From NCBI GenBank assembly GCA_017577405.1, contig PIUA01000025.1, positions 5,525 to 69,524 of the forward strand: a stretch of 64,000 bases of DNA, given 5' to 3'. This DNA is from Bacillota bacterium (lineage in GTDB: Bacteria; Bacillota; Limnochordia; Limnochordales; Limnochordaceae). The notes below the pieces were generated by a model. The model had not been told where the DNA came from, searched no databases, and was given only the letters and a program-made list of their open reading frames with translations. Positions 1 through 64,000 of this stretch are shown here, piece by piece. Numbering within the stretch: the first letter of the stretch is position 1; each line of letters starts with the position of its first letter. The translations under genes and the position numbers were made by a program.

Positions 1-745
1 ACGCCTCCAGCACCCGGGGATGCCGGCGGACCTCGTCGGGGGTCCCGCTGGCGATGAGCCGGCCGAAGTCCAGCACGTGGACCACCTGGCAGAGGCCCAT
101 CACCATCCGCATTTGGTGCTCGATGAGGAAGATGGTCACCTGGAAGCTGGCCTGCAGCCAGCGGATTAGCTCCATCAGCGCCTCCACCTCCGCCGGGTTC
201 ATGCCCGCGGCCGGCTCATCCAGCAACAGGAGCCGGGGCCGGGTGGCCATGGCCCGGGCGATCTCCAGCCGCCGCTGGTCCCCGTAGGGGAGGCTCCCTG
301 CCGGTTCCAGGGCGTAGCGGGCCAGGCCGAACCGCTCCAGCCACTGGTAGGAGGCGGCGAGGATCGCCTCTTCCTCCTCCCGGAAGGGCCGGCCCCGGCT
401 CAGCCAGGCCCCCGGCCCGTAGGTGACCCGGGCGAAGTGGGCGATGCGGACGTTCTCCAGGGCGGTCAGGCCCTTGAAGAGGCGGATGGACTGGAAGGTC
501 CGGGCGATGCCCCGCTGGACGATGGCCGCGGGCGGAAGGCCCACGAGGTCCTGGCCGTCGAAGAGGATCCGGCCCCCGGTGGGCCGGTAGACGCCGGTGA
601 TCAAGTTGAAGACGGTGGTCTTGCCCGCGCCGTTGGGCCCGATGAGCGCCGTCAGCTCGCCCTCCGGCACCTGGAGGGTGAGGTCGGCGACGGCCTGGAG
701 GCCGCCGAAGCGGCGGCTCACCCCTTGAAGCTCAAGCAGGGCCAT
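1..745 (-). CDS. livG: Branched-chain amino acid ABC transporter ATP-binding protein (LivG-like), 3' end outside window
   Basis: Not in the ORF track. ATG at 745 reads MALLELQGVSRRFGGLQAV..., with Walker A GPNGAGKTT, LPYGDQRRLEIARA and LLLDEPAAG. Overlaps the end of livM. Confidence 0.9.
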   Translation of the reverse strand, partial: MALLELQGVSRRFGGLQAVADLTLQVPEGELTALIGPNGAGKTTVFNLITGVYRPTGGRILFDGQDLVGLPPAAIVQRGIARTFQSIRLFKGLTALENVRIAHFARVTYGPGAWLSRGRPFREEEEAILAASYQWLERFGLARYALEPAGSLPYGDQRRLEIARAMATRPRLLLLDEPAAGMNPAEVEALMELIRWLQASFQVTIFLIEHQMRMVMGLCQVVHVLDFGRLIASGTPDEVRRHPRVLEA

Positions 746-1793
746 GGGGTCCCACCCTCCCTGCCTCGCCCGCCGGGGGCCACCCTTGGCGGCCTCGGCC
801 CAGGGCCTCCAGGCGGGCCCGGAGGTTCCGCTCCTCCCGCGGAATGAAGGCGACGAACTCCCGGAGGCCCATGATGCCCGTGGGCCTCAGGATCATGAGG
901 AAGACCAGGAGGAGCGGGGCGATAGCCATCCGCCACTGGCCCAGGAAGCGGAGCCACTCCAGGGCCACGGTGTAGACGGTCGCCCCGATGACCGAGCCGG
1001 CCAGGGACCCGATCCCGCCCAGGTAGACCATGACCAGGATCTCCGTGGAGCGGACGATGTCGAAGCTCCTTGGGGTGATGAACTGGACCACGTGGGCGAA
1101 GAGCCCCCCGGCCAAGCCCGCCAGGGAGGCGGAGAGGATGAAGGCATGGAGCTTCACCCGGCGGGTGTCCACCCCGAGGAGCTCCGCGGCCACCTCATCC
1201 TCCCGGATGGCCAGCACCCCCCGGCCCAGGTTGGCGTAGATGAAGTTGCGCAGGAGCCAGAGGGAGGAGATCACCCAGAAGACCACCCAGGGCAGGGTGG
1301 TGAGGCGCTGCATCCCCAGGAAGCCCCGGGGCCCGCCGATCACCTCCAGGTTCTCAATGGCGCTCTTGACGATCATGTTCAGGGCCAGGGTGACGATGGC
1401 CAGGTAGTCGCCCCGGGTCCGGAAGGAGGGGAAGGCGACCAGTAGCCCCACGATCCCCGCGGCGAGGCTGCCCACCAGGAGGGCCAGGGGGAAGAGGAGC
1501 GGGGCGGCCTGGAAGGGGAAGAGCCGGACGGTGATGAGGGACGAGACGTACGCCCCCACGGCCATGAAGGCCGCATGGCCCACGGCGAACTCCCCCATGT
1601 AACCGTTGACCAGGTTGAGGCTGGCGGTGAGGATGATGTGGATCCCCACGTACATCAGGATCTGCTGCTGGTAGGGGTTGAGCCACCCGTACCGGTGGAT
1701 GAGCCACGCGGCCAGAAGGAGCCCGGTCAGGACCAGGGGCCAGCTGGCCGGCCTCGCGAAGAAGGCGGTGGTGAGATCGGCGGCCCGGCTCAC
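732..1793 (-). CDS. livM: Branched-chain amino acid ABC transporter permease (LivM-like)
   Basis: Hydrophobic 353 aa with SLNLVNGYMGEFAVGHAAF, RGDYLAIVTL and AIREDEVAAELLG motifs. Confidence 0.92.
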   Translation of the reverse strand: MSRAADLTTAFFARPASWPLVLTGLLLAAWLIHRYGWLNPYQQQILMYVGIHIILTASLNLVNGYMGEFAVGHAAFMAVGAYVSSLITVRLFPFQAAPLLFPLALLVGSLAAGIVGLLVAFPSFRTRGDYLAIVTLALNMIVKSAIENLEVIGGPRGFLGMQRLTTLPWVVFWVISSLWLLRNFIYANLGRGVLAIREDEVAAELLGVDTRRVKLHAFILSASLAGLAGGLFAHVVQFITPRSFDIVRSTEILVMVYLGGIGSLAGSVIGATVYTVALEWLRFLGQWRMAIAPLLLVFLMILRPTGIMGLREFVAFIPREERNLRARLEALGRGRQGWPPAGEAGRVGPHGPA

Positions 1794-1847
1794 CAGCCGG
1801 CGGGGCGCGGCGGGCGTGGACGGGACGATGGCGGCTCCCTCCTTCCC

Positions 1848-2726
1848 CTAGACCTTCTGGACCTCCCGCCGCCCCAGAATCCCCTGGGGGCGGAAGATCA
1901 GGAGCAGCAAGAGCAGGCCGAAGGCGATGAAGTCCCGGTAGGTGGAGGGCAGGAAGGCGGCCACCAGCACCTCCGCCCCGCCCAGGACGAAGGCGCCCAG
2001 CATCGCCCCCCGGATGACGCCGATGCCGCCCACCACCGCGGCCACGAAGGCCTTCCAGCCTACCAGCACCCCCATGTAGGGCTCGATGACGGGATAGGCG
2101 GTGGCGTAGAGGAGCCCGCCCGCCGCGGCCAGCCCCGAGCCGATGGCGAAGGTGAGGGCGATGATCCGGTCCACCGAGATGCCCATCAGGGGCACCACGC
2201 TCTTGTCCCAGGAGACGGCCCGCATGGCCATCCCCGTCAGGGTCCGGTTGACAAACCGGTCCAGGATCAGCATGAGGAGGAGGGCCACCAGGAAGATGAC
2301 CAGCTGGACAGTGGTCACCCGGACGGGCCCCGCCTGGTAGACGGCGCTGGCGATGAGGGGCGGCATGAGCCGGGGCTGGGCCCCTACCGAGGCCAGGGTG
2401 AAGTGCTCCAGGAAGAGCCCCACCCCCAGCGCGGTGATGACGGCCGAGACCCGGGGCGCGTGCCGCAGGGGGCGGTAGGCCAGGCGTTCGATCATGACCC
2501 CCAAGAGCGCGGTGGCCGCCATGCTGGCCAGCAGGGTGGGGAGGAAGGGGAGCCCCAGGACGGCCGCGGCGAAGAAGCTGAAGAAGGCGCCCACCATGAA
2601 GATGTCGCCGTGGGCGAAGTTGATCAGGCGGAGGACGCCGTAGACCAAGGTGTAGCCCAGGGCGATGAGGGCGTAGATGCTCCCCAGCTGGAGGGCGTTG
2701 ACCATCTGCTGGGCGACGAACGGCAT
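1848..2726 (-). CDS. livH: Branched-chain amino acid ABC transporter permease (LivH-like)
   Basis: GSIYALIALGYTLVYGVLRLINFAHG and KAFVAAVVGGIG motifs. Confidence 0.93.
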   Translation of the reverse strand: MPFVAQQMVNALQLGSIYALIALGYTLVYGVLRLINFAHGDIFMVGAFFSFFAAAVLGLPFLPTLLASMAATALLGVMIERLAYRPLRHAPRVSAVITALGVGLFLEHFTLASVGAQPRLMPPLIASAVYQAGPVRVTTVQLVIFLVALLLMLILDRFVNRTLTGMAMRAVSWDKSVVPLMGISVDRIIALTFAIGSGLAAAGGLLYATAYPVIEPYMGVLVGWKAFVAAVVGGIGVIRGAMLGAFVLGGAEVLVAAFLPSTYRDFIAFGLLLLLLIFRPQGILGRREVQKV

Positions 2727-2813
2727 GGCGAACCTCCCCTCGCGAGGCGGAATGGGCGGGTGCTCAGGGATCTGGCCGCGGCCCGGGGGTGGGGCCGCGG
2801 CCAGCCTCCCGCC

Positions 2814-3950
2814 TTAGGGGGCAGCGCTGCCGAAGTAGCGGAAGGCGCCCTCCTGGATCTGGAGGACCACCGCGGTCTTCTCCGGATCCCCCGAGCCGCG
2901 GAAGCTCATGGTGCCGGTGACGCCCGTGAACTCGGTGATCTGGGCGAGGGCCTCCCGGATCGCCTCCCGGTCGGTGGAGCCCGCGGCCTGGATGGCCTGG
3001 AAGAGCATGCCAAAGGCGTCGTAGGTGAGGGCGGCCACATCGTCGGGGGTGGCGCCGTAGCGGGCCTCATACCCCTCGATGAAGCGGCGGGCCTCCGGGG
3101 TGGCGATGTCGGGGGCGTAGTGGGTGGTGAAGTACTGGCCCTCCATGGCCTGGCCGCCCAAGGTGATGATCTCCGCGCTCCCCCACGAGTCGCTGCCCAC
3201 GACGGGGCCGGAGTAGCCCAGGTTCCGGGCCTGCTGGATCTGGAGCGGCACCTCGCTGTAGTAGTTGGGGAGGAAGAGGACGTCGGGCTGGAGGGCGGTG
3301 ATCCGGGTCAGCTGGGAGCTGAAGTCCCGGTCGCCGGTGGTGTAGGTCTCAAAGGCGACCACCTGGCCGCCCAGCTCGGTGAAGGAGCTCCGGAAGATCT
3401 CGGCGATCCCCTTGTTGTAGTCGCTGGCCACATCGTAGAGGACCGCGGCCCGCCGGGCGCCCAGGTCGTTGTAGACGAAACTGGCCACCACCCGGCCCTG
3501 GAAGTCGTCGGTGAAGCAGGCCCGGAAGACGTACCGCTTCCCCGCGGTGGTCTGGGGGTTGGTTGACCAGGGGGAGATCATGGGGGTCCGGGCCGACTCG
3601 GCGATGGTGGCGGCAGGGATGGCGTCCCGGCTCGCGTTGGGGCCGATCATGGCCACCACCCGGTCCTGGTAGATGAGCTTCTGGGCGACCGCGGCGGCGA
3701 TGGCCGGGTTGTCCTGGTTGTCCTCGATGATCAGGCGGACGGGACGGCGGGTGCCACCGACCAGGAGTCCCCCGGCCGCGTTGACCTCGTCCACCGCCAT
3801 CAGGGCCGCGTTCCGGCTGGACTGGCCGACGACGGGAATGCTGCCCGTCAGCTCCGCGTTGAGGCCGATGACGATCTCCTGGGCGGAAGCGACCCCCCAC
3901 GCTCCGCAGGCCAGGGTGAGCACCAGGAGCAGGAGCAGCCGACGGCGCAC
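2814..3950 (-). CDS. Liv-family ABC substrate-binding protein
   Basis: Signal peptide (…VASA/QE); ISPWSTNP, YVFRACFTDDFQG and AALTYDA motifs; first gene of the liv operon; RBS GAGGAGGAAGG. Confidence 0.92.
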   Translation of the reverse strand: MRRRLLLLLVLTLACGAWGVASAQEIVIGLNAELTGSIPVVGQSSRNAALMAVDEVNAAGGLLVGGTRRPVRLIIEDNQDNPAIAAAVAQKLIYQDRVVAMIGPNASRDAIPAATIAESARTPMISPWSTNPQTTAGKRYVFRACFTDDFQGRVVASFVYNDLGARRAAVLYDVASDYNKGIAEIFRSSFTELGGQVVAFETYTTGDRDFSSQLTRITALQPDVLFLPNYYSEVPLQIQQARNLGYSGPVVGSDSWGSAEIITLGGQAMEGQYFTTHYAPDIATPEARRFIEGYEARYGATPDDVAALTYDAFGMLFQAIQAAGSTDREAIREALAQITEFTGVTGTMSFRGSGDPEKTAVVLQIQEGAFRYFGSAAP

Positions 3951-4017
3951 AGGACCTTCCTCCTCTCAGAGTGTGGGAATCGAGCGAATTGACAGTCTAG
4001 ACCGAGTACCCACGACA

Positions 4018-4044
4018 ATTCCACCCGGAGGAGGGGAATCCTGC
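4018..4044 (-). promoter_or_regulatory. SigH-like promoter of the liv operon
   Basis: Minus strand reads GCAGGATTC-N11-GTGGAAT, matching the B. subtilis SigH consensus RCAGGAWWW-N11/12-RNNGAAT. Confidence 0.6.
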
Positions 4045-4181
4045 CGCGGGAGCCGGACGATCTGCGCGCGAGTATACAAACATTTTCCGGTCGGTTTGAT
4101 TAGAATTAGCTATGATCATCAGGAAGGCGGCCCTTCCCGGGCGGCCGGATCATAGCGTAGAGAAGGGGGTTTGGCTGACCT

Positions 4182-5063
4182 ATGGCGGCACACGGCGCCG
4201 TTGAGGCTGCCATCCAAGCCAAGGGGTACGCCCACCCGGAAGCCCTGGTCACCACCCAGTGGGTGGCCGACCACCTGGACGATCCCAATGTCCGCCTGGT
4301 GGAGTCCAACGAGGACGTGCTCCTCTATGATCTGGGGCACATCCCCGGCGCGGTGAAGATCGACTGGCAGACGGACCTGCAGGATCCGGTGATCCGGGAC
4401 TACCTGGATCCCGAAGCCTTCGCCCGGCTGGCCAGCTCCAAGGGCATCGGACCTGACACGACCGTCGTCTTCTACGGGGACAAGAACAACTGGTGGGCCT
4501 GCTACGCGTTCTGGGTCTTCAAGCTCTTCGGCCACCGGGATTGCCGCATCATGGATGGGGGCCGGGCCCTCTGGGAGGCGGAAGGGCGGCCCCTGGTCCG
4601 GGAGGTGCCCCAGTACCCGGAGACAGCCTACCCCGTGCCCAGCCGGCAGGACTCTCTGATTCGGGCCTTCCGGGAGGACGTGGAGGCCCACATCCGGGCC
4701 CGGAAGCCCCTGGTGGACGTCCGCTCGCCGGACGAGTACTCTGGAAAGAAGCTGCACATGCCCGAGTACCCCCAGGAGGGGGCCCTGCGGGGCGGCCACA
4801 TCCCCGGGGCTCGGAATGTGCCCTGGGCCCAGGCGGTCCGGGAGGACGGCACCTTCAAGAGCGCGGAGGAGCTGCGGGCGATCTACGTGGAGCGGGAAGG
4901 GCTGAAGCCTGAGGACGACGTGATCGCCTACTGCCGCATCGGCGAGCGGAGCTCCCACACCTGGTTCGTCCTCACCTACCTGCTGGGCTTCGCCAAGGTA
5001 CGGAACTATGACGGTTCCTGGACCGAGTGGGGGAACCTGGTGCGGGCCCCCATCGAACGCTGA
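4182..5063 (+). CDS. Two-domain rhodanese / thiosulfate sulfurtransferase (SseA/CysA type)
   Basis: [18 protein letters not shown] twice, active site YCRIGERS and C-terminal YDGSWTEWG signature. Confidence 0.95.
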
Positions 5064-5158
5064 GGCGTCCGGGAGCCGCGGGTCCAAGGAGCACCGGGGC
5101 GCGTCCCTCTCCGCGAGCGGCGGAGGGGCGCGCCCCGTCTGAGATGGGAGTGGGGCGG

Positions 5159-5593
5159 GTGGACCGCCAGACGCAGATCGAGTTCCTCAGCGATCACTAC
5201 CGGAATCCCCGGGGACGGGGCCCCCTGCCCGGTGCCGATGTGGTCCTCCCCGGCGGCAACCCGGGATGCGGCGACGTGGTGACCATCTACCTGAAGGGGG
5301 ACGGCCAAGGGGGCATCGACCAGGTCCAGTTCGAGGGCGAGGGGTGCACCATCAGCCAGGCGGCCGCTTCGGTCCTCATGGAGCTGGTCGCCGCGGGTCA
5401 GCTCGATGCCGAGAGCATCCTGGCCATGGACGGTACGGACATGATGGACATCCTGGGGCGGGAACTGGTGGCCTCCCGGCCCAAGTGCGCCACCCTTGCC
5501 CTGGGCACCTTAAAGACCGCCCTCCGCCAGTACCGGCGGAAGCTGGCCCTGGAGCGGGCAAGCCAGGAGGACCGGCCCGGCGGTGGGCTCTAA
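5159..5593 (+). CDS. IscU/SufU-family Fe-S scaffold or sulfur-transfer protein
   Basis: DHYRNPR, NPGCGD, GEGCTISQAAAS and RPKCATL (three conserved Cys). Start placed at GTG 5159; ATG 5144 is an alternative. Confidence 0.88.
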   Translation: MDRQTQIEFLSDHYRNPRGRGPLPGADVVLPGGNPGCGDVVTIYLKGDGQGGIDQVQFEGEGCTISQAAASVLMELVAAGQLDAESILAMDGTDMMDILGRELVASRPKCATLALGTLKTALRQYRRKLALERASQEDRPGGGL

Positions 5594-5720
5594 GAAGAGG
5601 AGGTCCGGGGCCCGCGTGGAAGGTTGGGCTGTCACCAGGGGTCCCTGGGCCGGGTGAGACCAGGGTGGGAGGGGGCAGGAGGCCACGGGAGCGGGTCAAC
5701 CGCCGGAGCAGCCGGTCGAC

Positions 5721-6875
5721 GTGGTGCTCCTGGAAGCGAGCTACGGCAGGGGGCACGCCCACGCGGCGGCCGCCCTGGCCGCGAGCTTGGCGGAGCTGGC
5801 GCCCTCCCTTCGGGTGGAGCGGGTCGACGTCTTCGATCGGATCAGCCCTGCCCTCAATGAGGCGACCCGCTACGCCTACATCCAGTGCCTGATCCACGTG
5901 CCGCTGCTCTGGCGGGAGGTGTACGAGCGGACCCGGCACGTCCCGCCCGACTCCCCCTGGCAGCTCTTGGACCGGGCGGCGGCTCGGCGGGTTGGGCGCT
6001 TCCTGGCGGGCAAGCGTCCCCGGGCGGTGGTGGCCACCCATCCAGGACCGGCCCGGCTGGCCGGAGCGTTGCGGGCTGCGGGCCAGCTGGACGCCCCCGT
6101 CTTCGCGGTGGTGACCGACTACGTGGTCCACGGCCTTTGGGCCCATCCCGGGGTGGACTGGTACCTGGTGGGCCATGAGGCGGTCCGGGACGGGCTCACC
6201 GCGCGGGGGATCGACCCGGCCCGGGTGGCGGTCACGGGGATCCCCATCCATCCCCGCTTCGGCCGCCCGGCCGACCGAGAGCGGCTCAGGCGGGCGTGGC
6301 AGCTGGGCCCGGAGCCGGTGGTCCTCTTCATGGCCGGCAGCGCCGGCCTGGTTCGGGGCATGGAGGACGCGTGCCGGGCCCTGGTCCAGGCCCAGGGGCG
6401 CTTCCAGCTCCTGGTGGTGGCCGGCCGGGACGGGGTCTTGGAGCGGCGCTTGCGGGCGGCTGTGGCCGGGGCGGCCCGGCCGGCGCGGGTGCTGGGCTTC
6501 GTCGACCGGGTGGACGAGCTGATGAGCCTGGCCGACCTGCTCCTCTCCAAGGCGGGGGGCCTGACGGTGAGCGAGGCCCTGGCCAAGGGGCTGCCCATGG
6601 TGATCTACCGGCCCATCCCCGGCCAGGAGGAGGGGAATGCGGCCTTCCTGGTGGCCCACGGGGCGGCCCGGGTCACCCGGGAACCCCAGGAGCTGGTGGC
6701 CCAGGTCCAGCACCTTCTGAGGAGCCCAGGGCTCAGGGCTCAGATGGCGGCGGCCGCCTCCCAGTTGGGCCGGCCGCAGGCTGGGTTGGCGGCGGCTGGT
6801 CTGCTCCTGGAGGCCGCCGGACTGGCGGGGCGGGATGGAGGCCCGAGGCGCGATGGTGGCGATGGGTTGGGCTAA
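5721..6875 (+). CDS. MGDG synthase / UgtP-like diacylglycerol glycosyltransferase (GT28)
   Basis: ASYGRGH, VVATHP, VVTDY..H..W, VTGIPI, SKAGGLTVSEA and PIPGQEEGNA motifs. Exact start uncertain. Confidence 0.88.
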   Translation: MVLLEASYGRGHAHAAAALAASLAELAPSLRVERVDVFDRISPALNEATRYAYIQCLIHVPLLWREVYERTRHVPPDSPWQLLDRAAARRVGRFLAGKRPRAVVATHPGPARLAGALRAAGQLDAPVFAVVTDYVVHGLWAHPGVDWYLVGHEAVRDGLTARGIDPARVAVTGIPIHPRFGRPADRERLRRAWQLGPEPVVLFMAGSAGLVRGMEDACRALVQAQGRFQLLVVAGRDGVLERRLRAAVAGAARPARVLGFVDRVDELMSLADLLLSKAGGLTVSEALAKGLPMVIYRPIPGQEEGNAAFLVAHGAARVTREPQELVAQVQHLLRSPGLRAQMAAAASQLGRPQAGLAAAGLLLEAAGLAGRDGGPRRDGGDGLG

Positions 6876-6978
6876 GATGGGGGCCTATTCCGAGAAGCTC
6901 GGTCGGGATGGCCCGGGCCCCGTCGGACATCCAGGGGCCGGGGGAGGCAAAGGGCATTCAATTCGGCCTTTCCTTGCC

Positions 6979-7007
6979 TTGACGCTGGGGAATCCCCCCC
7001 ATATAAT
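6979..7007 (+). promoter_or_regulatory. SigA promoter of sufB
   Basis: TTGACG (6979-6984), 17 bp, TATAAT (7002-7007). Confidence 0.8.
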
Positions 7008-7113
7008 GACTGGCGACGGCAGGGCTATGGGCTGAAAACCAACTAACGAACTCGGTTTTGCCCCGGTTCGCCGTGGGGGCGGGCGGAGCCCGGGGCCGAA
7101 GGAGGTTGGGATC

Positions 7114-8514
7114 ATGGGCAAGGCGGTCGTCGATCTCGGCGAGTACAAGTACGGCTTCCGCGACCCAGAGCAGTACGTCTACGATACGGGCAAGGGGCTC
7201 TCCCGGCGGGTGGTGGAGGAGATCTCCTCGATTAAGGGCGAGCCCCAGTGGATGCGCGACTTCCGCCTGAAGGCGCTGGAGATCTTCGAGAAGAAGCCCA
7301 TGCCCACCTGGGGTGGCGACCTCTCCAAGCTCAACTTTGACGAGGTGCGCTACTTCGTGCGGGCCAGCGAGCGGCAGGGCCGGAGCTGGGACGAGGTCCC
7401 CGAGCAGATCAAGCGGACCTTTGACCGGCTCGGCATCCCCGAGGCGGAGCAGAAGTTCCTGGCCGGCGTCTCCGCCCAGTACGAGTCGGAGGTCGTCTAC
7501 CACAACATCCGGAAGGACCTGGAGGCGCAGGGCGTCATCTTCTGCGACATGGACACCGCCGTCCGGGAGTACCCCGACCTGGTGCGGGAGTACTTCGGGA
7601 CCGTGGTGCCGCCGGGCGACAACAAGTTCGCCGCGCTCAACAGCGCGGTCTGGAGCGGCGGCAGCTTTGTCTACGTACCGGCCGGGGTGAAGGTGGAGAT
7701 CCCCCTGCAGGCCTACTTCCGCATCAACGCCCAGAACATGGGCCAGTTTGAGCGGACCCTGATCATCGCCGAGCCGGGGAGCTTCGTCCACTACATCGAA
7801 GGCTGCACGGCCCCCATCTACTCCACCGACTCCCTCCACGCCGCGGTGGTGGAGATCATCGTCAAAGAGGGCGCCCGGGTCCGGTACACCACCATCCAGA
7901 ACTGGTCGACCAACGTCTACAACCTGGTGACCAAGCGGGCCGTCGCCTACCGGGACGCCACCATGGAGTGGGTCGACGGGAACCTGGGCTCCAAGCTGAC
8001 CATGAAGTACCCCAGCATCTACCTGATGGAGCCTGGGGCCAAGGGCGACGTCCTCTCCATCGCGTTCGCCGGCCATGAGGGCCAGCACCAGGATGCCGGG
8101 GCCAAGATCTACCACATGGCGCCCTACACCACGTCGACCATCGTCAACAAGTCCATCTGCAAGAACGGCGGCATGACCACCTACCGGGGGATCGTGCACG
8201 TCGCACCCGACGCCCACCACTGCAAGTCCAACGTCAAGTGCGACGCGCTCATCCTCGACAACCGGTCCAAGACCGACACCATCCCCGACATGGAGATCAT
8301 GAACAACACCGTCGCCATGGAGCACGAGGCGTCGGTCTCCAAGGTGTCGGAGGAGCAGCTCTTCTACCTCATGAGCCGGGGCTTGTCGGAGCAGGAGGCG
8401 ACCCTCATGGTGGTCATGGGCTTCATGGAGCCCTTCGCCAAGGAGCTTCCCATGGAGTACGCCGTGGAGCTGAACCGGCTCATCGAGCTGGAGATGGAAG
8501 GTTCGGTTGGCTGA
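7114..8514 (+). CDS. sufB: Fe-S cluster assembly protein SufB
   Basis: [47 protein letters not shown] and C-terminal [23 protein letters not shown]. Confidence 0.97.
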
Positions 8515-8536
8515 ACGGGCAGAACCCCCTCGTCCT

Positions 8537-8568
8537 GCCAGGGTCGCCGGCAGTCCGGCGACCCTGGC
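8537..8568. repeat. Perfect 14-bp inverted repeat after sufB
   Basis: GCCAGGGTCGCCGG-CAGT-CCGGCGACCCTGGC with no U-tract. Confidence 0.8.
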
Positions 8569-8688
8569 GCGTTGAGCGGAGTTTTCCGATGGCTCCGGCA
8601 AGGCCCGGCCCCGGAGGAAGAGGGATCGCGGACGAGAAAGGAATCGGGGATGGAAGGTGCCTCGATCGACCCATGATGATGCGGGGGG

Positions 8689-9015
8689 TTGGGTGACGTG
8701 GCTGAGTGGATCCGCCTGGCCGAGGCCTCGGAGATGAAGGTGGGCGAGGCCCGCCGGTTTGTGGTGGGCAACCAGGCCATCGCCCTCTTCCGCCTGGCCG
8801 ACGGCTTCTTCGCCATCGGCGACCGGTGCTCCCACGCGGAGGCCTCCCTGGCCGAGAGCGACGTGGACCCGGAAGCGGGGGAGGTGGCCTGCCACCGCCA
8901 CGGAGCCCGGTTTGACATCCGGACGGGGAAGAACCTCAGCCTGCCGGCCACGCGCCCGGTGCCCCGGTTCCCTGTCCGGGTGGTGGACGGGCAGGTGGAG
9001 GTGGCGATCGAGTAA
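8689..9015 (+). CDS. Rieske-type [2Fe-2S] ferredoxin
   Basis: DRCSHAEASL…ACHRHGARFDIRTG (C-x-H…C-x2-H ligands). Confidence 0.92.
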   Translation: MGDVAEWIRLAEASEMKVGEARRFVVGNQAIALFRLADGFFAIGDRCSHAEASLAESDVDPEAGEVACHRHGARFDIRTGKNLSLPATRPVPRFPVRVVDGQVEVAIE

Positions 9016-9077
9016 GGCGGCGCGCCGGGGCCGGCGCGTCTGGGGTGGGAACTGACGTGGACGAAGGGGGCAAGATC

Positions 9078-10280
9078 ATGGAGGAGCTCGTACAGCAGCT
9101 GGCCACCCCGGGTGGCAAGATGGTTCTTCTGGTCTTGGACGGCCTGGGAGGGTTGCCGCACCCGGAGACGGGCAAGACCGAACTGGAGACGGCCCGGACG
9201 CCCAACCTGGACGCTTTGGCCCGGAAGGGCAGCCTGGGGCTGCACGATCCTGTCGCGCCGGGCATCACCCCGGGGAGCGGCCCGGGGCACCTGGGGCTCT
9301 TCGGCTATGATCCCGTCAAGCACCTGGTGGGCCGGGGCGTGCTTTCGGCCCTGGGCGTCGGCCTGGAGCTGGGTCCCCAGGATGTCGCCGCTCGGATCAA
9401 CTTTGCGTCCATGAAGGACGGAGTGATCGTCGACCGGCGCGCGGGCCGGATCCCGTCGGAAGAGGGCGCCCGGCTGGTGGAGAAGCTCTCCCAAATCCGC
9501 CTGCCCGGGGTGGAGATCGAGCTGAAGGCGGAGATGCAGCACCGGGCGGTGGTGGTCTTCCGCGGGGAGGGTCTTTCGCCCCACGTGACCGACTCCGATC
9601 CCCAGGAGACGGGCGTTCCCGCCCGCCGGGTGGAGCCCACCAGCTCCGAGCCCGAGGCGGCTCGGATGGCGGAGGTGGCCAACCAGTTCATCGCCGAGGT
9701 GAACCGGGTCCTGGCCGATGAGTGGCCGGCCAACACCGTCCTCCTGCGGGGCTTCGACCGGATGCCCAACCTGCCCAGCTTCCAGGAGCGGTACGGCGTC
9801 AACCCCGCGGTCATCGCCGTCTACCCCATGTACCGGGGTTTGGCCCGGCTGGTGGGGATGACCGTTCTCGATGCGGGCCAGGAGATCAGCGACGAGTTTG
9901 ACCGGCTGGAGGCCGCCTGGAACGACTTCGACTTCTTCTTTGTCCACGTCAAGCCGACGGACTCGGCCGGGGAGGATGGGGACTTCGACCGGAAGGTCCA
10001 GGTCATCGAAGAGGTGGACGCCCAGATCCCGCGGCTGTTGAAGCTGGAGCCGGCGGCGATCCTGGTTACGGGCGACCACTCCACTCCGGCCCTCTTCCGG
10101 GCCCACAGCTGGCATCCCGTGCCCTTCCTGATCGCCTCCCAGTGGAGCCGCTGGGAGAACGACTGCGAGGGGTTCGGCGAGCGGGCCTGCTCCCGGGGCC
10201 AGTTGGGCCGGGTTCGGGCGGTGGACTTGATGCCTCTCCTCTTGGCCCACGCCGGGCGGCTGAAGAAGTTCGGCGCCTGA
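9078..10280 (+). CDS. apgM: 2,3-bisphosphoglycerate-independent phosphoglycerate mutase (ApgM type)
   Basis: LLVLDGLGG, TELETARTPNLD, TPGSGPGHLGLFGYDP, HVKPTDSAGEDG and TGDHSTP. Start placed at ATG 9078. Confidence 0.93.
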   Translation: MEELVQQLATPGGKMVLLVLDGLGGLPHPETGKTELETARTPNLDALARKGSLGLHDPVAPGITPGSGPGHLGLFGYDPVKHLVGRGVLSALGVGLELGPQDVAARINFASMKDGVIVDRRAGRIPSEEGARLVEKLSQIRLPGVEIELKAEMQHRAVVVFRGEGLSPHVTDSDPQETGVPARRVEPTSSEPEAARMAEVANQFIAEVNRVLADEWPANTVLLRGFDRMPNLPSFQERYGVNPAVIAVYPMYRGLARLVGMTVLDAGQEISDEFDRLEAAWNDFDFFFVHVKPTDSAGEDGDFDRKVQVIEEVDAQIPRLLKLEPAAILVTGDHSTPALFRAHSWHPVPFLIASQWSRWENDCEGFGERACSRGQLGRVRAVDLMPLLLAHAGRLKKFGA

Positions 10281-10419
10281 GCCAAGGTCGGGGCCTGAGC
10301 AGGGGAGCCGCACCCAGGAGCTGCCAGCGCCGGGTCTGCCCGGCGCCGGGCAGGAGAAGCCATCCTCGCCGGGGAAGCCCCCTGGCGAGGATGGAGTGCG
10401 TGTGAGGGGACGAAGGGCG

Positions 10420-11058
10420 ATGGTGCACGGAGAGGTCGGCGGGCGGGCAGGGCGACGGGCCTCCGGGCGGATCCTGCGCGGAGGGCTCCTGCTCCTGGTG
10501 ATCTGCCTGCTCGCCGGGGGGACAGGCCTGCCCGCCGCGGCCCAGGCGGGCGAGCCGCGCGTCTTGCGGCCGGGCATGTGGGGCGAGGACGTCTTCAACC
10601 TGCAGCGCCTGCTCATCCGGGTGGGCTTTGAGCTGCCCGCCACGGGCATCTACGGCGAGATGACCACGGCGGCCGTTCGGCAGGTCCAGCGGTACGGCGG
10701 CCTGGCGGTGGACGGCGTGGCCGGGCCGGCCACCATCGCCTTCCTCCAAGAGCTGGCCGCCCGTCCCCGCTACGTGGTCCAGCCGGGCGACACCCTCTAC
10801 GACTTGGCCCGCCGCTTCGGCCTCTCCATGACCGACCTGGTGGACGCCAACCTTCTCCAGTCCACCACCCTCCGCCCGGGCCAAGAGTTGGTCATCCCCG
10901 GGTACTGGATCTACTCGGTCCGCCAGGGGGAGACCCTGGGCGGGCTGGCCCGCCGCTTCGGCGTGAACGTGAACACCCTGGCCCGATCCAACGGGCTGGC
11001 CACCAACGCCTCCCTCAAGGCGGGGCAGGCCCTGTGGGTTCCCCTGCCCGACTGGTGA
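10420..11058 (+). CDS. Secreted peptidoglycan-binding protein (PG_binding_1 plus two LysM domains)
   Basis: Signal peptide, GEDVFNLQRLL…GLAVDGVAGPAT, then YVVQPGDTL…LRPGQELVIP and YSVRQGETL…LKAGQALWVP. No catalytic domain visible. Confidence 0.88.
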   Translation: MVHGEVGGRAGRRASGRILRGGLLLLVICLLAGGTGLPAAAQAGEPRVLRPGMWGEDVFNLQRLLIRVGFELPATGIYGEMTTAAVRQVQRYGGLAVDGVAGPATIAFLQELAARPRYVVQPGDTLYDLARRFGLSMTDLVDANLLQSTTLRPGQELVIPGYWIYSVRQGETLGGLARRFGVNVNTLARSNGLATNASLKAGQALWVPLPDW

Positions 11059-11086
11059 GCCCTTCGGCCGGGGGCCCCCGGCGCCG

Positions 11087-11305
11087 TCAGGTCTCTTCCT
11101 GAACCCAGCCGGGCTCCCTTCGGGCCAGCTCCTCCAGCTCGGCGGGGGGCAGGGCCCCCAGGGGGCCCTGCCGGCCCCGGCGCTGGCTGCCCAGCGGGTG
11201 ATCGGCCTCCATGTGGTACTCCTGATGGGCGAGGCATCCGTCGCAGAGCACCCGGTCCGGGCCTGGCGTCGGTGCGCCACAGACCTGGCAGAGACCCGCT
11301 TCCAC
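11087..11305 (-). CDS. Small hypothetical protein with CxxC…CxxC zinc-ribbon motif
   Basis: GTG 11305 after AAAGGCGG; CQVCGAPTPGPDRVLCDGC. Confidence 0.55.
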   Translation of the reverse strand: MEAGLCQVCGAPTPGPDRVLCDGCLAHQEYHMEADHPLGSQRRGRQGPLGALPPAELEELARREPGWVQEET

Positions 11306-11416
11306 CCCGATCCCGCCTTTCACGAGGCCACCATCCTTCCTCAGTCTCCCACCCGGGTCGGCCCGCTACCCCCTTCGGCCCCCGTCGGGCCCTTTCTGGT
11401 GCATCTTTACAGCCCA

Positions 11417-11425
11417 TGGTATGAT
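11417..11425 (+). promoter_or_regulatory. Extended -10 promoter ahead of the 25-codon ORF
   Basis: TGGTATGAT; no good -35. Confidence 0.5.
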
Positions 11426-11444
11426 CGATGGGGGGGTGACGGCT

Positions 11445-11522
11445 ATGTGGCTTCCAGCCCTCATTTGGGCCTTCTTACTGGTAGGCCTGCTGGCCGCCAT
11501 CCGCCGGGACCGGCGGGCCTGA
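11445..11522 (+). CDS. Unannotated 25-aa hydrophobic peptide MWLPALIWAFLLVGLLAAIRRDRRA
   Basis: RBS GGGGGTG 6 nt upstream of ATG 11445; TGA 11520-11522; 19 hydrophobic residues followed by a basic tail. Confidence 0.55.
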   Translation: MWLPALIWAFLLVGLLAAIRRDRRA

Positions 11523-11542
11523 GTGGCCCGGGCGGCCCGCGC

Positions 11543-11621
11543 GCAGGATACCGTTGCTCAGAGGCCGAATCGCGACGAGGTTCGCTCTCACCAGCAGGAC
11601 TTGGTGCGGCAATCGGCGTAT
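11543..11621 (+). promoter_or_regulatory. Tandem SigH-like promoters upstream of the Lrp-ABC operon
   Basis: GCAGGA-N18-GAAT (11543-11570) and GCAGGA-N18-GTAT (11594-11621). Confidence 0.55.
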
Positions 11622-11666
11622 AGAGGGAGCAATCGTGCGGATTTCCCGATGGGTGGAGGGGTTCCG

Positions 11667-12161
11667 ATGACCGAGGCCGACTTCGACGCCCTGGATAAGG
11701 CGATCCTGCTCGAGCTCCAGCGCGATGGGCGGGCGCCCTTCACCAGCATCGCGGCCCGCCTGCAGGTGGCGGAAGGCACGGTGCGCAAGCGGGTCAACCG
11801 CCTGGTGGAGCGGGGCGTCTTGCGGCTGGTGGGCATCATCGACCCGGCCCGGGTGGGCCGGACCATCCAGGCCATCGTGGGAATCCGTGTCGGTGACGGC
11901 CACGTGGAACAGGTGGTCGAGCATCTCCGCTCCCTCCCGCAGGTCCGGTACCTGGGCGTGACTGCCGGCGCCTACGATCTGATCATCGAAGTGGTGGTCT
12001 CCTCCAACGAAGACCTCTACCAGTTCCTCACCAACCAGCTCCGGCAGGTCCCGGGTGTGGCTGCCAGCGACACCTCCCTGATCCTCAAGGTCTTCAAGGA
12101 TCGGTATGAGTGGCGGCCCTACGAGGATGACCAGCCCGCCGCGGGGGAAGCGGGGACGTGA
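11667..12161 (+). CDS. Lrp/AsnC family transcriptional regulator
   Basis: DALDKAILLELQRDGRAPFTSIA…AEGTVRKRVNRL HTH and TAGAYDL. RBS GGAGGG before ATG 11667. Confidence 0.93.
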   Translation: MTEADFDALDKAILLELQRDGRAPFTSIAARLQVAEGTVRKRVNRLVERGVLRLVGIIDPARVGRTIQAIVGIRVGDGHVEQVVEHLRSLPQVRYLGVTAGAYDLIIEVVVSSNEDLYQFLTNQLRQVPGVAASDTSLILKVFKDRYEWRPYEDDQPAAGEAGT

Positions 12162-12194
12162 TGGTCCTGATCCTCTGGAAGGGGGCTGCGCGCC

Positions 12195-13163
12195 TTGAAG
12201 CTGCAGCGCTGGTTCCGCACCGCCGGCCTGCTGGTGGTGCTGGCGGCTCTGGTGACGGCCTGCTCGGCCGGGGTCCAGGCCCAAGCGGTCAGGCTGGGCA
12301 TCATTCAGATCGTTGAGCATCCCTCCCTGGACCAGGCCCGGCAAGGCTTTCTCGACCGGCTGGAAGAGCTGGGCTACACGGTTCAGGCCGATTATCAGAA
12401 CGCCCAGGGCGACATGGCCACGGCCCAGATCATCGCCCGGAGCCTGGCCGAGAGCCGACCGGACCTGATCCTGGCCATCGCCACCCCGACGGCCCAGGCC
12501 ATGGCCCAGGCGACCTCCACCATTCCCATCCTCATCACCGCGGTCACCGACCCGGAAGCGGCGGGCCTCGTCGAGCGGAACGAGCGCCCTGGCACCAACG
12601 TGACGGGGACCTCGGATCTCAACCCGGTGGACCTCCAGCTGGCGCTGGTGCCCAAGCTGGTGCCGGACGCCCGGCGGGTGGGCATCGTCTACAACGCGGG
12701 GGAGGCCAACTCGGTGGTCCAGGTGGAGTGGGCCCGCCGGGTGGCGGCGGAGCTGGGCCTCACCTTGGTGGAGGCGACGGTGGCCACCTCCAGTGAGGTC
12801 TTGCAAGCGGCTCAGAGCCTGGTGGGCCGGGTCGATGCCCTCTACGTCCCCACAGACAACACGGTGGTGAGCGCCCTGGAGGCGGTGGTGCAGGTGGCCG
12901 AGGCGGCCCGGCTCCCCCTGGTGGTGGGTGAGCCTGACAGCGTCGCCCGGGGCGGTCTGATCACCGTCGGCATCGACTACTACCAGCTGGGCCGGCAGAC
13001 GGCCGACATCGCGGACCGGGTCCTGAAGGGAGCGAACCCGGCCGAGCTGCCCATCGAGTACCAGACCAACCCGCGCCTGGTGGTCAACCCGCAGGCCGCG
13101 GCGCGGATGGGGGTCCAGCTGCCCGAAGAGCTCCTGGTTGAGGCGGAGCAGGTCGGGTCGTGA
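12195..13163 (+). CDS. ABC substrate-binding protein (ABC_sub_bind family; putative Trp/Tyr binding)
   Basis: QIVEHPSLD, NAQGD, AIATPTAQA, TAVTDP, NVTGTSD, EANS and PTDNTV motifs. Confidence 0.9.
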   Translation: MKLQRWFRTAGLLVVLAALVTACSAGVQAQAVRLGIIQIVEHPSLDQARQGFLDRLEELGYTVQADYQNAQGDMATAQIIARSLAESRPDLILAIATPTAQAMAQATSTIPILITAVTDPEAAGLVERNERPGTNVTGTSDLNPVDLQLALVPKLVPDARRVGIVYNAGEANSVVQVEWARRVAAELGLTLVEATVATSSEVLQAAQSLVGRVDALYVPTDNTVVSALEAVVQVAEAARLPLVVGEPDSVARGGLITVGIDYYQLGRQTADIADRVLKGANPAELPIEYQTNPRLVVNPQAAARMGVQLPEELLVEAEQVGS

Positions 13164-14074
13164 GCAGCACCTTGGTCCTGGGGATCCTGGAGCAGGGCCT
13201 GGTCTACGGCATCATGGCCCTGGGCGTCTACCTCACCTTCCGGGTGCTCAACTTCCCCGACCTGACCGTCGACGGAAGCTTCACCCTGGGAGGGGCCATC
13301 GCGGCCGCCATGATCGTGGCGGGGCACCGTCCCGCGGTGGCCACCCTGGTGGCCGTGCTTGGCGGCCTGGCCGCCGGCGCGGCCACGGGGCTCCTCCACA
13401 CCCGGCTCCGGGTCTCGGGCCTCCTGGCCGGCATCCTCACCATGACCGCGCTCTACTCAGTCAATCTGCGGGTCATGGGGCGGTCCAACGTTCCGCTGCT
13501 CCGGCGGGAGACCCTCATCACCCAGGTGGAAAGCCTCTGGGCCTCGCCCTGGACCACCCTCCTCTTCCTTCTGGTGGCCGGGCTGGCCGTGAAGCTCTTG
13601 CTCGACTGGTTCCTCCAGACGGAGTACGGCCTGGCCATCCAGGCGACGGGCGACAATCCGGCCATGATCCGCAGTCTGGGGGTGGACACGGACCAGGCGG
13701 TCCTGGTGGGCCTCGCCCTCTCCAACGGGCTGGTGGCCCTGTCGGGCGCCCTGGTCGCCCAGTACCAGGGCTTCGCCGACGTGGGGATGGGTATTGGCAT
13801 GATTGTGGCGGGGCTCGCTTCCGTCATCTTGGGCCAAGCCCTGGTGCGGGTCCGGGGCGTCTTCTTCGGCACCCTGGCTGCCCTGGTAGGCTCCATCCTC
13901 TACCGGGCCGCGGCGGGCCTTGCGCTGAGGATGGGCCTGGCCCCGGGGGATCTGAAGCTGATTACCGCCCTGGTGGTGGTGGCCGCCCTCGCGGTGCCCC
14001 GGACCCTGGAGTGGGCCGGCCAGCTCCGGCGGCAGGCCCGTCCCCGGTCCGAGAGGGGTGGGGAGTATGCTTAG
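13160..14074 (+). CDS. ABC transporter permease (putative Trp/Tyr importer)
   Basis: LGVYLTFRVLNFPDLTVDGSF, LYSVNLRVMG and QYQGFADVGMGIG. GTGA overlap with the upstream gene. Confidence 0.9.
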   Translation: MSSTLVLGILEQGLVYGIMALGVYLTFRVLNFPDLTVDGSFTLGGAIAAAMIVAGHRPAVATLVAVLGGLAAGAATGLLHTRLRVSGLLAGILTMTALYSVNLRVMGRSNVPLLRRETLITQVESLWASPWTTLLFLLVAGLAVKLLLDWFLQTEYGLAIQATGDNPAMIRSLGVDTDQAVLVGLALSNGLVALSGALVAQYQGFADVGMGIGMIVAGLASVILGQALVRVRGVFFGTLAALVGSILYRAAAGLALRMGLAPGDLKLITALVVVAALAVPRTLEWAGQLRRQARPRSERGGEYA

Positions 14075-14861
14075 CCTGCGGGGCGTCTCCAAGCGGTTCC
14101 GGCTGGACGGGGGCTGGGAGCGCCCGGCCCTCCAAGGGGTGGACCTCTTCCTGGCCGAGGGGGACTTTGCCACCGTCATCGGCCCCAACGGCGCTGGCAA
14201 GTCCACCCTGCTCAACGTGGTGGCCGGCACCCTCCGGCCTGAGGAGGGGCAGATCTGGCTGGACGGCCGGGAGCTCTCCCACTGGCCGGAGCACCGGCGG
14301 GCCCGGTGGATCGCCCGGGTCTTCCAGGATCCCTTGCGGGGGACGGCGGCCCACCTGACGGTGGAGGAGAACCTGGCCCTCGCCTGGGCCCGGGGCCGCC
14401 GGCGGGGCCTCCGCAGGGCGGTGGGGGCCCGGGAACGCCGCCGGTTCCAGGAGTGGCTGGAGCAGCTCAACCTGGGCTTGGAGCACCGGCTGAAGCAGCC
14501 CGTCGGCCTCCTGTCGGGGGGCCAGCGCCAGGCCCTGGCCCTGGTGATGGCGGCCGCCACCCGGCCCCGCCTCCTCCTCTTGGATGAGCACACGGCCGCC
14601 CTCGACCCCACGGCCAGCCGCCAGGTGATGGAGCTCACCTGCCGGCTGGTGGCGGAGCACCGCCTGACGGTCCTCATGGTGACCCACAACATGGAGCAGG
14701 CCCTGGAGGTGGGCAACCGGACCCTGATGATGCACGAGGGCCGGATTATCCTGGATCTCCAGGGCGAGGCCCGCCGCCGCATGGGGGTGGAGGAGCTGGT
14801 CGCCTCCTTCGCCCGGCTCCGGGGCGAGCGGCTGGTGGAGGACCGGCTCCTCTTGGGCTAG
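14067..14861 (+). CDS. ABC transporter ATP-binding protein (putative Trp/Tyr importer)
   Basis: GPNGAGKST, VFQDP, LSGGQRQ and LLLDEHTAALDP. Confidence 0.92.
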   Translation: MLSLRGVSKRFRLDGGWERPALQGVDLFLAEGDFATVIGPNGAGKSTLLNVVAGTLRPEEGQIWLDGRELSHWPEHRRARWIARVFQDPLRGTAAHLTVEENLALAWARGRRRGLRRAVGARERRRFQEWLEQLNLGLEHRLKQPVGLLSGGQRQALALVMAAATRPRLLLLDEHTAALDPTASRQVMELTCRLVAEHRLTVLMVTHNMEQALEVGNRTLMMHEGRIILDLQGEARRRMGVEELVASFARLRGERLVEDRLLLG

Positions 14862-14901
14862 GCGCGCCTGGGGCGCGGCTCGTGGGTTGGCCCGCCTCGC
14901 C

Positions 14902-16362
14902 TCAGGCCCGGCGCCAGAAGCTGGGCGTGAGGAGCAGGAACAGGGTGTAGAGCTCCAGCCGGCCTGCGATCATGAGCAGGCTCAGAAACCACTTGAGGGC
15001 CGGCGCCAGCCCCCCGTAGGACCCGCTGGGCCCCAAGGGTCCCAGCCCCAGGCCGATGTTCCCCAGGGTGGCCGCCGCGGTCTGCAGGGCGGTCAGGGGG
15101 TGAAGACCGGCCAGGGCCAGGACAGCGGCCGCTCCGGCGAAGACCAGAAGGTAGAGGAGGATGAAGGCCGTCGCCCCCCGGACGGCCTCTTCACTTAAGC
15201 TCCGCTCCCCCAACCGGATGGGGAGGACCACCTTGGGGTGGAGGAGTTGAATGACCTCCCGGCGGAGGACGCGGGCCAGGATCACCCACCGGATCACCTT
15301 GATGGAGGAGCTGGTGGAGCCGGCACTCCCCCCGATGAACATGGCCATGAGCAGGAGGAACCGGGCCGCCTCAGGCCACTGGGTGGTGTCGGCGGTGGTG
15401 TAGCCCGTGGTGGTGATCAGGCTGACAGCCTGGAAGAGCCCCTGGCGGGAGGCCTCGGCCAGGGGGAGCCCCCCGCGGGCCAGGGTGGCGGTGAGGAGCA
15501 GGGCCAGCACGCCCATGCTCCCCAGGTAGGCCCGGAACTCGGGATCCCGGTAGGCGGCCAGCCCTTGGCCCCGGAAGAGGGCCCGGTCGTGCAGGGCGAA
15601 GTTGGTGCCCGCCAGGACCATGAAGACCAGGATGATCAGCTCCACCACTGGATCCTGGAAGGCCGCGATGCTGGCCGTGTGGCTGGAAGAGCCGGCGGTG
15701 GCGATGGTGCCGAAGGCGTGGACCAGCGCGTCGAAGAGGGAGAGGCCCCGGGCCCAGAGGAGGAGGGCCGCCAGGGCCGTCAGCCCTACGTAGATGGACC
15801 AGACCAGGCGGGCCGCGTCCCGCAGCCGGGGCCGGAGCCGCTCGTTGGCCGTGCCGGAGGCTTCCGCCCGGAGGAGCTGGAGGCCTCCCACCTCCAGCCG
15901 GGGCAGGATGGCGATGGCCAGCACGATGATCCCCATGCCGCCCAGCCAGTGGAGCAACCCCCGCCAGAAGAGGACCCCCGGCGGGTGCGCCTCGATCGCG
16001 GTGAGGACCGTGGCCCCGGTGGTGGTGAGGCCGGAGGTGGCCTCGAAGAAGGCGTCGGTGAAGGAGGGGAAGCTCCCCGACCAGGCCAGGGGCACCGCGG
16101 CCACCAGGGAGGCCACCACCCAACCAAGCCCCACGGTGGCCAGGGCCTCTCGGGGGTGGAGGGCCTCCGCCCCGCCGGAATGGGAGGAACGGCCCCACCG
16201 GCGGAGCCCCCAGCCGGTGAGCCCCGCCCCCAACCCCGCGCCCAGGAAGGCCGGAAAATCAGGCGTGCCGGCCGCGAGGGCCCAGGCCGCGGGCAGGAGC
16301 ATGGCCGCCCCCATGAAGAGGATCAGGGTGCCCAGCATGTGGACGATGAGCCGTATGTTCAC
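14902..16362 (-). CDS. trkH: Trk potassium uptake membrane protein TrkH
   Basis: FFEATSGLTTTGAT, WLGGMGII, TTTGY, MFIGGSAGST, LGNIG and MIAGRLE. Confidence 0.95.
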   Translation of the reverse strand: MNIRLIVHMLGTLILFMGAAMLLPAAWALAAGTPDFPAFLGAGLGAGLTGWGLRRWGRSSHSGGAEALHPREALATVGLGWVVASLVAAVPLAWSGSFPSFTDAFFEATSGLTTTGATVLTAIEAHPPGVLFWRGLLHWLGGMGIIVLAIAILPRLEVGGLQLLRAEASGTANERLRPRLRDAARLVWSIYVGLTALAALLLWARGLSLFDALVHAFGTIATAGSSSHTASIAAFQDPVVELIILVFMVLAGTNFALHDRALFRGQGLAAYRDPEFRAYLGSMGVLALLLTATLARGGLPLAEASRQGLFQAVSLITTTGYTTADTTQWPEAARFLLLMAMFIGGSAGSTSSSIKVIRWVILARVLRREVIQLLHPKVVLPIRLGERSLSEEAVRGATAFILLYLLVFAGAAAVLALAGLHPLTALQTAAATLGNIGLGLGPLGPSGSYGGLAPALKWFLSLLMIAGRLELYTLFLLLTPSFWRRA

Positions 16363-16413
16363 GGGATTGCTGCCTCGCTTGGGTCTCCCCGCTGTGCTCT
16401 TCGGGCCGTCCCC

Positions 16414-17772
16414 TCAACTTCCTCGGAAGAGCGGCTGGACCCTTGGTTCGACCTCCGGCTTGAGGAAGAGGAGGACCTCGTCCCCTGGCTGGATGACGGT
16501 GGCGCCCCGGGGGATGAGGACCTGGTCCTCCCGGATGATGAGGCCGATCACCACCCCGGGAGGCAGCCCCAGGCGGGCCACAGGCCGCCCGGCGGCGCGA
16601 GCGCCCGCCTCCACCACCAGCTCCAGGATCTCGGCCTGGCCTTCGGCCAAGAGGGTGAGGCTCCGCACGTTCCGCCGCTCCACCAGCTGGAGGATGAAGC
16701 TGGCCGTCACCACCCGGGGCACCACGCAGGCTTGGATCCCCAGCCGATGGGCCAGGGGAATGTACTCCTCCCGGGCCAGCTCGGTGATGCAGGTGGGGGT
16801 GCCCCGTTCCCGGAGCATGGTGCCCACCAGCAGGTTCCGGTGGTCGTCGCCGGTGGCGAGGATGCACGCGTCGGCCCGGGCCAGGGCCTCCTCCTCCAGG
16901 AAATCGGGGTCGGCCGGATTGGCGTTGAGGACCATGACCGCGTCGGGGAGCCGCTCGGCCAGGACCCGGCACCGCTGCCGGTCCCGCTCCACCAGCCGGA
17001 CGGCCAGCCCCGGCTTCCGGCCCGTGGTCAGGAGGCGGGCCAGCTCCAAGCCCAGGGGGCCGCCCCCGAAGATGACCACGTCCCGGAGGGGATGCTCGTC
17101 CCGGCCCACCAGCCGCCGGACCTCGTCCAAGGGACCCGCCGCGGCCATGAAGTAGACCCGGTCGCCCGGCTGGATGAGGGTGGCCCCGTCGGGAAGGACC
17201 ACCTCGCCGTCGGGCCGGATGATGCCGGCGACCACCGTCTGCTCCAGGCCCAGCTCCTCGATCCGCCGGCCCGCCGCGGGAGCCTGGGGCTCGATGAGAA
17301 AGCTCACCATGAGCGCCCGCTCCCCGGCGAAGAACTCCACCTCCGAGGCGGCGGGGGTCCGGAGCATGCGGATGATCTCCTGGGCCGCGAGCTCCTCCGG
17401 GCGGACCACCCGGTCGATGCCCCAGCCGGCCAGGCCCGGGCTGCCGGACGGGTCCAGGGTGGCGTACTCGGGATCCCGGACCCGGGCCACACAGAGGGGC
17501 TGGCCCAACCGCTTGGCCACCAGGCAGGCGACAATGTTCACCTCGTCGCTCTCGGTAGCGGCCACCAGGAGCCGGGCCCGCTCGATGCCCGCCTTCCGGA
17601 GGACGGAGGGCGAGGTTCCGGGCCCGGCCAAGGTCATGACGTCCAGGTGCTCCGCCGCCTCCTCCAGGGCCCCGGCCTCCTGGTCCACCAGGACCACCTC
17701 GTGGCCCGCCTCCGCCAGCCGCCGGGCCACCTCAAAGCCGAGCTTGCCCGCGCCGACCACCACCGCCTGCAC
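16414..17772 (-). CDS. trkA: Trk potassium uptake NAD-binding subunit TrkA
   Basis: Tandem RCK_N/RCK_C repeats: VVGAGKLG, ATESDEVN, IFGGGPLG and IPRGATVIQPGD. Confidence 0.94.
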   Translation of the reverse strand: MQAVVVGAGKLGFEVARRLAEAGHEVVLVDQEAGALEEAAEHLDVMTLAGPGTSPSVLRKAGIERARLLVAATESDEVNIVACLVAKRLGQPLCVARVRDPEYATLDPSGSPGLAGWGIDRVVRPEELAAQEIIRMLRTPAASEVEFFAGERALMVSFLIEPQAPAAGRRIEELGLEQTVVAGIIRPDGEVVLPDGATLIQPGDRVYFMAAAGPLDEVRRLVGRDEHPLRDVVIFGGGPLGLELARLLTTGRKPGLAVRLVERDRQRCRVLAERLPDAVMVLNANPADPDFLEEEALARADACILATGDDHRNLLVGTMLRERGTPTCITELAREEYIPLAHRLGIQACVVPRVVTASFILQLVERRNVRSLTLLAEGQAEILELVVEAGARAAGRPVARLGLPPGVVIGLIIREDQVLIPRGATVIQPGDEVLLFLKPEVEPRVQPLFRGS

Positions 17773-17898
17773 GAGGGTCCCTCCCGCCTGGCAGCGTTCG
17801 CCTCGGGGTGGAGCCCGCGCCCAGCCCCTCCCCCAATGGCCACTAGTATACCGTTGGAAGACGGTGGAGGAAAGGGCGTTCCAGCGCCAGGGCCTTCA

Positions 17899-17927
17899 TT
17901 GACCTGGACCAGCCCCTGTGGTACGAT
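17899..17927 (+). promoter_or_regulatory. SigA promoter of the leuS leader
   Basis: TTGACC, 17 bp, TACGAT with extended TG. Confidence 0.7.
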
Positions 17928-17956
17928 ACCGGTATCTGTGAGGTTTCATAGGTTGA

Positions 17957-18243
17957 GGCGATGAAGGGGAGCAGTACCACCCTCTCCCCGGTTCAGAGAG
18001 CCGCCGGGGCTGGGAAGGCGGTCCGGGGCCGGTGGGAACTCGCCCCAGAGCCTGAAGACCGAGACGGCGCCGACGGCGCCGGCGTAGACTCTTCCGGAGG
18101 TGCCCGTTACCGCACCAGCCCGCCTCCTGGATCCGCGGCGATCCACGGGGGCGGGATCGAGGTGGGCGGCGGCCGGCCGCCAAGCGGAGTGGTCCCGCGG
18201 AAGGTAAGCCTTTCGTCTCTGCATGACGAGGGCTTTTTTCTTT
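17957..18243 (+). ncRNA. T-box riboswitch (Leu) upstream of leuS
   Basis: Stem I elements GCGATGAAG…AGTA, AGAGA, GCTG and GAA-CTC specifier (Leu, 18039-18041). Antiterminator GCGGAG-TGGTCCC-GCGGAAGG-TAAG-CCTTTCGT-CTCTGC competes with the terminator. Confidence 0.92.
18206..18243 (+). terminator. T-box intrinsic terminator
   Basis: AAGCCTTTCGTC…GACGAGGGCTT followed by TTTTCTTT. Confidence 0.88.
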
Positions 18244-18305
18244 CAAGGCTTGTGGAACGACCGGGGCGCGGCGGGGCGCCCCTGTGGCAGGGTGAGGTGA
18301 GGGCC

Positions 18306-20777
18306 GTGGAGACCGAATACCGTCCCCATGTGATCGAACCCAAGTGGCAGGAAGTGTGGCGGACGACCCACCTGTACCGGGTGGTGGAGGATCCCGCCCG
18401 GCCCAAGTACTACAACCTGGAGATGTTCCCCTACCCGTCGGGGGATCTCCACATGGGCCACGTGCGGAACTACAGCCTGGGCGACGTGATGAGCCGCTAT
18501 TACCGCATGCGGGGCTACAACGTCCTCCACCCCATGGGTTGGGACGCCTTCGGGCTGCCCGCGGAGAATGCGGCGATCCAGCGGGGGGTCCCTGCGGCCC
18601 AGTGGACCTGGTCCAACATTGAGCGGATGCGGGGCCAGCTCCAGCGCCTGGGCTTCAGCTACGACTGGGACCGGGAAGTGGCCACCTGCGCGCCGGACTA
18701 CTACAAGTGGACCCAGTGGCTCTTCCTCCTCCTGTACAAGCGGGGGCTGGCCTACCGGGGGAAGGCCCTGGTCAACTGGTGCCCGGGCTGCCAGACGGTC
18801 CTGGCCAACGAGCAGGTGGAGGGCGGCCAGTGCTGGCGGTGCCACTCGGAGGTGGAGAAGCAGGAGCGGGAGCAGTGGTTCTTCCGGATCACCGCCTATG
18901 CGGACCGCCTCCTGGAGGACCTCAAGCTCTTGGACGGCTGGCCCGAGCGGGTGAAGGCGATGCAGGCCAACTGGATCGGCCGTTCCGAGGGGGCCGAGGT
19001 GGACTTCCGGGTGGAGGGGCTGGACGAGACCATCACCGTCTTCACCACCCGGCCGGACACCCTCTGGGGCGTCACCTACATGGTCCTGGCGCCGGAGCAC
19101 CGGCTGGTGGAGCGGCTGATCGAGGGCCGGCCGGAGGCCGAGACCGTCCGGGCCTTTGTCCAGAAGGTGAAGGCCACCCCCGCCCGGGAGCGGGAGCAGA
19201 TGGAGAAGGAGGGCGTGCCCACCGGCGCCTTCTGCATCAACCCTGTCAACGGCGAGCGGGTTCCCATCTGGGTGGGGAACTACGTGCTGAGCGAGTACGG
19301 CACCGGCGCGGTGATGGCGGTGCCCGCCCACGACCAGCGGGACCTGGAGTTCGCCCGCAAGTACGGCCTCCCCGTCAAGGTGGTGATCCAGCCGCCTGGC
19401 GGCTCCCTGGACGAGGCCACCATGACCGAGGCCTACGTCGATCCGGGGATCATGGTCCACTCGGGTCCCTTCGACGGCACGCCCAGCCAGGAGGGGATCC
19501 AGCGGGTGATCGCCTACCTGGAGGAGCGGGCGTTGGGGCGGAAGGCGGTCAACTACCGGCTGCGGGACTGGCTCATCTCCCGCCAGCGCTATTGGGGCGC
19601 GCCCATCCCCATCATCTACTGTGACCGGTGCGGCATGGTCCCCGTCCCCGAAGAGGATCTGCCCGTCCTCTTGCCGGCCAGCCTGACGGACAAGACGGGC
19701 GGCACCTCCCTGGCCGACGCGCCCGACTTTGTCGCCACCACCTGTCCCCAGTGCGGCGGCCCGGCCCGGCGGGAGACGGACACCATGGACACCTTCATGT
19801 GCTCCTCCTGGTACTTCCTCCGCTTCGCCTCGCCCCACGAGGAGAGCGCCCCCTTCAACCGGGAGGCGGTGGACTACTGGCTCCCCGTGGACCGGTACAC
19901 GGGCGGGATTGAGCACGCGGTGATGCACCTGCTCTACTCCCGCTTCTTCACCAAGGTGCTCTACGATGCGGGGCTGGTCTCCTTCCAGGAGCCCTTCACC
20001 CGTCTCTTCACCCAGGGGATGGTGACCCTGGGCGGGGCGGCCATGTCCAAGTCCCGGGGGAACATCGTGGACCCCGACGAAATCGTCAACACCTACGGGG
20101 CCGACACCGCCCGGCTCTTCATCCTCTTCGCGGCGCCGCCGGAGAACGACCTGGAGTGGAGCGAGGCGGGCGTGGAGGGGGCCCACCGGTTCCTCCAGCG
20201 GGTGTGGCGGCTGGCCGCGGAGTGGGCGCCACTGGTGAAGGGCGCCGGACCCGTCAACCCGACGGAGTTCGGTAAGGAGGAGCGGGATGTCTACCGGACC
20301 ATCCACGAGACCCTCCAGAAGGTGACGGGGGACATCGAGGATCGGTTCAGCCTCAACACCTCCATCAGCGCCATGATGACCCTGGTCAACCGCCTCTACC
20401 AGTACAAGGAGGAGGCGGAGGCCGTCCGGCCCGAGCTGGCCCGGGAAGGGCTGGAGAAGCTGGTCCTCATGCTGGCCCCCTTCGCGCCCCACCTGGCGGA
20501 GGAGCTCTGGCATGAGGCCCTGGGCCACCAGGAGAGCGTCCACCTAGCGGCCTGGCCCGAGGTGGATCCCGACGCCCTCCAGCGGGAGGAAGTGGAGGTG
20601 GTCGTGCAGGTGAACGGGAAGCTGCGCGACCGCATGCTGGTGCCCGCCGCGGCCGATGAGGCCGCCTTGCGGGAGCAGGCCCTCGCCCTCCCCAAGATCC
20701 AGCCCTTCCTGGAAGGCAAGGAGGTGGTCCGGGTGGTCGTCGTGCCCGGGCGCCTGGTCAACGTGGTGGTCAAGTAG
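18306..20777 (+). CDS. leuS: Leucyl-tRNA synthetase
   Basis: EMFPYPSGDLHMGH, FTTRPDT, DWLISRQRYWGAPIP, GGIEHA and AMSKS. Start placed at GTG 18306 after GAGGTGA; the ORF-track extension is the T-box leader. Confidence 0.98.
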   Translation: METEYRPHVIEPKWQEVWRTTHLYRVVEDPARPKYYNLEMFPYPSGDLHMGHVRNYSLGDVMSRYYRMRGYNVLHPMGWDAFGLPAENAAIQRGVPAAQWTWSNIERMRGQLQRLGFSYDWDREVATCAPDYYKWTQWLFLLLYKRGLAYRGKALVNWCPGCQTVLANEQVEGGQCWRCHSEVEKQEREQWFFRITAYADRLLEDLKLLDGWPERVKAMQANWIGRSEGAEVDFRVEGLDETITVFTTRPDTLWGVTYMVLAPEHRLVERLIEGRPEAETVRAFVQKVKATPAREREQMEKEGVPTGAFCINPVNGERVPIWVGNYVLSEYGTGAVMAVPAHDQRDLEFARKYGLPVKVVIQPPGGSLDEATMTEAYVDPGIMVHSGPFDGTPSQEGIQRVIAYLEERALGRKAVNYRLRDWLISRQRYWGAPIPIIYCDRCGMVPVPEEDLPVLLPASLTDKTGGTSLADAPDFVATTCPQCGGPARRETDTMDTFMCSSWYFLRFASPHEESAPFNREAVDYWLPVDRYTGGIEHAVMHLLYSRFFTKVLYDAGLVSFQEPFTRLFTQGMVTLGGAAMSKSRGNIVDPDEIVNTYGADTARLFILFAAPPENDLEWSEAGVEGAHRFLQRVWRLAAEWAPLVKGAGPVNPTEFGKEERDVYRTIHETLQKVTGDIEDRFSLNTSISAMMTLVNRLYQYKEEAEAVRPELAREGLEKLVLMLAPFAPHLAEELWHEALGHQESVHLAAWPEVDPDALQREEVEVVVQVNGKLRDRMLVPAAADEAALREQALALPKIQPFLEGKEVVRVVVVPGRLVNVVVK

Positions 20778-20810
20778 CGGCAAGAAGCCGCGCTCGGCGG
20801 AGGCGGCTCC

Positions 20811-20838
20811 CTTCCCCGGGGCGAAAGCCCCGGGGAGG
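20811..20838. repeat. GC-rich hairpin with GAAA tetraloop after leuS (possible terminator)
   Basis: CTTCCCCGGGGC-GAAA-GCCCCGGGGAGG with no U-tract. Confidence 0.6.
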
Positions 20839-20938
20839 ACCGCCACCCAGGGAAGGGCCGGCAGGAGAGGGGCGCCCCCCAGGCGAAAGAAGCAGCGTCA
20901 CCGGTCGCCCGACCCGCAGGGGGGAAGGGGGTTGTCCG

Positions 20939-21547
20939 GTGATGCTTGCTTTTCGCCCCTGGTGGCGCACCCTCACCCTCCTGGTCCTCCTGGCCCTCCT
21001 CCCCCTGGCTTGGCGGGGAACGGGCCGGGAGACACCCATCCTGATCCAGCACGTCTCCAGCGATCCCACGCACGTCCCGCCCCCGGTGGCGATGCTCTCC
21101 GTCGCCGATCCAGGGCCGCCCGGGACGCTCCGCAGCGCGAGGGGGCTGTTGGTGGCGGGGGCCGCCCAGGCGGCCGATGCCGCGGCCGAAGGGTCCGCGG
21201 TCGAAGAGCCTCTCCCCGAGGCGCCCTTGCCGGCTGGGCCCCTGCCGGAGGAGCGCCCGCCGGCAGGCCGGCTCGGCGAGGATGAGGCACCCACCCGCCC
21301 GTGTCCGAACGACGCGCCCGACCCCCAGCACAGGTCTGACCAACCCGCCCGGGGACGGATCAACCTGAACACCGCCGATGCCGCCTTGCTCCAGACCCTG
21401 CCCGGCATTGGCCCCGCCCTGGCCCAGCGGATCCTCGAGTATCGGGAGCGCTGGGGGCCCTTCACCCATCCCCGCCAGCTCTTGGAGGTCTCCGGCATCG
21501 GCGAGAAGCGGCTGGAGCAGCTCCTGCCATGGGTGACGGTGGAGTAG
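20939..21547 (+). CDS. comEA: ComEA-family helix-hairpin-helix DNA receptor
   Basis: N-terminal TM, Pro/Ala linker, RINLNTA…LQTLPGIGPALAQRILEYRE…LLEVSGIGEK; lies upstream of comEC. Confidence 0.88.
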   Translation: MMLAFRPWWRTLTLLVLLALLPLAWRGTGRETPILIQHVSSDPTHVPPPVAMLSVADPGPPGTLRSARGLLVAGAAQAADAAAEGSAVEEPLPEAPLPAGPLPEERPPAGRLGEDEAPTRPCPNDAPDPQHRSDQPARGRINLNTADAALLQTLPGIGPALAQRILEYRERWGPFTHPRQLLEVSGIGEKRLEQLLPWVTVE

Positions 21548-23997
21548 CCCGGCCCCTGGTCCCCCTCTTCCTCGGTGGCGTGGCGGCCAGCCTGGCGGCC
21601 GGCCGGTGGCCCCCCGCCCTCTGGGCGGCCGGCGGGCTCCTGGCGGTGCTCCTGGCCGGCTCGGGAAGGGCCGCATGGGGCCCCGGCTGGCTCCTCGCGG
21701 GCGGCCGGTCCCGCCTGGCCGCCCTCTTCGCCGCGGGAGGGTTCCTGGTCAGCCTCCTGGCCGCCGGCTCCCTGGCCCGGCTCCCGGGGGATCTGCCCGA
21801 GCTCTTGGCCCGGCCCCAACCTCTGGATCTCCAGGGGGTGGTGGCTGGGCCGCCGGAGCCCGTCGTGGGAGGCTGGCGCTTCCCGCTGCGCCTCATCGCG
21901 GCCGGCGACGGGGCGGGGACCTGGTGGCCCGCCCGGGGGCGGGTGAGCCTGCTCGTTCGGGTTCCGGAGCTGGAGGGCCGCCCGGGCGAGCCAGGGGTCC
22001 TGGAGGAGCTGGGCCTGGGCCTGGGGGACCGGGTGGCCGTCCGGGCGGAGCTTCGCCCCCTCCCCTCCGACGGCAATCCAGGCCTCTTCTCCCCGGGAGC
22101 CTGGCGGCGCCGGCAAGGGGTGGCGGCGGAGGGCTGGCTGCCCTCCCCCCGCTTTCTCCAACGGCTCGAGACAGGCACGGGGCTTCGGGCCTGGGCGGAG
22201 GGGCTGCGCCTCCGCTTGGCGGTCCGGCTCTTCGAGGGGCTGGAGCCGGAGCTGGCTGGTCTCGGGGCGGCACTCCTCCTGGGCGACCGCCGCTGGCTGC
22301 CCCCGGCCACCGCGGATCAGGTGCGGGCGGCAGGGCTGGGCCACCTTCTGGCGGTCTCGGGGCTCCATGTCGGGATCCTGGGCGGCCTGGCCTGGTGGCT
22401 GGTGGGGGGGCGGCGGCAGGAGCCGGGGTGGCTGGTCCGGGGGGTGATCAGCCTCTGGCTGGGGCTGGTGGGCCTGCTGACGGGAGGGGCTCCCTCGGCC
22501 CAGCGGGCGGTGATCATGGCCCTGGTGGGGCTGTGGGCCCCAGCAGGCCGCCGGGATCCGGCCCAGGCCCTGGCCGCCGCGGGCTTGCTCCTGCTCCTCC
22601 GCCATCCCTTAGCCGGGCAGGACCTGGGCTTCCAGCTCTCCTTTGCCGCCACCGCCGGGGTGCTGCTCCTGGGGCCCCGGCTGGGCGAGGCGGGCCGGCG
22701 GGCGGTGGGCCGTCTGGGCCTGGCCTTGGGGTATGGCCTGGGTGCCGGGCTGGCCGTGGCCCCTTTGACCGCTTGGCACCTGGGGGAGGTGGCCCTCTGG
22801 GGGGTCCCCGCCACCCTGGCGGCCACCCCGGTGCTCACCGCCGGCCTGGTGGGGCTCCTAGCAGTGGCCGTCTTCGGGAGCGGGGCGCCTTCCTGGCTGG
22901 TGGACGGGACCGAAGGCGCGTTGGAGGCGCTCCTCGCCGTCGCCCGGGTGAGCGGGGGGCTGCCCGGGGCCCGCTGGTCCATCCCTCGGCCGCCCGGGTG
23001 GCTTTTCCTCCTGGCCGGGGGAGCCTTCCTCTGGGGCGCCCGGCAGGGACCGCGCCTCCTCCCGCAGGGCCTGGCGAGGCGGCGAGTGGTCCTGGCCGCG
23101 GCCGGGGTGGCGCTCCTGTGGGGGTGGAGTTGGGGGCGCCCCCCGGGCCTGCTCACCTTGACCGTCATCGATGTGGGGCAAGGGGACGCCCTGCTGGTGG
23201 AGACGCCCCGGGGGCGGCGGGTGCTCATCGACGGGGGCGGCTGGCCCGCTTTCGGGGCGGCGCCGGCCCCCGACGTGGGGGAGCGGGTGATCCTCCCCTT
23301 CCTCCGGGCGGAGCGGATCGGCCGGTTGGACCTGGTGGTGAGCACCCACCCTGATGGGGACCATACCCTGGGCTTGCGGGCGGTCCTGGAGAGGATGCCC
23401 GTGGGCCTCCTGGTCCACAACGGGTGGATCGGCCCTGGGACGGCGGTGGATCTCTTGGGACCGTGGCGGGCCGAGGCGGACCGCCTGGTCTGGCAGGGGC
23501 CTGGCCGGCCGCGGGCCCTGCCCCACGTGGCCCTCCACGCGGGGGATCGGATCCTCCTGGAACCGGGGGTGAGCCTCACCGTCCTCCACCCGCCCCGGGA
23601 AGGCTTCCCCCGGGACGGGAACGACGGGTCCCTGGTCCTTCTCTTGGAAGGGCGGGGGGTTCGGTTTCTCCTCCTGGGGGATGCGGAGCGGCGGGCCCAG
23701 GAGGCCATGCTCCGCCGCTGGGGCCGAGAGGGTTTGGCCAGCGACGTGGTGAAGCTGGCTCACCACGGGGCGGCTTCAGGCACGTGGCTGCCCTTCTTGG
23801 AAGCGGTGGCGCCCCAAGTGGCGCTCAACTCAGCGGGCCGGGCCAACCGGTACGGCCATCCCCATGCCGAGACCCTGGCGGCCCTCCAACGGCTCGGGGT
23901 GCCCCTCTACCGGACCGACCGGGACGGGGCCCTGCGGGTGGTGGTGGGACGGGGGTGGGCCCGGGTCCAGGCCTTGGGGCGGTCCGGCTCGCCGTGA
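21529..23997 (+). CDS. comEC: DNA uptake channel ComEC/Rec2
   Basis: GLGHLLAVSGLHVG, GFQLSF, and metallo-beta-lactamase domain DVGQGDA, STHPDGDH, LAHHG, YGHPH, RTDRDG. Start uncertain. Confidence 0.93.
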   Translation: MGDGGVARPLVPLFLGGVAASLAAGRWPPALWAAGGLLAVLLAGSGRAAWGPGWLLAGGRSRLAALFAAGGFLVSLLAAGSLARLPGDLPELLARPQPLDLQGVVAGPPEPVVGGWRFPLRLIAAGDGAGTWWPARGRVSLLVRVPELEGRPGEPGVLEELGLGLGDRVAVRAELRPLPSDGNPGLFSPGAWRRRQGVAAEGWLPSPRFLQRLETGTGLRAWAEGLRLRLAVRLFEGLEPELAGLGAALLLGDRRWLPPATADQVRAAGLGHLLAVSGLHVGILGGLAWWLVGGRRQEPGWLVRGVISLWLGLVGLLTGGAPSAQRAVIMALVGLWAPAGRRDPAQALAAAGLLLLLRHPLAGQDLGFQLSFAATAGVLLLGPRLGEAGRRAVGRLGLALGYGLGAGLAVAPLTAWHLGEVALWGVPATLAATPVLTAGLVGLLAVAVFGSGAPSWLVDGTEGALEALLAVARVSGGLPGARWSIPRPPGWLFLLAGGAFLWGARQGPRLLPQGLARRRVVLAAAGVALLWGWSWGRPPGLLTLTVIDVGQGDALLVETPRGRRVLIDGGGWPAFGAAPAPDVGERVILPFLRAERIGRLDLVVSTHPDGDHTLGLRAVLERMPVGLLVHNGWIGPGTAVDLLGPWRAEADRLVWQGPGRPRALPHVALHAGDRILLEPGVSLTVLHPPREGFPRDGNDGSLVLLLEGRGVRFLLLGDAERRAQEAMLRRWGREGLASDVVKLAHHGAASGTWLPFLEAVAPQVALNSAGRANRYGHPHAETLAALQRLGVPLYRTDRDGALRVVVGRGWARVQALGRSGSP

Positions 23998-24003
23998 GGA
24001 GGG

Positions 24004-25029
24004 GTGTGGGTGGCCCGTCGAGCTCCCGATCCGTCGGCCCGGCTTCACCTGGTGGTGGGGGCGGAGCCAGGGGGTGTGGAGACTGTTCTGGAGCAGATCC
24101 GCGAGGCCCATGGGGTGGGTGAGGGGAGCCCCCAGTGGGAGGAGCTCCGGCTGGACGGGAGTGAGCAGGACGCGGAGCGGATCCACGGTGCCCTGGCCGG
24201 CGGCTCCCTCTTTGCCAGCCACCGCTTGGTCCTCCTGCGGCGGGTAGAGGAGGTGCCGCCGGAGGCGCAGGAGGTGCTGGTGGCTCTGGTGGACCCGCTC
24301 CCGCCGGGGGTGGTCTTGGTCCTCACCGCCAGCCGCCGGGACGGCCGGACCGGCCTCTTCAAGGCCCTCAAGGCCGCGGAGACCTGGGATCTGACGCCGC
24401 CCGACCGGGCGGCCGATCTGGCCCGTTGGGTGGAGGAGCAGGCCCGGGCCCAGGGGGTCACCCTTTCCAAGGCCGCGGTCCAGCGGCTGCTGGAGGTGGT
24501 GGGGGGTGAGGCGGCCCTCATCCCCGGCGAGCTGGCCAAGCTGGCCACCTACGCCAGCGACGGTGCCCCCGTCACCCCGGAGGTGGTGGACGCCCTGGCC
24601 TCCACCGCCTGGCCCGGCCTGCCCCGTTACGCGGTCTTCGACCTGGTCGATGCGGTGAGCCGGGGGGATGCGGCCATGGCCCTCACCCGGTTCCGAACCC
24701 TCCTTCGCCGGGGCGAGGAGCCCCTGCGGCTTCTGGCCATGCTGGGCCGCCAGCTCCACCTCTTGGGGGTGGCCCGGGGGCTCCAGGCCCGGGGCGAAGG
24801 ACGGCCCGAGGCCCTCATGGAGGCGACGGCCATCAAGTCGCCCTTCGAGGCGAGGAAGATCCTGCAGCTGGCCACCCAGTGGGATGAGGTCCGGCTGGCT
24901 CAGGCCGCGGAGCTGGCGGCGGAGGCCGATGAGGGAATGAAAAAGGGCGCCTCAGCGCCCACAACGATGGAACTTCTGGTCCTTGCGCTCTGCCGCTTGA
25001 GCCGCGGGACGAGCCCGGGCCCAAGCTAG
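24004..25029 (+). CDS. holA: DNA polymerase III delta subunit
   Basis: SLFASHRLV, ELAKLATY, VFDLVDAV and GEEPLRLLAML; conserved position between comEC and rpsT. Confidence 0.85.
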   Translation: MWVARRAPDPSARLHLVVGAEPGGVETVLEQIREAHGVGEGSPQWEELRLDGSEQDAERIHGALAGGSLFASHRLVLLRRVEEVPPEAQEVLVALVDPLPPGVVLVLTASRRDGRTGLFKALKAAETWDLTPPDRAADLARWVEEQARAQGVTLSKAAVQRLLEVVGGEAALIPGELAKLATYASDGAPVTPEVVDALASTAWPGLPRYAVFDLVDAVSRGDAAMALTRFRTLLRRGEEPLRLLAMLGRQLHLLGVARGLQARGEGRPEALMEATAIKSPFEARKILQLATQWDEVRLAQAAELAAEADEGMKKGASAPTTMELLVLALCRLSRGTSPGPS

Positions 25030-25031
25030 CC

Positions 25032-25319
25032 TCACTGGCCTTCGGTGGCCGCGGCGGCTTGGAGCGCGTTCAAGCGGCGAGCGAGCCGCGACTTCCGCCG
25101 GGCCGCCTGGTTGGGGTGGATGACACCCTTCCGGGCGGCGCGGTCCAGGGCCGTGAAGGCCTCCTGCAGGCGGGCGGTGGCCAGCTCGATGTCACCGCGC
25201 TCCAGAGCCAGACGAACCTTCCGCACGGCGGTCCGGGTGGCACTCTTGATCGCCTGGTTCCGCCGCCGCCGGCGCTCCGCCTGGCGGGCCCGCTTGGCGG
25301 CCGATCGCGTGTTCGGCAA
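25032..25319 (-). CDS. rpsT: 30S ribosomal protein S20
   Basis: TTG 25319 reads PNTRSAAKRARQAERRRRRN…KGVIHPNQAARRKSRL. Confidence 0.96.
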   Translation of the reverse strand: MPNTRSAAKRARQAERRRRRNQAIKSATRTAVRKVRLALERGDIELATARLQEAFTALDRAARKGVIHPNQAARRKSRLARRLNALQAAAATEGQ

Positions 25320-25356
25320 CGAACCTTCCCCCTCTACGCGGATCAAAACCGCATGC

Positions 25357-25385
25357 ATTCTACCACGTTGGACGGGCACGATCAA
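25357..25385 (-). promoter_or_regulatory. SigA promoter of rpsT
   Basis: Minus strand TTGATC, 17 bp, TAGAAT with extended TG. Confidence 0.75.
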
Positions 25386-25402
25386 CCGTCCGTTCCCAGC
25401 CT

Positions 25403-27049
25403 TTACCCAGCCAGGAGCACCTGCGCCAGCAGGATCTTGCCGATCATGGCGATGGGGTAGACGGCCGCGTAGCCCATGTTGGGCTGCTCCGACCGGGCCT
25501 GCTCGGTGGCGAAGGCCAAGGTGGCCGGCTGGGTCTGAAGCCCTGCCACCATCCCCGTCAGGACGTGCAAGGGGACCTTAAAGAACCGGAGCCCCAAGAC
25601 GAAGGCGATCAGGCTGAAGCTCAGGGCGACCAAGGTGGCGCCCACGAGGATGGCCCAGCCCGAGGCGCGCAGGGTTTCGGCGAGGGCGTAGCCCGACCGG
25701 GTGCTCACCCCGGCGAGGAAGAGGACCAGCCCCAGCTGGCGCAGGGTGAGGTTGGCGTTGTGGGGCTGGATCCAGACGATGGGGCCCGTCCGCCCCACCA
25801 GGCCCAGGATCAGCGCCACCACCAGGGGTCCACCGGCGAAGCCCAGGCGCAGGACGGTCCCACCGGGCAGGGGGATGGGAATGAGCCCGACGAGAAGGCC
25901 GAGGGCGATCCCCAAGGAGAGGCTGGGCACGTCCACCTCCGAAAGCTGGCGGTAGGAGTCGCCCAGGAACTTGGCCGCCGCCGGCAGCTGGTCCCGGGGG
26001 GCCACCACCCGCACCTGGTCGCCGAGCTCCAGCACCATGTCGGCGGTGGGGATCAGGTCCACGTCGCCCCGCTTCACCCGGGTGATGGTCGCCCCGCACC
26101 GCTCTTTCAGGTTCAGGTCGCGGATGCGGCGGCCCGCCACCTCCCGGTTGGAGACGAAGATCCGTCGGAAGTCGAGCTGGGACCGGTCCAACTCAGGCCG
26201 GACGTCACTGGGGACGCCCAGGTGGGGCACCACCTGATCCAGGGAGTCGGCGGAACCGACGAGGGTCACCACGTCGCCCAGGGCGAAGGTGGTGGCGCCC
26301 GTGACGATCTGCTGCTGCCCCTGCCGGACGAGCCGGGCCGCCACCACGTTCCGGGCGGCCGCAGGCAGGGTGGGCCAGAGCTCCCGGACGGGGATGTTGG
26401 TCACCTCAGCCCGGGTGATCTCCACCGCCCGGCTGTGGGGGGGCTCCACATCTCCCTCTTCCCCGGCGGCTCCCCCTTCGGCCCCGGGGCTCGTCCCCCA
26501 GCGCCGGGTGGCCACGTAGCAGGCGCCGATGACGATCAGCACCCCGACGGGGTAGGCCAGGCTGTAGCCGACGGCCGGCAGGGCCAGGGGTTCATTGGTC
26601 CCGCCGATCCGCTCCAAGACCGCGGCGAGGGCGGGCGTGTTGGTCAGGCTGCCGGCGAACAGCCCAGCCAGGAGCGGCCCGGGCAGGCCCAAGAGGCGGC
26701 CGATGAGCCAGGAGGCCCCGGTGGTCAGCAGGAGGACCAGGAGGGCGAAGCTCGTATCCCGCAACCCCCGGCGCCGCAGGCCAGCAAAGAAGCCCGGACC
26801 CGAGGCCAGCCCTACCGTATAAACGAAGAGAACAAGGCCGAACTCGTAGACGATCTCAGGCAGGGCCAGCCTGGGGTCGAGAGCTCCGACGGCCAGACCG
26901 GCGAAGAGGACGGCGGCCACTCCCAGGCCGAATCCGTGGATCCGGATTCGGCCCAGGAGGTACCCCAATCCCGCCACGATGAAGAGGAGCAGCAGGGGAT
27001 GGGAGGCCAGGAGATCGACGACCGACTGCCACAGGGAGGAGGAGCTCAT
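25403..27049 (-). CDS. YidE/AspT (aspartate:alanine exchanger family) transporter
   Basis: [29 protein letters not shown], two central RCK_C domains, AGGPLVVAL and GLQTQPA. Confidence 0.9.
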
Positions 27050-28644
27050 ACCTGCGGTCCCGCCCGTCGCACAGCCTCAGGCACCGAGGCGGCATAGGTT
27101 TCGAAGTTGGCCTTGAACATCTGGGCCAGCTTCCGGGCCTGCTCGTCGTAGGCGGCCGGGTCGCTCCAGCTGCTCCGCACGTCCATGACTTCCTGCGGCA
27201 CACCGGGCACCCGCTCGGGCACGCGCAGCCCGAAGATGGGATCGGTCTTGAGGGGCACGTCGTCCAGCTGCCCCTCCAGGGCGGCCTTCACCATGGCCCG
27301 GGTGTAGGCGATGGGCATCCGGTGCCCCACCCCGTAGGGCCCGCCGGTCCATCCGGTGTTGACCAGCCAGACCTTCACCTGGTGCTTCGCGATCTTCTCA
27401 CCCAGAAGCTGCGCGTAGACTTCCGGGTGGAGGGCCATGAACGGGGCGCCAAAGCAGGAGGAGAAGGTGGCCTGGGGCTCCGTCACGCCCTTCTCCGTCC
27501 CCGCCACCTTGGCCGTGTACCCGGAGAGGAAGTAGTACATGGCCTGCTCAGGCGTCAGGTGGGCGATGGGCGGCAAGACACCGAAGGCGTCGGCCGAGAG
27601 GAAGATGATCGTCTTGGGGTGGCCGCCCCGCCCGGACCGGATGGCGTTGGGAATGTGGCTGATGGGGTACGCGGCCCGGGTGTTCTCCGTCAGGGAGTCG
27701 TCGTCCAGGTCGATCCGCCGGGTGGCGGGGTCGATGGCCACGTTCTCCAAGATGGTCCCGAACATCCGGGTGGTCTGGTAGATCTGGGGCTCAGCCTCGG
27801 GGCTGAGGCGGATCACTTTGGCGTAGCAGCCGCCTTCAAAGTTAAAGATCCCATCGTCGCTCCAGCCGTGCTCGTCATCGCCGATCAGCTGGCGGTCCGG
27901 GTCGGCCGAGAGGGTCGTCTTCCCCGTGCCCGACAGGCCGAAGAAGAGGGCCACCTCGCCATCCTTCCCCTGGTTGGCCGAACAGTGCATGGAGAGCACC
28001 TGCTCCTGGGGCAGGAGGAAGTTGAGGACGGTGAAGATGGACTTCTTGATCTCCCCCGCATAGCTGGTGCCGCCGATGAGGACCAGCCGGCGGGTGAAGT
28101 TGAGGACCACGAAGACGCCGCTGCGGGTCCCGTCCACCTCGGGCACGGCGGTGAAGCCGGGAACCTGGATTACGGTGAAGCGGGGCTCGAAACCCTGAAG
28201 CTCCTCAGGGGTCGGCTGGATGAAGAGGTTCCGGGCGAAGAGGTTGTGCCACGCCCGCTCGGTGATGACCCGGATGGGCATGCGGTACTTGGGGTCCGCG
28301 CCGGCGAAGAGGTCTTGCACGAAGATGTCCTTCCCCTGGAGGTAGGCCAGGAGACGGTGGTACAAAGCTTCGAAACGCTCGGGGGGCATGGGCTGGTTGG
28401 ATTCACCCCACCAGACCCGGTCGTGGGTGGTCTCGTCATCCACCACGTACTTGTCGCGAGGGCTGCGGCCCGTGTGCTGCCCCGTCCGCACCACCAGGGG
28501 GCCCAGGTGGGACAGGAACCCTTCCCGGCGGCGAATCGCCTCCTCGTACAGGGCCGCGGTGGTCAGGTTCCAGTAGACGTTGCCCGGGTTGACAATCCCA
28601 TGCTTTTCCAGACTCCGATGCATTTCCAGCAAAGCCTCGGCCAT
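27046..28644 (-). CDS. pckA: Phosphoenolpyruvate carboxykinase (ATP)
   Basis: [44 protein letters not shown] and NFEGGCYAK. Start placed at ATG 28644 after GGGAGG. Confidence 0.97.
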
Positions 28645-28882
28645 TCTGTCGCCTCCCTGTCCGTCCAACCGGACACGTGTCCGGCTGGACCTCCTTACTG
28701 AGCGTACCATGTCCATCTTCCCCCGGGTAGGGGCGACCGTCTCAACGGTTGCGGGACAAATGTCACCCGCCGGGATCAAACTTGTCCCGCTGCGCTCGGT
28801 TGCACGGGCCTGGGGAGAGCGCGACAATGAAGGTACTTGGGTCTTTTGGGTATCGATCCTCCAAAGGGAAGGCCGACGGAGG

Positions 28883-30274
28883 ATGAGCCAACTCAGGACG
28901 AGGGGGACGAAGGCTGTGGCAGGATCCAACGGCTGGCAGCGCGCGGTCGACGGCTCCCTGGAGAGGCTGATCGGCCTGTTGACGGAGCGGATCATCGAGA
29001 ACGTGCCCCGGGCCCTCGGGCTGATGCAACACCTCACCACCAACCCCACCCACCGGGCGGCCTTGGCCGCCTTCGGGCGCCGCTGGGAGCGGGACCCGGC
29101 CCTTCGGCGGCAGGCGGAACGGCTGGCCCGGAATCCCCGGATGATTCAGAAGGTGGCAGTCAACTGGGTGGTACGCGACCTGCTCTGGGGCGGGCGCATC
29201 CGGGACCGCCGTTCCGAGGAGCTGGGAGTCCACGTGCCCCACTTCCTCCTGGTGGATCCCACCGAAGGGTGCAACCTGCGGTGCCGGGGGTGCTGGGCGG
29301 GCGCCTACGAGACCCACACCCTGCCCTTCGAGCGTCTGGACCGGCTCTTCACCGAGGCGGAGGAGCTGGGCATCCGCTGGATCGTCCTCTCGGGGGGCGA
29401 ACCCTTCGCCTACAAGCGCCTCCTGGAGCTGGTGGACAGGCACCCCGACCTGGTCTTCATGGCCTACACCAACGGGACCCTCATCGACGATGGGACGGCC
29501 GACCGCCTGGCCGAGCTGGCCAATCTCTCGCCGGCCATCTCCCTGGAAGGCTTCCGGGAGGCGACGGACGCCCGGCGGGGCGAGGGGGTCTTCGACCAGG
29601 TGGTGGCCGCCATGGACCGCCTCACCGAGCGGGGGGTGATCCACGGCGCGTCGGTGACGGTGACCCGGGAGAACGTGGAGGAGCTCTTCTCCGACGCCTT
29701 CATCGACTTTCTCATCGACCGGGGCTGCGCCTACCTCTGGAGCTTCCATTACATCCCCATTGGGCGGGATCCCGATCCTTCCCTGATGCTCACCCCCGAG
29801 CAGCGCGCCTGGCTGGTCCACCGGGTGCGGGAGCTCCGGGCCGAGAAGCCCATCTTCATCGCGGACTTCTGGAACGACGGCCACGCGGTGGGCGGCTGCA
29901 TCGCCGGCGGGCGCCAGTACGTCCACATCAACGCCAAGGGCGACGTGGAGCCGTGCGCCTTCGCCCACTTCGCCACCGCCAACATCCGGGAGACCTCCCT
30001 GGTGGAGGCCCTCCGGTCGCCGCTCTTTGCCGCCTTCCAGGCCCGGCAGCCTTTCAACGAGAACCACTTGGTGCCCTGTCCCATCATCGACAACCCCCAG
30101 GCCCTCCGGGAGATGGTGGCCGAAAGCGGCGCCTACCCCACCCACCCGGGGGCGGAGACGGTGCTGGAGGGCCCCATCGCCCAGTACCTGGACGAGCTTT
30201 CGGCCCACTGGCAGGCTGAGGCCGACCGCCTGGAGGAGACCCTGGGGCTCAAGGGCAAGGTGGGTGTCGTCTAG
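28883..30274 (+). CDS. Radical SAM protein with SPASM/twitch domain, function unknown
   Basis: [14 protein letters not shown] (CxxxCxxC), SGGEP, YTNGT, GCIAGG…[12 protein letters not shown] and CPIIDNP. Start placed at ATG 28883. Confidence 0.9.
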
Positions 30275-30361
30275 CCTCCCGCGGGTCCCGGGGCCCCGGG
30301 GCCAGGCGCTAGGCCCGGGTGGGCGGATCGGGGCCCTGGAGAGGTGACCTCCATCCCTTCC

Positions 30362-30391
30362 GAATCGGGCCGGGGACGGACGGACAGCCTA
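30362..30391 (+). promoter_or_regulatory. SigF/SigG-like forespore promoter of gpr
   Basis: GAATC-N15-GGACAGCCTA, resembling the GYATA-N15-GGnnAnnnTA pattern; gpr is SigF/G-dependent in B. subtilis. Confidence 0.45.
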
Positions 30392-30447
30392 ACGGCGTCC
30401 AGCCATTTCCCCGGCCCGCCGCGTTCGGGGAAGCGGAGGTGGTTCTC

Positions 30448-31410
30448 CTGGGCGACGACGCCAGCATGCGGCTGCTGGAAGAGGCCGAGGGCTGGGAGGC
30501 CCTCTCAGACCTGGCGCTGGAGGCCCACGGCCTCCTCATCAAGGAGCCGGGGCCGCCGGAGATCCCCGGGGTGACGGTGGACACCCAGGAACAGGACGGC
30601 ATCACCTTGAGCCGGGTCTTCATTGAAAGCGAGGAGGGGGCCCGGCGGATGGGGAAGCTGCCGGGCCACTACTCCACCCTGGAGGCTCCCCAGCTCCGGA
30701 GCCGGAGCGTGGAGATGGAGGAGAAGGCCGGGATCGTCCTGGCCCAGGAGCTGCGGCGCTTCTTCCAGGCCTTGGGGGTGGGGCCCGAAGACGAGACCTT
30801 GGTGGTGGGCCTGGGGAACTGGAACGCGACCCCCGATGCCCTGGGGCCCAAGGTGGTCAGCCGGCTCACCGTCACCCGCCACCTCCACCGGATGGTCCCG
30901 CCCGAGAAGCGGGGGGGCCTGCGGCCGGTGGCGGCCATCGCGCCTGGGGTCTTGGGGCTGACGGGCATCGAAACCAGCGAGATCGTCCAGGCGTTGGTCG
31001 CCCAGCTCCGGCCCAAGCTGGTCATCTGCATCGACGCCCTGGCGGCCCGGGAGAGCCAGCGGCTGGGCATCACGGTCCAAATCGCCGACACGGGGATCCA
31101 CCCGGGGTCCGGGGTGGGGAACCGCCGGCTGGGGATCACCCCCCAGGTTCTGGGGGTGCCCGTCCTGGCCGTGGGGGTGCCTACGGTGATCCGGGCGGCC
31201 ACCCTGGTCCAGGACGCCCTGAGCCAGATGGGCCGCCCGGCGGGACCGGCGGCGGAGCGCCTCCTCCAGCCCTACTTCCACTCCATGATCGTCACCCCGC
31301 GCGAGGTGGACGATCTGGTGGACAGCATGGCCAACGTGGTGGCCGGGGGCTTGAACGTGGCCCTCCACCCCTCCCTGGACGTGGACGACCTGCTGAGCTC
31401 CCTCTTCTGA
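30448..31410 (+). CDS. gpr: Germination protease GPR
   Basis: SDLALEA, VVGLGNWNATPDALGP, PGVLGLTGIETSE, IDALAAR and DTGIHPGSGVGNRR. Start uncertain: CTG 30448 after GGAGG, or ATG 30466. Confidence 0.93.
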   Translation: MGDDASMRLLEEAEGWEALSDLALEAHGLLIKEPGPPEIPGVTVDTQEQDGITLSRVFIESEEGARRMGKLPGHYSTLEAPQLRSRSVEMEEKAGIVLAQELRRFFQALGVGPEDETLVVGLGNWNATPDALGPKVVSRLTVTRHLHRMVPPEKRGGLRPVAAIAPGVLGLTGIETSEIVQALVAQLRPKLVICIDALAARESQRLGITVQIADTGIHPGSGVGNRRLGITPQVLGVPVLAVGVPTVIRAATLVQDALSQMGRPAGPAAERLLQPYFHSMIVTPREVDDLVDSMANVVAGGLNVALHPSLDVDDLLSSLF

Positions 31411-31544
31411 AGCGGCGCGGCCGGTGCCTGAGCGGGAGAAGGCCCCGTGCCCGTCCAGGGAGGCGGGGCGGGCCGGGTTGGCCGGTGCCCGTCGGGCTTG
31501 GGGCTGAAGGGCAAGGTGGCCGCTGCAGGGCTGGGCCTTCGGGT

Positions 31545-32930
31545 TCAGCCGCCGGGCTCGGGCACCTGGTCCAGCAAGGCCTGGTAAAGGCCGGCGGCCC
31601 AGGCCGACGGCGCCTCTTCATCCCAGAGTCGGGCCAGCCACGGGGCCAGAACCTGGTCGTCCATCTGCCGGAGGACCGCCGCTTCGTCGGGGTCCAGGGA
31701 AGGGGTGACGGCCGCCTCCGCCCACCGTAGGAGGGCCTGGCTGGTCGCCTCGGGCCAGGGCGCTTCCCGCTGCCACAAGGCCTGATCGCTCAGGAGGGCG
31801 GGGACCGCGGGGAACTGGGAGCTGACCCAGGCGTCCTTGGACTGGATGAGGAAGCGGGCCAGTTCCATGGCCAGCCGGGTCTGATCGTCCCCCTGGTAGG
31901 GGGTCTGGCGGAAGACCAGGTAGGCGGCCAGGTCGGCGGGCACGTGGAAGGGGCGCCCCTCGGGCCGGGGCGGGGGCAAGAGCACCAGCTCTTCCCGGGG
32001 GACGGTCCGCAGGAGGTGGGCGGCCAGCTCGGGCCGGACGGGCGTGATGACGCCCACCCGGCCCTGGAGGAAGCGGGCCACCCGCTCCCGGGCGGCGGCC
32101 TCCAGGTTGCGGGGCATCCGGGTCTGCTGGCGGGCCGCCACCAAGAAGGCGGCCACCTCCTCGATAGCGTCCTGGCTCCAGGCCAGGCTCCCCTCTTGGA
32201 GCATCAAGCCGTGGCCGCCCGCCGCCATCAGGCTCCGGACGAGTTCAGGCTCCTGGGGATGGACCAGAAGGCCGGGCATCTGGCCCCCGCCGGCCTGGGC
32301 GAGGCTCGCCAGGGCCTGGGGGAAGGTCCAGCCTTCTTGAGCCGCCTGGTCCACATCCAGGCCCGTGCCGGCCAGCAGGGAGCGGCGGCCCGCCCAGGTG
32401 ATGAAGCGGATCCACCGGGGCCAGCCCCAGACCTGGCCGTCGGCCGTCAGGGCTTCCCAGGCGGCCGGAAGGAAGTGGGGCTCGCCGTCCCGGGCCCGGG
32501 GCAGGAAGGCGTCCACCGGCACCTGGTAGTTCCGGTCAAAGAGGCGGGGGCTGAGGCTCCCGTAGACGTCGGGGGGCTGGCCGGAGGCCAGGGCGCCCTC
32601 CAGCCGGTTGACCGCCTCCCCGGGGGGAAGGAGCTGGAACTCGACGGTCACGTTGGGGTGGACCTCGCGGAAGGCCTCCACCCGGTCCTCCAGGAAGGTC
32701 CGGTAGGTGGTGCCGGCGCCGGAGAGGACCACATTCTCCTCCCAAAGGATCAGCCGGTAGGTCCGCTCCGGGTTGATGGGCGCGCGGGGATCGATGGTCA
32801 CCTCCCCCACCCGGACCGTCGGCCCGGCGCGGGCGAGCCAGAGCGCCACCCCGAGGCCCATCAGGACGAGAAGGCCCAGCCCCGCCAGGAGGGCGCGCCC
32901 CTGGCGGCCGTTGGTGCTGATCCGTGCCAT
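31545..32930 (-). CDS. Membrane-anchored extracellular solute-binding-like protein (orphan)
   Basis: N-terminal TM; VEAFREVHPNVTVEFQ…ASGQPPDV, DGQVWGWP and WTF motifs typical of SBP_bac_1/8; no permease adjacent. Confidence 0.65.
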   Translation of the reverse strand: MARISTNGRQGRALLAGLGLLVLMGLGVALWLARAGPTVRVGEVTIDPRAPINPERTYRLILWEENVVLSGAGTTYRTFLEDRVEAFREVHPNVTVEFQLLPPGEAVNRLEGALASGQPPDVYGSLSPRLFDRNYQVPVDAFLPRARDGEPHFLPAAWEALTADGQVWGWPRWIRFITWAGRRSLLAGTGLDVDQAAQEGWTFPQALASLAQAGGGQMPGLLVHPQEPELVRSLMAAGGHGLMLQEGSLAWSQDAIEEVAAFLVAARQQTRMPRNLEAAARERVARFLQGRVGVITPVRPELAAHLLRTVPREELVLLPPPRPEGRPFHVPADLAAYLVFRQTPYQGDDQTRLAMELARFLIQSKDAWVSSQFPAVPALLSDQALWQREAPWPEATSQALLRWAEAAVTPSLDPDEAAVLRQMDDQVLAPWLARLWDEEAPSAWAAGLYQALLDQVPEPGG

Positions 32931-32961
32931 GGTCGTCCCCCCATGCCGGAGAGGCCCGCCC

Positions 32962-33936
32962 CTAGGGGGCCCGCTTCAGGCCCAGCACGTAGTAGATGTC
33001 CTCATAGACCCGCCCGTCCTCGGGGAGCCCGTAGAACCGCTGCAGCTCCCGAACGGCCGCCTCCGTCTGGGGCCCGTACCGGCCGTCGGCATACCCCAGG
33101 TCGAAGCCCAGCTCCTTCAGCCGGAGCTGGACCTGCACCACATCGGCCCCGGTGGCGCCCGGCTGGAGGGTCCGGTTGAAGGCGAGGTCGGGCGTGGGGC
33201 CGACGATGCGGACGGGCGTCCGCAGGGGAACCCACCGGTAGAGCTCCTCCACGTCCCGGTTGAACATGCGGATGCAGCCCTGGCTCGCCTGGGTGCCAAT
33301 GGACCAGGGTTTGTTGGTCCCGTGGATGCCGTAGATGCCCCAGGGGACGTTGAGGCCCAGCCACCGGGTGCCGAACCCGTCGCCCCAGCCCGAGTCCTTG
33401 TGGACGATGAGCCACTCCCCCACAGGGCTGGGGGTGCGGCTGGTGCCCACGGCCACCGGGTAGCTTTTGTACGGCTGGCCGGCGCTGTACAGGGTGAGGG
33501 TTCGCTCGTTCACATCGATGACGATGGAGAGGGGCCCTGGGGGCGCCTCCGTCGGCTGAGCGGCCACGGGGAGCACCACGCCGTCGGCCAGGGCAGTCCA
33601 GGTGGCCGGGTCCACCATCCCGGAGGGCGGAAGCCCCGCGGTTTGTTGGAACCGGCGGACCGCCTGGGCGGTCTCGGGTCCGAAGAGGCCGTCCAGGGGG
33701 CCGTCGTAGAGGCCCAGATCCTGCAGCCGGCTCTGGAGCCCCTGGACGTCGGGATGGGGCTCAGCCGGACGGCCCAGCTGGAGGAAGACCGGTTCCCGAC
33801 AGACGGTCCCCTCGGGGCCGTAGGGGGTGCCCTCGTCTTCAGCCCAGCCGCCGCCCATGGCGAGGAACAGCCAGAGAAGCCCCATGAGGGCCAGGCGGCC
33901 CCCCGGCCGCCCGCGGCGCGGCCTGCGTGGGTTCAT
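32962..33936 (-). CDS. L,D-transpeptidase (YkuD family) with two peptidoglycan-binding domains
   Basis: YPVAVG…TPSPVGEW and YGIHGTN…SQGCIRM (HxxxC catalytic motif), flanked by PG_binding_1 repeats. Start placed at ATG 33936. Confidence 0.92.
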   Translation of the reverse strand: MNPRRPRRGRPGGRLALMGLLWLFLAMGGGWAEDEGTPYGPEGTVCREPVFLQLGRPAEPHPDVQGLQSRLQDLGLYDGPLDGLFGPETAQAVRRFQQTAGLPPSGMVDPATWTALADGVVLPVAAQPTEAPPGPLSIVIDVNERTLTLYSAGQPYKSYPVAVGTSRTPSPVGEWLIVHKDSGWGDGFGTRWLGLNVPWGIYGIHGTNKPWSIGTQASQGCIRMFNRDVEELYRWVPLRTPVRIVGPTPDLAFNRTLQPGATGADVVQVQLRLKELGFDLGYADGRYGPQTEAAVRELQRFYGLPEDGRVYEDIYYVLGLKRAP

Positions 33937-33974
33937 CGCCCTCCACCGACCTCCCTTTGGGTTCCACCCCCTTG

Positions 33975-34003
33975 AGGATATGGGCCCCGGCGGCCCCGTA
34001 TGT
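33975..34003 (-). promoter_or_regulatory. SigE-like promoter of the L,D-transpeptidase operon
   Basis: Minus strand ACATAC-N15-CATATCCT, the CATA…CATAnnnT architecture of mother-cell promoters. Confidence 0.5.
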
Positions 34004-34050
34004 GCGGAGGCCCTGGGGCCTGGCCCTGCTGGCAACCATCTCCAGGGAAC

Positions 34051-34079
34051 GTCTGCCACCCGGGGGCGGGGCATAGCAT
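34051..34079 (+). promoter_or_regulatory. SigE-like promoter of spoIIP
   Basis: GTCTGC-N15-CATAGCAT just upstream of RBS GGAAGGGGGG; the -35 match is weak. Confidence 0.4.
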
Positions 34080-34095
34080 GGACTGGGAAGGGGGG

Positions 34096-35730
34096 ATGGG
34101 CATGGCGGCGCCCCTGCGGGGTTTCCGTTCCGGCGGGGGGAGGCTCCGGCTCGGGGGAAGGAGGGGGCTCCTTCAGGGCCTGGCGGGTGCGTGGCGGCGG
34201 GCCGGGACAGGCCGGCGGCGTTGGGCCCGCCGGCGGGAGCTGCCCCGAATGGCGTGGGGCCGGCCGGCCATGGCTTGGGGCCTGGCCCGGAGCTCCCGCC
34301 GCCCGCGGGTTGTCCCGTTCTGGCGGCCCGCCACCCTCCCCGGGCCCGGCTGGGCCCTCCGCCCCCTCGGGGACGGGGGACCCGCGCGCCGGGGCCACAG
34401 GCTGCAGCGGGCCTTTCCCGCCCGCGCCGCCGGCGCCCCCCGCCCCGTCCCAGCCTTGGGGCGCCTTCTCCTGGTGCTCCTGGTGGTGGGTGGGTTTCTG
34501 GTGGGGCGGGGTCTGGGGGCCGTCATCCTCCCTTACTGGGAGGCGGCCGCGCCCTACGTCGATCGCCTGCAGCTCGATGGGGAGCGGGCCGCCCGGCTGG
34601 TGGCCAGCGCGCTCCCCCGGGGAAGCGAGGTGGAGGCGGTGGGCAGCGGGGCCCTGGCGGCCGGGGCTGGGGATGGAGAGAGGGAAGGCGCGGCCGTGGG
34701 ATCCTGGAGCGACCGGATCCAGGGGTGGGCGTCCACCCTGAGCCGCCGCCTGCCCGAGTGGCTCCTGCTCAGTGAGCTGCCGCTCTTGCAGGTGCCTGCC
34801 GTCCGGCCGGCCGCCGCCCCCGCGCCCGCCTCAGGCGGACCGGCCGGCCCGGCGCCGAACGGGACCCCGGGGGAAGCGGGCTCGGCCTGGGAGGTGCCCG
34901 CTCGGGCCAACCCGACGGTCCGCCCAGCCGGCGTCGCGGGACCGGCCCCGGAACTCCTCGGCCCCGAGGGGGCGTTCCCCGAAGGGGCCTTCCCGGACGG
35001 GCCCGCCGCCGCCCCGGCCGGGATCCTGAGCCCCGGCCCGGGACGGGAGCCCTTGGTCCTCCTCTACCACACCCACATCTCTGAGATGTATCAGGAGCCG
35101 GGCCAGCCCCTGATGGAGCCCTCCCGCTACCACCGGTTCAACACCACCGACACCGGGGTGGCCCGGGCCGGCGCCGCCTTGGCCCGGGCCCTGGAGGCCC
35201 GGGGCATCCCGGTCCTCCACGACCGGGGGATCTACGACGTGCCCTCGCACAGCCAAGCCTACGCCGCCTCAGGGCGGGCCGTCGCCCGGATCCTGGAGGC
35301 CCACCCCTCCATCCAGGTGGTGATCGACCTCCACCGGGACACGCCCGCCGGTCTGGTGACCACCGTGGGGGGCCGCCGGGTGGCCCAGATCACGCTGGTG
35401 GTGGGCACGGGGACGGAGCCCGGCGGGGACCATGCCAGCTGGCAGCCCAACCTGGCCTTCGCCCAGGAGCTGGCCGCGGCCTTGAACCGGCAGGCCCCGG
35501 GCGTCTTCAACCGGATTCTCCGGGTCCCCAACCGCCGGTACAACCAGGAGCTCCACCCCAACGCCATCCTGGTGGAGCTGGGCTCCTACCACAACACCCT
35601 GGCCGAGGCGGAGGCGGCCGCGGAGATCTTGGCCGCGAGCCTGGCCCAGGTCCTCCACGAGCGCCTGGCTCGGAGCCCGGGGCCGTCCAAGGGCCTGGCG
35701 CCCGCCGGCGAGGCTAGGCCAGGCGGATGA
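34096..35730 (+). CDS. spoIIP: Stage II sporulation protein P (engulfment amidase)
   Basis: LYHTHISE, SHSQAYAAS, IDLHRD and RYNQEL..NAILVELG. Long low-complexity N-terminus; start uncertain. Confidence 0.9.
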   Translation: MGMAAPLRGFRSGGGRLRLGGRRGLLQGLAGAWRRAGTGRRRWARRRELPRMAWGRPAMAWGLARSSRRPRVVPFWRPATLPGPGWALRPLGDGGPARRGHRLQRAFPARAAGAPRPVPALGRLLLVLLVVGGFLVGRGLGAVILPYWEAAAPYVDRLQLDGERAARLVASALPRGSEVEAVGSGALAAGAGDGEREGAAVGSWSDRIQGWASTLSRRLPEWLLLSELPLLQVPAVRPAAAPAPASGGPAGPAPNGTPGEAGSAWEVPARANPTVRPAGVAGPAPELLGPEGAFPEGAFPDGPAAAPAGILSPGPGREPLVLLYHTHISEMYQEPGQPLMEPSRYHRFNTTDTGVARAGAALARALEARGIPVLHDRGIYDVPSHSQAYAASGRAVARILEAHPSIQVVIDLHRDTPAGLVTTVGGRRVAQITLVVGTGTEPGGDHASWQPNLAFAQELAAALNRQAPGVFNRILRVPNRRYNQELHPNAILVELGSYHNTLAEAEAAAEILAASLAQVLHERLARSPGPSKGLAPAGEARPGG

Positions 35731-36139
35731 TCAAGAGGGCCAGGGCCACGGCGAAGGTGATGGCTTGGGTCCAGATCCCCAGGGGCGGCGCCACCTGGCG
35801 GTGGGGGGTGAGGCCCGTGTGGCTGGGGTAGAGGTGGCGCATCCGGCCCTGGAAGAAGAGGTGGGCGACGGCCACCTCCACGTCCGGCAACATACCCCCC
35901 AGGCCGCCCCAGAAAGCGGCCCAGGCCAGCCCGCCGCCCGGCTGGGCGAGGGCGAGCCAGGTGAGGAAGAGCAGCCCGGCCAGCCCATCGACGACACCGG
36001 GTCCCGTGGTTTGGTAGTCGGTGTGGGGGACGGCGTCCAGCACCCCGTGGCTCACCAGGCCCGTGACGAAGGCGGCCGCCGGGTTGCCGGTGAGGGCCCC
36101 CAGGGCGGCCCCCGTCACCGCGTGGACCGAGGCGATCAT
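35714..36139 (-). CDS. Small membrane protein with His/Asp motifs (possible membrane metal-dependent hydrolase)
   Basis: HAVTGAALG, SHGVLDAVPH and GGMLPD; [10 protein letters not shown]; follows murJ. Confidence 0.7.
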   Translation of the reverse strand: MIASVHAVTGAALGALTGNPAAAFVTGLVSHGVLDAVPHTDYQTTGPGVVDGLAGLLFLTWLALAQPGGGLAWAAFWGGLGGMLPDVEVAVAHLFFQGRMRHLYPSHTGLTPHRQVAPPLGIWTQAITFAVALALLIIRLA

Positions 36140-36180
36140 GCGCTGCCACTCCTTTCCGGACCGATGCCCCCAACCCCACT

Positions 36181-37752
36181 TTACGCCGGCTCCCGGGTGT
36201 TCCGTCGGCCCCTGAGGAGCCTCAAAAGCTCTCGGGTCTCCTCCCCTTGGACCACCAGGCTCACGGCGCCGTAGGCCGCCACCCCGCAGGCGACGGGCAC
36301 CAGGGTCTCCACCAGGCGGTCGCTCAGGCTGGCCAGGTCCAGCCGGAGGAGGAGCTGGCGGTGGACCACCCCGACCAGCAGGCCCATGACCGCCGAGGCC
36401 ACCAGGCTGCCTGCCAGCCCCCGGAGGAGCAGGCTACCTTCGATCCGCCCCAGGCGCCGCCGGAGGATGAGGAGGTAGAGGCCCAGGCTGAGCAGGGTGG
36501 TGATGGAGTAGGCCAGGGCCAGGCCGGCGTGAGCCAGATCGGTGGCGTGGAGGAAGAGGAGGCTCAAAGCCGTGTTGCTCACCAGGGTGAAGAGGCTGAC
36601 CCAGACGGGGGTCCGGGTGTCGTGGAGGCTGTAGAAGACCCGGCTCAGGATCTGGGTGCCCGACAGCCCGATGAGGGCCGGCGTGTAGAAAAGGAGGGCT
36701 TCGTAGGTGGCCGCGGTGTCCCGAGCACTGAAGGCGCCCGCCTGAAAGAGGAGGCGGATGACGGGCTCCCCCAGCACCGCCAGTCCCACCGCCGACGGCA
36801 CGGTGACGAAGAGGATGGTCCGTAGCCCCCGGCTGAAGGTGGTCCGGAGGGCGTCCAGCTGCCCCTGAGCGGCCAGCCGGCTCATGGAGGGGAAGAGCAC
36901 GGTGGAGATCCCCATGGCAAAGACCCCCAGGGGGAACTGCATCAGCCGGTTGGCCATGTTAAGGGCGGTGATGCTCCCCTCACTCAGGGTGGAGGCCAGG
37001 TTGGTGCTGATGATCAGGTTGACCTGAGCCACCGAGAGCCCCACCAAGGCCGGGCCCATCAACCGCAGGATCTCCCGCATCCCCTCATGGTGCCAGTCGA
37101 TGATGGGGCGCCAGCGGGCCCGGCGGACCACGTAGGGGGCCTGGACCAGGACGTTCCCCAAGGCGCCGGCCACGGTCCCGTAGGCGAGGCCGTCGATGCC
37201 CAGGCGGGGGCCCAGGAGGTAGGCTCCCAGGATGATGCCGATGTTGTAGACGATGGGCCCCAGCATGGGCAGGACGAAGCGCTGGTAGGCGTTCTGGACA
37301 CCGATCCCCAGGCCCGCCAGGGCCGTGAGGAAGACCGCGGGGAACATAAGCCGCATCAGGTGGATGAGGAGGGCCTCCTGCTCGCCCGTGAAGCCGTAGG
37401 CGACCAGGGGGGCGAGGACGGGTGTGAAGAGGATCCCCAAGACGGTGAAGAGGAGCAGCAGGCTGACCACCAGGTTGAGGAAGGAGCTGGCCACGTGCCA
37501 GGCCTCATCCTCGTCCCGGGTGGCCAAGTACTGGGAGAAGACGGGAATGAAGGCGGCCGAGAGGGCCCCGCCCACCAGCAGGTAGTACATCAGGTCGGGG
37601 ATGTGGAACGCCGCCCGGAAGGCGTCGGTCTCCCAGCTCCGCCCGAAGACCTCCGCCACCGCCCGTTCCCGGACGAAGCCCAAAAGGCGGCTGATCAGGA
37701 TGAGGATCATGGTCCCGCCGGCCGCCCGGGCCAGCCTCCCTGCTCGGCTCAA
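36181..37752 (-). CDS. murJ: Lipid II flippase MurJ (MviN)
   Basis: [31 protein letters not shown] and [10 protein letters not shown]. Start placed at TTG 37752. Confidence 0.95.
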
Positions 37753-37831
37753 AGAGGTTCCGTGCCTCCGTTTCCCCTGGGGCGGACCGCCCCGTTCCCG
37801 CCGCGGCTTCGTCCCAGGGTGGGCCAACTCC

Positions 37832-37840
37832 TGCTATAAT
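37832..37840 (+). promoter_or_regulatory. Extended -10 promoter of lepA
   Basis: TGCTATAAT 30 bp upstream of the lepA ATG. Confidence 0.65.
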
Positions 37841-37870
37841 AAGAGCCGTCCATTGACCGGGAGGGTCTCA

Positions 37871-39670
37871 ATGACGGCGATCGAACGCCTTCGCAACTTC
37901 TGTATCATTGCCCACATCGACCACGGCAAGTCCACCCTCGCAGACCGCCTCCTGGAGGTGACGGAGACCGTCGAAGCCCGACGGATGACCGACCAGGTGC
38001 TGGACTCCATGGATCTGGAGCGGGAGCGGGGCATCACCATCAAGATGCAGGCCGTCCGCCTCCACTACCGGCGGCCCAACGGGGAGGAGTACGTTCTCAA
38101 CCTCATCGACACCCCGGGCCACGTGGACTTCTCCTATGAGGTCTCCCGGAGCCTGGCCGCCTGCGAGGGAGCCCTCCTGGTGATCGACGCCTCCCAGGGG
38201 ATTGAGGCGCAGACCCTGGCCAACCTCTACCTGGCCCTGGAGCACGACCTGGAGATCATCCCCGTCATCAACAAGATCGACTTGCCCAACGCCGATCCCG
38301 ACCGGGTCCTCCGGGAGCTGGAGGAGAGCGTGGGGCTCGATGCCTCCGGCGCCCTGCTGGTGAGCGCCAAGACGGGCCAAGGGGTGCCGGAGGTGCTGGA
38401 GGCCATCGTGGAGCGGATCCCGCCGCCTCAGGGCAACCCGGATACGCCCCTGCGGGCCTTGGTCTTCGACTCCCACTTTGACAGCTACCGGGGCGTGGTC
38501 GCCTACATCCGGGTGAAGGACGGCCTCCTCCGCCGGGGGGATGAGATCCTCCTCATGCAGTCGGGGAAGACCTTTGAGGTGAGCGAGCTGGCCGTCTTCC
38601 GGCCCAACCTGGTGCCCGTGGAGGAGCTCCGGGCGGGGGAAGTGGGCGCGGTGATGGCCAGCATGAAAGACGTAACCGACTGCCGGGTGGGGGACACGGT
38701 CACCCTGGCCGGCCGCCCGGCCGAAGAGCCCCTCCCGGGGTACGAGCCGGCCAAGCCCATGGTCTTCTGCGGCCTCTACCCCGTGGACAATGACGCCTTC
38801 GAGGACCTGCGGGCGGCCCTGGCCAAGCTCCAGCTGAACGATGCCGCCTTGCTTTACGAGCCGGAGACGTCGGCCGCGCTGGGCTTCGGCTTCCGCTGTG
38901 GCTTCTTGGGTCTGCTCCACATGGAGATCATCCAGGAGCGGCTGGAGCGGGAGTTCGGCCTGGAGCTGGTCACCACCGCCCCCAGCGTCGTCTACCGGGT
39001 GGTGGACCGGCAGGGCCAGGTCCATGAGGTGCGGAACCCCGAGGAGCTGCCCGACCCCGCCCGGATCCAGGAGATCCAGGAGCCGTACGTGCTGGCCACC
39101 ATCTTGACGCCGGAGGAGTACATCGGGCCGGTGATGGAGCTCTGCCAGGAGCGCCGGGGCGAGTTCGTCACCATGGAGTACCTGGGGCCCGAGCGGGCCC
39201 GGCTGGAGTACCGGCTGCCTCTGGCCGAGATCCTGATGGAGTTCTTCGACCGGCTCAAGTCCCGGACCCGGGGCTACGCCTCCCTCGATTACCGGTTCGA
39301 TGGGTACCGGCCGTCCAACCTGGTCAAGCTGGAGATCTTGATCAACGGCAAGCCTGTCGACGCCCTGTCGGCCATCGTCCACCGGGAGAAGGCCTACGAG
39401 CGGGGCCGCCAGCTGACCCAGAAGCTGAAGGAGCTCATCCCCCGCCAGCTCTTCGAGGTGCCCATCCAAGCGGCCATCGGGGGGCGGATCATCGCCCGGG
39501 AGACGGTGAAGGCCATCCGGAAGGACGTGCTGGCCAAATGCTACGGGGGCGACGTCACCCGGAAGCGGAAGCTCCTGGAGAAGCAGAAGGAAGGCAAGCG
39601 GCGCATGAAGCAGCTGGGCAACGTGGAGGTGCCGCAGGAGGCCTTCATGGCCGTCCTGCGCATCGATTGA
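37871..39670 (+). CDS. lepA: Elongation factor 4 (LepA)
   Basis: [38 protein letters not shown] and [18 protein letters not shown]. Confidence 0.98.
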
Positions 39671-40833
39671 GCCGGGGCCTCTACGTCCACATCCCCTTCT
39701 GCATCCGGAAGTGCTACTACTGCGACTTCAACTCCTTCCGCCTGCGGGGCCCTGAACGGGACCATTTCCTCGATCTCTTGGAGCAGGAGGCGGACCGGTG
39801 GGCCGCCCGCCTGGAGGCCGCAGGCGGCGTGCCCGTCTTGGACACCCTCTACGTGGGCGGCGGCACCCCCACCACCCTGGAGGCCGGGCAGCTAGCCCGG
39901 CTCTTCGGCGCCCTCCGGCAGCGCTTCCCCCTGGCCCCCCAGGCGGAGATCACCGTCGAAGCCAACCCGGGAACCCTCACCCTGGAGAAGCTGGCCGCGC
40001 TCCGGGAGGCGGGGGTGAACCGCCTCTCCTTGGGGGCCCAGGTCTTCGACGACGGGCTCCTCCGCCGGCTGGGGCGGGAGCACGACGCCGCCGCGATTGA
40101 AACCAGCGTCGCCCTGGCCCGGGAGGCGGGGATCCCTTCCCTCAACCTGGATTTGATCTTCGCCCTGCCCGGCCAAGACCTGAGGGGCTGGCGGGCCACC
40201 CTCCAGCGGGCTCTGGCCCTGGAGCCCGATCACCTCTCCTGTTACAGCCTCATCATCGAGGAAGGGACGCCCTTCTACCGCTGGCACCAGATGGGCCGGC
40301 TCCCCAGGCCCGATGAGGAGGAGGAGCTGGCCATGTACCAGGCCGCCATCGAGGCGGCGGAAGGCGCGGGGCTGGCCCAGTACGAGATCTCCAACTTCGC
40401 CCGCCCGGGCCACCAGAGCCGGCACAACCTGATCTACTGGCGGAACCAGCCGTACCTGGGCCTGGGGCCTGGGGCCCACAGCTGGTGGGAAGGGGTCCGC
40501 CGGGCGAACCTGGGGCCCCTGCCTGCGTACGAGGCGGCCCTGCAGGCGGGCCGGCTCCCCCTGGAGCGGGAGGAGCCCATCAGCCGGGCCTTGGAGATGG
40601 ACGAGACCATGTTCCTGGGGCTCCGCCTGACCCGGGAAGGGGTGGACCGGGCCGCCTTCCGGGCCCGGTTCGGGACGGAGCCCGAAGCCGTCTATGGCCT
40701 GGCGATTGACCGGTTGGTCCGCCTGGGCCTGCTGGAGGCGGACGCCCACCGGATCCGGCTGACCCGCCAGGGGGTGCCCGTGGCCAATCAGGTCTTCCTC
40801 GCCTTCCTCCGGACGGTGCCAACGGCCGTCTGA
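39667..40833 (+). CDS. hemW: Radical SAM heme chaperone HemW (HemN-like)
   Basis: [29 protein letters not shown] and HNLIYW. TTG start overlaps the lepA stop. Confidence 0.93.
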
Positions 40834-40857
40834 GGCGGCTTGGCGGGCCTCTCCGCC

Positions 40858-40886
40858 TTGACAGGGGGAGGGCCGAGTGCTATGCT
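40858..40886 (+). promoter_or_regulatory. SigA promoter of the hrcA-dnaK operon
   Basis: TTGACA, 17 bp, TATGCT with extended TG. Confidence 0.85.
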
Positions 40887-40898
40887 GCCCCTAGCACG

Positions 40899-40925
40899 TT
40901 AGCACTCGCCGGTCGCAAGTGCTAG
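40899..40925. promoter_or_regulatory. CIRCE element (HrcA operator)
   Basis: TTAGCACTC-N9-AAGTGCTAG versus consensus TTAGCACTC-N9-GAGTGCTAA. Confidence 0.92.
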
Positions 40926-40942
40926 CAGAGGGTGAGTCCGTC

Positions 40943-41968
40943 GTGGATCAGCGCAAGATGCGCATCCTTCAGGCGGTGACCGACGACTACATCCTCACCG
41001 CGGAACCGGTGGGATCCCGAACCATTGCCCGGAAGTACAGCCTGGGGGTCTCCCCAGCCACCATCCGGAACGAGATGGCCGACCTGGAGGAGCTCGGTTA
41101 CCTGCAGCAGCCGCACGCTTCGGCAGGGCGGATCCCGTCTGATTTGGGGTACCGGTATTATGTCGATGGACTCATGACCCCCGCCTCCCTCGATGAGGAG
41201 GAGCGGTGGGCCATCCAGACGGAGCTCTCCCGCCGGACGGCCATCGAGGAGCTGGTCCACTCCACCGCCCAGGTGGTCGCCTCCATGACCCGCTACGCGA
41301 GCCTGGCCGTGGTGCCCCGGATTGAGGACGCGATCCTGAAGCGGGTGGAGCTGATCGCCCTCGATCCCCAGGTGGTGCTGGTGGTCTTTGTGGGCATCCC
41401 AGGCCTGGTGGAGCACCGGGTGGTGGAGACCCACCGGAGCTGGACTCAGGAGGAGCTCGCCCGGGTGGAGGCGGTCCTCAACGACTGCTTGGAGGGTGTG
41501 AGTGTCCGGGATCTGGGGCGGACCCTCTACCAGCAGGTGGCCGATGTCCTGGGTGACCCGGACCTGTACGACGGCGCCGCCTCGTTGCTGGAGGACGCCC
41601 TTGCGGCCGGTGGTGACGAACGGGTCTACGTGGAGGGGGCCATCAACCTCTTCCACCAGCCCGAGTTCCGGGATGTGGACCGGCTCCGGCCGCTCTTGGA
41701 GTTCTTGGAGCAGAAGGATGCGCTCCTCAACATCCTGAGCTCCCACGGCCAGAGCGGACTCACCATCCGGATCGGCCAGGAGAATGGCCAGGGGCCGCTG
41801 GAGGGGTGCAGCCTGGTGATGGCCACCTACGAGGTGGGCGGCCAGGTGGTAGGCCAGATCGGGGTCCTGGGGCCCACCCGGCTCGAGTACAGCCGGGTGG
41901 TGGCCGTCATGCGCCTGGTGGCCGAGGAGTTGAGCCAGGCCCTGGCCCGGCGCCGCAACCGGCCGTGA
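40943..41968 (+). CDS. hrcA: Heat-inducible transcription repressor HrcA
   Basis: EPVGSR, VSPATIRNEMADLE, PHASAGRIPSD.GYRYYVD and GVLGPTR. Confidence 0.97.
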   Translation: MDQRKMRILQAVTDDYILTAEPVGSRTIARKYSLGVSPATIRNEMADLEELGYLQQPHASAGRIPSDLGYRYYVDGLMTPASLDEEERWAIQTELSRRTAIEELVHSTAQVVASMTRYASLAVVPRIEDAILKRVELIALDPQVVLVVFVGIPGLVEHRVVETHRSWTQEELARVEAVLNDCLEGVSVRDLGRTLYQQVADVLGDPDLYDGAASLLEDALAAGGDERVYVEGAINLFHQPEFRDVDRLRPLLEFLEQKDALLNILSSHGQSGLTIRIGQENGQGPLEGCSLVMATYEVGGQVVGQIGVLGPTRLEYSRVVAVMRLVAEELSQALARRRNRP

Positions 41969-42004
41969 ACCCCCGGGGTGGTCGACGTGGGAAGGTTTTT
42001 CAGG

Positions 42005-42027
42005 AAGGGTCCTGCGGGGCCCTTTTT
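42005..42027 (+). terminator. Terminator-like hairpin between hrcA and grpE
   Basis: AAGGGTCC-TGCG-GGGCCCTT-TTT. Confidence 0.55.
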
Positions 42028-42071
42028 CGTGGCGCCGCATCGGTGCGGCGGTTCTCTGTGGAGGGGAGTCT

Positions 42072-42833
42072 ATGGCCGAGCAGGCTGAGGAACGCGCCAG
42101 GATGACAGAAGAGCCGGTCACCTCGGCCGGCGGGACCGAGGCGGGCCAGCCCGCCGCGCCGTCGGAATCCGAGCCAGCCGCCGAAGGGCACGGGAAGGGG
42201 CCCGCGGGGGAGAAAGCCCAGGCGGAGGGGAGCGCCTCCGGCGGGGAGGTCGCGGCCCCGGAGGGTGAGGGCGAGGCGGAGACCGATGTGGAGGGCCTCA
42301 CCCAGGAGCTGGCCGCGGTCCGGGAGCAGTACGAGCAGGCTGAGGCGGCCCGCCAGCAGCTTTGGAACCAGTACCTCAGGCTGCAGGCCGACTTCGACAA
42401 CTACCGGAAGCGGATCCAGCGGGAGCGGGAGACGTGGCAGAATCAGGGCGCCGAGGAGGTGGTCCGCCAGCTCCTGCCGGTGGTGGACAACCTGGAGCGG
42501 GCCCTGGCCGCCGTCCCGGCGGACGGGCTCCCGGAAGGGTCGCCGGCGCAAGGTTTGGCCACCGGGGTGCGCATGGTCTACGACCAGTTCCGCTCGGTGC
42601 TGGAACAGGCGGGCCTCCAGGCGGTCGAGGCGGTCGGGCAGCCCTTCGACCCCCGGTACCACGAGGCCATGGACCGGGTGGTGGCCCCGGGCTACGAGCC
42701 CGATACGGTCGTGGAGGAGCTTCAGCGCGGGTATCTGTTCCGATCCAAGTTGATCCGGCCCAGCTTGGTGCGCGTCGCCCAGGCTGGCGAGGGGCAGGCT
42801 TCTGACGGCGAAGGAGGCAACAACGTTGGGTAA
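42072..42833 (+). CDS. grpE: Nucleotide exchange factor GrpE
   Basis: [32 protein letters not shown] and QRGY…IRPSLVRV. Confidence 0.96.
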
Positions 42834-44676
42834 GGTCGTAGGCATCGACCTGGGGACGACCAACTCGGTGGTGGCGGTCCTGGAGGGCGGCGAGCCGGTG
42901 GTCATCGCCAACTCCGAGGGGAGCCGCACCACCCCGTCGGTGGTCGCCTTCACCAAGGACGGCGAGCGCCTGGTGGGCCAGGTGGCCAAGCGCCAGGCGG
43001 TGACCAACCCGGAGCGGACCATCATGTCCATCAAGCGGCGGATGGGCACCGACTACCGGGTGGAGATCGACGGCAAGCGGTACTCTCCCGAGGAGATCTC
43101 GGCCATGGTGCTGAGCAAGCTGAAGGCCGACGCGGAGAGCTACCTGGGCGAGCCGGTCACCCAGGCGGTCATCACGGTCCCGGCCTACTTCACCGACGCT
43201 CAGCGCCAGGCCACCAAGGATGCCGGCCGCATCGCGGGCCTGGAGGTGCTCCGGATCATCAACGAGCCCACCGCGGCCGCGCTGGCCTACGGCCTGGACA
43301 AGGAGCAGAACCAGATCATCGCCGTCTATGACCTGGGTGGGGGGACCTTCGACATCTCCATCCTGGAGCTGGGTGATGGTGTCTTCGAGGTGAAGGCGAC
43401 CAGCGGGAACAACCACCTGGGCGGGGACGACTTCGACCAGCGGATTGTGGACTGGATGGTGGAGGAGTTCCGGAAGGAGCATGGGATCGACCTCCGGGAG
43501 GACCGGATGGCCATGCAGCGGCTCCGGGAGGCGGCCGAGAAGGCCAAGATTGAGCTGTCGGGGCTCCAGCAGACCACCATCAACCTGCCCTTCATCAGCG
43601 CGGGTCCCAACGGCCCGCTCCACCTGGACCTCACCCTGACCCGGGCCCAGTTCAACCAGATGACCCGGGACTTGGTGGAGGCGACCCTGGGGCCGGTCCG
43701 CCAGGCCCTGGCCGACGCCGGCTTGCAGCCCCATCAGGTGGACCGGGTGCTCCTGGTGGGCGGGTCCACCCGGATTCCGGCGGTCCAGGAGGCGGTGCGG
43801 GACCTCTTCGGCAAGGAGCCGCACAAGGGGATCAACCCCGATGAATGCGTGGCCCTGGGGGCGGCCATCCAGGCAGGGGTCCTGGCCGGCGAGGTGCGGG
43901 ATGTGGTCCTGCTCGACGTGACGCCCCTCTCTCTGGGCATTGAGACCTTGGGTGGCGTTTTCACCAAGCTGATTGAGCGGAACACCACCATCCCCACCAG
44001 CAAGAAGCAGATCTTCAGCACCGCGGCGGACAACCAGACGACGGTGGAGATCCACGTCCTCCAGGGTGAGCGGCCCATGGCGGCCGACAACATCACCCTG
44101 GGCCGGTTCCAGCTGACGGGCATCCCGCCCGCGCCCCGGGGCGTGCCCCAGATCGAGGTGAGCTTTGACATCGACGCCAACGGCATCGTCCACGTGTCGG
44201 CCAAGGATCTGGGGACCGGGAAGCAGCAGAGCATCACCATCACCTCCCGCGGCAGCCTGAGCGAGGAAGAGATCCAGCGGATGGTGGAGGAGAGCCAGCG
44301 GTACGCCGAAGAGGACAAGAAGAAGAAGGAGCTGGCGGAGCAGCGGAACGCGGCCGACACCCTCATCTACACCGCGGAGAAGAGCCTGAAGGACCTGGGT
44401 GACAAGGTGAGGGCCGAGGAGCGGGAGCGGATCAACGGCGCCATCGAAGAGCTCCGGAAGGTGATGGGCCAGGACGACGTGGAGGCCATCAAGGCCAAGC
44501 AGGAGGCCTTGAGCCAGGCCCTCTACCAGGTGACCACCCGGATCTACCAGAGCCAGGGTCCGTCGGGGGCCGACGGGGCCGCGGGTCAGGCCCAGCAAGC
44601 CCAGGAGGACCCGAACGTGGTCGATGCGGAGTACCAGGTCAAGGATGAGCCCAAGGCTGACGAGAAAGGTGCCTGA
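42826..44676 (+). CDS. dnaK: Chaperone DnaK
   Basis: [34 protein letters not shown] and GVPQIEV. Confidence 0.99.
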
Positions 44677-44681
44677 ACCGG

Positions 44682-45833
44682 ATGCCCGGGAAGCGGGACT
44701 ACTATGAGGTGCTGGGCGTCGACCGGTCGGCGACGGCCGACGAGATCAAGAAGGCGTACCGCCGGCTGGCACGCCAGTACCACCCTGACGTGAACAAAGC
44801 GCCCGACGCGGCGGAGAAGTTCAAGGAGGCGACCGAGGCCTACGAGGTCCTCTCCGACCCGGAGAAGCGGGCGGCGTACGACCGGTTCGGCCACGCCGCC
44901 TTCGAGGGTCCCGCCGGCGGCGGGGGCGCCGGCGCCGGCGGGGGCGGCTTCGATCCCTTCGGCGGCTTCGCCGATCTGGGCTTCGAAGACATCTTCGACG
45001 CCTTCTTCGGCGGCGGCGGGCGGCGCCGGGCCCGGGGGCCCGTCCGGGGCGCCGACCTCCGGTACGATCTGGAGCTGGACTTTGAGGAGGCGGCCTTCGG
45101 CATCGAGACGGAGATCTCGGTGCCCCGGGTGGAGGTCTGTCCCCACTGCCACGGGAACAAGGCGGAGCCCGGCACCCCCATCCGGACCTGCCCCGAGTGT
45201 GGTGGGACGGGTGAGGTGCGGCGGGTGCAGCAGACGCCCCTGGGGCGGCTGGTCAACGTCCACACCTGCCCCCGCTGCCGGGGCGAGGGCCAGACCGTCG
45301 AGACCGCCTGCCGGGAGTGCCGGGGCGCGGGCGTGGTCCGCCGCACCCGCCGGATCCGGGTGAAGGTGCCGGCGGGGATCGAAGACGGGCAGCGCATCCG
45401 GCTGGCCGGCGAAGGGGAGGCGGGCGAGCGGGGCGGGCCCCCGGGGGACCTGTACGTCTTCGTCACCGTCCGTCCCCACCCGTTCTTCCGCCGGGAAGGG
45501 CGCGACATCCACTGCGAGGTTCCCATCAGCTTCGTGCAGGCGGCCTTGGGCGATGAGATTGAAGTCCCCACCTTGGAGGGGACGGCCACCCTCAAGATCC
45601 CTGAAGGCACCCAGACGGGGACCGTCTTCCGCATGCGGGGGAAGGGCGTGCCCGATGTACGGGGTTTCGGCCGGGGCGATCAGTACGTCACGGTGAAGGT
45701 GGTCACCCCCACCCACCTGACCGACGAGCAGCGGGACCTCTTGCGCCGGTTCGCCCGGGCCGGCGGCGAGCAGCCGCAAGGGGAGCGGGGCTTCTTCAAC
45801 CGGATGCGGGATGCCTTCCGAAAGGCGGAGTAA
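44682..45833 (+). CDS. dnaJ: Chaperone DnaJ
   Basis: J domain with HPD, G/F region and four CxxCxGx(G/K) repeats. Confidence 0.98.
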
Positions 45834-45834
45834 G

Positions 45835-46731
45835 ATGGGAGCCGGGTGGATCCGCTGGCAAGTGGAGGTGGCCCCCGAGGCCGAAGAGGTGGCGGCCGAG
45901 GGCCTGCGGGCCCTGGGGGCCGCCGGGACCGAGCACCAGGGAAGCCCGGACGGTGCCGTCCGGGTCGTCGCCTACTTTCCCGCCGAGAGGGCTCCCAGCC
46001 CGGAGCACGATTTTGCCCACCTTCAGGAACGGCTGGCCGCCTCAGGGCTGCAGCCCTGGCCGGCCCGGCTTCACCAAGAGGCCGTCGATGATGAGGATTG
46101 GGCCGAGCGCTGGAAAGAGCACTTTCCCCCGATGCAGATCGGCCGGCTCTGGATCCGCCCCAGCTGGGAAGCCGGGGAGCCTCCCCCCGGCACCCAGACC
46201 CTCGTCCTCGACCCCGGCCTGGCCTTCGGCACCGGGACCCATCCCACGACCCGCCTCTGCCTGAAGGGCTTGCAGCGGTACTTGGCTTCTGGCGATGTGG
46301 TGGCCGATGTGGGGACAGGCTCAGGGATCCTGGCCATGGGCGCTGCCCTCCTGGGAGCCCGGCGGGTGGTGGCCGTCGACGTGGACCCCATCGCCGTCCG
46401 GGTGGCCCGGGAGAACGTGGAGCGCAACCGGCTCCAGTGGGCGGTGACGGTACTGGAGGGGAGTACCGAGGTGGCCGAGCGGGCCGTCCGGGCGGTCCAG
46501 CCCGGGGGAGCCCAGCTGGTGGTGGCCAATCTGCTCACCTCGATCCTGGTCGAGCTGGCCCCCACCTTGGTCCCCATCCTGGCTCCCGGGGGCGTGCTCC
46601 TCGCCTCCGGGATTGCCGCGGGCCAAGAGGGAGCGGTGGAGGCCGCCTTCAGGGAGGTGGGGCTGGAGGTGGCCGGGCGGGAGCTGGAGGAGGCGTGGGT
46701 GCTGGTGGTCGCGAGGCGCCCAAGAGGCTAG
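45835..46731 (+). CDS. prmA: Ribosomal protein L11 methyltransferase
   Basis: DWAERWK, DPGLAFGTGTHPTT, DVGTGSGIL and VVANL; follows dnaJ. Confidence 0.95.
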   Translation: MGAGWIRWQVEVAPEAEEVAAEGLRALGAAGTEHQGSPDGAVRVVAYFPAERAPSPEHDFAHLQERLAASGLQPWPARLHQEAVDDEDWAERWKEHFPPMQIGRLWIRPSWEAGEPPPGTQTLVLDPGLAFGTGTHPTTRLCLKGLQRYLASGDVVADVGTGSGILAMGAALLGARRVVAVDVDPIAVRVARENVERNRLQWAVTVLEGSTEVAERAVRAVQPGGAQLVVANLLTSILVELAPTLVPILAPGGVLLASGIAAGQEGAVEAAFREVGLEVAGRELEEAWVLVVARRPRG

Positions 46732-46758
46732 TGAACGGGCTTTGCCCCGCCCTTCCCG

Positions 46759-46787
46759 TTGACACTTTCTGGGCGGATTGGTATAGT
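46759..46787 (+). promoter_or_regulatory. Near-consensus SigA promoter of the MMPL operon
   Basis: TTGACA, 17 bp, TATAGT with extended TG. Confidence 0.82.
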
Positions 46788-46856
46788 TGCCCCGTGTAGC
46801 ATGACGACGAGGGGCCGGTCAGCGTTGGCCGGAGCCGGTCTGGGAGGCCAGGTGCA

Positions 46857-49208
46857 ATGGAACGCGTGGGTCGGTGGGTCGCCTCGCACCCCCGGTGGGT
46901 GATCGGGGCGATTGTGCTCCTTTCAGCGGCCTGCGCGAGCCTTCTTCCCCGGATCGGCTACAGCGCGGACCTGGGGGCTATGATCCCCCAGGGCGATCCC
47001 GTCATCGAGGCCCTCAACCAGACCGCGGTCGACTTCAGCAACGAAAGCGTCCTGATCATCCTCTACGCCGCGGAGGATGTTTTCCGGCCCGAGGCGTTGG
47101 CTCAAGTGGATCGCGTCGCCCAGCAGCTCGCCACCATCCCCGGGGTAGCCGGGTTGGTGACGCCCCTCAACATGCCCCTGGTCCGGGCCAGCGACTGGGG
47201 GATCGAGATCGAGCCGGCGGCCAGCTCCGTCCCCCGGACGGCCGCGGAAGCCGCCACCTTTCGGGACCGGCTCTTCTCATCGCCCCAAGGCCGGCAGGTG
47301 GCCGCCCCCGACGGCCAAGCCCTGGCCCTCCTGGTCGCCGTCGATCCCGCCTACCAGGGCTCTTCTGAGCGGTACCAGGGGCTCATCCGCCGGATCGAAG
47401 AGGTCTTGACCCAAGCCGGCGAAGGCCAGTGGTACCTGGCGGGCGATGGCTACATGGGGGCGTACGCCGAGCGGGTCATCTACCGGGATCTGCGGGTGCT
47501 CCTCCCCCTGGCGGCCCTGGTGGTCTTCCTCATCCTGCTGGGGGCCTTCCGGACGCCCTGGGGCATCCTGCTCCCCTTGGGTTCCGTCTCCATCGCGGTG
47601 CTCTGGACCATGGGCCTGATGGCCTTCCTGGGGTACGAGTTCACCCTGGTCTCGATGCTGATCCCCATCATCCTCATGGCCATGGGGAGCGCGGCGGGGA
47701 TCCACGTGATGAACCGGTTCTATGAGGAGGTGGGCCGGGGGCTCTCCCAGCGGGAGGCCATCGAGCTGACCATGACCGAGATCACCCGGCCCGTGGTGAT
47801 GACCGCCCTCACCACCGCGGCGGGCTTTGCCTCCCTGCTCACCTCCTACGTCCAGCCCATCCGGGAGTTCGCCCTCTTCTCGGCCATTGGCATCCTGTTC
47901 GCGATGGTGGTGACCCTTACCTTCATCCCGGCGGTCTTGGTCCTCCGGCCGGTTCCGGCCCGGCAGCAGGGCGGCAGCCTCCGGTCGGGTCTCTGGGCCC
48001 GGCTGGTGGCGCCGGTGGCCCGGGCCTGCGCCCGGCGGCCCCTGGCGGTGGTCGGGGCGGGCGTGGTGGTGTTGGTGGTCAGCCTGGTGGGGGTGCCCCG
48101 GCTGGAGGTGGAGACCAACCTGGTCTCGTACTTCCGGCCCGACAGCCCCGTCGTCCGGGGGACCCGTCTGGCCGAGCAGTTCTTGGGCGGGACGACGCCC
48201 ATCTCGGTGGTGATCGACACGGGCGTTCCCGACGGGGTGAAGGAGCCTGAGATCCTCCGCCGGCTGGCCGCCTTGGAGGCGGACCTGGCGGCCATGCCGG
48301 AGGTGAGCCAGCCCCTCTCCCTGGCGGGCGTGGTCGCCCAGGTGCACCAGGCCTTGAACGGCGACGATCCCGACGCCTACCGGATCCCCGACAGCCGGGA
48401 GGCGGTGGCCCAGGAGCTCCTCCTCTTCGACTTCGCGGGCGGGGTGAGCCTTGACGGGTTGGTGAGCTACGACTACCAGAAGACCCGCCTGGTGGCCCGT
48501 ATCGCCAATGTGGGCACCGCCGATCTGGCCCGGATCATCGGCCAGATCGAAGAGGCGGCCCGGGCCCGGTTCGCGGGCACGGGGATCGAGCCGGTGGTGG
48601 TGGGGACGGCTCAAGTGGTCCTCCGGCTGGCCGAACACTTCACCGGGGGGCAAATCAGCAGCATGAGCTGGGCGGCGGGGACGGTCTGGGCCATCGTTGC
48701 CGTGTTTCTCGGCTCGCCGCTCCTCGCGCTCTTCTGCCTGATTCCGCTCCTCTTGACCGTGGCGGTCTCCTTCGGGGTGATGGGGTACGGCGGCGTGCCC
48801 CTGGACATGGTGACCACCATGGTGGCCAGCCTCGCCATCGGCATCGGCGTGGACTACTCCATCCACCTGGTGAGCCGTTACCGCCAGGAACTGAACCGCG
48901 GGGTGGCGAAAGGCGAGGCTATGGCCCGAACCTTGGCGGGCACAGGCCGGGGCGTGATGGTGAACGCGCTCACCCTGGCCGCGGGGTTTGTGGTCTTGCT
49001 CGTCTCCAGCCTGCAGGCCACCGCGATCTTGGGGTGGCTCCTGGCCCTGACCATGGTGGTCAGTTCGGTGGGCGCCCTGACGGTGCTCGCCGCGGTCTTG
49101 GGACTCTTGCCCGAGGGCTGGGTGCGGGCACGGTGGGCCCTACCGGGGCGCGCCGTGCGCGGCGGGACGGAAGGCCGGGTCCGGCGCGGGGGATCGGCTT
49201 GGAGGTGA
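46857..49208 (+). CDS. MMPL/RND-family inner-membrane transporter
   Basis: Two repeats of TM + extracytoplasmic domain + 5 TM; TALTTAAGFASL, PIREFALFSAIG and GIGVDYSIH. Confidence 0.92.
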   Translation: MERVGRWVASHPRWVIGAIVLLSAACASLLPRIGYSADLGAMIPQGDPVIEALNQTAVDFSNESVLIILYAAEDVFRPEALAQVDRVAQQLATIPGVAGLVTPLNMPLVRASDWGIEIEPAASSVPRTAAEAATFRDRLFSSPQGRQVAAPDGQALALLVAVDPAYQGSSERYQGLIRRIEEVLTQAGEGQWYLAGDGYMGAYAERVIYRDLRVLLPLAALVVFLILLGAFRTPWGILLPLGSVSIAVLWTMGLMAFLGYEFTLVSMLIPIILMAMGSAAGIHVMNRFYEEVGRGLSQREAIELTMTEITRPVVMTALTTAAGFASLLTSYVQPIREFALFSAIGILFAMVVTLTFIPAVLVLRPVPARQQGGSLRSGLWARLVAPVARACARRPLAVVGAGVVVLVVSLVGVPRLEVETNLVSYFRPDSPVVRGTRLAEQFLGGTTPISVVIDTGVPDGVKEPEILRRLAALEADLAAMPEVSQPLSLAGVVAQVHQALNGDDPDAYRIPDSREAVAQELLLFDFAGGVSLDGLVSYDYQKTRLVARIANVGTADLARIIGQIEEAARARFAGTGIEPVVVGTAQVVLRLAEHFTGGQISSMSWAAGTVWAIVAVFLGSPLLALFCLIPLLLTVAVSFGVMGYGGVPLDMVTTMVASLAIGIGVDYSIHLVSRYRQELNRGVAKGEAMARTLAGTGRGVMVNALTLAAGFVVLLVSSLQATAILGWLLALTMVVSSVGALTVLAAVLGLLPEGWVRARWALPGRAVRGGTEGRVRRGGSAWR

Positions 49209-49213
49209 CGTGG

Positions 49214-50002
49214 ATGGATTGGCGGAAGGGTCTGGCCGCACCCTTTCTCGCGGCGTGCGCGGCCTTGTGGCTCCTGACGGCGGTCGGGGCGGCCGCCGAG
49301 CTGACGGGGCCCGAGATTCTGGAACGGCTCCAGGGCGACTCCCCGCTGGCCACCCAGCAGGGGATGGCCCAGGTCCGGCTTACCACGGTCAACGAGCGGG
49401 GCCAGGAGCGGCCCAGCGAGATGCGGATCTTCATCCGGACGTCCGCAGACGGGACCGAGCAGCTCCTGGAGTACGTGGCCCCGGCCGACGTGGCGGGCAC
49501 CAAGCTCTACACCCGCACGCCCCGGAAGGGCGACCCCGACATTCTCCTTTACCTCCCCGCTTTGGGCCGGGAGCGGCGGATCGCCGCCACCGAGCGGGGC
49601 TCTACCTTCATGAACACCGACTTCACCTATGAGGAAATCACTAGCTTCGCTTCCTTTACCCAACTGTACACCGCGGAGCGGTTGGCCGACAGCGAGTGGG
49701 AGGGGCGCCCGGCCTACGTCCTCCGGCTCACCCCCAAGGAGGCCGACAGCCTGTACAGCCACGTGGTGATGTACGTCTGGCAGGAGGAGTTCCTGCCCCT
49801 GAGGGTCGACTTCTACAACCGGGATGGGGTCCTGTGGAAGCAGCTCCTCAACAGCAATTTCCAGCAGACCCCCGCCGGAACGTGGGAGGCGCGGCGGATC
49901 GAGATGGTGAACGTGCTCAAAAAGACCAAGACCATCATCGATCTGGTCACCACGTCCCGCACGGACGTCCCCGCCAACTTCCTGCGGGAGCTGCGTCGCT
50001 AG
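49214..50002 (+). CDS. Outer-membrane lipoprotein-sorting (LolA-like) protein
   Basis: Signal peptide; PADVAGT, LYLPALGRERRIA, FMNTDFTYEE, YSHVVMYV and RVDFYN motifs of the LolA_like family; RBS GGAGGTG. Confidence 0.85.
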   Translation: MDWRKGLAAPFLAACAALWLLTAVGAAAELTGPEILERLQGDSPLATQQGMAQVRLTTVNERGQERPSEMRIFIRTSADGTEQLLEYVAPADVAGTKLYTRTPRKGDPDILLYLPALGRERRIAATERGSTFMNTDFTYEEITSFASFTQLYTAERLADSEWEGRPAYVLRLTPKEADSLYSHVVMYVWQEEFLPLRVDFYNRDGVLWKQLLNSNFQQTPAGTWEARRIEMVNVLKKTKTIIDLVTTSRTDVPANFLRELRR

Positions 50003-50044
50003 GCGACGGAAGGACAGGCTGGAACCTTGTTGAGGAGGATCGCG

Positions 50045-51355
50045 ATGGGCCCCCGTCACACCCCAGAACGCTCCCCCCACCCAGCGCTCGCCTTGGTCCT
50101 GGGCTTGCTGTTGGCTTTGGGCCTGGCGGGCGTGGCGCGCGCCCAGGATGAGGTGACCATCCGGGGCCAGGTGGGCCAGACGCTGGGGTTCTTTCTTACC
50201 GAGGGATCCCGGCTCAACGGGGATGAGATCACGTGGGGACCGGGCCAGGTCTCCCTCAACCGGACCCACTACCAGCTCCAGTTTGAACGCCGGTTCGGCT
50301 GGGAGGCGGCGGGCCACATCTCCCTCAAAGGCTACTGGGACGCGGGGGTGGCGGGTCTGGAAGCCCTGAAAGGGGTGGCCAACGGCGACAGCTCCACCCT
50401 CCTGGAGCTGGACCAGGCCTACGTCGATCTCTACTCGGATCTGACCGACTTCCGCATTGGCCGCCAGCGGATCGCTTGGGGAACGGCCGACGGCTTCAAC
50501 CCCACCAGCTACTTCTCGCCCCTCACCTTGGACCTGACCCGGGGTTTGGAGGGGCTGGTCCAGCCCGTCACCGCCATCCGGACCAGCACCTACTTCAACG
50601 TGGGGACCCTGAGCGTGGTGATCGTCCCCGCGTTCGAGCCGTCGGAGTGGGAAAGGGTGCTCCAAGACGAGACCGGCCTGAGCGTGACCGCCGAGAACGT
50701 GAAGGACTATGAGAACCCCGGCGAGATCGGCCTCCAGTTCGACACCTTCTACCGGGGGACAAGCCTGTACCTGAGCTACTTCAACGGGTACGAGGACCAG
50801 CCGGTCGTCTGGGAGGGCGAGGCCAACCTGCACGGCGCATGGCGGCGGGAACAGAAGGTGGGGCTGGCGGCCGCGACGGCCTGGCGGGGCTTCACCCTCT
50901 GGGGGGAGGGGACCTACACCTTCCCCGGCCGGGTGGAGGGCCTGGACGAACAGCGCGCGGGGCAGATCTGGGGCCCCACGAAGCCTTATCCCACCGCCGT
51001 TCTGGGGGTGGACTACCTCTTCCCCCGGGGGATCCGGGCGGAGCTCCAGTACATCTACAACGGCCGGGGGAGCCTCCTCAAGATCTTCAACGAGAGCGAC
51101 GTTCCGGCGGGCCAGTACCTGATGGGGCTCGCCTCCATCCCCCTCACCGATGATCAAACCCTGGAGCTCCTGGCCCTGGACAGCCTCCGGGATGATTCGC
51201 GGGTCCTGGTCCCCACCTACCGGTACCAGCTCACCCCCACCACCCAGGCCAGCCTGAGCCTCATCCTGGTGGATGGGGGCCCGGCGAGCGAGGTCGGCCA
51301 GAAGCATCTGAGCGACCTGGACCAGCTGACCCTCGCGGTGACCGTCCGCTTCTGA
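50045..51355 (+). CDS. Putative outer-membrane beta-barrel protein (DUF1302-like)
   Basis: Signal peptide (ARA/QD), ELDQAYVD and FRIGRQRIAWGTADGFNPT motif, alternating beta-strand pattern, C-terminal LTLAVTVRF ending in Phe. Confidence 0.75.
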   Translation: MGPRHTPERSPHPALALVLGLLLALGLAGVARAQDEVTIRGQVGQTLGFFLTEGSRLNGDEITWGPGQVSLNRTHYQLQFERRFGWEAAGHISLKGYWDAGVAGLEALKGVANGDSSTLLELDQAYVDLYSDLTDFRIGRQRIAWGTADGFNPTSYFSPLTLDLTRGLEGLVQPVTAIRTSTYFNVGTLSVVIVPAFEPSEWERVLQDETGLSVTAENVKDYENPGEIGLQFDTFYRGTSLYLSYFNGYEDQPVVWEGEANLHGAWRREQKVGLAAATAWRGFTLWGEGTYTFPGRVEGLDEQRAGQIWGPTKPYPTAVLGVDYLFPRGIRAELQYIYNGRGSLLKIFNESDVPAGQYLMGLASIPLTDDQTLELLALDSLRDDSRVLVPTYRYQLTPTTQASLSLILVDGGPASEVGQKHLSDLDQLTLAVTVRF

Positions 51356-51411
51356 CCCGGTCCCGGTCGGGCCAAAGCCGAGCGGTCTTGGCATCCAGGG
51401 AGGGAGCGTGG

Positions 51412-52122
51412 GTGAAGCTCTTCGCGCTGGCCGACCTTCACCTGCCCGGCGGCCAGGAGAAACCCATGGACATCTTCGATCCCATCTGGCGGGACCACCC
51501 GGCCCAGATCGCCGCCCGCTGGCGGGAGCGGGTGGGCCCCGACGATCTGGTCCTGGTGCCGGGGGACATCTCGTGGGCCATGACCTTGGAGGAAGCCGCG
51601 GACGATCTCGCCTTCATCGGCGGCCTCCCGGGCCGGAAACTCCTCCTGCGGGGGAACCACGACTACTGGTGGTCCTCCATCAGCAAGGTGCGGGCCGCCC
51701 TCCCCGAAGGGGTGCACGCCCTCCAGAACGACTGCTTCGACCTGGGGGACGGCCGCGCGGTCTGCGGCACCCGCGGGTGGCTCATCCCGGGCAGCCAGGG
51801 CCTCGAACCGCACGATGAGAAGGTCTACCAGCGGGAGGCCATCCGCCTCCGGCTCTCCTTGGAAGCCGCGGCCGAGGCCGGGCTCCGGCCGGTGGTGGCC
51901 ATGATGCACTACCCGCCCTGCGATGCCCAAGGCTGGCCCACCCTCTTCACCCGGCTCTTGGAAGAGTTCCAGGTCCCCTTGTGTGTCTACGGCCACCTCC
52001 ACGGGCCGGCGGCCAAGGCCGCCCCGCCCCCCGAGGTGCGGGGGGTCCGGTACCAGCTGGTGGCGGCCGATTACGTCCGCTTCGAGCCGGTGCTGCTGAA
52101 CCCGCTCCTGGAGGGCCGTTAA
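51412..52122 (+). CDS. Calcineurin-like metallophosphoesterase
   Basis: ADLHL, PGDISWA, RGNHDYWW, MHYPP and YGHLH. Confidence 0.92.
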   Translation: MKLFALADLHLPGGQEKPMDIFDPIWRDHPAQIAARWRERVGPDDLVLVPGDISWAMTLEEAADDLAFIGGLPGRKLLLRGNHDYWWSSISKVRAALPEGVHALQNDCFDLGDGRAVCGTRGWLIPGSQGLEPHDEKVYQREAIRLRLSLEAAAEAGLRPVVAMMHYPPCDAQGWPTLFTRLLEEFQVPLCVYGHLHGPAAKAAPPPEVRGVRYQLVAADYVRFEPVLLNPLLEGR

Positions 52123-52125
52123 CCT

Positions 52126-52836
52126 TCAGCTCTCCGGCGAGCGGGCGGCGTCGCCCGTCTCCATGCGGCGGCCCTTGAGCTGGTGGGCCACCCGCTGGCC
52201 GGAGACGATGTAGATCACCCGCTCGGCGATGTTGGTGGCGTGGTCCGCGATCCGCTCCAGGTAGCGAGCGACGAAGATGAGGTTGATGGCCTGGCTGGCC
52301 CGGCGGGCATCGCCTCCCTGCAGCACGAAGCCGATCAGCTCGTCGAAGAGGGCCGAGTACAGCTCATCCACCGGATCGTCGGCGAGGCAGACGGCTTCCG
52401 CCGCCTTCACATCCTGGCTCACCAGGGAGTCCAGGCTCTGGCGGGTCATCTCCTGGGCCATGGAGGCCATCCTGGGGATGTCGATGAGGGGCTTGATCAG
52501 CGGGTCCTGGGCGATGCGGAGGGTGATCTCGGCGATGTTCACCGCGTAGTCGGCCATCCGCTCCAGATCGGTGACAACCTTGAGCACACCGCCCACCAGG
52601 CGCAGGTCCCGGGCCAGGGGCTGCTGGAGGGCCAGGAGCCGCATGCACCGTTCTTCGATGCGGCCATCCATCTGGTCGATCAGGTCGTCCATGCGGATGA
52701 CCTGCCGGGCCATCTCCGGATCCCGATCGGCGATGGAGCGGGTGGCCAGGGCGATCATCTCTTCCACCAGGCCCCCCATTTTGAGCAGCTCTTCCTTGAG
52801 GCGCTGCAGGTCGTTCTCGTAGGCTTGCCGGGCCAT
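52126..52836 (-). CDS. phoU: Phosphate signalling protein PhoU
   Basis: LALQQPLARDLR, DLERMADYA, PLIDIPRM and ARYLERIADHATNIAE. Confidence 0.96.
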   Translation of the reverse strand: MARQAYENDLQRLKEELLKMGGLVEEMIALATRSIADRDPEMARQVIRMDDLIDQMDGRIEERCMRLLALQQPLARDLRLVGGVLKVVTDLERMADYAVNIAEITLRIAQDPLIKPLIDIPRMASMAQEMTRQSLDSLVSQDVKAAEAVCLADDPVDELYSALFDELIGFVLQGGDARRASQAINLIFVARYLERIADHATNIAERVIYIVSGQRVAHQLKGRRMETGDAARSPES

Positions 52837-53216
52837 TCTGGGAACGCTCCCTCCCCTCGGGGACCGACGCCCCCATCCGTCGCAAGGCCGGCGGCGGACC
52901 CTGCTGTGGGTTCCATTATACCGCCTGGGCTTCCGGGCTACCAGGACGGCCCGCCGCCAACGGCCCCCCGGGGGTGCCCGCCCTGGGGATCAGGGTCAGA
53001 GTTGGCGCGCTTGTGCGCGCTTGCCAAGGGTTGCAGAAGGAATTGGGCGGCAGCGCGCCGAACGGGCACCACACAAAGACCACCGCCGGGAGAAGAGGCG
53101 ACGCCCGGCAGGGGAGGCATCGCCTCCGGCGGGGGGTCGGAAGCTTAGGCCGGAGCCGGTCGGCCCCCGGACTCGCTCTGTGAGGGTCTGCTGCTCCCCG
53201 GAAGGGGGGAGATGGA

Positions 53217-53402
53217 GTGTCGGAGGTCCGCGTTGGGCCCAACGAATCGATCGACCAAGCCCTCAGGCGCTTTCGCCGAAGCGTGCGGCGGTCCGGGGTC
53301 TTGCAGGACATGCGTCGGAAGGAGTTTTACGACAAGCCGAGCGTCCGCCGCAAAAAGAAGGCCGAGGCGGCTCGGCGGAAGCAGCGCCGGCGGAGCCGGT
53401 GA
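53217..53402 (+). CDS. rpsU: 30S ribosomal protein S21
   Basis: [13 protein letters not shown]…[19 protein letters not shown]. Confidence 0.96.
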
Positions 53403-53411
53403 GGGAAGGGT

Positions 53412-53439
53412 GAGACCCGGGGTGATCCCGGGTCTTTTT
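53412..53439 (+). terminator. Intrinsic terminator after rpsU
   Basis: AGACCCGGG-GTGAT-CCCGGGTCT-TTTT. Confidence 0.85.
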
Positions 53440-53468
53440 GTCTCGCCTCAGGCTCCGGGGGCTGGCGG

Positions 53469-53497
53469 TTCTTGGAGCGGCCCGCCCCGCATAGGCT
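53469..53497 (+). promoter_or_regulatory. SigE-like promoter of yqfC-yqfD
   Basis: TTCTTG-N15-CATAGGCT; yqfCD is SigE-dependent in B. subtilis. Confidence 0.4.
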
Positions 53498-53538
53498 CCT
53501 AGAGCGAGGTTGTCTCCCATGCCCGCGGGGGGAAGCGT

Positions 53539-53868
53539 ATGGGCCGTTGGGACGAAGGCACGGGCCGCCGGGCCGGTCAGGGTCCAGCGCGTCCCTGGCA
53601 GCGGCTGGTGGGTTGGTTGGAACTGCCCGAGGAGGTGATGCTCGACCTCCCTCGGGCGACGGTGGTGGGCCGGGACCGGTGCCTGCTGGAAAACCACCGG
53701 GGGCTCCTCCGCTTCAGCGACGAGGAGGTGGTGGTCCAAAGCCGGCTGGGTCCCCTGCGGGTGGTGGGCCAGCGTCTGGAGATCGAGCGCCTGGCGGGCG
53801 GGGAGCTGGTTCTCCGGGGCCGGATCGACCAGATCGACTACACCCCGTTCCCCGACGGGGGGGCCTAA
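53539..53868 (+). CDS. yqfC: Sporulation protein YqfC (YabP family)
   Basis: LELPEEVMLDLPRATVVG…LENHRGLL…GRIDQI. Confidence 0.9.
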   Translation: MGRWDEGTGRRAGQGPARPWQRLVGWLELPEEVMLDLPRATVVGRDRCLLENHRGLLRFSDEEVVVQSRLGPLRVVGQRLEIERLAGGELVLRGRIDQIDYTPFPDGGA

Positions 53869-53869
53869 G

Positions 53870-55057
53870 GTGCGGGATCGCTGGCGGCGCTTCATCACCG
53901 GGTACGTCATCCTCCGCCTCCGGGGCCAGCGCCTGGAGGCCTTCCTCAACGAGGCAAGCCGGGCCGTTCCCTTCTTCGGGCTGAAACGGTACGGGCCCTC
54001 GCTGGCGGTGGGGCGGGTGCTCCAGCACCACCTCCGCCTCCTGCGGCCCATCGCCCGGCGGCGCCAGGTTCAGGTCCGGCTCCTGGAGCGGGTGGGTCTG
54101 CCCTTTCTCCTGGCCCGGGCCCGGCGCCATCCCTTCTTCTGGGCAGGCCTGGGCCTGAGCCTGCTCCTCACCCTCTGGTTCTCCTCCTACATCTGGGTGG
54201 TGGAGGTGGTGGGGACCCAGCGGGTCCGGGCCGAGGAGATCCAGGCGGAGGCCGCCCGGCTGGGGCTCCACCCCGGAGCGATGCGCCGGGAGCTGGATCT
54301 GAGGCGGGTGGAGGACGGCCTCCTCTTGGCCCATCCCTGGCTCACCTGGGCCGACGTCCAGGTGGAGGGGGTCCGGGCCCAGATCCGGGTGGCCGAGCGG
54401 AACGCCCCACCCCTGGGGGCGGACACCCCCGGAGACCTGGTGGCCCGCCGGGATGGGGTGGTGGTCCAGGCCGTCGCCTTCCAAGGCCAGCTGGAGGTGG
54501 CCCCCGGCGAGACCGTCGCCCGGGGGCAGGTGCTCATCCGGGGGCTCTTGGCCGGGGAGAGCCTGGAGCACCAGAGCCGGCTCCGCTCAGGCCAGTCACC
54601 GGTGGTCCGGGCGGAGGGGGTGGTGCGGGCCCGGGTGGGGTATGACAGCCAGGTGGAGCTCCCCCTGGTGGAGGTGGTGGAGGAGGTGGTGGGCCCCCGC
54701 CGGCGGAGCTACGGCCTGGAGGTGGCGGGCAGGAGCCTGATGATCGGGCCCAAACCGGAGCCCGCCCGGGTGGTCTCCTGGCGGATGCCCATCCAGATCG
54801 GGCCCTTCCGGTTGCCCGTGACCCTCAAGCTGGACGAGCGCTGGCCCACGGTCGAGCGGCGGGTGGAGCGGACGCTGGCCCAAGCCTGGGCGGAGGCCGA
54901 GGCCCGGGCCCGGAAGGTCATTGACGAGCGGGTGGGCGAGGGCGCGACCATCCTGGAGGAGACGGTGGAGACCTACCGGCCCGGGCCCGACCGGGTGGGG
55001 GTCCGGGTCCGGGTGGAGACCTTGGAGGAGATCGGCCTCTTCGTGCCCTACCAGTAG
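53870..55057 (+). CDS. yqfD: Sporulation protein YqfD
   Basis: GYVILRLRG..LEAFLN, GLPF, IWVVEVVG, DLVARRDGVV, GQVLIRG and ETLEEIG. Confidence 0.9.
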   Translation: MRDRWRRFITGYVILRLRGQRLEAFLNEASRAVPFFGLKRYGPSLAVGRVLQHHLRLLRPIARRRQVQVRLLERVGLPFLLARARRHPFFWAGLGLSLLLTLWFSSYIWVVEVVGTQRVRAEEIQAEAARLGLHPGAMRRELDLRRVEDGLLLAHPWLTWADVQVEGVRAQIRVAERNAPPLGADTPGDLVARRDGVVVQAVAFQGQLEVAPGETVARGQVLIRGLLAGESLEHQSRLRSGQSPVVRAEGVVRARVGYDSQVELPLVEVVEEVVGPRRRSYGLEVAGRSLMIGPKPEPARVVSWRMPIQIGPFRLPVTLKLDERWPTVERRVERTLAQAWAEAEARARKVIDERVGEGATILEETVETYRPGPDRVGVRVRVETLEEIGLFVPYQ

Positions 55058-55122
55058 GTGTGCCCCGCCTGGTCCCTCCTGCCTCAGGCGGGCCGTCGCC
55101 CCTGCCCCTCCAGGAGCTCCGC

Positions 55123-55151
55123 TTGACCGGCCCGTCCATTGGGACTAGAGT
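55123..55151 (+). promoter_or_regulatory. SigA promoter of pgpH-ybeY-dgkA
   Basis: TTGACC, 17 bp, TAGAGT. Confidence 0.55.
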
Positions 55152-55280
55152 TAGGTGTGATCCAGTGGCGAGCACGAGGGAACGCTTTGGAGACTGGCTG
55201 GTGAGGGCTTGACTCGACACGCGAATCTGCGGTCCCTTGGGGAGTCCGCAGTGGCTCGGGCCGGCCCGGGGGGTTGGGAG

Positions 55281-57416
55281 ATGGGTGAGGTTGCCAAACG
55301 GGTGGCCGCGTCGGCGCGGGCCGCGGGGGCATGGTTCCGCCGGCCCATCGACGGGCGCCTCTGGCTCTTTCTTGGGACAGGCCTGGTCCTCTTCCTCATC
55401 CTCGCCTTCAAGAGCCCCACAGGCGTCGACCTGCGGGTGGGGGAGGTGGCGGCCCGGGACATTGAGGCCCCCCGCTCGGTGGTCAACCGGGTGGCGACGG
55501 AGCGGCTCCGGGACGAGGCGGCCCGGGAAGCGGTCCGGAACGCGGCCAACAACCCGGAGAACTACCGGATCAACACCACCGTCGGGGTTCTGGCCGCCGA
55601 TGAGGTGCAGGGCCTCTTCCACCGGCTGATCCAGGTGGCGACGCCGGACACCGAGGAGGCGGCGGGGGTCACCGATGCCCAGGTGATCCAGGCCGTCGAG
55701 ATCCTGGCGGAGGCGGGGGTCTCGTTGCCTGCGTCCACGGTCCGCCCCGTTCTCGAGGCGGGGCCGGCCCGGCTGGAGCGCCTGGCTGAGATTAGCCGGG
55801 ACACGGTGGAGGAGATCCTCCGGACCCAGCGGGTGACCAGCGAGAGCCTCGATCCCCTCCGGGCCCAGGTGGGGGAGTACCTACCCGAGACGGGGCTGGC
55901 CGAGCCGGAGCGGCGGCTGGTCACCCTGGTGGTGGCCACCAACCTGCGGCCCAACCTCACCTTGGACCCCCAGGCGGTCCAGCGGGTGGAGCAGCAAGCG
56001 CGGCGCTCGGTGCCGGACGTGGTGGTCCAGCCGGGGCAGATGATCATCCGCCGGGGGGATGTGGCCACCCAGGAGACCATCCAGCTCCTCCAGGATCTGG
56101 GTATCCTGCGCCCTGAGCGGCCGTACGCCTCGTGGTTGGGCCTGGCGCTGGTGGCCTACGGTCTGGTGGGTTTGAGTGCCCTGGCCATCCGGCAGTTCCG
56201 GCCCGAGGTCAGCCGGGAGACCAAGCAGCTGGGCCTGGTCGCCCTGGTCTTTGTGCTGGTGGCCCTCCTCGCCCGGATCGTCTCCCTCTGGAGCTGGGAC
56301 GGCGCGCCCTTCCTCATCCCCGTGGCCTTGGGCAGCATGCTCATCACCATCCTGATCGACGCCCACGTGGCCGTCCTCACCACCCTGGTGGCCGCCCTGG
56401 TGACGGGCCTGGTGACCGACTACGCCCTGGAGCCCATGGTGGTGGCGCTCGTCGGCGGCATCACCGCCATCTTGAGCGTCAACCGGGCCTCCCAGCGGTC
56501 CGACGTAACCCGGGCCGGGCTGTGGGTGGGGCTCGCCTGCACCCTGACCCTGCTGGCCCTGAGCCTGGCCCGGGCCCGGCCGGTGCTGGGCTCCCACGCC
56601 TGGGTGGGGCTGGTCAACGGCCTGGTCAGCTCGGTGGGCACCCTGGGGCTCTTACCTTACCTGGAGACGGCCTTTGGCATCACCAGCGCCATCCGGCTCC
56701 TGGAGCTGGCCAACCCCAACCAGCCCTTGCTCCGCCGGCTCCTCCTGGAGGCCCCCGGTACCTACCACCACAGCATCATGGTGGGGAACCTGGCCGAGGC
56801 GGCCGCGGAGGCGACGGGGGGTGACAGCCTCCTGGTCCGGGTGGGCGCGCTCTACCACGACATCGGCAAGATCCGCCGGCCCTACTTTTTCACCGAGAAC
56901 CAGTTCGGGGGTGAGAACCCCCACGACAAGATCGCGCCCTCCTTGAGCACCCTGATCATCCTCTCCCACGTGCGGGACGGGCTGGAGCTGGCCCGGGAGT
57001 ACCGGCTGCCCGCGGTGATCAGCGCCTTCATCGCTGAACACCACGGGACCGACCTGGTCCGCTACTTCTACAACAAGGCGGTCGAGACCAGCCGGGACGG
57101 CACCGTGGACGAGGAGGACTTCCGCTATCCGGGGCCCAAGCCCCAGAGCAAGGAGACGGCCATCCTCATGCTGGCCGACGGGGTGGAGGCGACGGTGCGG
57201 AGCCTGAGCCGGCCGACGCCGGGCCGGATTGAGGGCGTGGTCCGCAAGCAGATCAAGGCCCGCCTGGAGTCGGGCCAGCTGGATGAGTCGGAGCTGACCA
57301 TGAAGGACCTGGACAAGATCGCCAACGCCTTCGTCAAGGTGCTGAACGGCGTCTACCACACCCGGGTCGAGTACCCCGAGCGGATCGTCCGGGAGATGCA
57401 GGCCCGGCGCGGGTAG
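55281..57416 (+). CDS. pgpH: 7TM-HD phosphohydrolase (PgpH-like c-di-AMP phosphodiesterase)
   Basis: Extracellular domain, TM block, EAPGTYHHS, YHDIGK, EHHGT, FRYPGPKPQSKE and MLAD; conserved position before ybeY. Confidence 0.88.
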   Translation: MGEVAKRVAASARAAGAWFRRPIDGRLWLFLGTGLVLFLILAFKSPTGVDLRVGEVAARDIEAPRSVVNRVATERLRDEAAREAVRNAANNPENYRINTTVGVLAADEVQGLFHRLIQVATPDTEEAAGVTDAQVIQAVEILAEAGVSLPASTVRPVLEAGPARLERLAEISRDTVEEILRTQRVTSESLDPLRAQVGEYLPETGLAEPERRLVTLVVATNLRPNLTLDPQAVQRVEQQARRSVPDVVVQPGQMIIRRGDVATQETIQLLQDLGILRPERPYASWLGLALVAYGLVGLSALAIRQFRPEVSRETKQLGLVALVFVLVALLARIVSLWSWDGAPFLIPVALGSMLITILIDAHVAVLTTLVAALVTGLVTDYALEPMVVALVGGITAILSVNRASQRSDVTRAGLWVGLACTLTLLALSLARARPVLGSHAWVGLVNGLVSSVGTLGLLPYLETAFGITSAIRLLELANPNQPLLRRLLLEAPGTYHHSIMVGNLAEAAAEATGGDSLLVRVGALYHDIGKIRRPYFFTENQFGGENPHDKIAPSLSTLIILSHVRDGLELAREYRLPAVISAFIAEHHGTDLVRYFYNKAVETSRDGTVDEEDFRYPGPKPQSKETAILMLADGVEATVRSLSRPTPGRIEGVVRKQIKARLESGQLDESELTMKDLDKIANAFVKVLNGVYHTRVEYPERIVREMQARRG

Positions 57417-57496
57417 GGCGCGGACAGGCCGGCAGCGGGGAGCAGGCTGCTGTCCAGGATGGGCAAGGGACAGGCTTTCGGAGAGGGCGTGAGCCA

Positions 57497-57973
57497 GTGG
57501 AGGTCGTGATCACCGGTTCCCAAGCGGAGACGGAGGGTTGGCGGCGGGTGGCGCCTGCGGTGGCGCGGGCCTTGGCGACGGCGGCGGAGGTCTTGGGCCT
57601 GCCGGCCGAGGCGGAGCTGAGCCTAGCGGTGGTGGACGACGAGGAGATCCGGCGGCTCAACGGCCAGTACCGGCAGGTAGACGCGCCCACCGACGTCCTC
57701 TCCTTCCCCTTGCTGGAACTGGAACCGGGGGCGCCCATCCCCGCCGACGAGGTCCCGCCCGTGCTGGGCGACGTGGTCCTCTCCCTCGCGCACATCTACC
57801 GGCAGGCCGAAGCCTTTGGCCACAGCCCCGAGCGGGAGGCGGCCTTCCTCGCGGTGCACGGCCTGCTTCACCTGCTGGGCCACGACCACCAGACGCCGGC
57901 GGAGGAGGCCCGTATGTTCGCTCTCCAGGAGGAGATCCTGGGAAGGGCGGGTTTGCCGCGCCATGGAACGTAA
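57497..57973 (+). CDS. ybeY: rRNA maturation endoribonuclease YbeY
   Basis: PTDVLSFP, LGDVV and HGLLHLLGHDH. Confidence 0.96.
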   Translation: MEVVITGSQAETEGWRRVAPAVARALATAAEVLGLPAEAELSLAVVDDEEIRRLNGQYRQVDAPTDVLSFPLLELEPGAPIPADEVPPVLGDVVLSLAHIYRQAEAFGHSPEREAAFLAVHGLLHLLGHDHQTPAEEARMFALQEEILGRAGLPRHGT

Positions 57974-58361
57974 CCAGACCGACCCCGGGTGGCACCGGGC
58001 CCGGAACTTGGCCGAATCGGTCCGTTTCGCCTGGCAAGGGTTCCGCCTGGCCTTCCGGACCCAGCGGAACCTGCGCATCGACCTGGTGGTGGCCGCCGCC
58101 GCCCTGGCCACCGCCTGGCTTTTGAAGCTGCCCCTGGGGGAGCTGGCCTTGGTAGCGCTGACCTGCGCGGTGGTCATCGCCGCGGAGCTCTTCAACTCGG
58201 CCCTGGAAGCGGTGGTCGATCTGGTTCAGGCCCAGGCCGATCCCCTGGCCCGGCGGGCCAAGGACATGGCCGCGGCCGCGGTCTTGGTCTGCGCTGTGGG
58301 TGCGGCGGTGGTGGGCGGTCTCCTCTTCGGGCCCCGGCTTTTTGCCCTCTGGTTCCGCTAG
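57963..58361 (+). CDS. dgkA: Diacylglycerol/undecaprenol kinase family protein
   Basis: FAWQG, QRNLR, ELFNSALEAVVD and AKDMAAAAV. Confidence 0.92.
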   Translation: MERNQTDPGWHRARNLAESVRFAWQGFRLAFRTQRNLRIDLVVAAAALATAWLLKLPLGELALVALTCAVVIAAELFNSALEAVVDLVQAQADPLARRAKDMAAAAVLVCAVGAAVVGGLLFGPRLFALWFR

Positions 58362-58382
58362 GTACCGTCCCTTGGCAGCTTC

Positions 58383-58391
58383 TGGTATAAT
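58383..58391 (+). promoter_or_regulatory. Extended -10 promoter upstream of cdd-queA-tgt-yajC
   Basis: TGGTATAAT. Confidence 0.6.
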
Positions 58392-58429
58392 GGGGGCCGT
58401 ATGCGCAAGGCGGGGGGAGGCTGGATCCG

Positions 58430-58855
58430 ATGGCGGAGGCATGGCTTCGGGACGAGGACGAAGCGCTGCTCGCGGCAGCCCGCCTGGCGCGGGAGCGGGC
58501 CTACGCCCCCTACTCCCGCTTCCCGGTGGGGGCGGCGGTGCGCGCGGCTGATGGCCGCATCTTCCAGGGCTGCAACATCGAGAACGCCTCCTACGGGCTC
58601 ACCATCTGCGCGGAGCGGGTGGCGGTCTTCCAGGCGGTGGCGGCCGGTGTCCGGCAGCTGGTGGCGGTGGCGGTGGTCGGGCCGGGCGATGAGCCGTGCC
58701 GGCCGTGCGGGGCCTGCCGCCAGGTCTTGCGGGAGTTCGGCCTCGAGATGCGGGTGATCATGGCGGGCGAGGACGGGCCGGTGGAGGTCACGACCCTGGA
58801 CGAGCTCCTGCCCCGCTCCTTTGGCCCCGATCACCTGGGCCCCCAGCCCGGCTGA
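58430..58855 (+). CDS. cdd: Cytidine deaminase (tetrameric type)
   Basis: AYAPYSRFPVGAA, GCNIENASYGLTICAER and PCGACRQ. Confidence 0.97.
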   Translation: MAEAWLRDEDEALLAAARLARERAYAPYSRFPVGAAVRAADGRIFQGCNIENASYGLTICAERVAVFQAVAAGVRQLVAVAVVGPGDEPCRPCGACRQVLREFGLEMRVIMAGEDGPVEVTTLDELLPRSFGPDHLGPQPG

Positions 58856-58870
58856 GGGGAGCGGTGGGCC

Positions 58871-59923
58871 GTGCGGATGGCCGATTTTGATTACACCTTG
58901 CCGCCCGAGGCCATCGCCCAGGAGCCGGTGGAGCCTCGGGATGCTTCCCGGCTGTTGGTGCTCCATCGCGGCGACGGCCGCCTGGAGCACCGGATCTTCC
59001 GGGAGCTGCCCCAGTACCTCCGCCCCGGCGATGTGCTGGTGGTCAACGAAAGCCGGGTCCGGCCCGCCCGCCTGGTGGGGGAGAAAGAGGGAACAGGCGG
59101 GGTGGTGGAGCTCCTCCTCCTCCGGCCTGACGCCGACGGGGCGTGGGAGTGCCTGGCCCGCCCCGGCCGGCGGCTCCGGCCGGGCCAGTGGCTGGTCTTC
59201 GGCGGCGGGCAACTCCGAGCCCAGGTGCTGCCCAGCCGACCCGACAGCCCGGCGGGGGTCCGCCGGGTCCGGCTGGTCCATGAGGGCTCCCTGGACCAGG
59301 TCTTGGAGGCTCTGGGGCGGGTGCCGCTCCCGCCCTACATCCACCGGGAGCTGGCCGACCCCGAGCGGTACCAGACGGTCTACGCCAAGGAACCGGGGTC
59401 CGCAGCGGCCCCCACCGCTGGGCTCCACTTCACGCCGAGGCTCTTGGAGCAGATCGAGGCCTTGGGGGTGGCGGTGGTGCCCGTCGTCCTCCATGTGGGG
59501 CTGGACACCTTCCGGCCCGTCACCGAGGAGGAGGCGGAGGCACACCCCATGCACCGGGAGTACTTTGCCGTGCCCCCTGAGACGGCCCAGGCGGTCAACG
59601 GGGCCCGGGCCCGAGGGGGACGGGTGGTGGCGGTGGGGACCACCACCGTCCGCGCCTTGGAGTCGGCGGCCCTCGAGACCGAGGCCAGGGGAAGGGGCCC
59701 GGTGATCGAGGCGGGCAGTGGCTGGACGGACCTTTACATTCTCCCGGGGTACCGCTTCCGGGCCGTCGATGCCCTCATCACCAACTTCCACCTGCCCCGT
59801 TCCACCCTGCTCTTGCTGGTCTCGGCCTTCGCTGGGCGGGAGGCCATCCTGCAGGCCTATCAGGTCGCCCTGGCGGAAGGGTATCGCTTCTACAGCTTTG
59901 GCGACGCGATGCTGATCCTCTAG
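58871..59923 (+). CDS. queA: S-adenosylmethionine:tRNA ribosyltransferase-isomerase
   Basis: [35 protein letters not shown] and [10 protein letters not shown]. Confidence 0.97.
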
Positions 59924-59928
59924 GGGGT

Positions 59929-61098
59929 GTGGCGGTGGTCGGGAGCTTTGAGGTGACGGCCCAGGATCCGACGTCCGCCGCCCGGTGCGGCCGGCTGGTG
60001 ACGGCCCACGGGGTGGTGGAGACGCCCGCCTTCATGCCCGTGGGCACCCAGGCGACGGTCAAGACCCTCTCCAGCGAGGACCTGGAGGAGCTGGGGGCCA
60101 CCATGATCCTGGGGAACACCTACCACCTCTACCTCCGTCCGGGAGCCGAGCGGATCGACCGCCTGGGCGGGCTCCACCGGTTCATGTCCTGGTCCCGGGG
60201 GATCCTCACCGATTCAGGCGGCTTTCAGGTGATGAGCCTCAGCTCCCTGCGGCGGGTGGATGAGGACGGGGTCACCTTCCGCTCCCACCTGGACGGCTCC
60301 ACCCACCGGTTGACGCCGGAGCGGGCGATCCAGATCCAGGAACTCCTGGGCAGCGACGTGGCCATGGTCCTGGACGAGTGCCTCCCCTACCCGGGCCCGC
60401 CCCCGGAGGAGGTGGAGGCGAGCCTCCGCCGGACGGAACGCTGGGCCGAGCGGGCCCTGCGGGCCCACCGGCGCCAAGACCAGCTTCTCTTCGGCATCGT
60501 CCAGGGCGGCATGGAGCCCGACCTGCGGCGCCAGGCCGCCCGGCACCTGGCCCAGATGGACTTTGCCGGGTACGGCATCGGGGGCCTGAGCGTGGGCGAG
60601 CCCAAAGAGCTGATGTACCAGCTCCTCGACGTGATCACCCCGGAGCTCCCCCCGGACCGGCCCCGCTACCTGATGGGCGTGGGCTCGCCCGATGCCATCG
60701 CCGAGGCGGTGGCCCGAGGGGTCGACCTCTTCGACTCGGTCCTCCCCACTCGGATCGCCCGCCACGGGACGGTCTTCACCCGCCAAGGGCCCATCACCAT
60801 CAAGAACGCCCGCTACGCGGAGGACGACCAGCCCATCGATCCCCAGTGTGACTGCAAAGTCTGCCGCCGGTACAGCCGGGCGTACCTCCGCCACCTCTTC
60901 AACGCGGGGGAGAGCCTCGGCCCGCGGCTGGGTACGTATCACAACCTGTACGTCCTTCTGCGGCTGATGGAGAGGATAAGAGCGGCCATCCGGCAGGGCA
61001 CCTTTGCCCAGGTTCGCCAGGAGGCGGCTGCCCTCTTCCCCCCGCGGCAAGGATCGCCGGGGTCGGATCCGGCCCCAACCACGGAGGTGAACCGATAA
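59929..61098 (+). CDS. tgt: tRNA-guanine transglycosylase (preQ1-inserting type)
   Basis: TPAFMPVGT, NTYHL, TDSGGFQ, DEC, GGLSVGE and CDCKVC…H zinc site. Confidence 0.97.
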   Translation: MAVVGSFEVTAQDPTSAARCGRLVTAHGVVETPAFMPVGTQATVKTLSSEDLEELGATMILGNTYHLYLRPGAERIDRLGGLHRFMSWSRGILTDSGGFQVMSLSSLRRVDEDGVTFRSHLDGSTHRLTPERAIQIQELLGSDVAMVLDECLPYPGPPPEEVEASLRRTERWAERALRAHRRQDQLLFGIVQGGMEPDLRRQAARHLAQMDFAGYGIGGLSVGEPKELMYQLLDVITPELPPDRPRYLMGVGSPDAIAEAVARGVDLFDSVLPTRIARHGTVFTRQGPITIKNARYAEDDQPIDPQCDCKVCRRYSRAYLRHLFNAGESLGPRLGTYHNLYVLLRLMERIRAAIRQGTFAQVRQEAAALFPPRQGSPGSDPAPTTEVNR

Positions 61099-61514
61099 TG
61101 CTCTACTTCCAGGCGGAGGCGGGCCAGCCCAGTCTCATCGCCGGCCTCCTCCCCTTCATCCTGATGCTGGTCATCTTCTACTTCCTGCTGATCCGCCCCC
61201 AGCAGAAGCAGCAGCGGCAGCGGCAGGAGATGCTCCGGAACCTGCGCAAAGGGAACCGGGTGGTGACCATCGGCGGCATCTACGGGGAGATCGTCGCCAT
61301 CACCGATGAGACCATCAAGCTGAAGGTGGCCGACCGGGTGGAGCTCCTCATGACCCGGAACGCCGTCAGCCATGTGCTGGAGAGCAAGACCCTGCCTGAC
61401 GTGAAGGACGAAGAGGCGGAGGCGGCGACGGCCGGGGAGGCCAAGGTGGAAGACCAGCCGGCGGCCCAGGACGGGGCTGGCGGCGAGGGTGATTCGAACA
61501 AGAACGGAGCGTGA
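61098..61514 (+). CDS. yajC: Preprotein translocase subunit YajC
   Basis: FYFLLIRPQQK…GNRVVTIGGIYG; acidic C-terminal tail. Confidence 0.95.
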   Translation: MLYFQAEAGQPSLIAGLLPFILMLVIFYFLLIRPQQKQQRQRQEMLRNLRKGNRVVTIGGIYGEIVAITDETIKLKVADRVELLMTRNAVSHVLESKTLPDVKDEEAEAATAGEAKVEDQPAAQDGAGGEGDSNKNGA

Positions 61515-61532
61515 CGGAGGAGGGGTCGGTCG

Positions 61533-62240
61533 ATGGCGGGCAGGCGTCCGGAGGAGGAACGGGCGGCGGTGCGGCAGGGGGTGATCACCCTCAAAGAGGT
61601 GAAGCAGCACCCCGCCATCGACGCGTACCTCCGCCAGGCCGACATCCACCTGGCGGCCATGGGCTTCACCGAGCACGGGCACCGGCACTGCGGGCTGGTG
61701 GCCAGCATCGCCGGCAACATCCTGCGGCGGCTGGGGCGGCCCCAGCGGGTGGTGGAGCTGGGCGAGATCGCGGGCTACACCCACGACCTGGGGAATTGCA
61801 TCAGCCGGGACCGCCACTGGATCACGGGCGCGGTGTTGGTGGGGCGGATCCTGGAAGAGATGGGCATGCCCTACCAGGAGATCGGGGTGATCATGGGCGC
61901 CATCGGTAACCACGAGGAGCCCGAGGGGATCCCGGTCAACGACGTCTCCGCGGCGGTCATCCTGGCGGACAAGACCGACGTCCACCGCTCCCGAGTCCGC
62001 AACAAGGACGTGGCCACCTTCGACATCCACGACCGGGTCAACTACGCGGTGGTCCACTCCTTCCTCAACGTGGAGCCCCAGGCCAAGCAGATCACCCTGA
62101 CCCTGACCATCGAAACGGAGATCTGTCCGGTGATGGAGTACTTTGAGATCTTCCTCACCCGCATGGTGATGTGCCGGCGGGCGGCGGAGTTCCTCGGCTG
62201 TCAGTTTGGCCTGGAGGTGAACGGGGCCAAGCTTCTTTGA
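61533..62240 (+). CDS. HD-domain phosphohydrolase
   Basis: GFTEHGHRH, HDLGN, GNHEE, ILADK and DIHDRVNYAV. Confidence 0.88.
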   Translation: MAGRRPEEERAAVRQGVITLKEVKQHPAIDAYLRQADIHLAAMGFTEHGHRHCGLVASIAGNILRRLGRPQRVVELGEIAGYTHDLGNCISRDRHWITGAVLVGRILEEMGMPYQEIGVIMGAIGNHEEPEGIPVNDVSAAVILADKTDVHRSRVRNKDVATFDIHDRVNYAVVHSFLNVEPQAKQITLTLTIETEICPVMEYFEIFLTRMVMCRRAAEFLGCQFGLEVNGAKLL

Positions 62241-62266
62241 CACCCCTTTACAGCCAACGGTATAAT
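62237..62266 (+). promoter_or_regulatory. Consensus SigA promoter of secDF
   Basis: TTGACA, 18 bp, TATAAT; the -35 overlaps the stop codon of the HD gene. Confidence 0.8.
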
Positions 62267-62316
62267 GGGCCCGTTGTCCGGAGTGTGGGGTTGTGCTCCC
62301 TGGGGAGGCCGTACTC

Positions 62317-63525
62317 GTGGTCAAGCGACATCGCTGGCAAATCCTCACCCTCTTCCTGTTGGTGGTGGCCGGGCTGGCTGTGCTCTACCTGAACCCGTTC
62401 CGCCTGGGCCTGGACCTCCAAGGCGGGGTCCATGTGGTCCTCCAGGCGGTGCCCGGCGGGGACGCGGTCACCGATGAGGCCATGGCGGGCGCGCTCGCCG
62501 TGGTGGAGCGGCGGGTCAACGGGTTGGGCGTGGTGGAGCCCGTCATCCAGCGGGAGGGCCGGGACCGGATCATCGTCGAGCTGCCGGGTCTGCAGGACGC
62601 TCACGAGGCCATCCGGGTCATCGGCCAGACGGCCCAGCTGGAGATCCAGGATCCCTTCGGCCAGACGGTCCTCACCGGCGCCGATCTGGCCGACGCCCAT
62701 CTGGGCCGGGACGAGCTGGGCCGTCCCGCGGTGGATGTCACCTTCACCGAGGAAGGCGCCCGGAAGTTCGCCCAGCTCACCACCCTCTGGCAGGGGTACC
62801 AGATTCCGCACCTGCTGGACGGGGAGCTCCTGGTGGCCCCGGTGGTCCAGGAGCCCATCACCCAGGGCCGGGGGATCATTACGGGCAACTTTACCCTGGA
62901 AGAGGCCCGGCACCTGGCCATCCAGCTGAAGAGCGGGGCGCTCCCCGTACCGCTGGAGCCTGTGGAGGTCCGTCACGTGGGCCCCAGCCTGGGCGCCGAC
63001 TCCTTGCGGAGCAGCTGGCAGGCGGGGATCATCAGCGGGGTTCTCGTCATCCTCTTCATGATCGCCTTCTACCGGGTGGCAGGGGCGGTGGCGGGCTTCT
63101 GCCTCCTGCTCTACCTGCTCCTGGACCTGGCCGCCCTGGTCCTTCTGGGGGCCACCTTCACCTTGCCGGGCCTGGCGGGGATCATCCTCTCCATCGGAAT
63201 GGCGGTGGACGCCAACGTCATCATCTTTGAGCGGATCAAGGAGGAGCTGCGGGCGGGCAAGCGGGCCCGGGCGGCGGTGCGGGCAGGCTTCACCCGGGCC
63301 TTCCGGGCCATCCTGGACGCCAACGTGACCACCCTGATCGTGGCCGCGGTCCTCTTCTTCTCCACGACGGGTCCCGTTCAGGGCTTCGCCGTTACCCTCT
63401 CCATCGGGATTTTGATCAGCATGTTCACGGCCATCGTGGCGACCCGCTGGATTCTGGAGCTGATCACCGACCGGAATCCCCACTGGTTGAGCGGCACCAC
63501 GGCCGCAAGGGGGCTGGTGAAGTGA
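62317..63525 (+). CDS. secD: Protein translocase subunit SecD
   Basis: LGLDLQGG, RRVNGLGV.EP, SGALP, VGPSLG and GMAVDANVIIFERI. Confidence 0.96.
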   Translation: MVKRHRWQILTLFLLVVAGLAVLYLNPFRLGLDLQGGVHVVLQAVPGGDAVTDEAMAGALAVVERRVNGLGVVEPVIQREGRDRIIVELPGLQDAHEAIRVIGQTAQLEIQDPFGQTVLTGADLADAHLGRDELGRPAVDVTFTEEGARKFAQLTTLWQGYQIPHLLDGELLVAPVVQEPITQGRGIITGNFTLEEARHLAIQLKSGALPVPLEPVEVRHVGPSLGADSLRSSWQAGIISGVLVILFMIAFYRVAGAVAGFCLLLYLLLDLAALVLLGATFTLPGLAGIILSIGMAVDANVIIFERIKEELRAGKRARAAVRAGFTRAFRAILDANVTTLIVAAVLFFSTTGPVQGFAVTLSIGILISMFTAIVATRWILELITDRNPHWLSGTTAARGLVK

Positions 63526-64000
63526 CCTTCGATTGGGTGGGGCACCGCCGCATCTTCTATCTCATTTCGGCTGTCTTGGTGGTCGGGAGCTTGCTCCTGC
63601 TCGCGACCAGGGGCCTCAACGCGGGGATCGACTTCACCGAGGGGACCCTCCTTGAGCGGGCCTTCGGCCGGATGGTGAGCGAGACGGAGGTCCGGGAGGC
63701 CCTGGCCGATCCCGCCCTGGCGGGCGCGGACCTGGGCACCCCCCAGATCCAGCACTTGGACGGGGGCCGGAGCCTCCTCATCCGGGTCCGGGCTCTGGGC
63801 CCGGAGACCATCGCCACCATCGATCGGGTCCTGGAGGAACGGCTAGGCTCCGTCCAGGTTTTGCGGACGGAAGTAGTCCACCCGGTGGTCGGCAAGGAGC
63901 TCCTCGGGAAGGCGTTGATCGCCCTGGGCCTGGCCGCCGTGGGCATTCTGATCTACGTCTCCCTCCGCTTTGAGCCCAGCTTTGGCCTCATGGCCATCCT
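63522..64000 (+). CDS. secF: Protein translocase subunit SecF, 3' end outside window
   Basis: Not in the ORF track. GTG 63522 overlaps the secD stop and reads MTFDWVGHRR…GLNAGIDFTEGT…VHPVVGKEL…IYVSLRFE. Confidence 0.93.
   Translation, partial: MTFDWVGHRRIFYLISAVLVVGSLLLLATRGLNAGIDFTEGTLLERAFGRMVSETEVREALADPALAGADLGTPQIQHLDGGRSLLIRVRALGPETIATIDRVLEERLGSVQVLRTEVVHPVVGKELLGKALIALGLAAVGILIYVSLRFEPSFGLMAI

Follow-up and report, generated by a model that had tools for sequence, protein, structure and literature searches.

The putative operon described here lies in a window of 64,000 nucleotides (the whole stretch of DNA analysed) from a Limnochorda-like spore-former, which has two membranes as judged by its genes rather than by microscopy. 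Three genes located after prmA encode an MMPL-type RND protein (here the pump), a LolA-like protein (the carrier), and a predicted outer membrane β-barrel protein (the barrel) (Table 1). The intergenic spacers measure 5 and 42 bp, and a Shine-Dalgarno (SD)-like sequence precedes each of the three starts. The promoter-like site upstream is the sole match within 10 kb; since shuffled sequences yield 0.5 ± 0.7 matches, it is weak evidence by itself. A genome of the same genus (G001) retains both promoter hexamers and their spacing. Promoter, open reading frames (ORFs), and gaps agree with the first-pass annotation, which had also reported that no adaptor, TolC, or regulator gene adjoins the trio; none was found there, and the TolC-family matches of the genome sit elsewhere, on contigs C45 and C51.

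Table 1. Features of the putative operon and the gene downstream of it (positions in the window)
Feature	Position	Strand	Remarks
SigA-type promoter-like site	46759-46787	+	TTGACA-17-TATAGT with extended -10 TG; 11/12 positions match
MMPL-type RND gene	46857-49208	+	783 aa
LolA-like gene	49214-50002	+	ATG start; 262 aa
Barrel gene	50045-51355	+	ATG start; 436 aa; C terminus LAVTVRF
Metallophosphoesterase gene	51412-52122		

At the corresponding place, B. subtilis presumably carries rsmE-mtaB; rsmE (PF04452) was not found in the host genome (86% complete). The metallophosphoesterase gene was rejected as a fourth subunit, as it adjoins the trio otherwise only in G001. Recent horizontal gain was likewise rejected, with no sign of it in GC or GC3, and the codon usage resembles that of housekeeping neighbors (GC3 of 0.91, compared with 0.87 to 0.94).

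The pump matches Pfam MMPL with an E value of 7.8e-57 (193 bits; cutoff, 20.5) and ACR_tran with 17.6 bits, below the cutoff of 28. Its top NCBIfam match is HAE3 (TIGR00921; 286 bits, under the cutoff of 351.9), and the equivalogs HpnN, BstA, and MmpL3 score 137, 43, and 42 bits, all below their cutoffs of 752, 1,400, and 1,400, respectively. The predicted structure (pLDDT, 89.3) has MmpL4 and MmpL5 as its top fold matches (TM score, 0.72 to 0.76), with scores of 0.68 to 0.76 across HpnN and MmpL3/4/5; NPC1 and NPC1L1 are among the proteins sharing the fold. MmpL3/4/5 and HpnN export lipids or cargo resembling lipids, and NPC1/NPC1L1 take up sterol. Set against what we take to be the proton-relay residues of HpnN, the pump carries GIGVD666Y in TM10 and has no Asp in its TM4 motif (A279). 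Among 108 aligned pumps, D666 is kept in 107 and T319 in 104; the TM4 Asp position is Ala in 95, next to a Tyr in 62 that is absent from this copy. Because the TM4 Asp is missing, proton coupling would depend on one acidic residue. A lead to Treponema TP0790 was dropped, as it yielded only an AcrB-type model.

The carrier matches LolA_like (PF17131) at an E value of 1.2e-38, far better than DUF1329, which it matches weakly (4.5e-08) over ∼100 of 368 positions. Its PDB matches are 3BK5 (2.4e-24), 9TP6 (2.7e-17), and 4Z48 (3.4e-15). The profile of the carrier family ranks 9TP6 first (E = 4.9e-87); this is LolA3-PG (PGN_0947), which we take to be the PG1179 orthologue. Canonical LolA (PF03548) was found neither in the carrier nor elsewhere in the host genome (86% complete). 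The protein is predicted to be periplasmic; its signal peptide was judged by eye, with the mature part placed at 49295-49999. The lipobox LAAC at residues 12 to 15 was set aside as chance, being absent from the G001 orthologue and the family consensus. Five ORFs reading through from MMPL into LolA-like genes (loci L048, L051, L085, L087, and L093) all keep an SD sequence, an ATG, and a signal peptide at the joint; because they resemble stop codon losses among related genomes, they were not counted as strong evidence of partnership.

For the third protein, Pfam gives matches below the cutoffs (Porin_4, 1e-4; DUF1302, 0.086) and PDB sequences give none (E ≤ 1), while 63 of the 71 barrel family members match DUF1302 (E ≤ 0.01). 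The terminal Phe is present in 58 of 66 complete homologues as well as in this copy. The structure model (pLDDT, 92.7; pTM, 0.89) has 18 strands, and its top VIA matches are MOMP, Occ porins, AlgE, LamB, and Wzi (Z, 18.5 to 22.6; root mean square deviation, 3.6 to 4.5 Å over 276 to 322 residues). We therefore read the protein, as modelled, as a predicted 18-strand outer membrane β-barrel related to DUF1302, in line with the first-pass annotation. The residues that face into the barrel are for the most part small or polar (T, Q, G, V, S, R, and E) and do not form a greasy channel.

The genome also holds the bamA and lipopolysaccharide genes expected of such a host: one cluster on contig C14 contains bamA, lpxD/C/A/I/B, msbA-like, lptB-like, and SLH-barrel (OmpM-like) genes. 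Hopene cyclase (PF13243) was not found in this genome (86% complete). A LolDE-like ABC motor can also accompany the carrier-barrel pair, and it does so in the host genome. The barrel of this ABC cassette matches the barrel profile by HMM (E ≤ 1e-4) and weakly by hhalign (probability, 31%; E = 5e-4). LolD/LolE-type ABC proteins are a family of extractors and exporters.

The three genes are conserved together, as had been supposed. The trio is complete and in the same order in 32 of 40 MMPL loci from the same class (two others reach the contig edge after the LolA-like gene, and six are orphan MMPLs), and a LolA-like profile search over many phyla returned 80 genome loci, with 60 trios, 12 pairs of LolA-like and barrel genes, 8 pairs of LolA-like and MMPL genes, and no LolA-like gene alone. 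Orphan MMPLs of family f8 were rejected as a sign of outer membrane loss, since Omp85 is present in all six f8 genomes. Among 301 Bacillota genomes, 73 are Omp85 positive and 228 Omp85 negative; all 55 carrier matches and all 52 barrel matches fall within the 73, and neither gene was found in any of the 228. Close MMPL matches follow this pattern in 45 of 49 cases. Neither carrier nor barrel is present in 18 of the 73 Omp85-positive genomes, so this is not a universal outer membrane pathway; its occurrence is patchy, and a genome may hold several copies. The cassette is widespread and already in print, and this copy is one further member rather than the discovery of a system. What is new is that, in the Bacillota sampled, carrier and barrel are restricted to Omp85-positive genomes.

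[quoted passage not shown] The gene classes are those found here, except that the adjoining TetR, a common and not universal trait, is missing and the host is a diderm Firmicute. An RND protein, an adjoining carrier, a barrel with a terminal aromatic residue, and an outer membrane host, the marks of the MMPL, PF17131, and DUF1302-like barrel cassette, are all present. AmeABCD of Castellaniella defragrans likewise combines an HAE3 RND protein, a LolA-superfamily periplasmic protein, and a DUF1302 outer membrane protein, and is described in the available text as conferring tolerance to hydrophobic monoterpenes and contributing to dye export (PMC6394551). It differs in its carrier (AmeB, full DUF1329 of 451 aa, versus PF17131 of 262 aa), in its longer barrel (605 versus 436 aa), and in its BNR/COG4447 propeller gene; no fourth gene lies between or before the trio here, and the next gene encodes the metallophosphoesterase. 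For DUF1302/DUF1329/BNR/COG1033-RND clusters, the available preprint text proposes export of a cell wall component (bioRxiv 10.1101/072470). In Thalassolituus oleivorans, an MMPL protein fused to a LolA-like domain and induced on C28 alkane is followed by a predicted porin (TOL_3187/TOL_3188), according to the available text (PMC6304351); here the genes are separate. HpnN, an exporter of lipids or similar cargo as described in PMC6394551, BstABC, and MmpL3/4/5 also use an RND fold to move bulky lipids without adaptor or TolC, but this pump is far under the family cutoffs of HpnN, BstA, and MmpL3, and BstB and BstC belong to other protein families by the available description (PMC10942540). LolCDE-LolA-LolB shares the LolA-type fold; here the motor is an RND protein and the acceptor an integral barrel instead of LolB, and PF03548 and a LolCDE motor were not found at the locus. 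A tripartite HAE1 pump (AcrAB-TolC type) has an RND protein of ∼1,050 aa with adaptor and TolC genes, whereas this one has 783 aa and adjoins neither.

A TetR gene lies within 3 kb of the cassette in 82 of 123 loci. Of the 46 cassette TetRs scanned (out of 78), 29 match YsiA-like or TetR_C_24 C-terminal families by hand count (E ≤ 0.001). Bacillus FadR is the best PDB match for all three TetRs tested, two of which had been chosen for having the box. A palindrome of the FadR box form (taken from PMC5397183), under a consensus drawn after some sites had been seen, occurs upstream with at most one mismatch in 18 of 106 loci, compared with 0.1 in shuffles. The TetR of the ABC cassette also matches FadR (E, ∼4e-12 to 1e-11), ranked behind two other TetRs, and in the two alignments seen the FadR ligand-binding Arg117 is not kept and His91 is. 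Phospholipase-type neighbors occur as well: among the 123 loci, 13 have patatin genes nearby and 7 have PLA1-like genes. FadR-like TetRs, boxes, and phospholipases in relatives hint at a fatty-acyl cargo. The FadR pointer is soft, given the box-based choice of TetRs, the FadR-like TetR of the ABC cassette, the lost Arg117, the post hoc consensus, and the many related or twice-fetched loci. This copy, like G001, has no adjoining TetR; nor was a phospholipase gene found adjoining it, and its best operator-like site has six mismatches, which leaves a decayed operator in the leader unsupported. Constitutive expression, as suggested by the first-pass annotation, thus fits this copy and not the family.

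We consider it about an even call that the trio forms a relay for outward transport of a lipid of fatty-acyl type through the envelope. The pump would lift an amphipathic lipid from the inner membrane, powered by the proton gradient, probably through D666 and nearby Thr residues. The LolA-like protein would then load the lipid into its hydrophobic groove and shuttle it over the periplasm, so that no fusion adaptor or TolC would be needed, and the barrel would take it over, to be released into the outer membrane or through it. The operon of most relatives would be switched by a TetR, often a FadR-like one; in this genus, expression would likely start from the bare SigA promoter. The architecture of the relay proposed in the first-pass annotation is well supported by genes, folds, linkage, and distribution; its contacts, cargo, direction, energy coupling, and expression are presented here as a model. 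The conserved linkage, the restriction to Omp85-positive genomes, the exporters among the pump's nearest folds, the fatty-acyl hints from relatives, and the monoterpene tolerance and dye export of the related AmeABCD speak for this reading. The small, polar barrel interior, the pump's missing TM4 Asp, the softness of the FadR pointer, and the lack of box, TetR, and phospholipase at this copy speak against it, as do the Omp85-positive genomes without carrier and barrel and the responses of the P. gingivalis operon to iron/heme limitation and NO, which do not point to fatty acids (PMC10434189, PMC13096392, PMC11018363).

The same parts could run inward, the barrel admitting long-chain fatty acids, lyso-lipids, or similar compounds, or collecting them from the outer membrane, and the carrier and RND protein passing them into the inner membrane to be catabolized or recycled. 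We think this improbable. It would suit the sterol uptake by NPC1 and NPC1L1, the uptake porins (Occ and LamB) among the barrel's nearest folds, and phospholipases that would generate such cargo. FadR, whose likenesses and boxes lie near many cassettes, controls fatty acid metabolism genes (PMC5397183), and the alkane-induced Thalassolituus protein and porin described in the available text fit too (PMC6304351). The nearest bacterial folds of the pump are exporters, however, the carrier-barrel pair is also coupled to ABC proteins of the extractor/exporter family, and the cassette has no recurrent catabolic cluster as neighbor.

We give an equally small chance to TetR-inducible efflux of hydrophobic toxic compounds (terpenes, heme/porphyrins, and antimicrobials) rather than the cell's own lipids. 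Frequent TetR neighbors, the patchy distribution, and multiple copies per genome would fit, as would, in the available text of the reports, reduced monoterpene tolerance upon AmeABCD deletion (PMC6394551) and induction of PG1178-81 by NO, iron depletion, and a heme defect (PMC11018363, PMC10434189, PMC13096392). Against it, the genus lacks an adjoining regulator and retains a near-consensus SigA site, codon usage is housekeeping-like, and TolC-family genes are present elsewhere in the genome.

A substitute Lol pathway, with lipoproteins or lipopeptides as cargo and the outer membrane or surface as destination, is very unlikely: PF03548 was not found in the host genome (86% complete), Lol is reported missing from diderm Terrabacteria (PMC10665443), and the sister cassette has LolD/LolE-like ABC proteins, but the idea suits that cassette better than the MMPL trio, the nearest solved homologue, LolA3-PG, shows only very weak LolB binding and has neither the hallmark Arg of LolA nor the hallmark Leu of LolB (PMC13103446), deletion of lolA3 in Flavobacterium johnsoniae had no observed phenotype (PMC11885536), and the MMPL cargoes listed in the available text are lipids and siderophores (PMC6304351). 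Lipoprotein cargo, which the first-pass annotation had offered beside lipid, is therefore the weaker option.

How diderm Firmicutes build and maintain an outer membrane without Lol, MlaA, and MlaC (PMC10665443) is the question that this cassette bears on. Of the Bacillota sampled, 55 of 73 Omp85-positive genomes and none of the 228 Omp85-negative ones carry the putative periplasmic shuttle, which comes with a barrel of its own and is a concrete candidate for envelope upkeep. Carrier presence can serve as a marker for the diderm-monoderm transition, and the FadR-like regulators and boxes of relatives offer a direct route to the cargo class. More speculatively, and with doubt prevailing, the carrier-barrel pair may be an outer membrane-dedicated fatty-acyl trafficking module of diderm Firmicutes, driven by an MMPL protein or a LolDE-like ABC motor, tuned in many lineages by FadR-like (acyl-CoA-sensing) repressors, and lost at every outer membrane loss in Bacillota. 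If true, a group that is taken to depend on bridges and to have no Lol would possess a lipid route of the shuttle type. As a minor observation on this copy, 4 of the 21 listed RNA-labeled compost runs (two studies; contigs only, and possibly DNA) cover the operon and its neighbors evenly.

The pump, carrier and barrel genes (783, 262 and 436 aa) form a trio that is real, conserved and rightly described by the first-pass annotation, and it belongs to a system type that is already known but uncharacterised. Re-reading of the ORFs returned the same three genes, the gaps of 5 and 42 bp and the terminal LAVTVRF, and a site scan placed a SigA promoter-like site where one had been proposed; such a site is by itself near chance (1 found versus 0.5 ± 0.7 in shuffles). 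A same-genus genome (G001) retains both promoter hexamers and their spacing, and there too the trio sits between prmA and a metallophosphoesterase gene, a position that, among the loci compared, was shared by G001 alone. The GC and GC3 of the trio are like those of neighbouring genes. The metallophosphoesterase gene lies 56 bp 3′ of the barrel gene, with no terminator found by scanning, and is convergent with a PhoU-like gene, likewise in G001.

Limnochorda pilosa has an annotated close barrel homologue (55% identity), so this is a Limnochorda-like organism. The outer membrane that the annotation presumed for this host is borne out at gene level by contig C14, where bamA, lpxD, lpxC, lpxA, lpxI and lpxB are accompanied by an SLH-barrel gene and by ABC genes resembling msbA and lptB. 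This cluster also includes OmpH-like and DUF3084 genes and lies immediately 3′ of spoIIID, mreB-like and flagellar rod/ring-like genes. Sporulation genes are present (spo0A, spoIVA and spoIIID), with two Spo0A_C matches, on contigs C11 and C45. Neither canonical LolA (profile search) nor rsmE (PF04452) was found in this 86% complete genome.

Locations of the features discussed (G000, genome under study; C14 and C25, its contigs; L numbers, fetched loci)
Feature	Location	Strand	Remark
Pump-carrier-barrel trio	window:46857-51355	+	
Metallophosphoesterase and convergent PhoU-like genes	window:51412-52836		
Second carrier cassette	L006:5530-13108 = G000:C25:181529-189107	-	same genome
Outer-membrane gene cluster	L007:2608 to L008:14602 = G000:C14 about 106600-138600		bamA to SLH-barrel genes
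Weak phospholipase A1 match, ~305-aa gene	L134:3358-4290 and six other Bacteroidota loci		within or beside cassette

The chief interest of the trio is its confinement, among the Bacillota sampled, to Omp85-positive genomes, together with a testable FadR-like hint. Of 301 Bacillota genomes drawn evenly, 73 had Omp85, and all 55 carrier matches and all 52 barrel matches fell within these, with none in the other 228; related genomes are not independent here, diderm relatives supplied most of the sequences behind the profiles, and an absence denotes no match in the genomes searched. Close pump matches followed Omp85 in 45 of 49 cases, the other 4 being weaker and in Omp85-negative genomes, and 18 of the 73 Omp85-positive genomes had neither carrier nor barrel. 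Lol has been reported to be absent from diderm Terrabacteria (PMC10665443).

The pump was present in 42 of 61 related genomes. The genes are conserved together: 32 of 40 loci fetched from pump matches held all three in the same order, 2 were cut by contig ends, and 6 were orphan pumps next to sugar-catabolism genes. The orphan pumps of family f8 genomes (L064, L066, L068, L069, L070 and L072), found without carrier or barrel, are embedded in a conserved cluster resembling, by eye, arabinose genes, and are possibly repurposed. The best 80 of 587 carrier-profile genome loci comprised 60 trios, 12 carrier-barrel and 8 carrier-pump sets, many incomplete sets being at contig ends, and included Bacillota, Bacteroidota, Spirochaetota, Thermaceae, Myxococcota, Calditrichota, Atribacterota and others. 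In L048, L051, L085, L087 and L093, in-frame MMPL-LolA-like read-through ORFs retain an SD, an ATG and a signal peptide where the two parts meet; a stop codon was probably lost lineage-wide.

The pump matches the MMPL family (E 7.8e-57); its top NCBIfam family is HAE3, at a score below cut-off, and NCBIfam scores place it distant from HpnN, BstA and MmpL3. Its predicted structure (pLDDT 89.3) resembles MmpL4/5, MmpL3, HpnN and NPC1-type folds. D666 is kept in 107 of 108 cassette pumps and T319 in 104, and the TM4 position that is usually Asp is Ala in 95, a pattern that may reflect a one-sided proton relay. The third protein was modelled as the beta-barrel that had been suggested (pLDDT 92.7; 18 long strands counted in the secondary-structure list), an assignment with which an Atlas feature search agrees (score 0.98). 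Its 12 top structural matches (Z 18.5-22.6) were MOMP, Occ porins, chitoporin, AlgE, LamB, Wzi and ScrY, which are 18-stranded. Its strands alternate like those of membrane barrels, with inward faces chiefly of small or polar residues; DUF1302 was matched by 63 of 71 family members, and a C-terminal Phe occurs in 58 of 66 complete homologues. Signal peptides were called by eye.

The same genome encodes this carrier-barrel pair a second time with an ABC motor, a type widespread in diderm Bacillota. In this cassette on contig C25, a second PF17131 carrier is grouped with a LolD-like ATPase, two LolE-like permeases, a barrel-like protein (339 aa, ending YYL) and a 440-aa TetR protein with two TetR DNA-binding domains. 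Among 40 further loci, all 20 chosen for high carrier score have MMPL, and most of the 20 chosen for lower score combine this carrier and barrel with LolD-LolE-LolE. In a tree of 76 carriers sampled by score, 56 MMPL-linked and 20 ABC-linked members were split by one change, with weak support (84/28).

Cargo and direction aside, the trio is probably a relay. It would work outward, moving a fatty-acyl lipid, an export role that we rate at about even chances. Inward uptake or recycling seems unlikely, and efflux of xenobiotics or haem is similarly doubtful. Of the systems in print, AmeABCD (PMC6394551) is the closest for which a phenotype has been tested. For the DUF1302/DUF1329 cluster, the authors of a fitness study suggest that it exports a cell-wall component (10.1101/072470), and TOL_3187/3188 are reported to be induced on C28 alkane (PMC6304351). 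The PG1178-81 genes, for a TetR, an MMPL protein, a lipoprotein-sorting protein and a porin, are described as one transcription unit, called uncharacterised and reported to be induced by NO, iron depletion and hemH deletion (PMC11018363, PMC10434189, PMC13096392). BstABC binds sterols, but its partner proteins are reported to come from other families than those of the trio (PMC10942540). Lipoprotein delivery is improbable: Porphyromonas gingivalis LolA3 (9TP6), the top solved match of the family profile of the PF17131 carrier (E 4.9e-87), is described as having a hydrophobic groove and very weak LolB binding (PMC13103446), and no phenotype was reported for an F. johnsoniae lolA3 deletion (PMC11885536). 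A full-text literature search, with most subscription journals and supplements outside its scope, returned no named cargo for the PF17131 trio and no description of it in a Firmicute.

At the window copy we found no TetR, no FadR-like box and none of the relatives' cargo hints, and the host genome held no FadR-box-like site with fewer than two mismatches. Among relatives, 82 of 123 pump+carrier loci, a set in which some genomes occur twice, have a TetR gene no more than 3 kb away, and 29 of the 46 TetRs scanned (of 78) matched YsiA-like or TetR_C_24 C-terminal families. Bacillus FadR was the top PDB match for all three cassette TetRs tested (E 6e-10 to 3e-21), two of them selected because a box was present; an ABC-cassette TetR matches FadR as well, ranked behind two other TetRs. 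FadR His91 was aligned in 2/2 TetR alignments and Arg117 in 0/2. The palindrome TGAVTGA-N4-TCABTCA, a consensus fixed after some sites had been seen, was matched upstream with at most one mismatch at 18 of 106 loci, 9 of them exactly, versus 0.1 in mononucleotide shuffles; it shares the form of the FadR box known from B. subtilis (PMC5397183). The 123 pump+carrier loci include 13 with patatin genes clustered next to them and 5 adjoined by Ysc84 genes, and PLA1-like genes (E 1e-4, below cut-off) adjoin 7 Bacteroidota loci. A second recurrent operator-like motif, CGGTCGTC, lies 5′ of TetR or pump genes in L040-L043, L047 and L049-L051.
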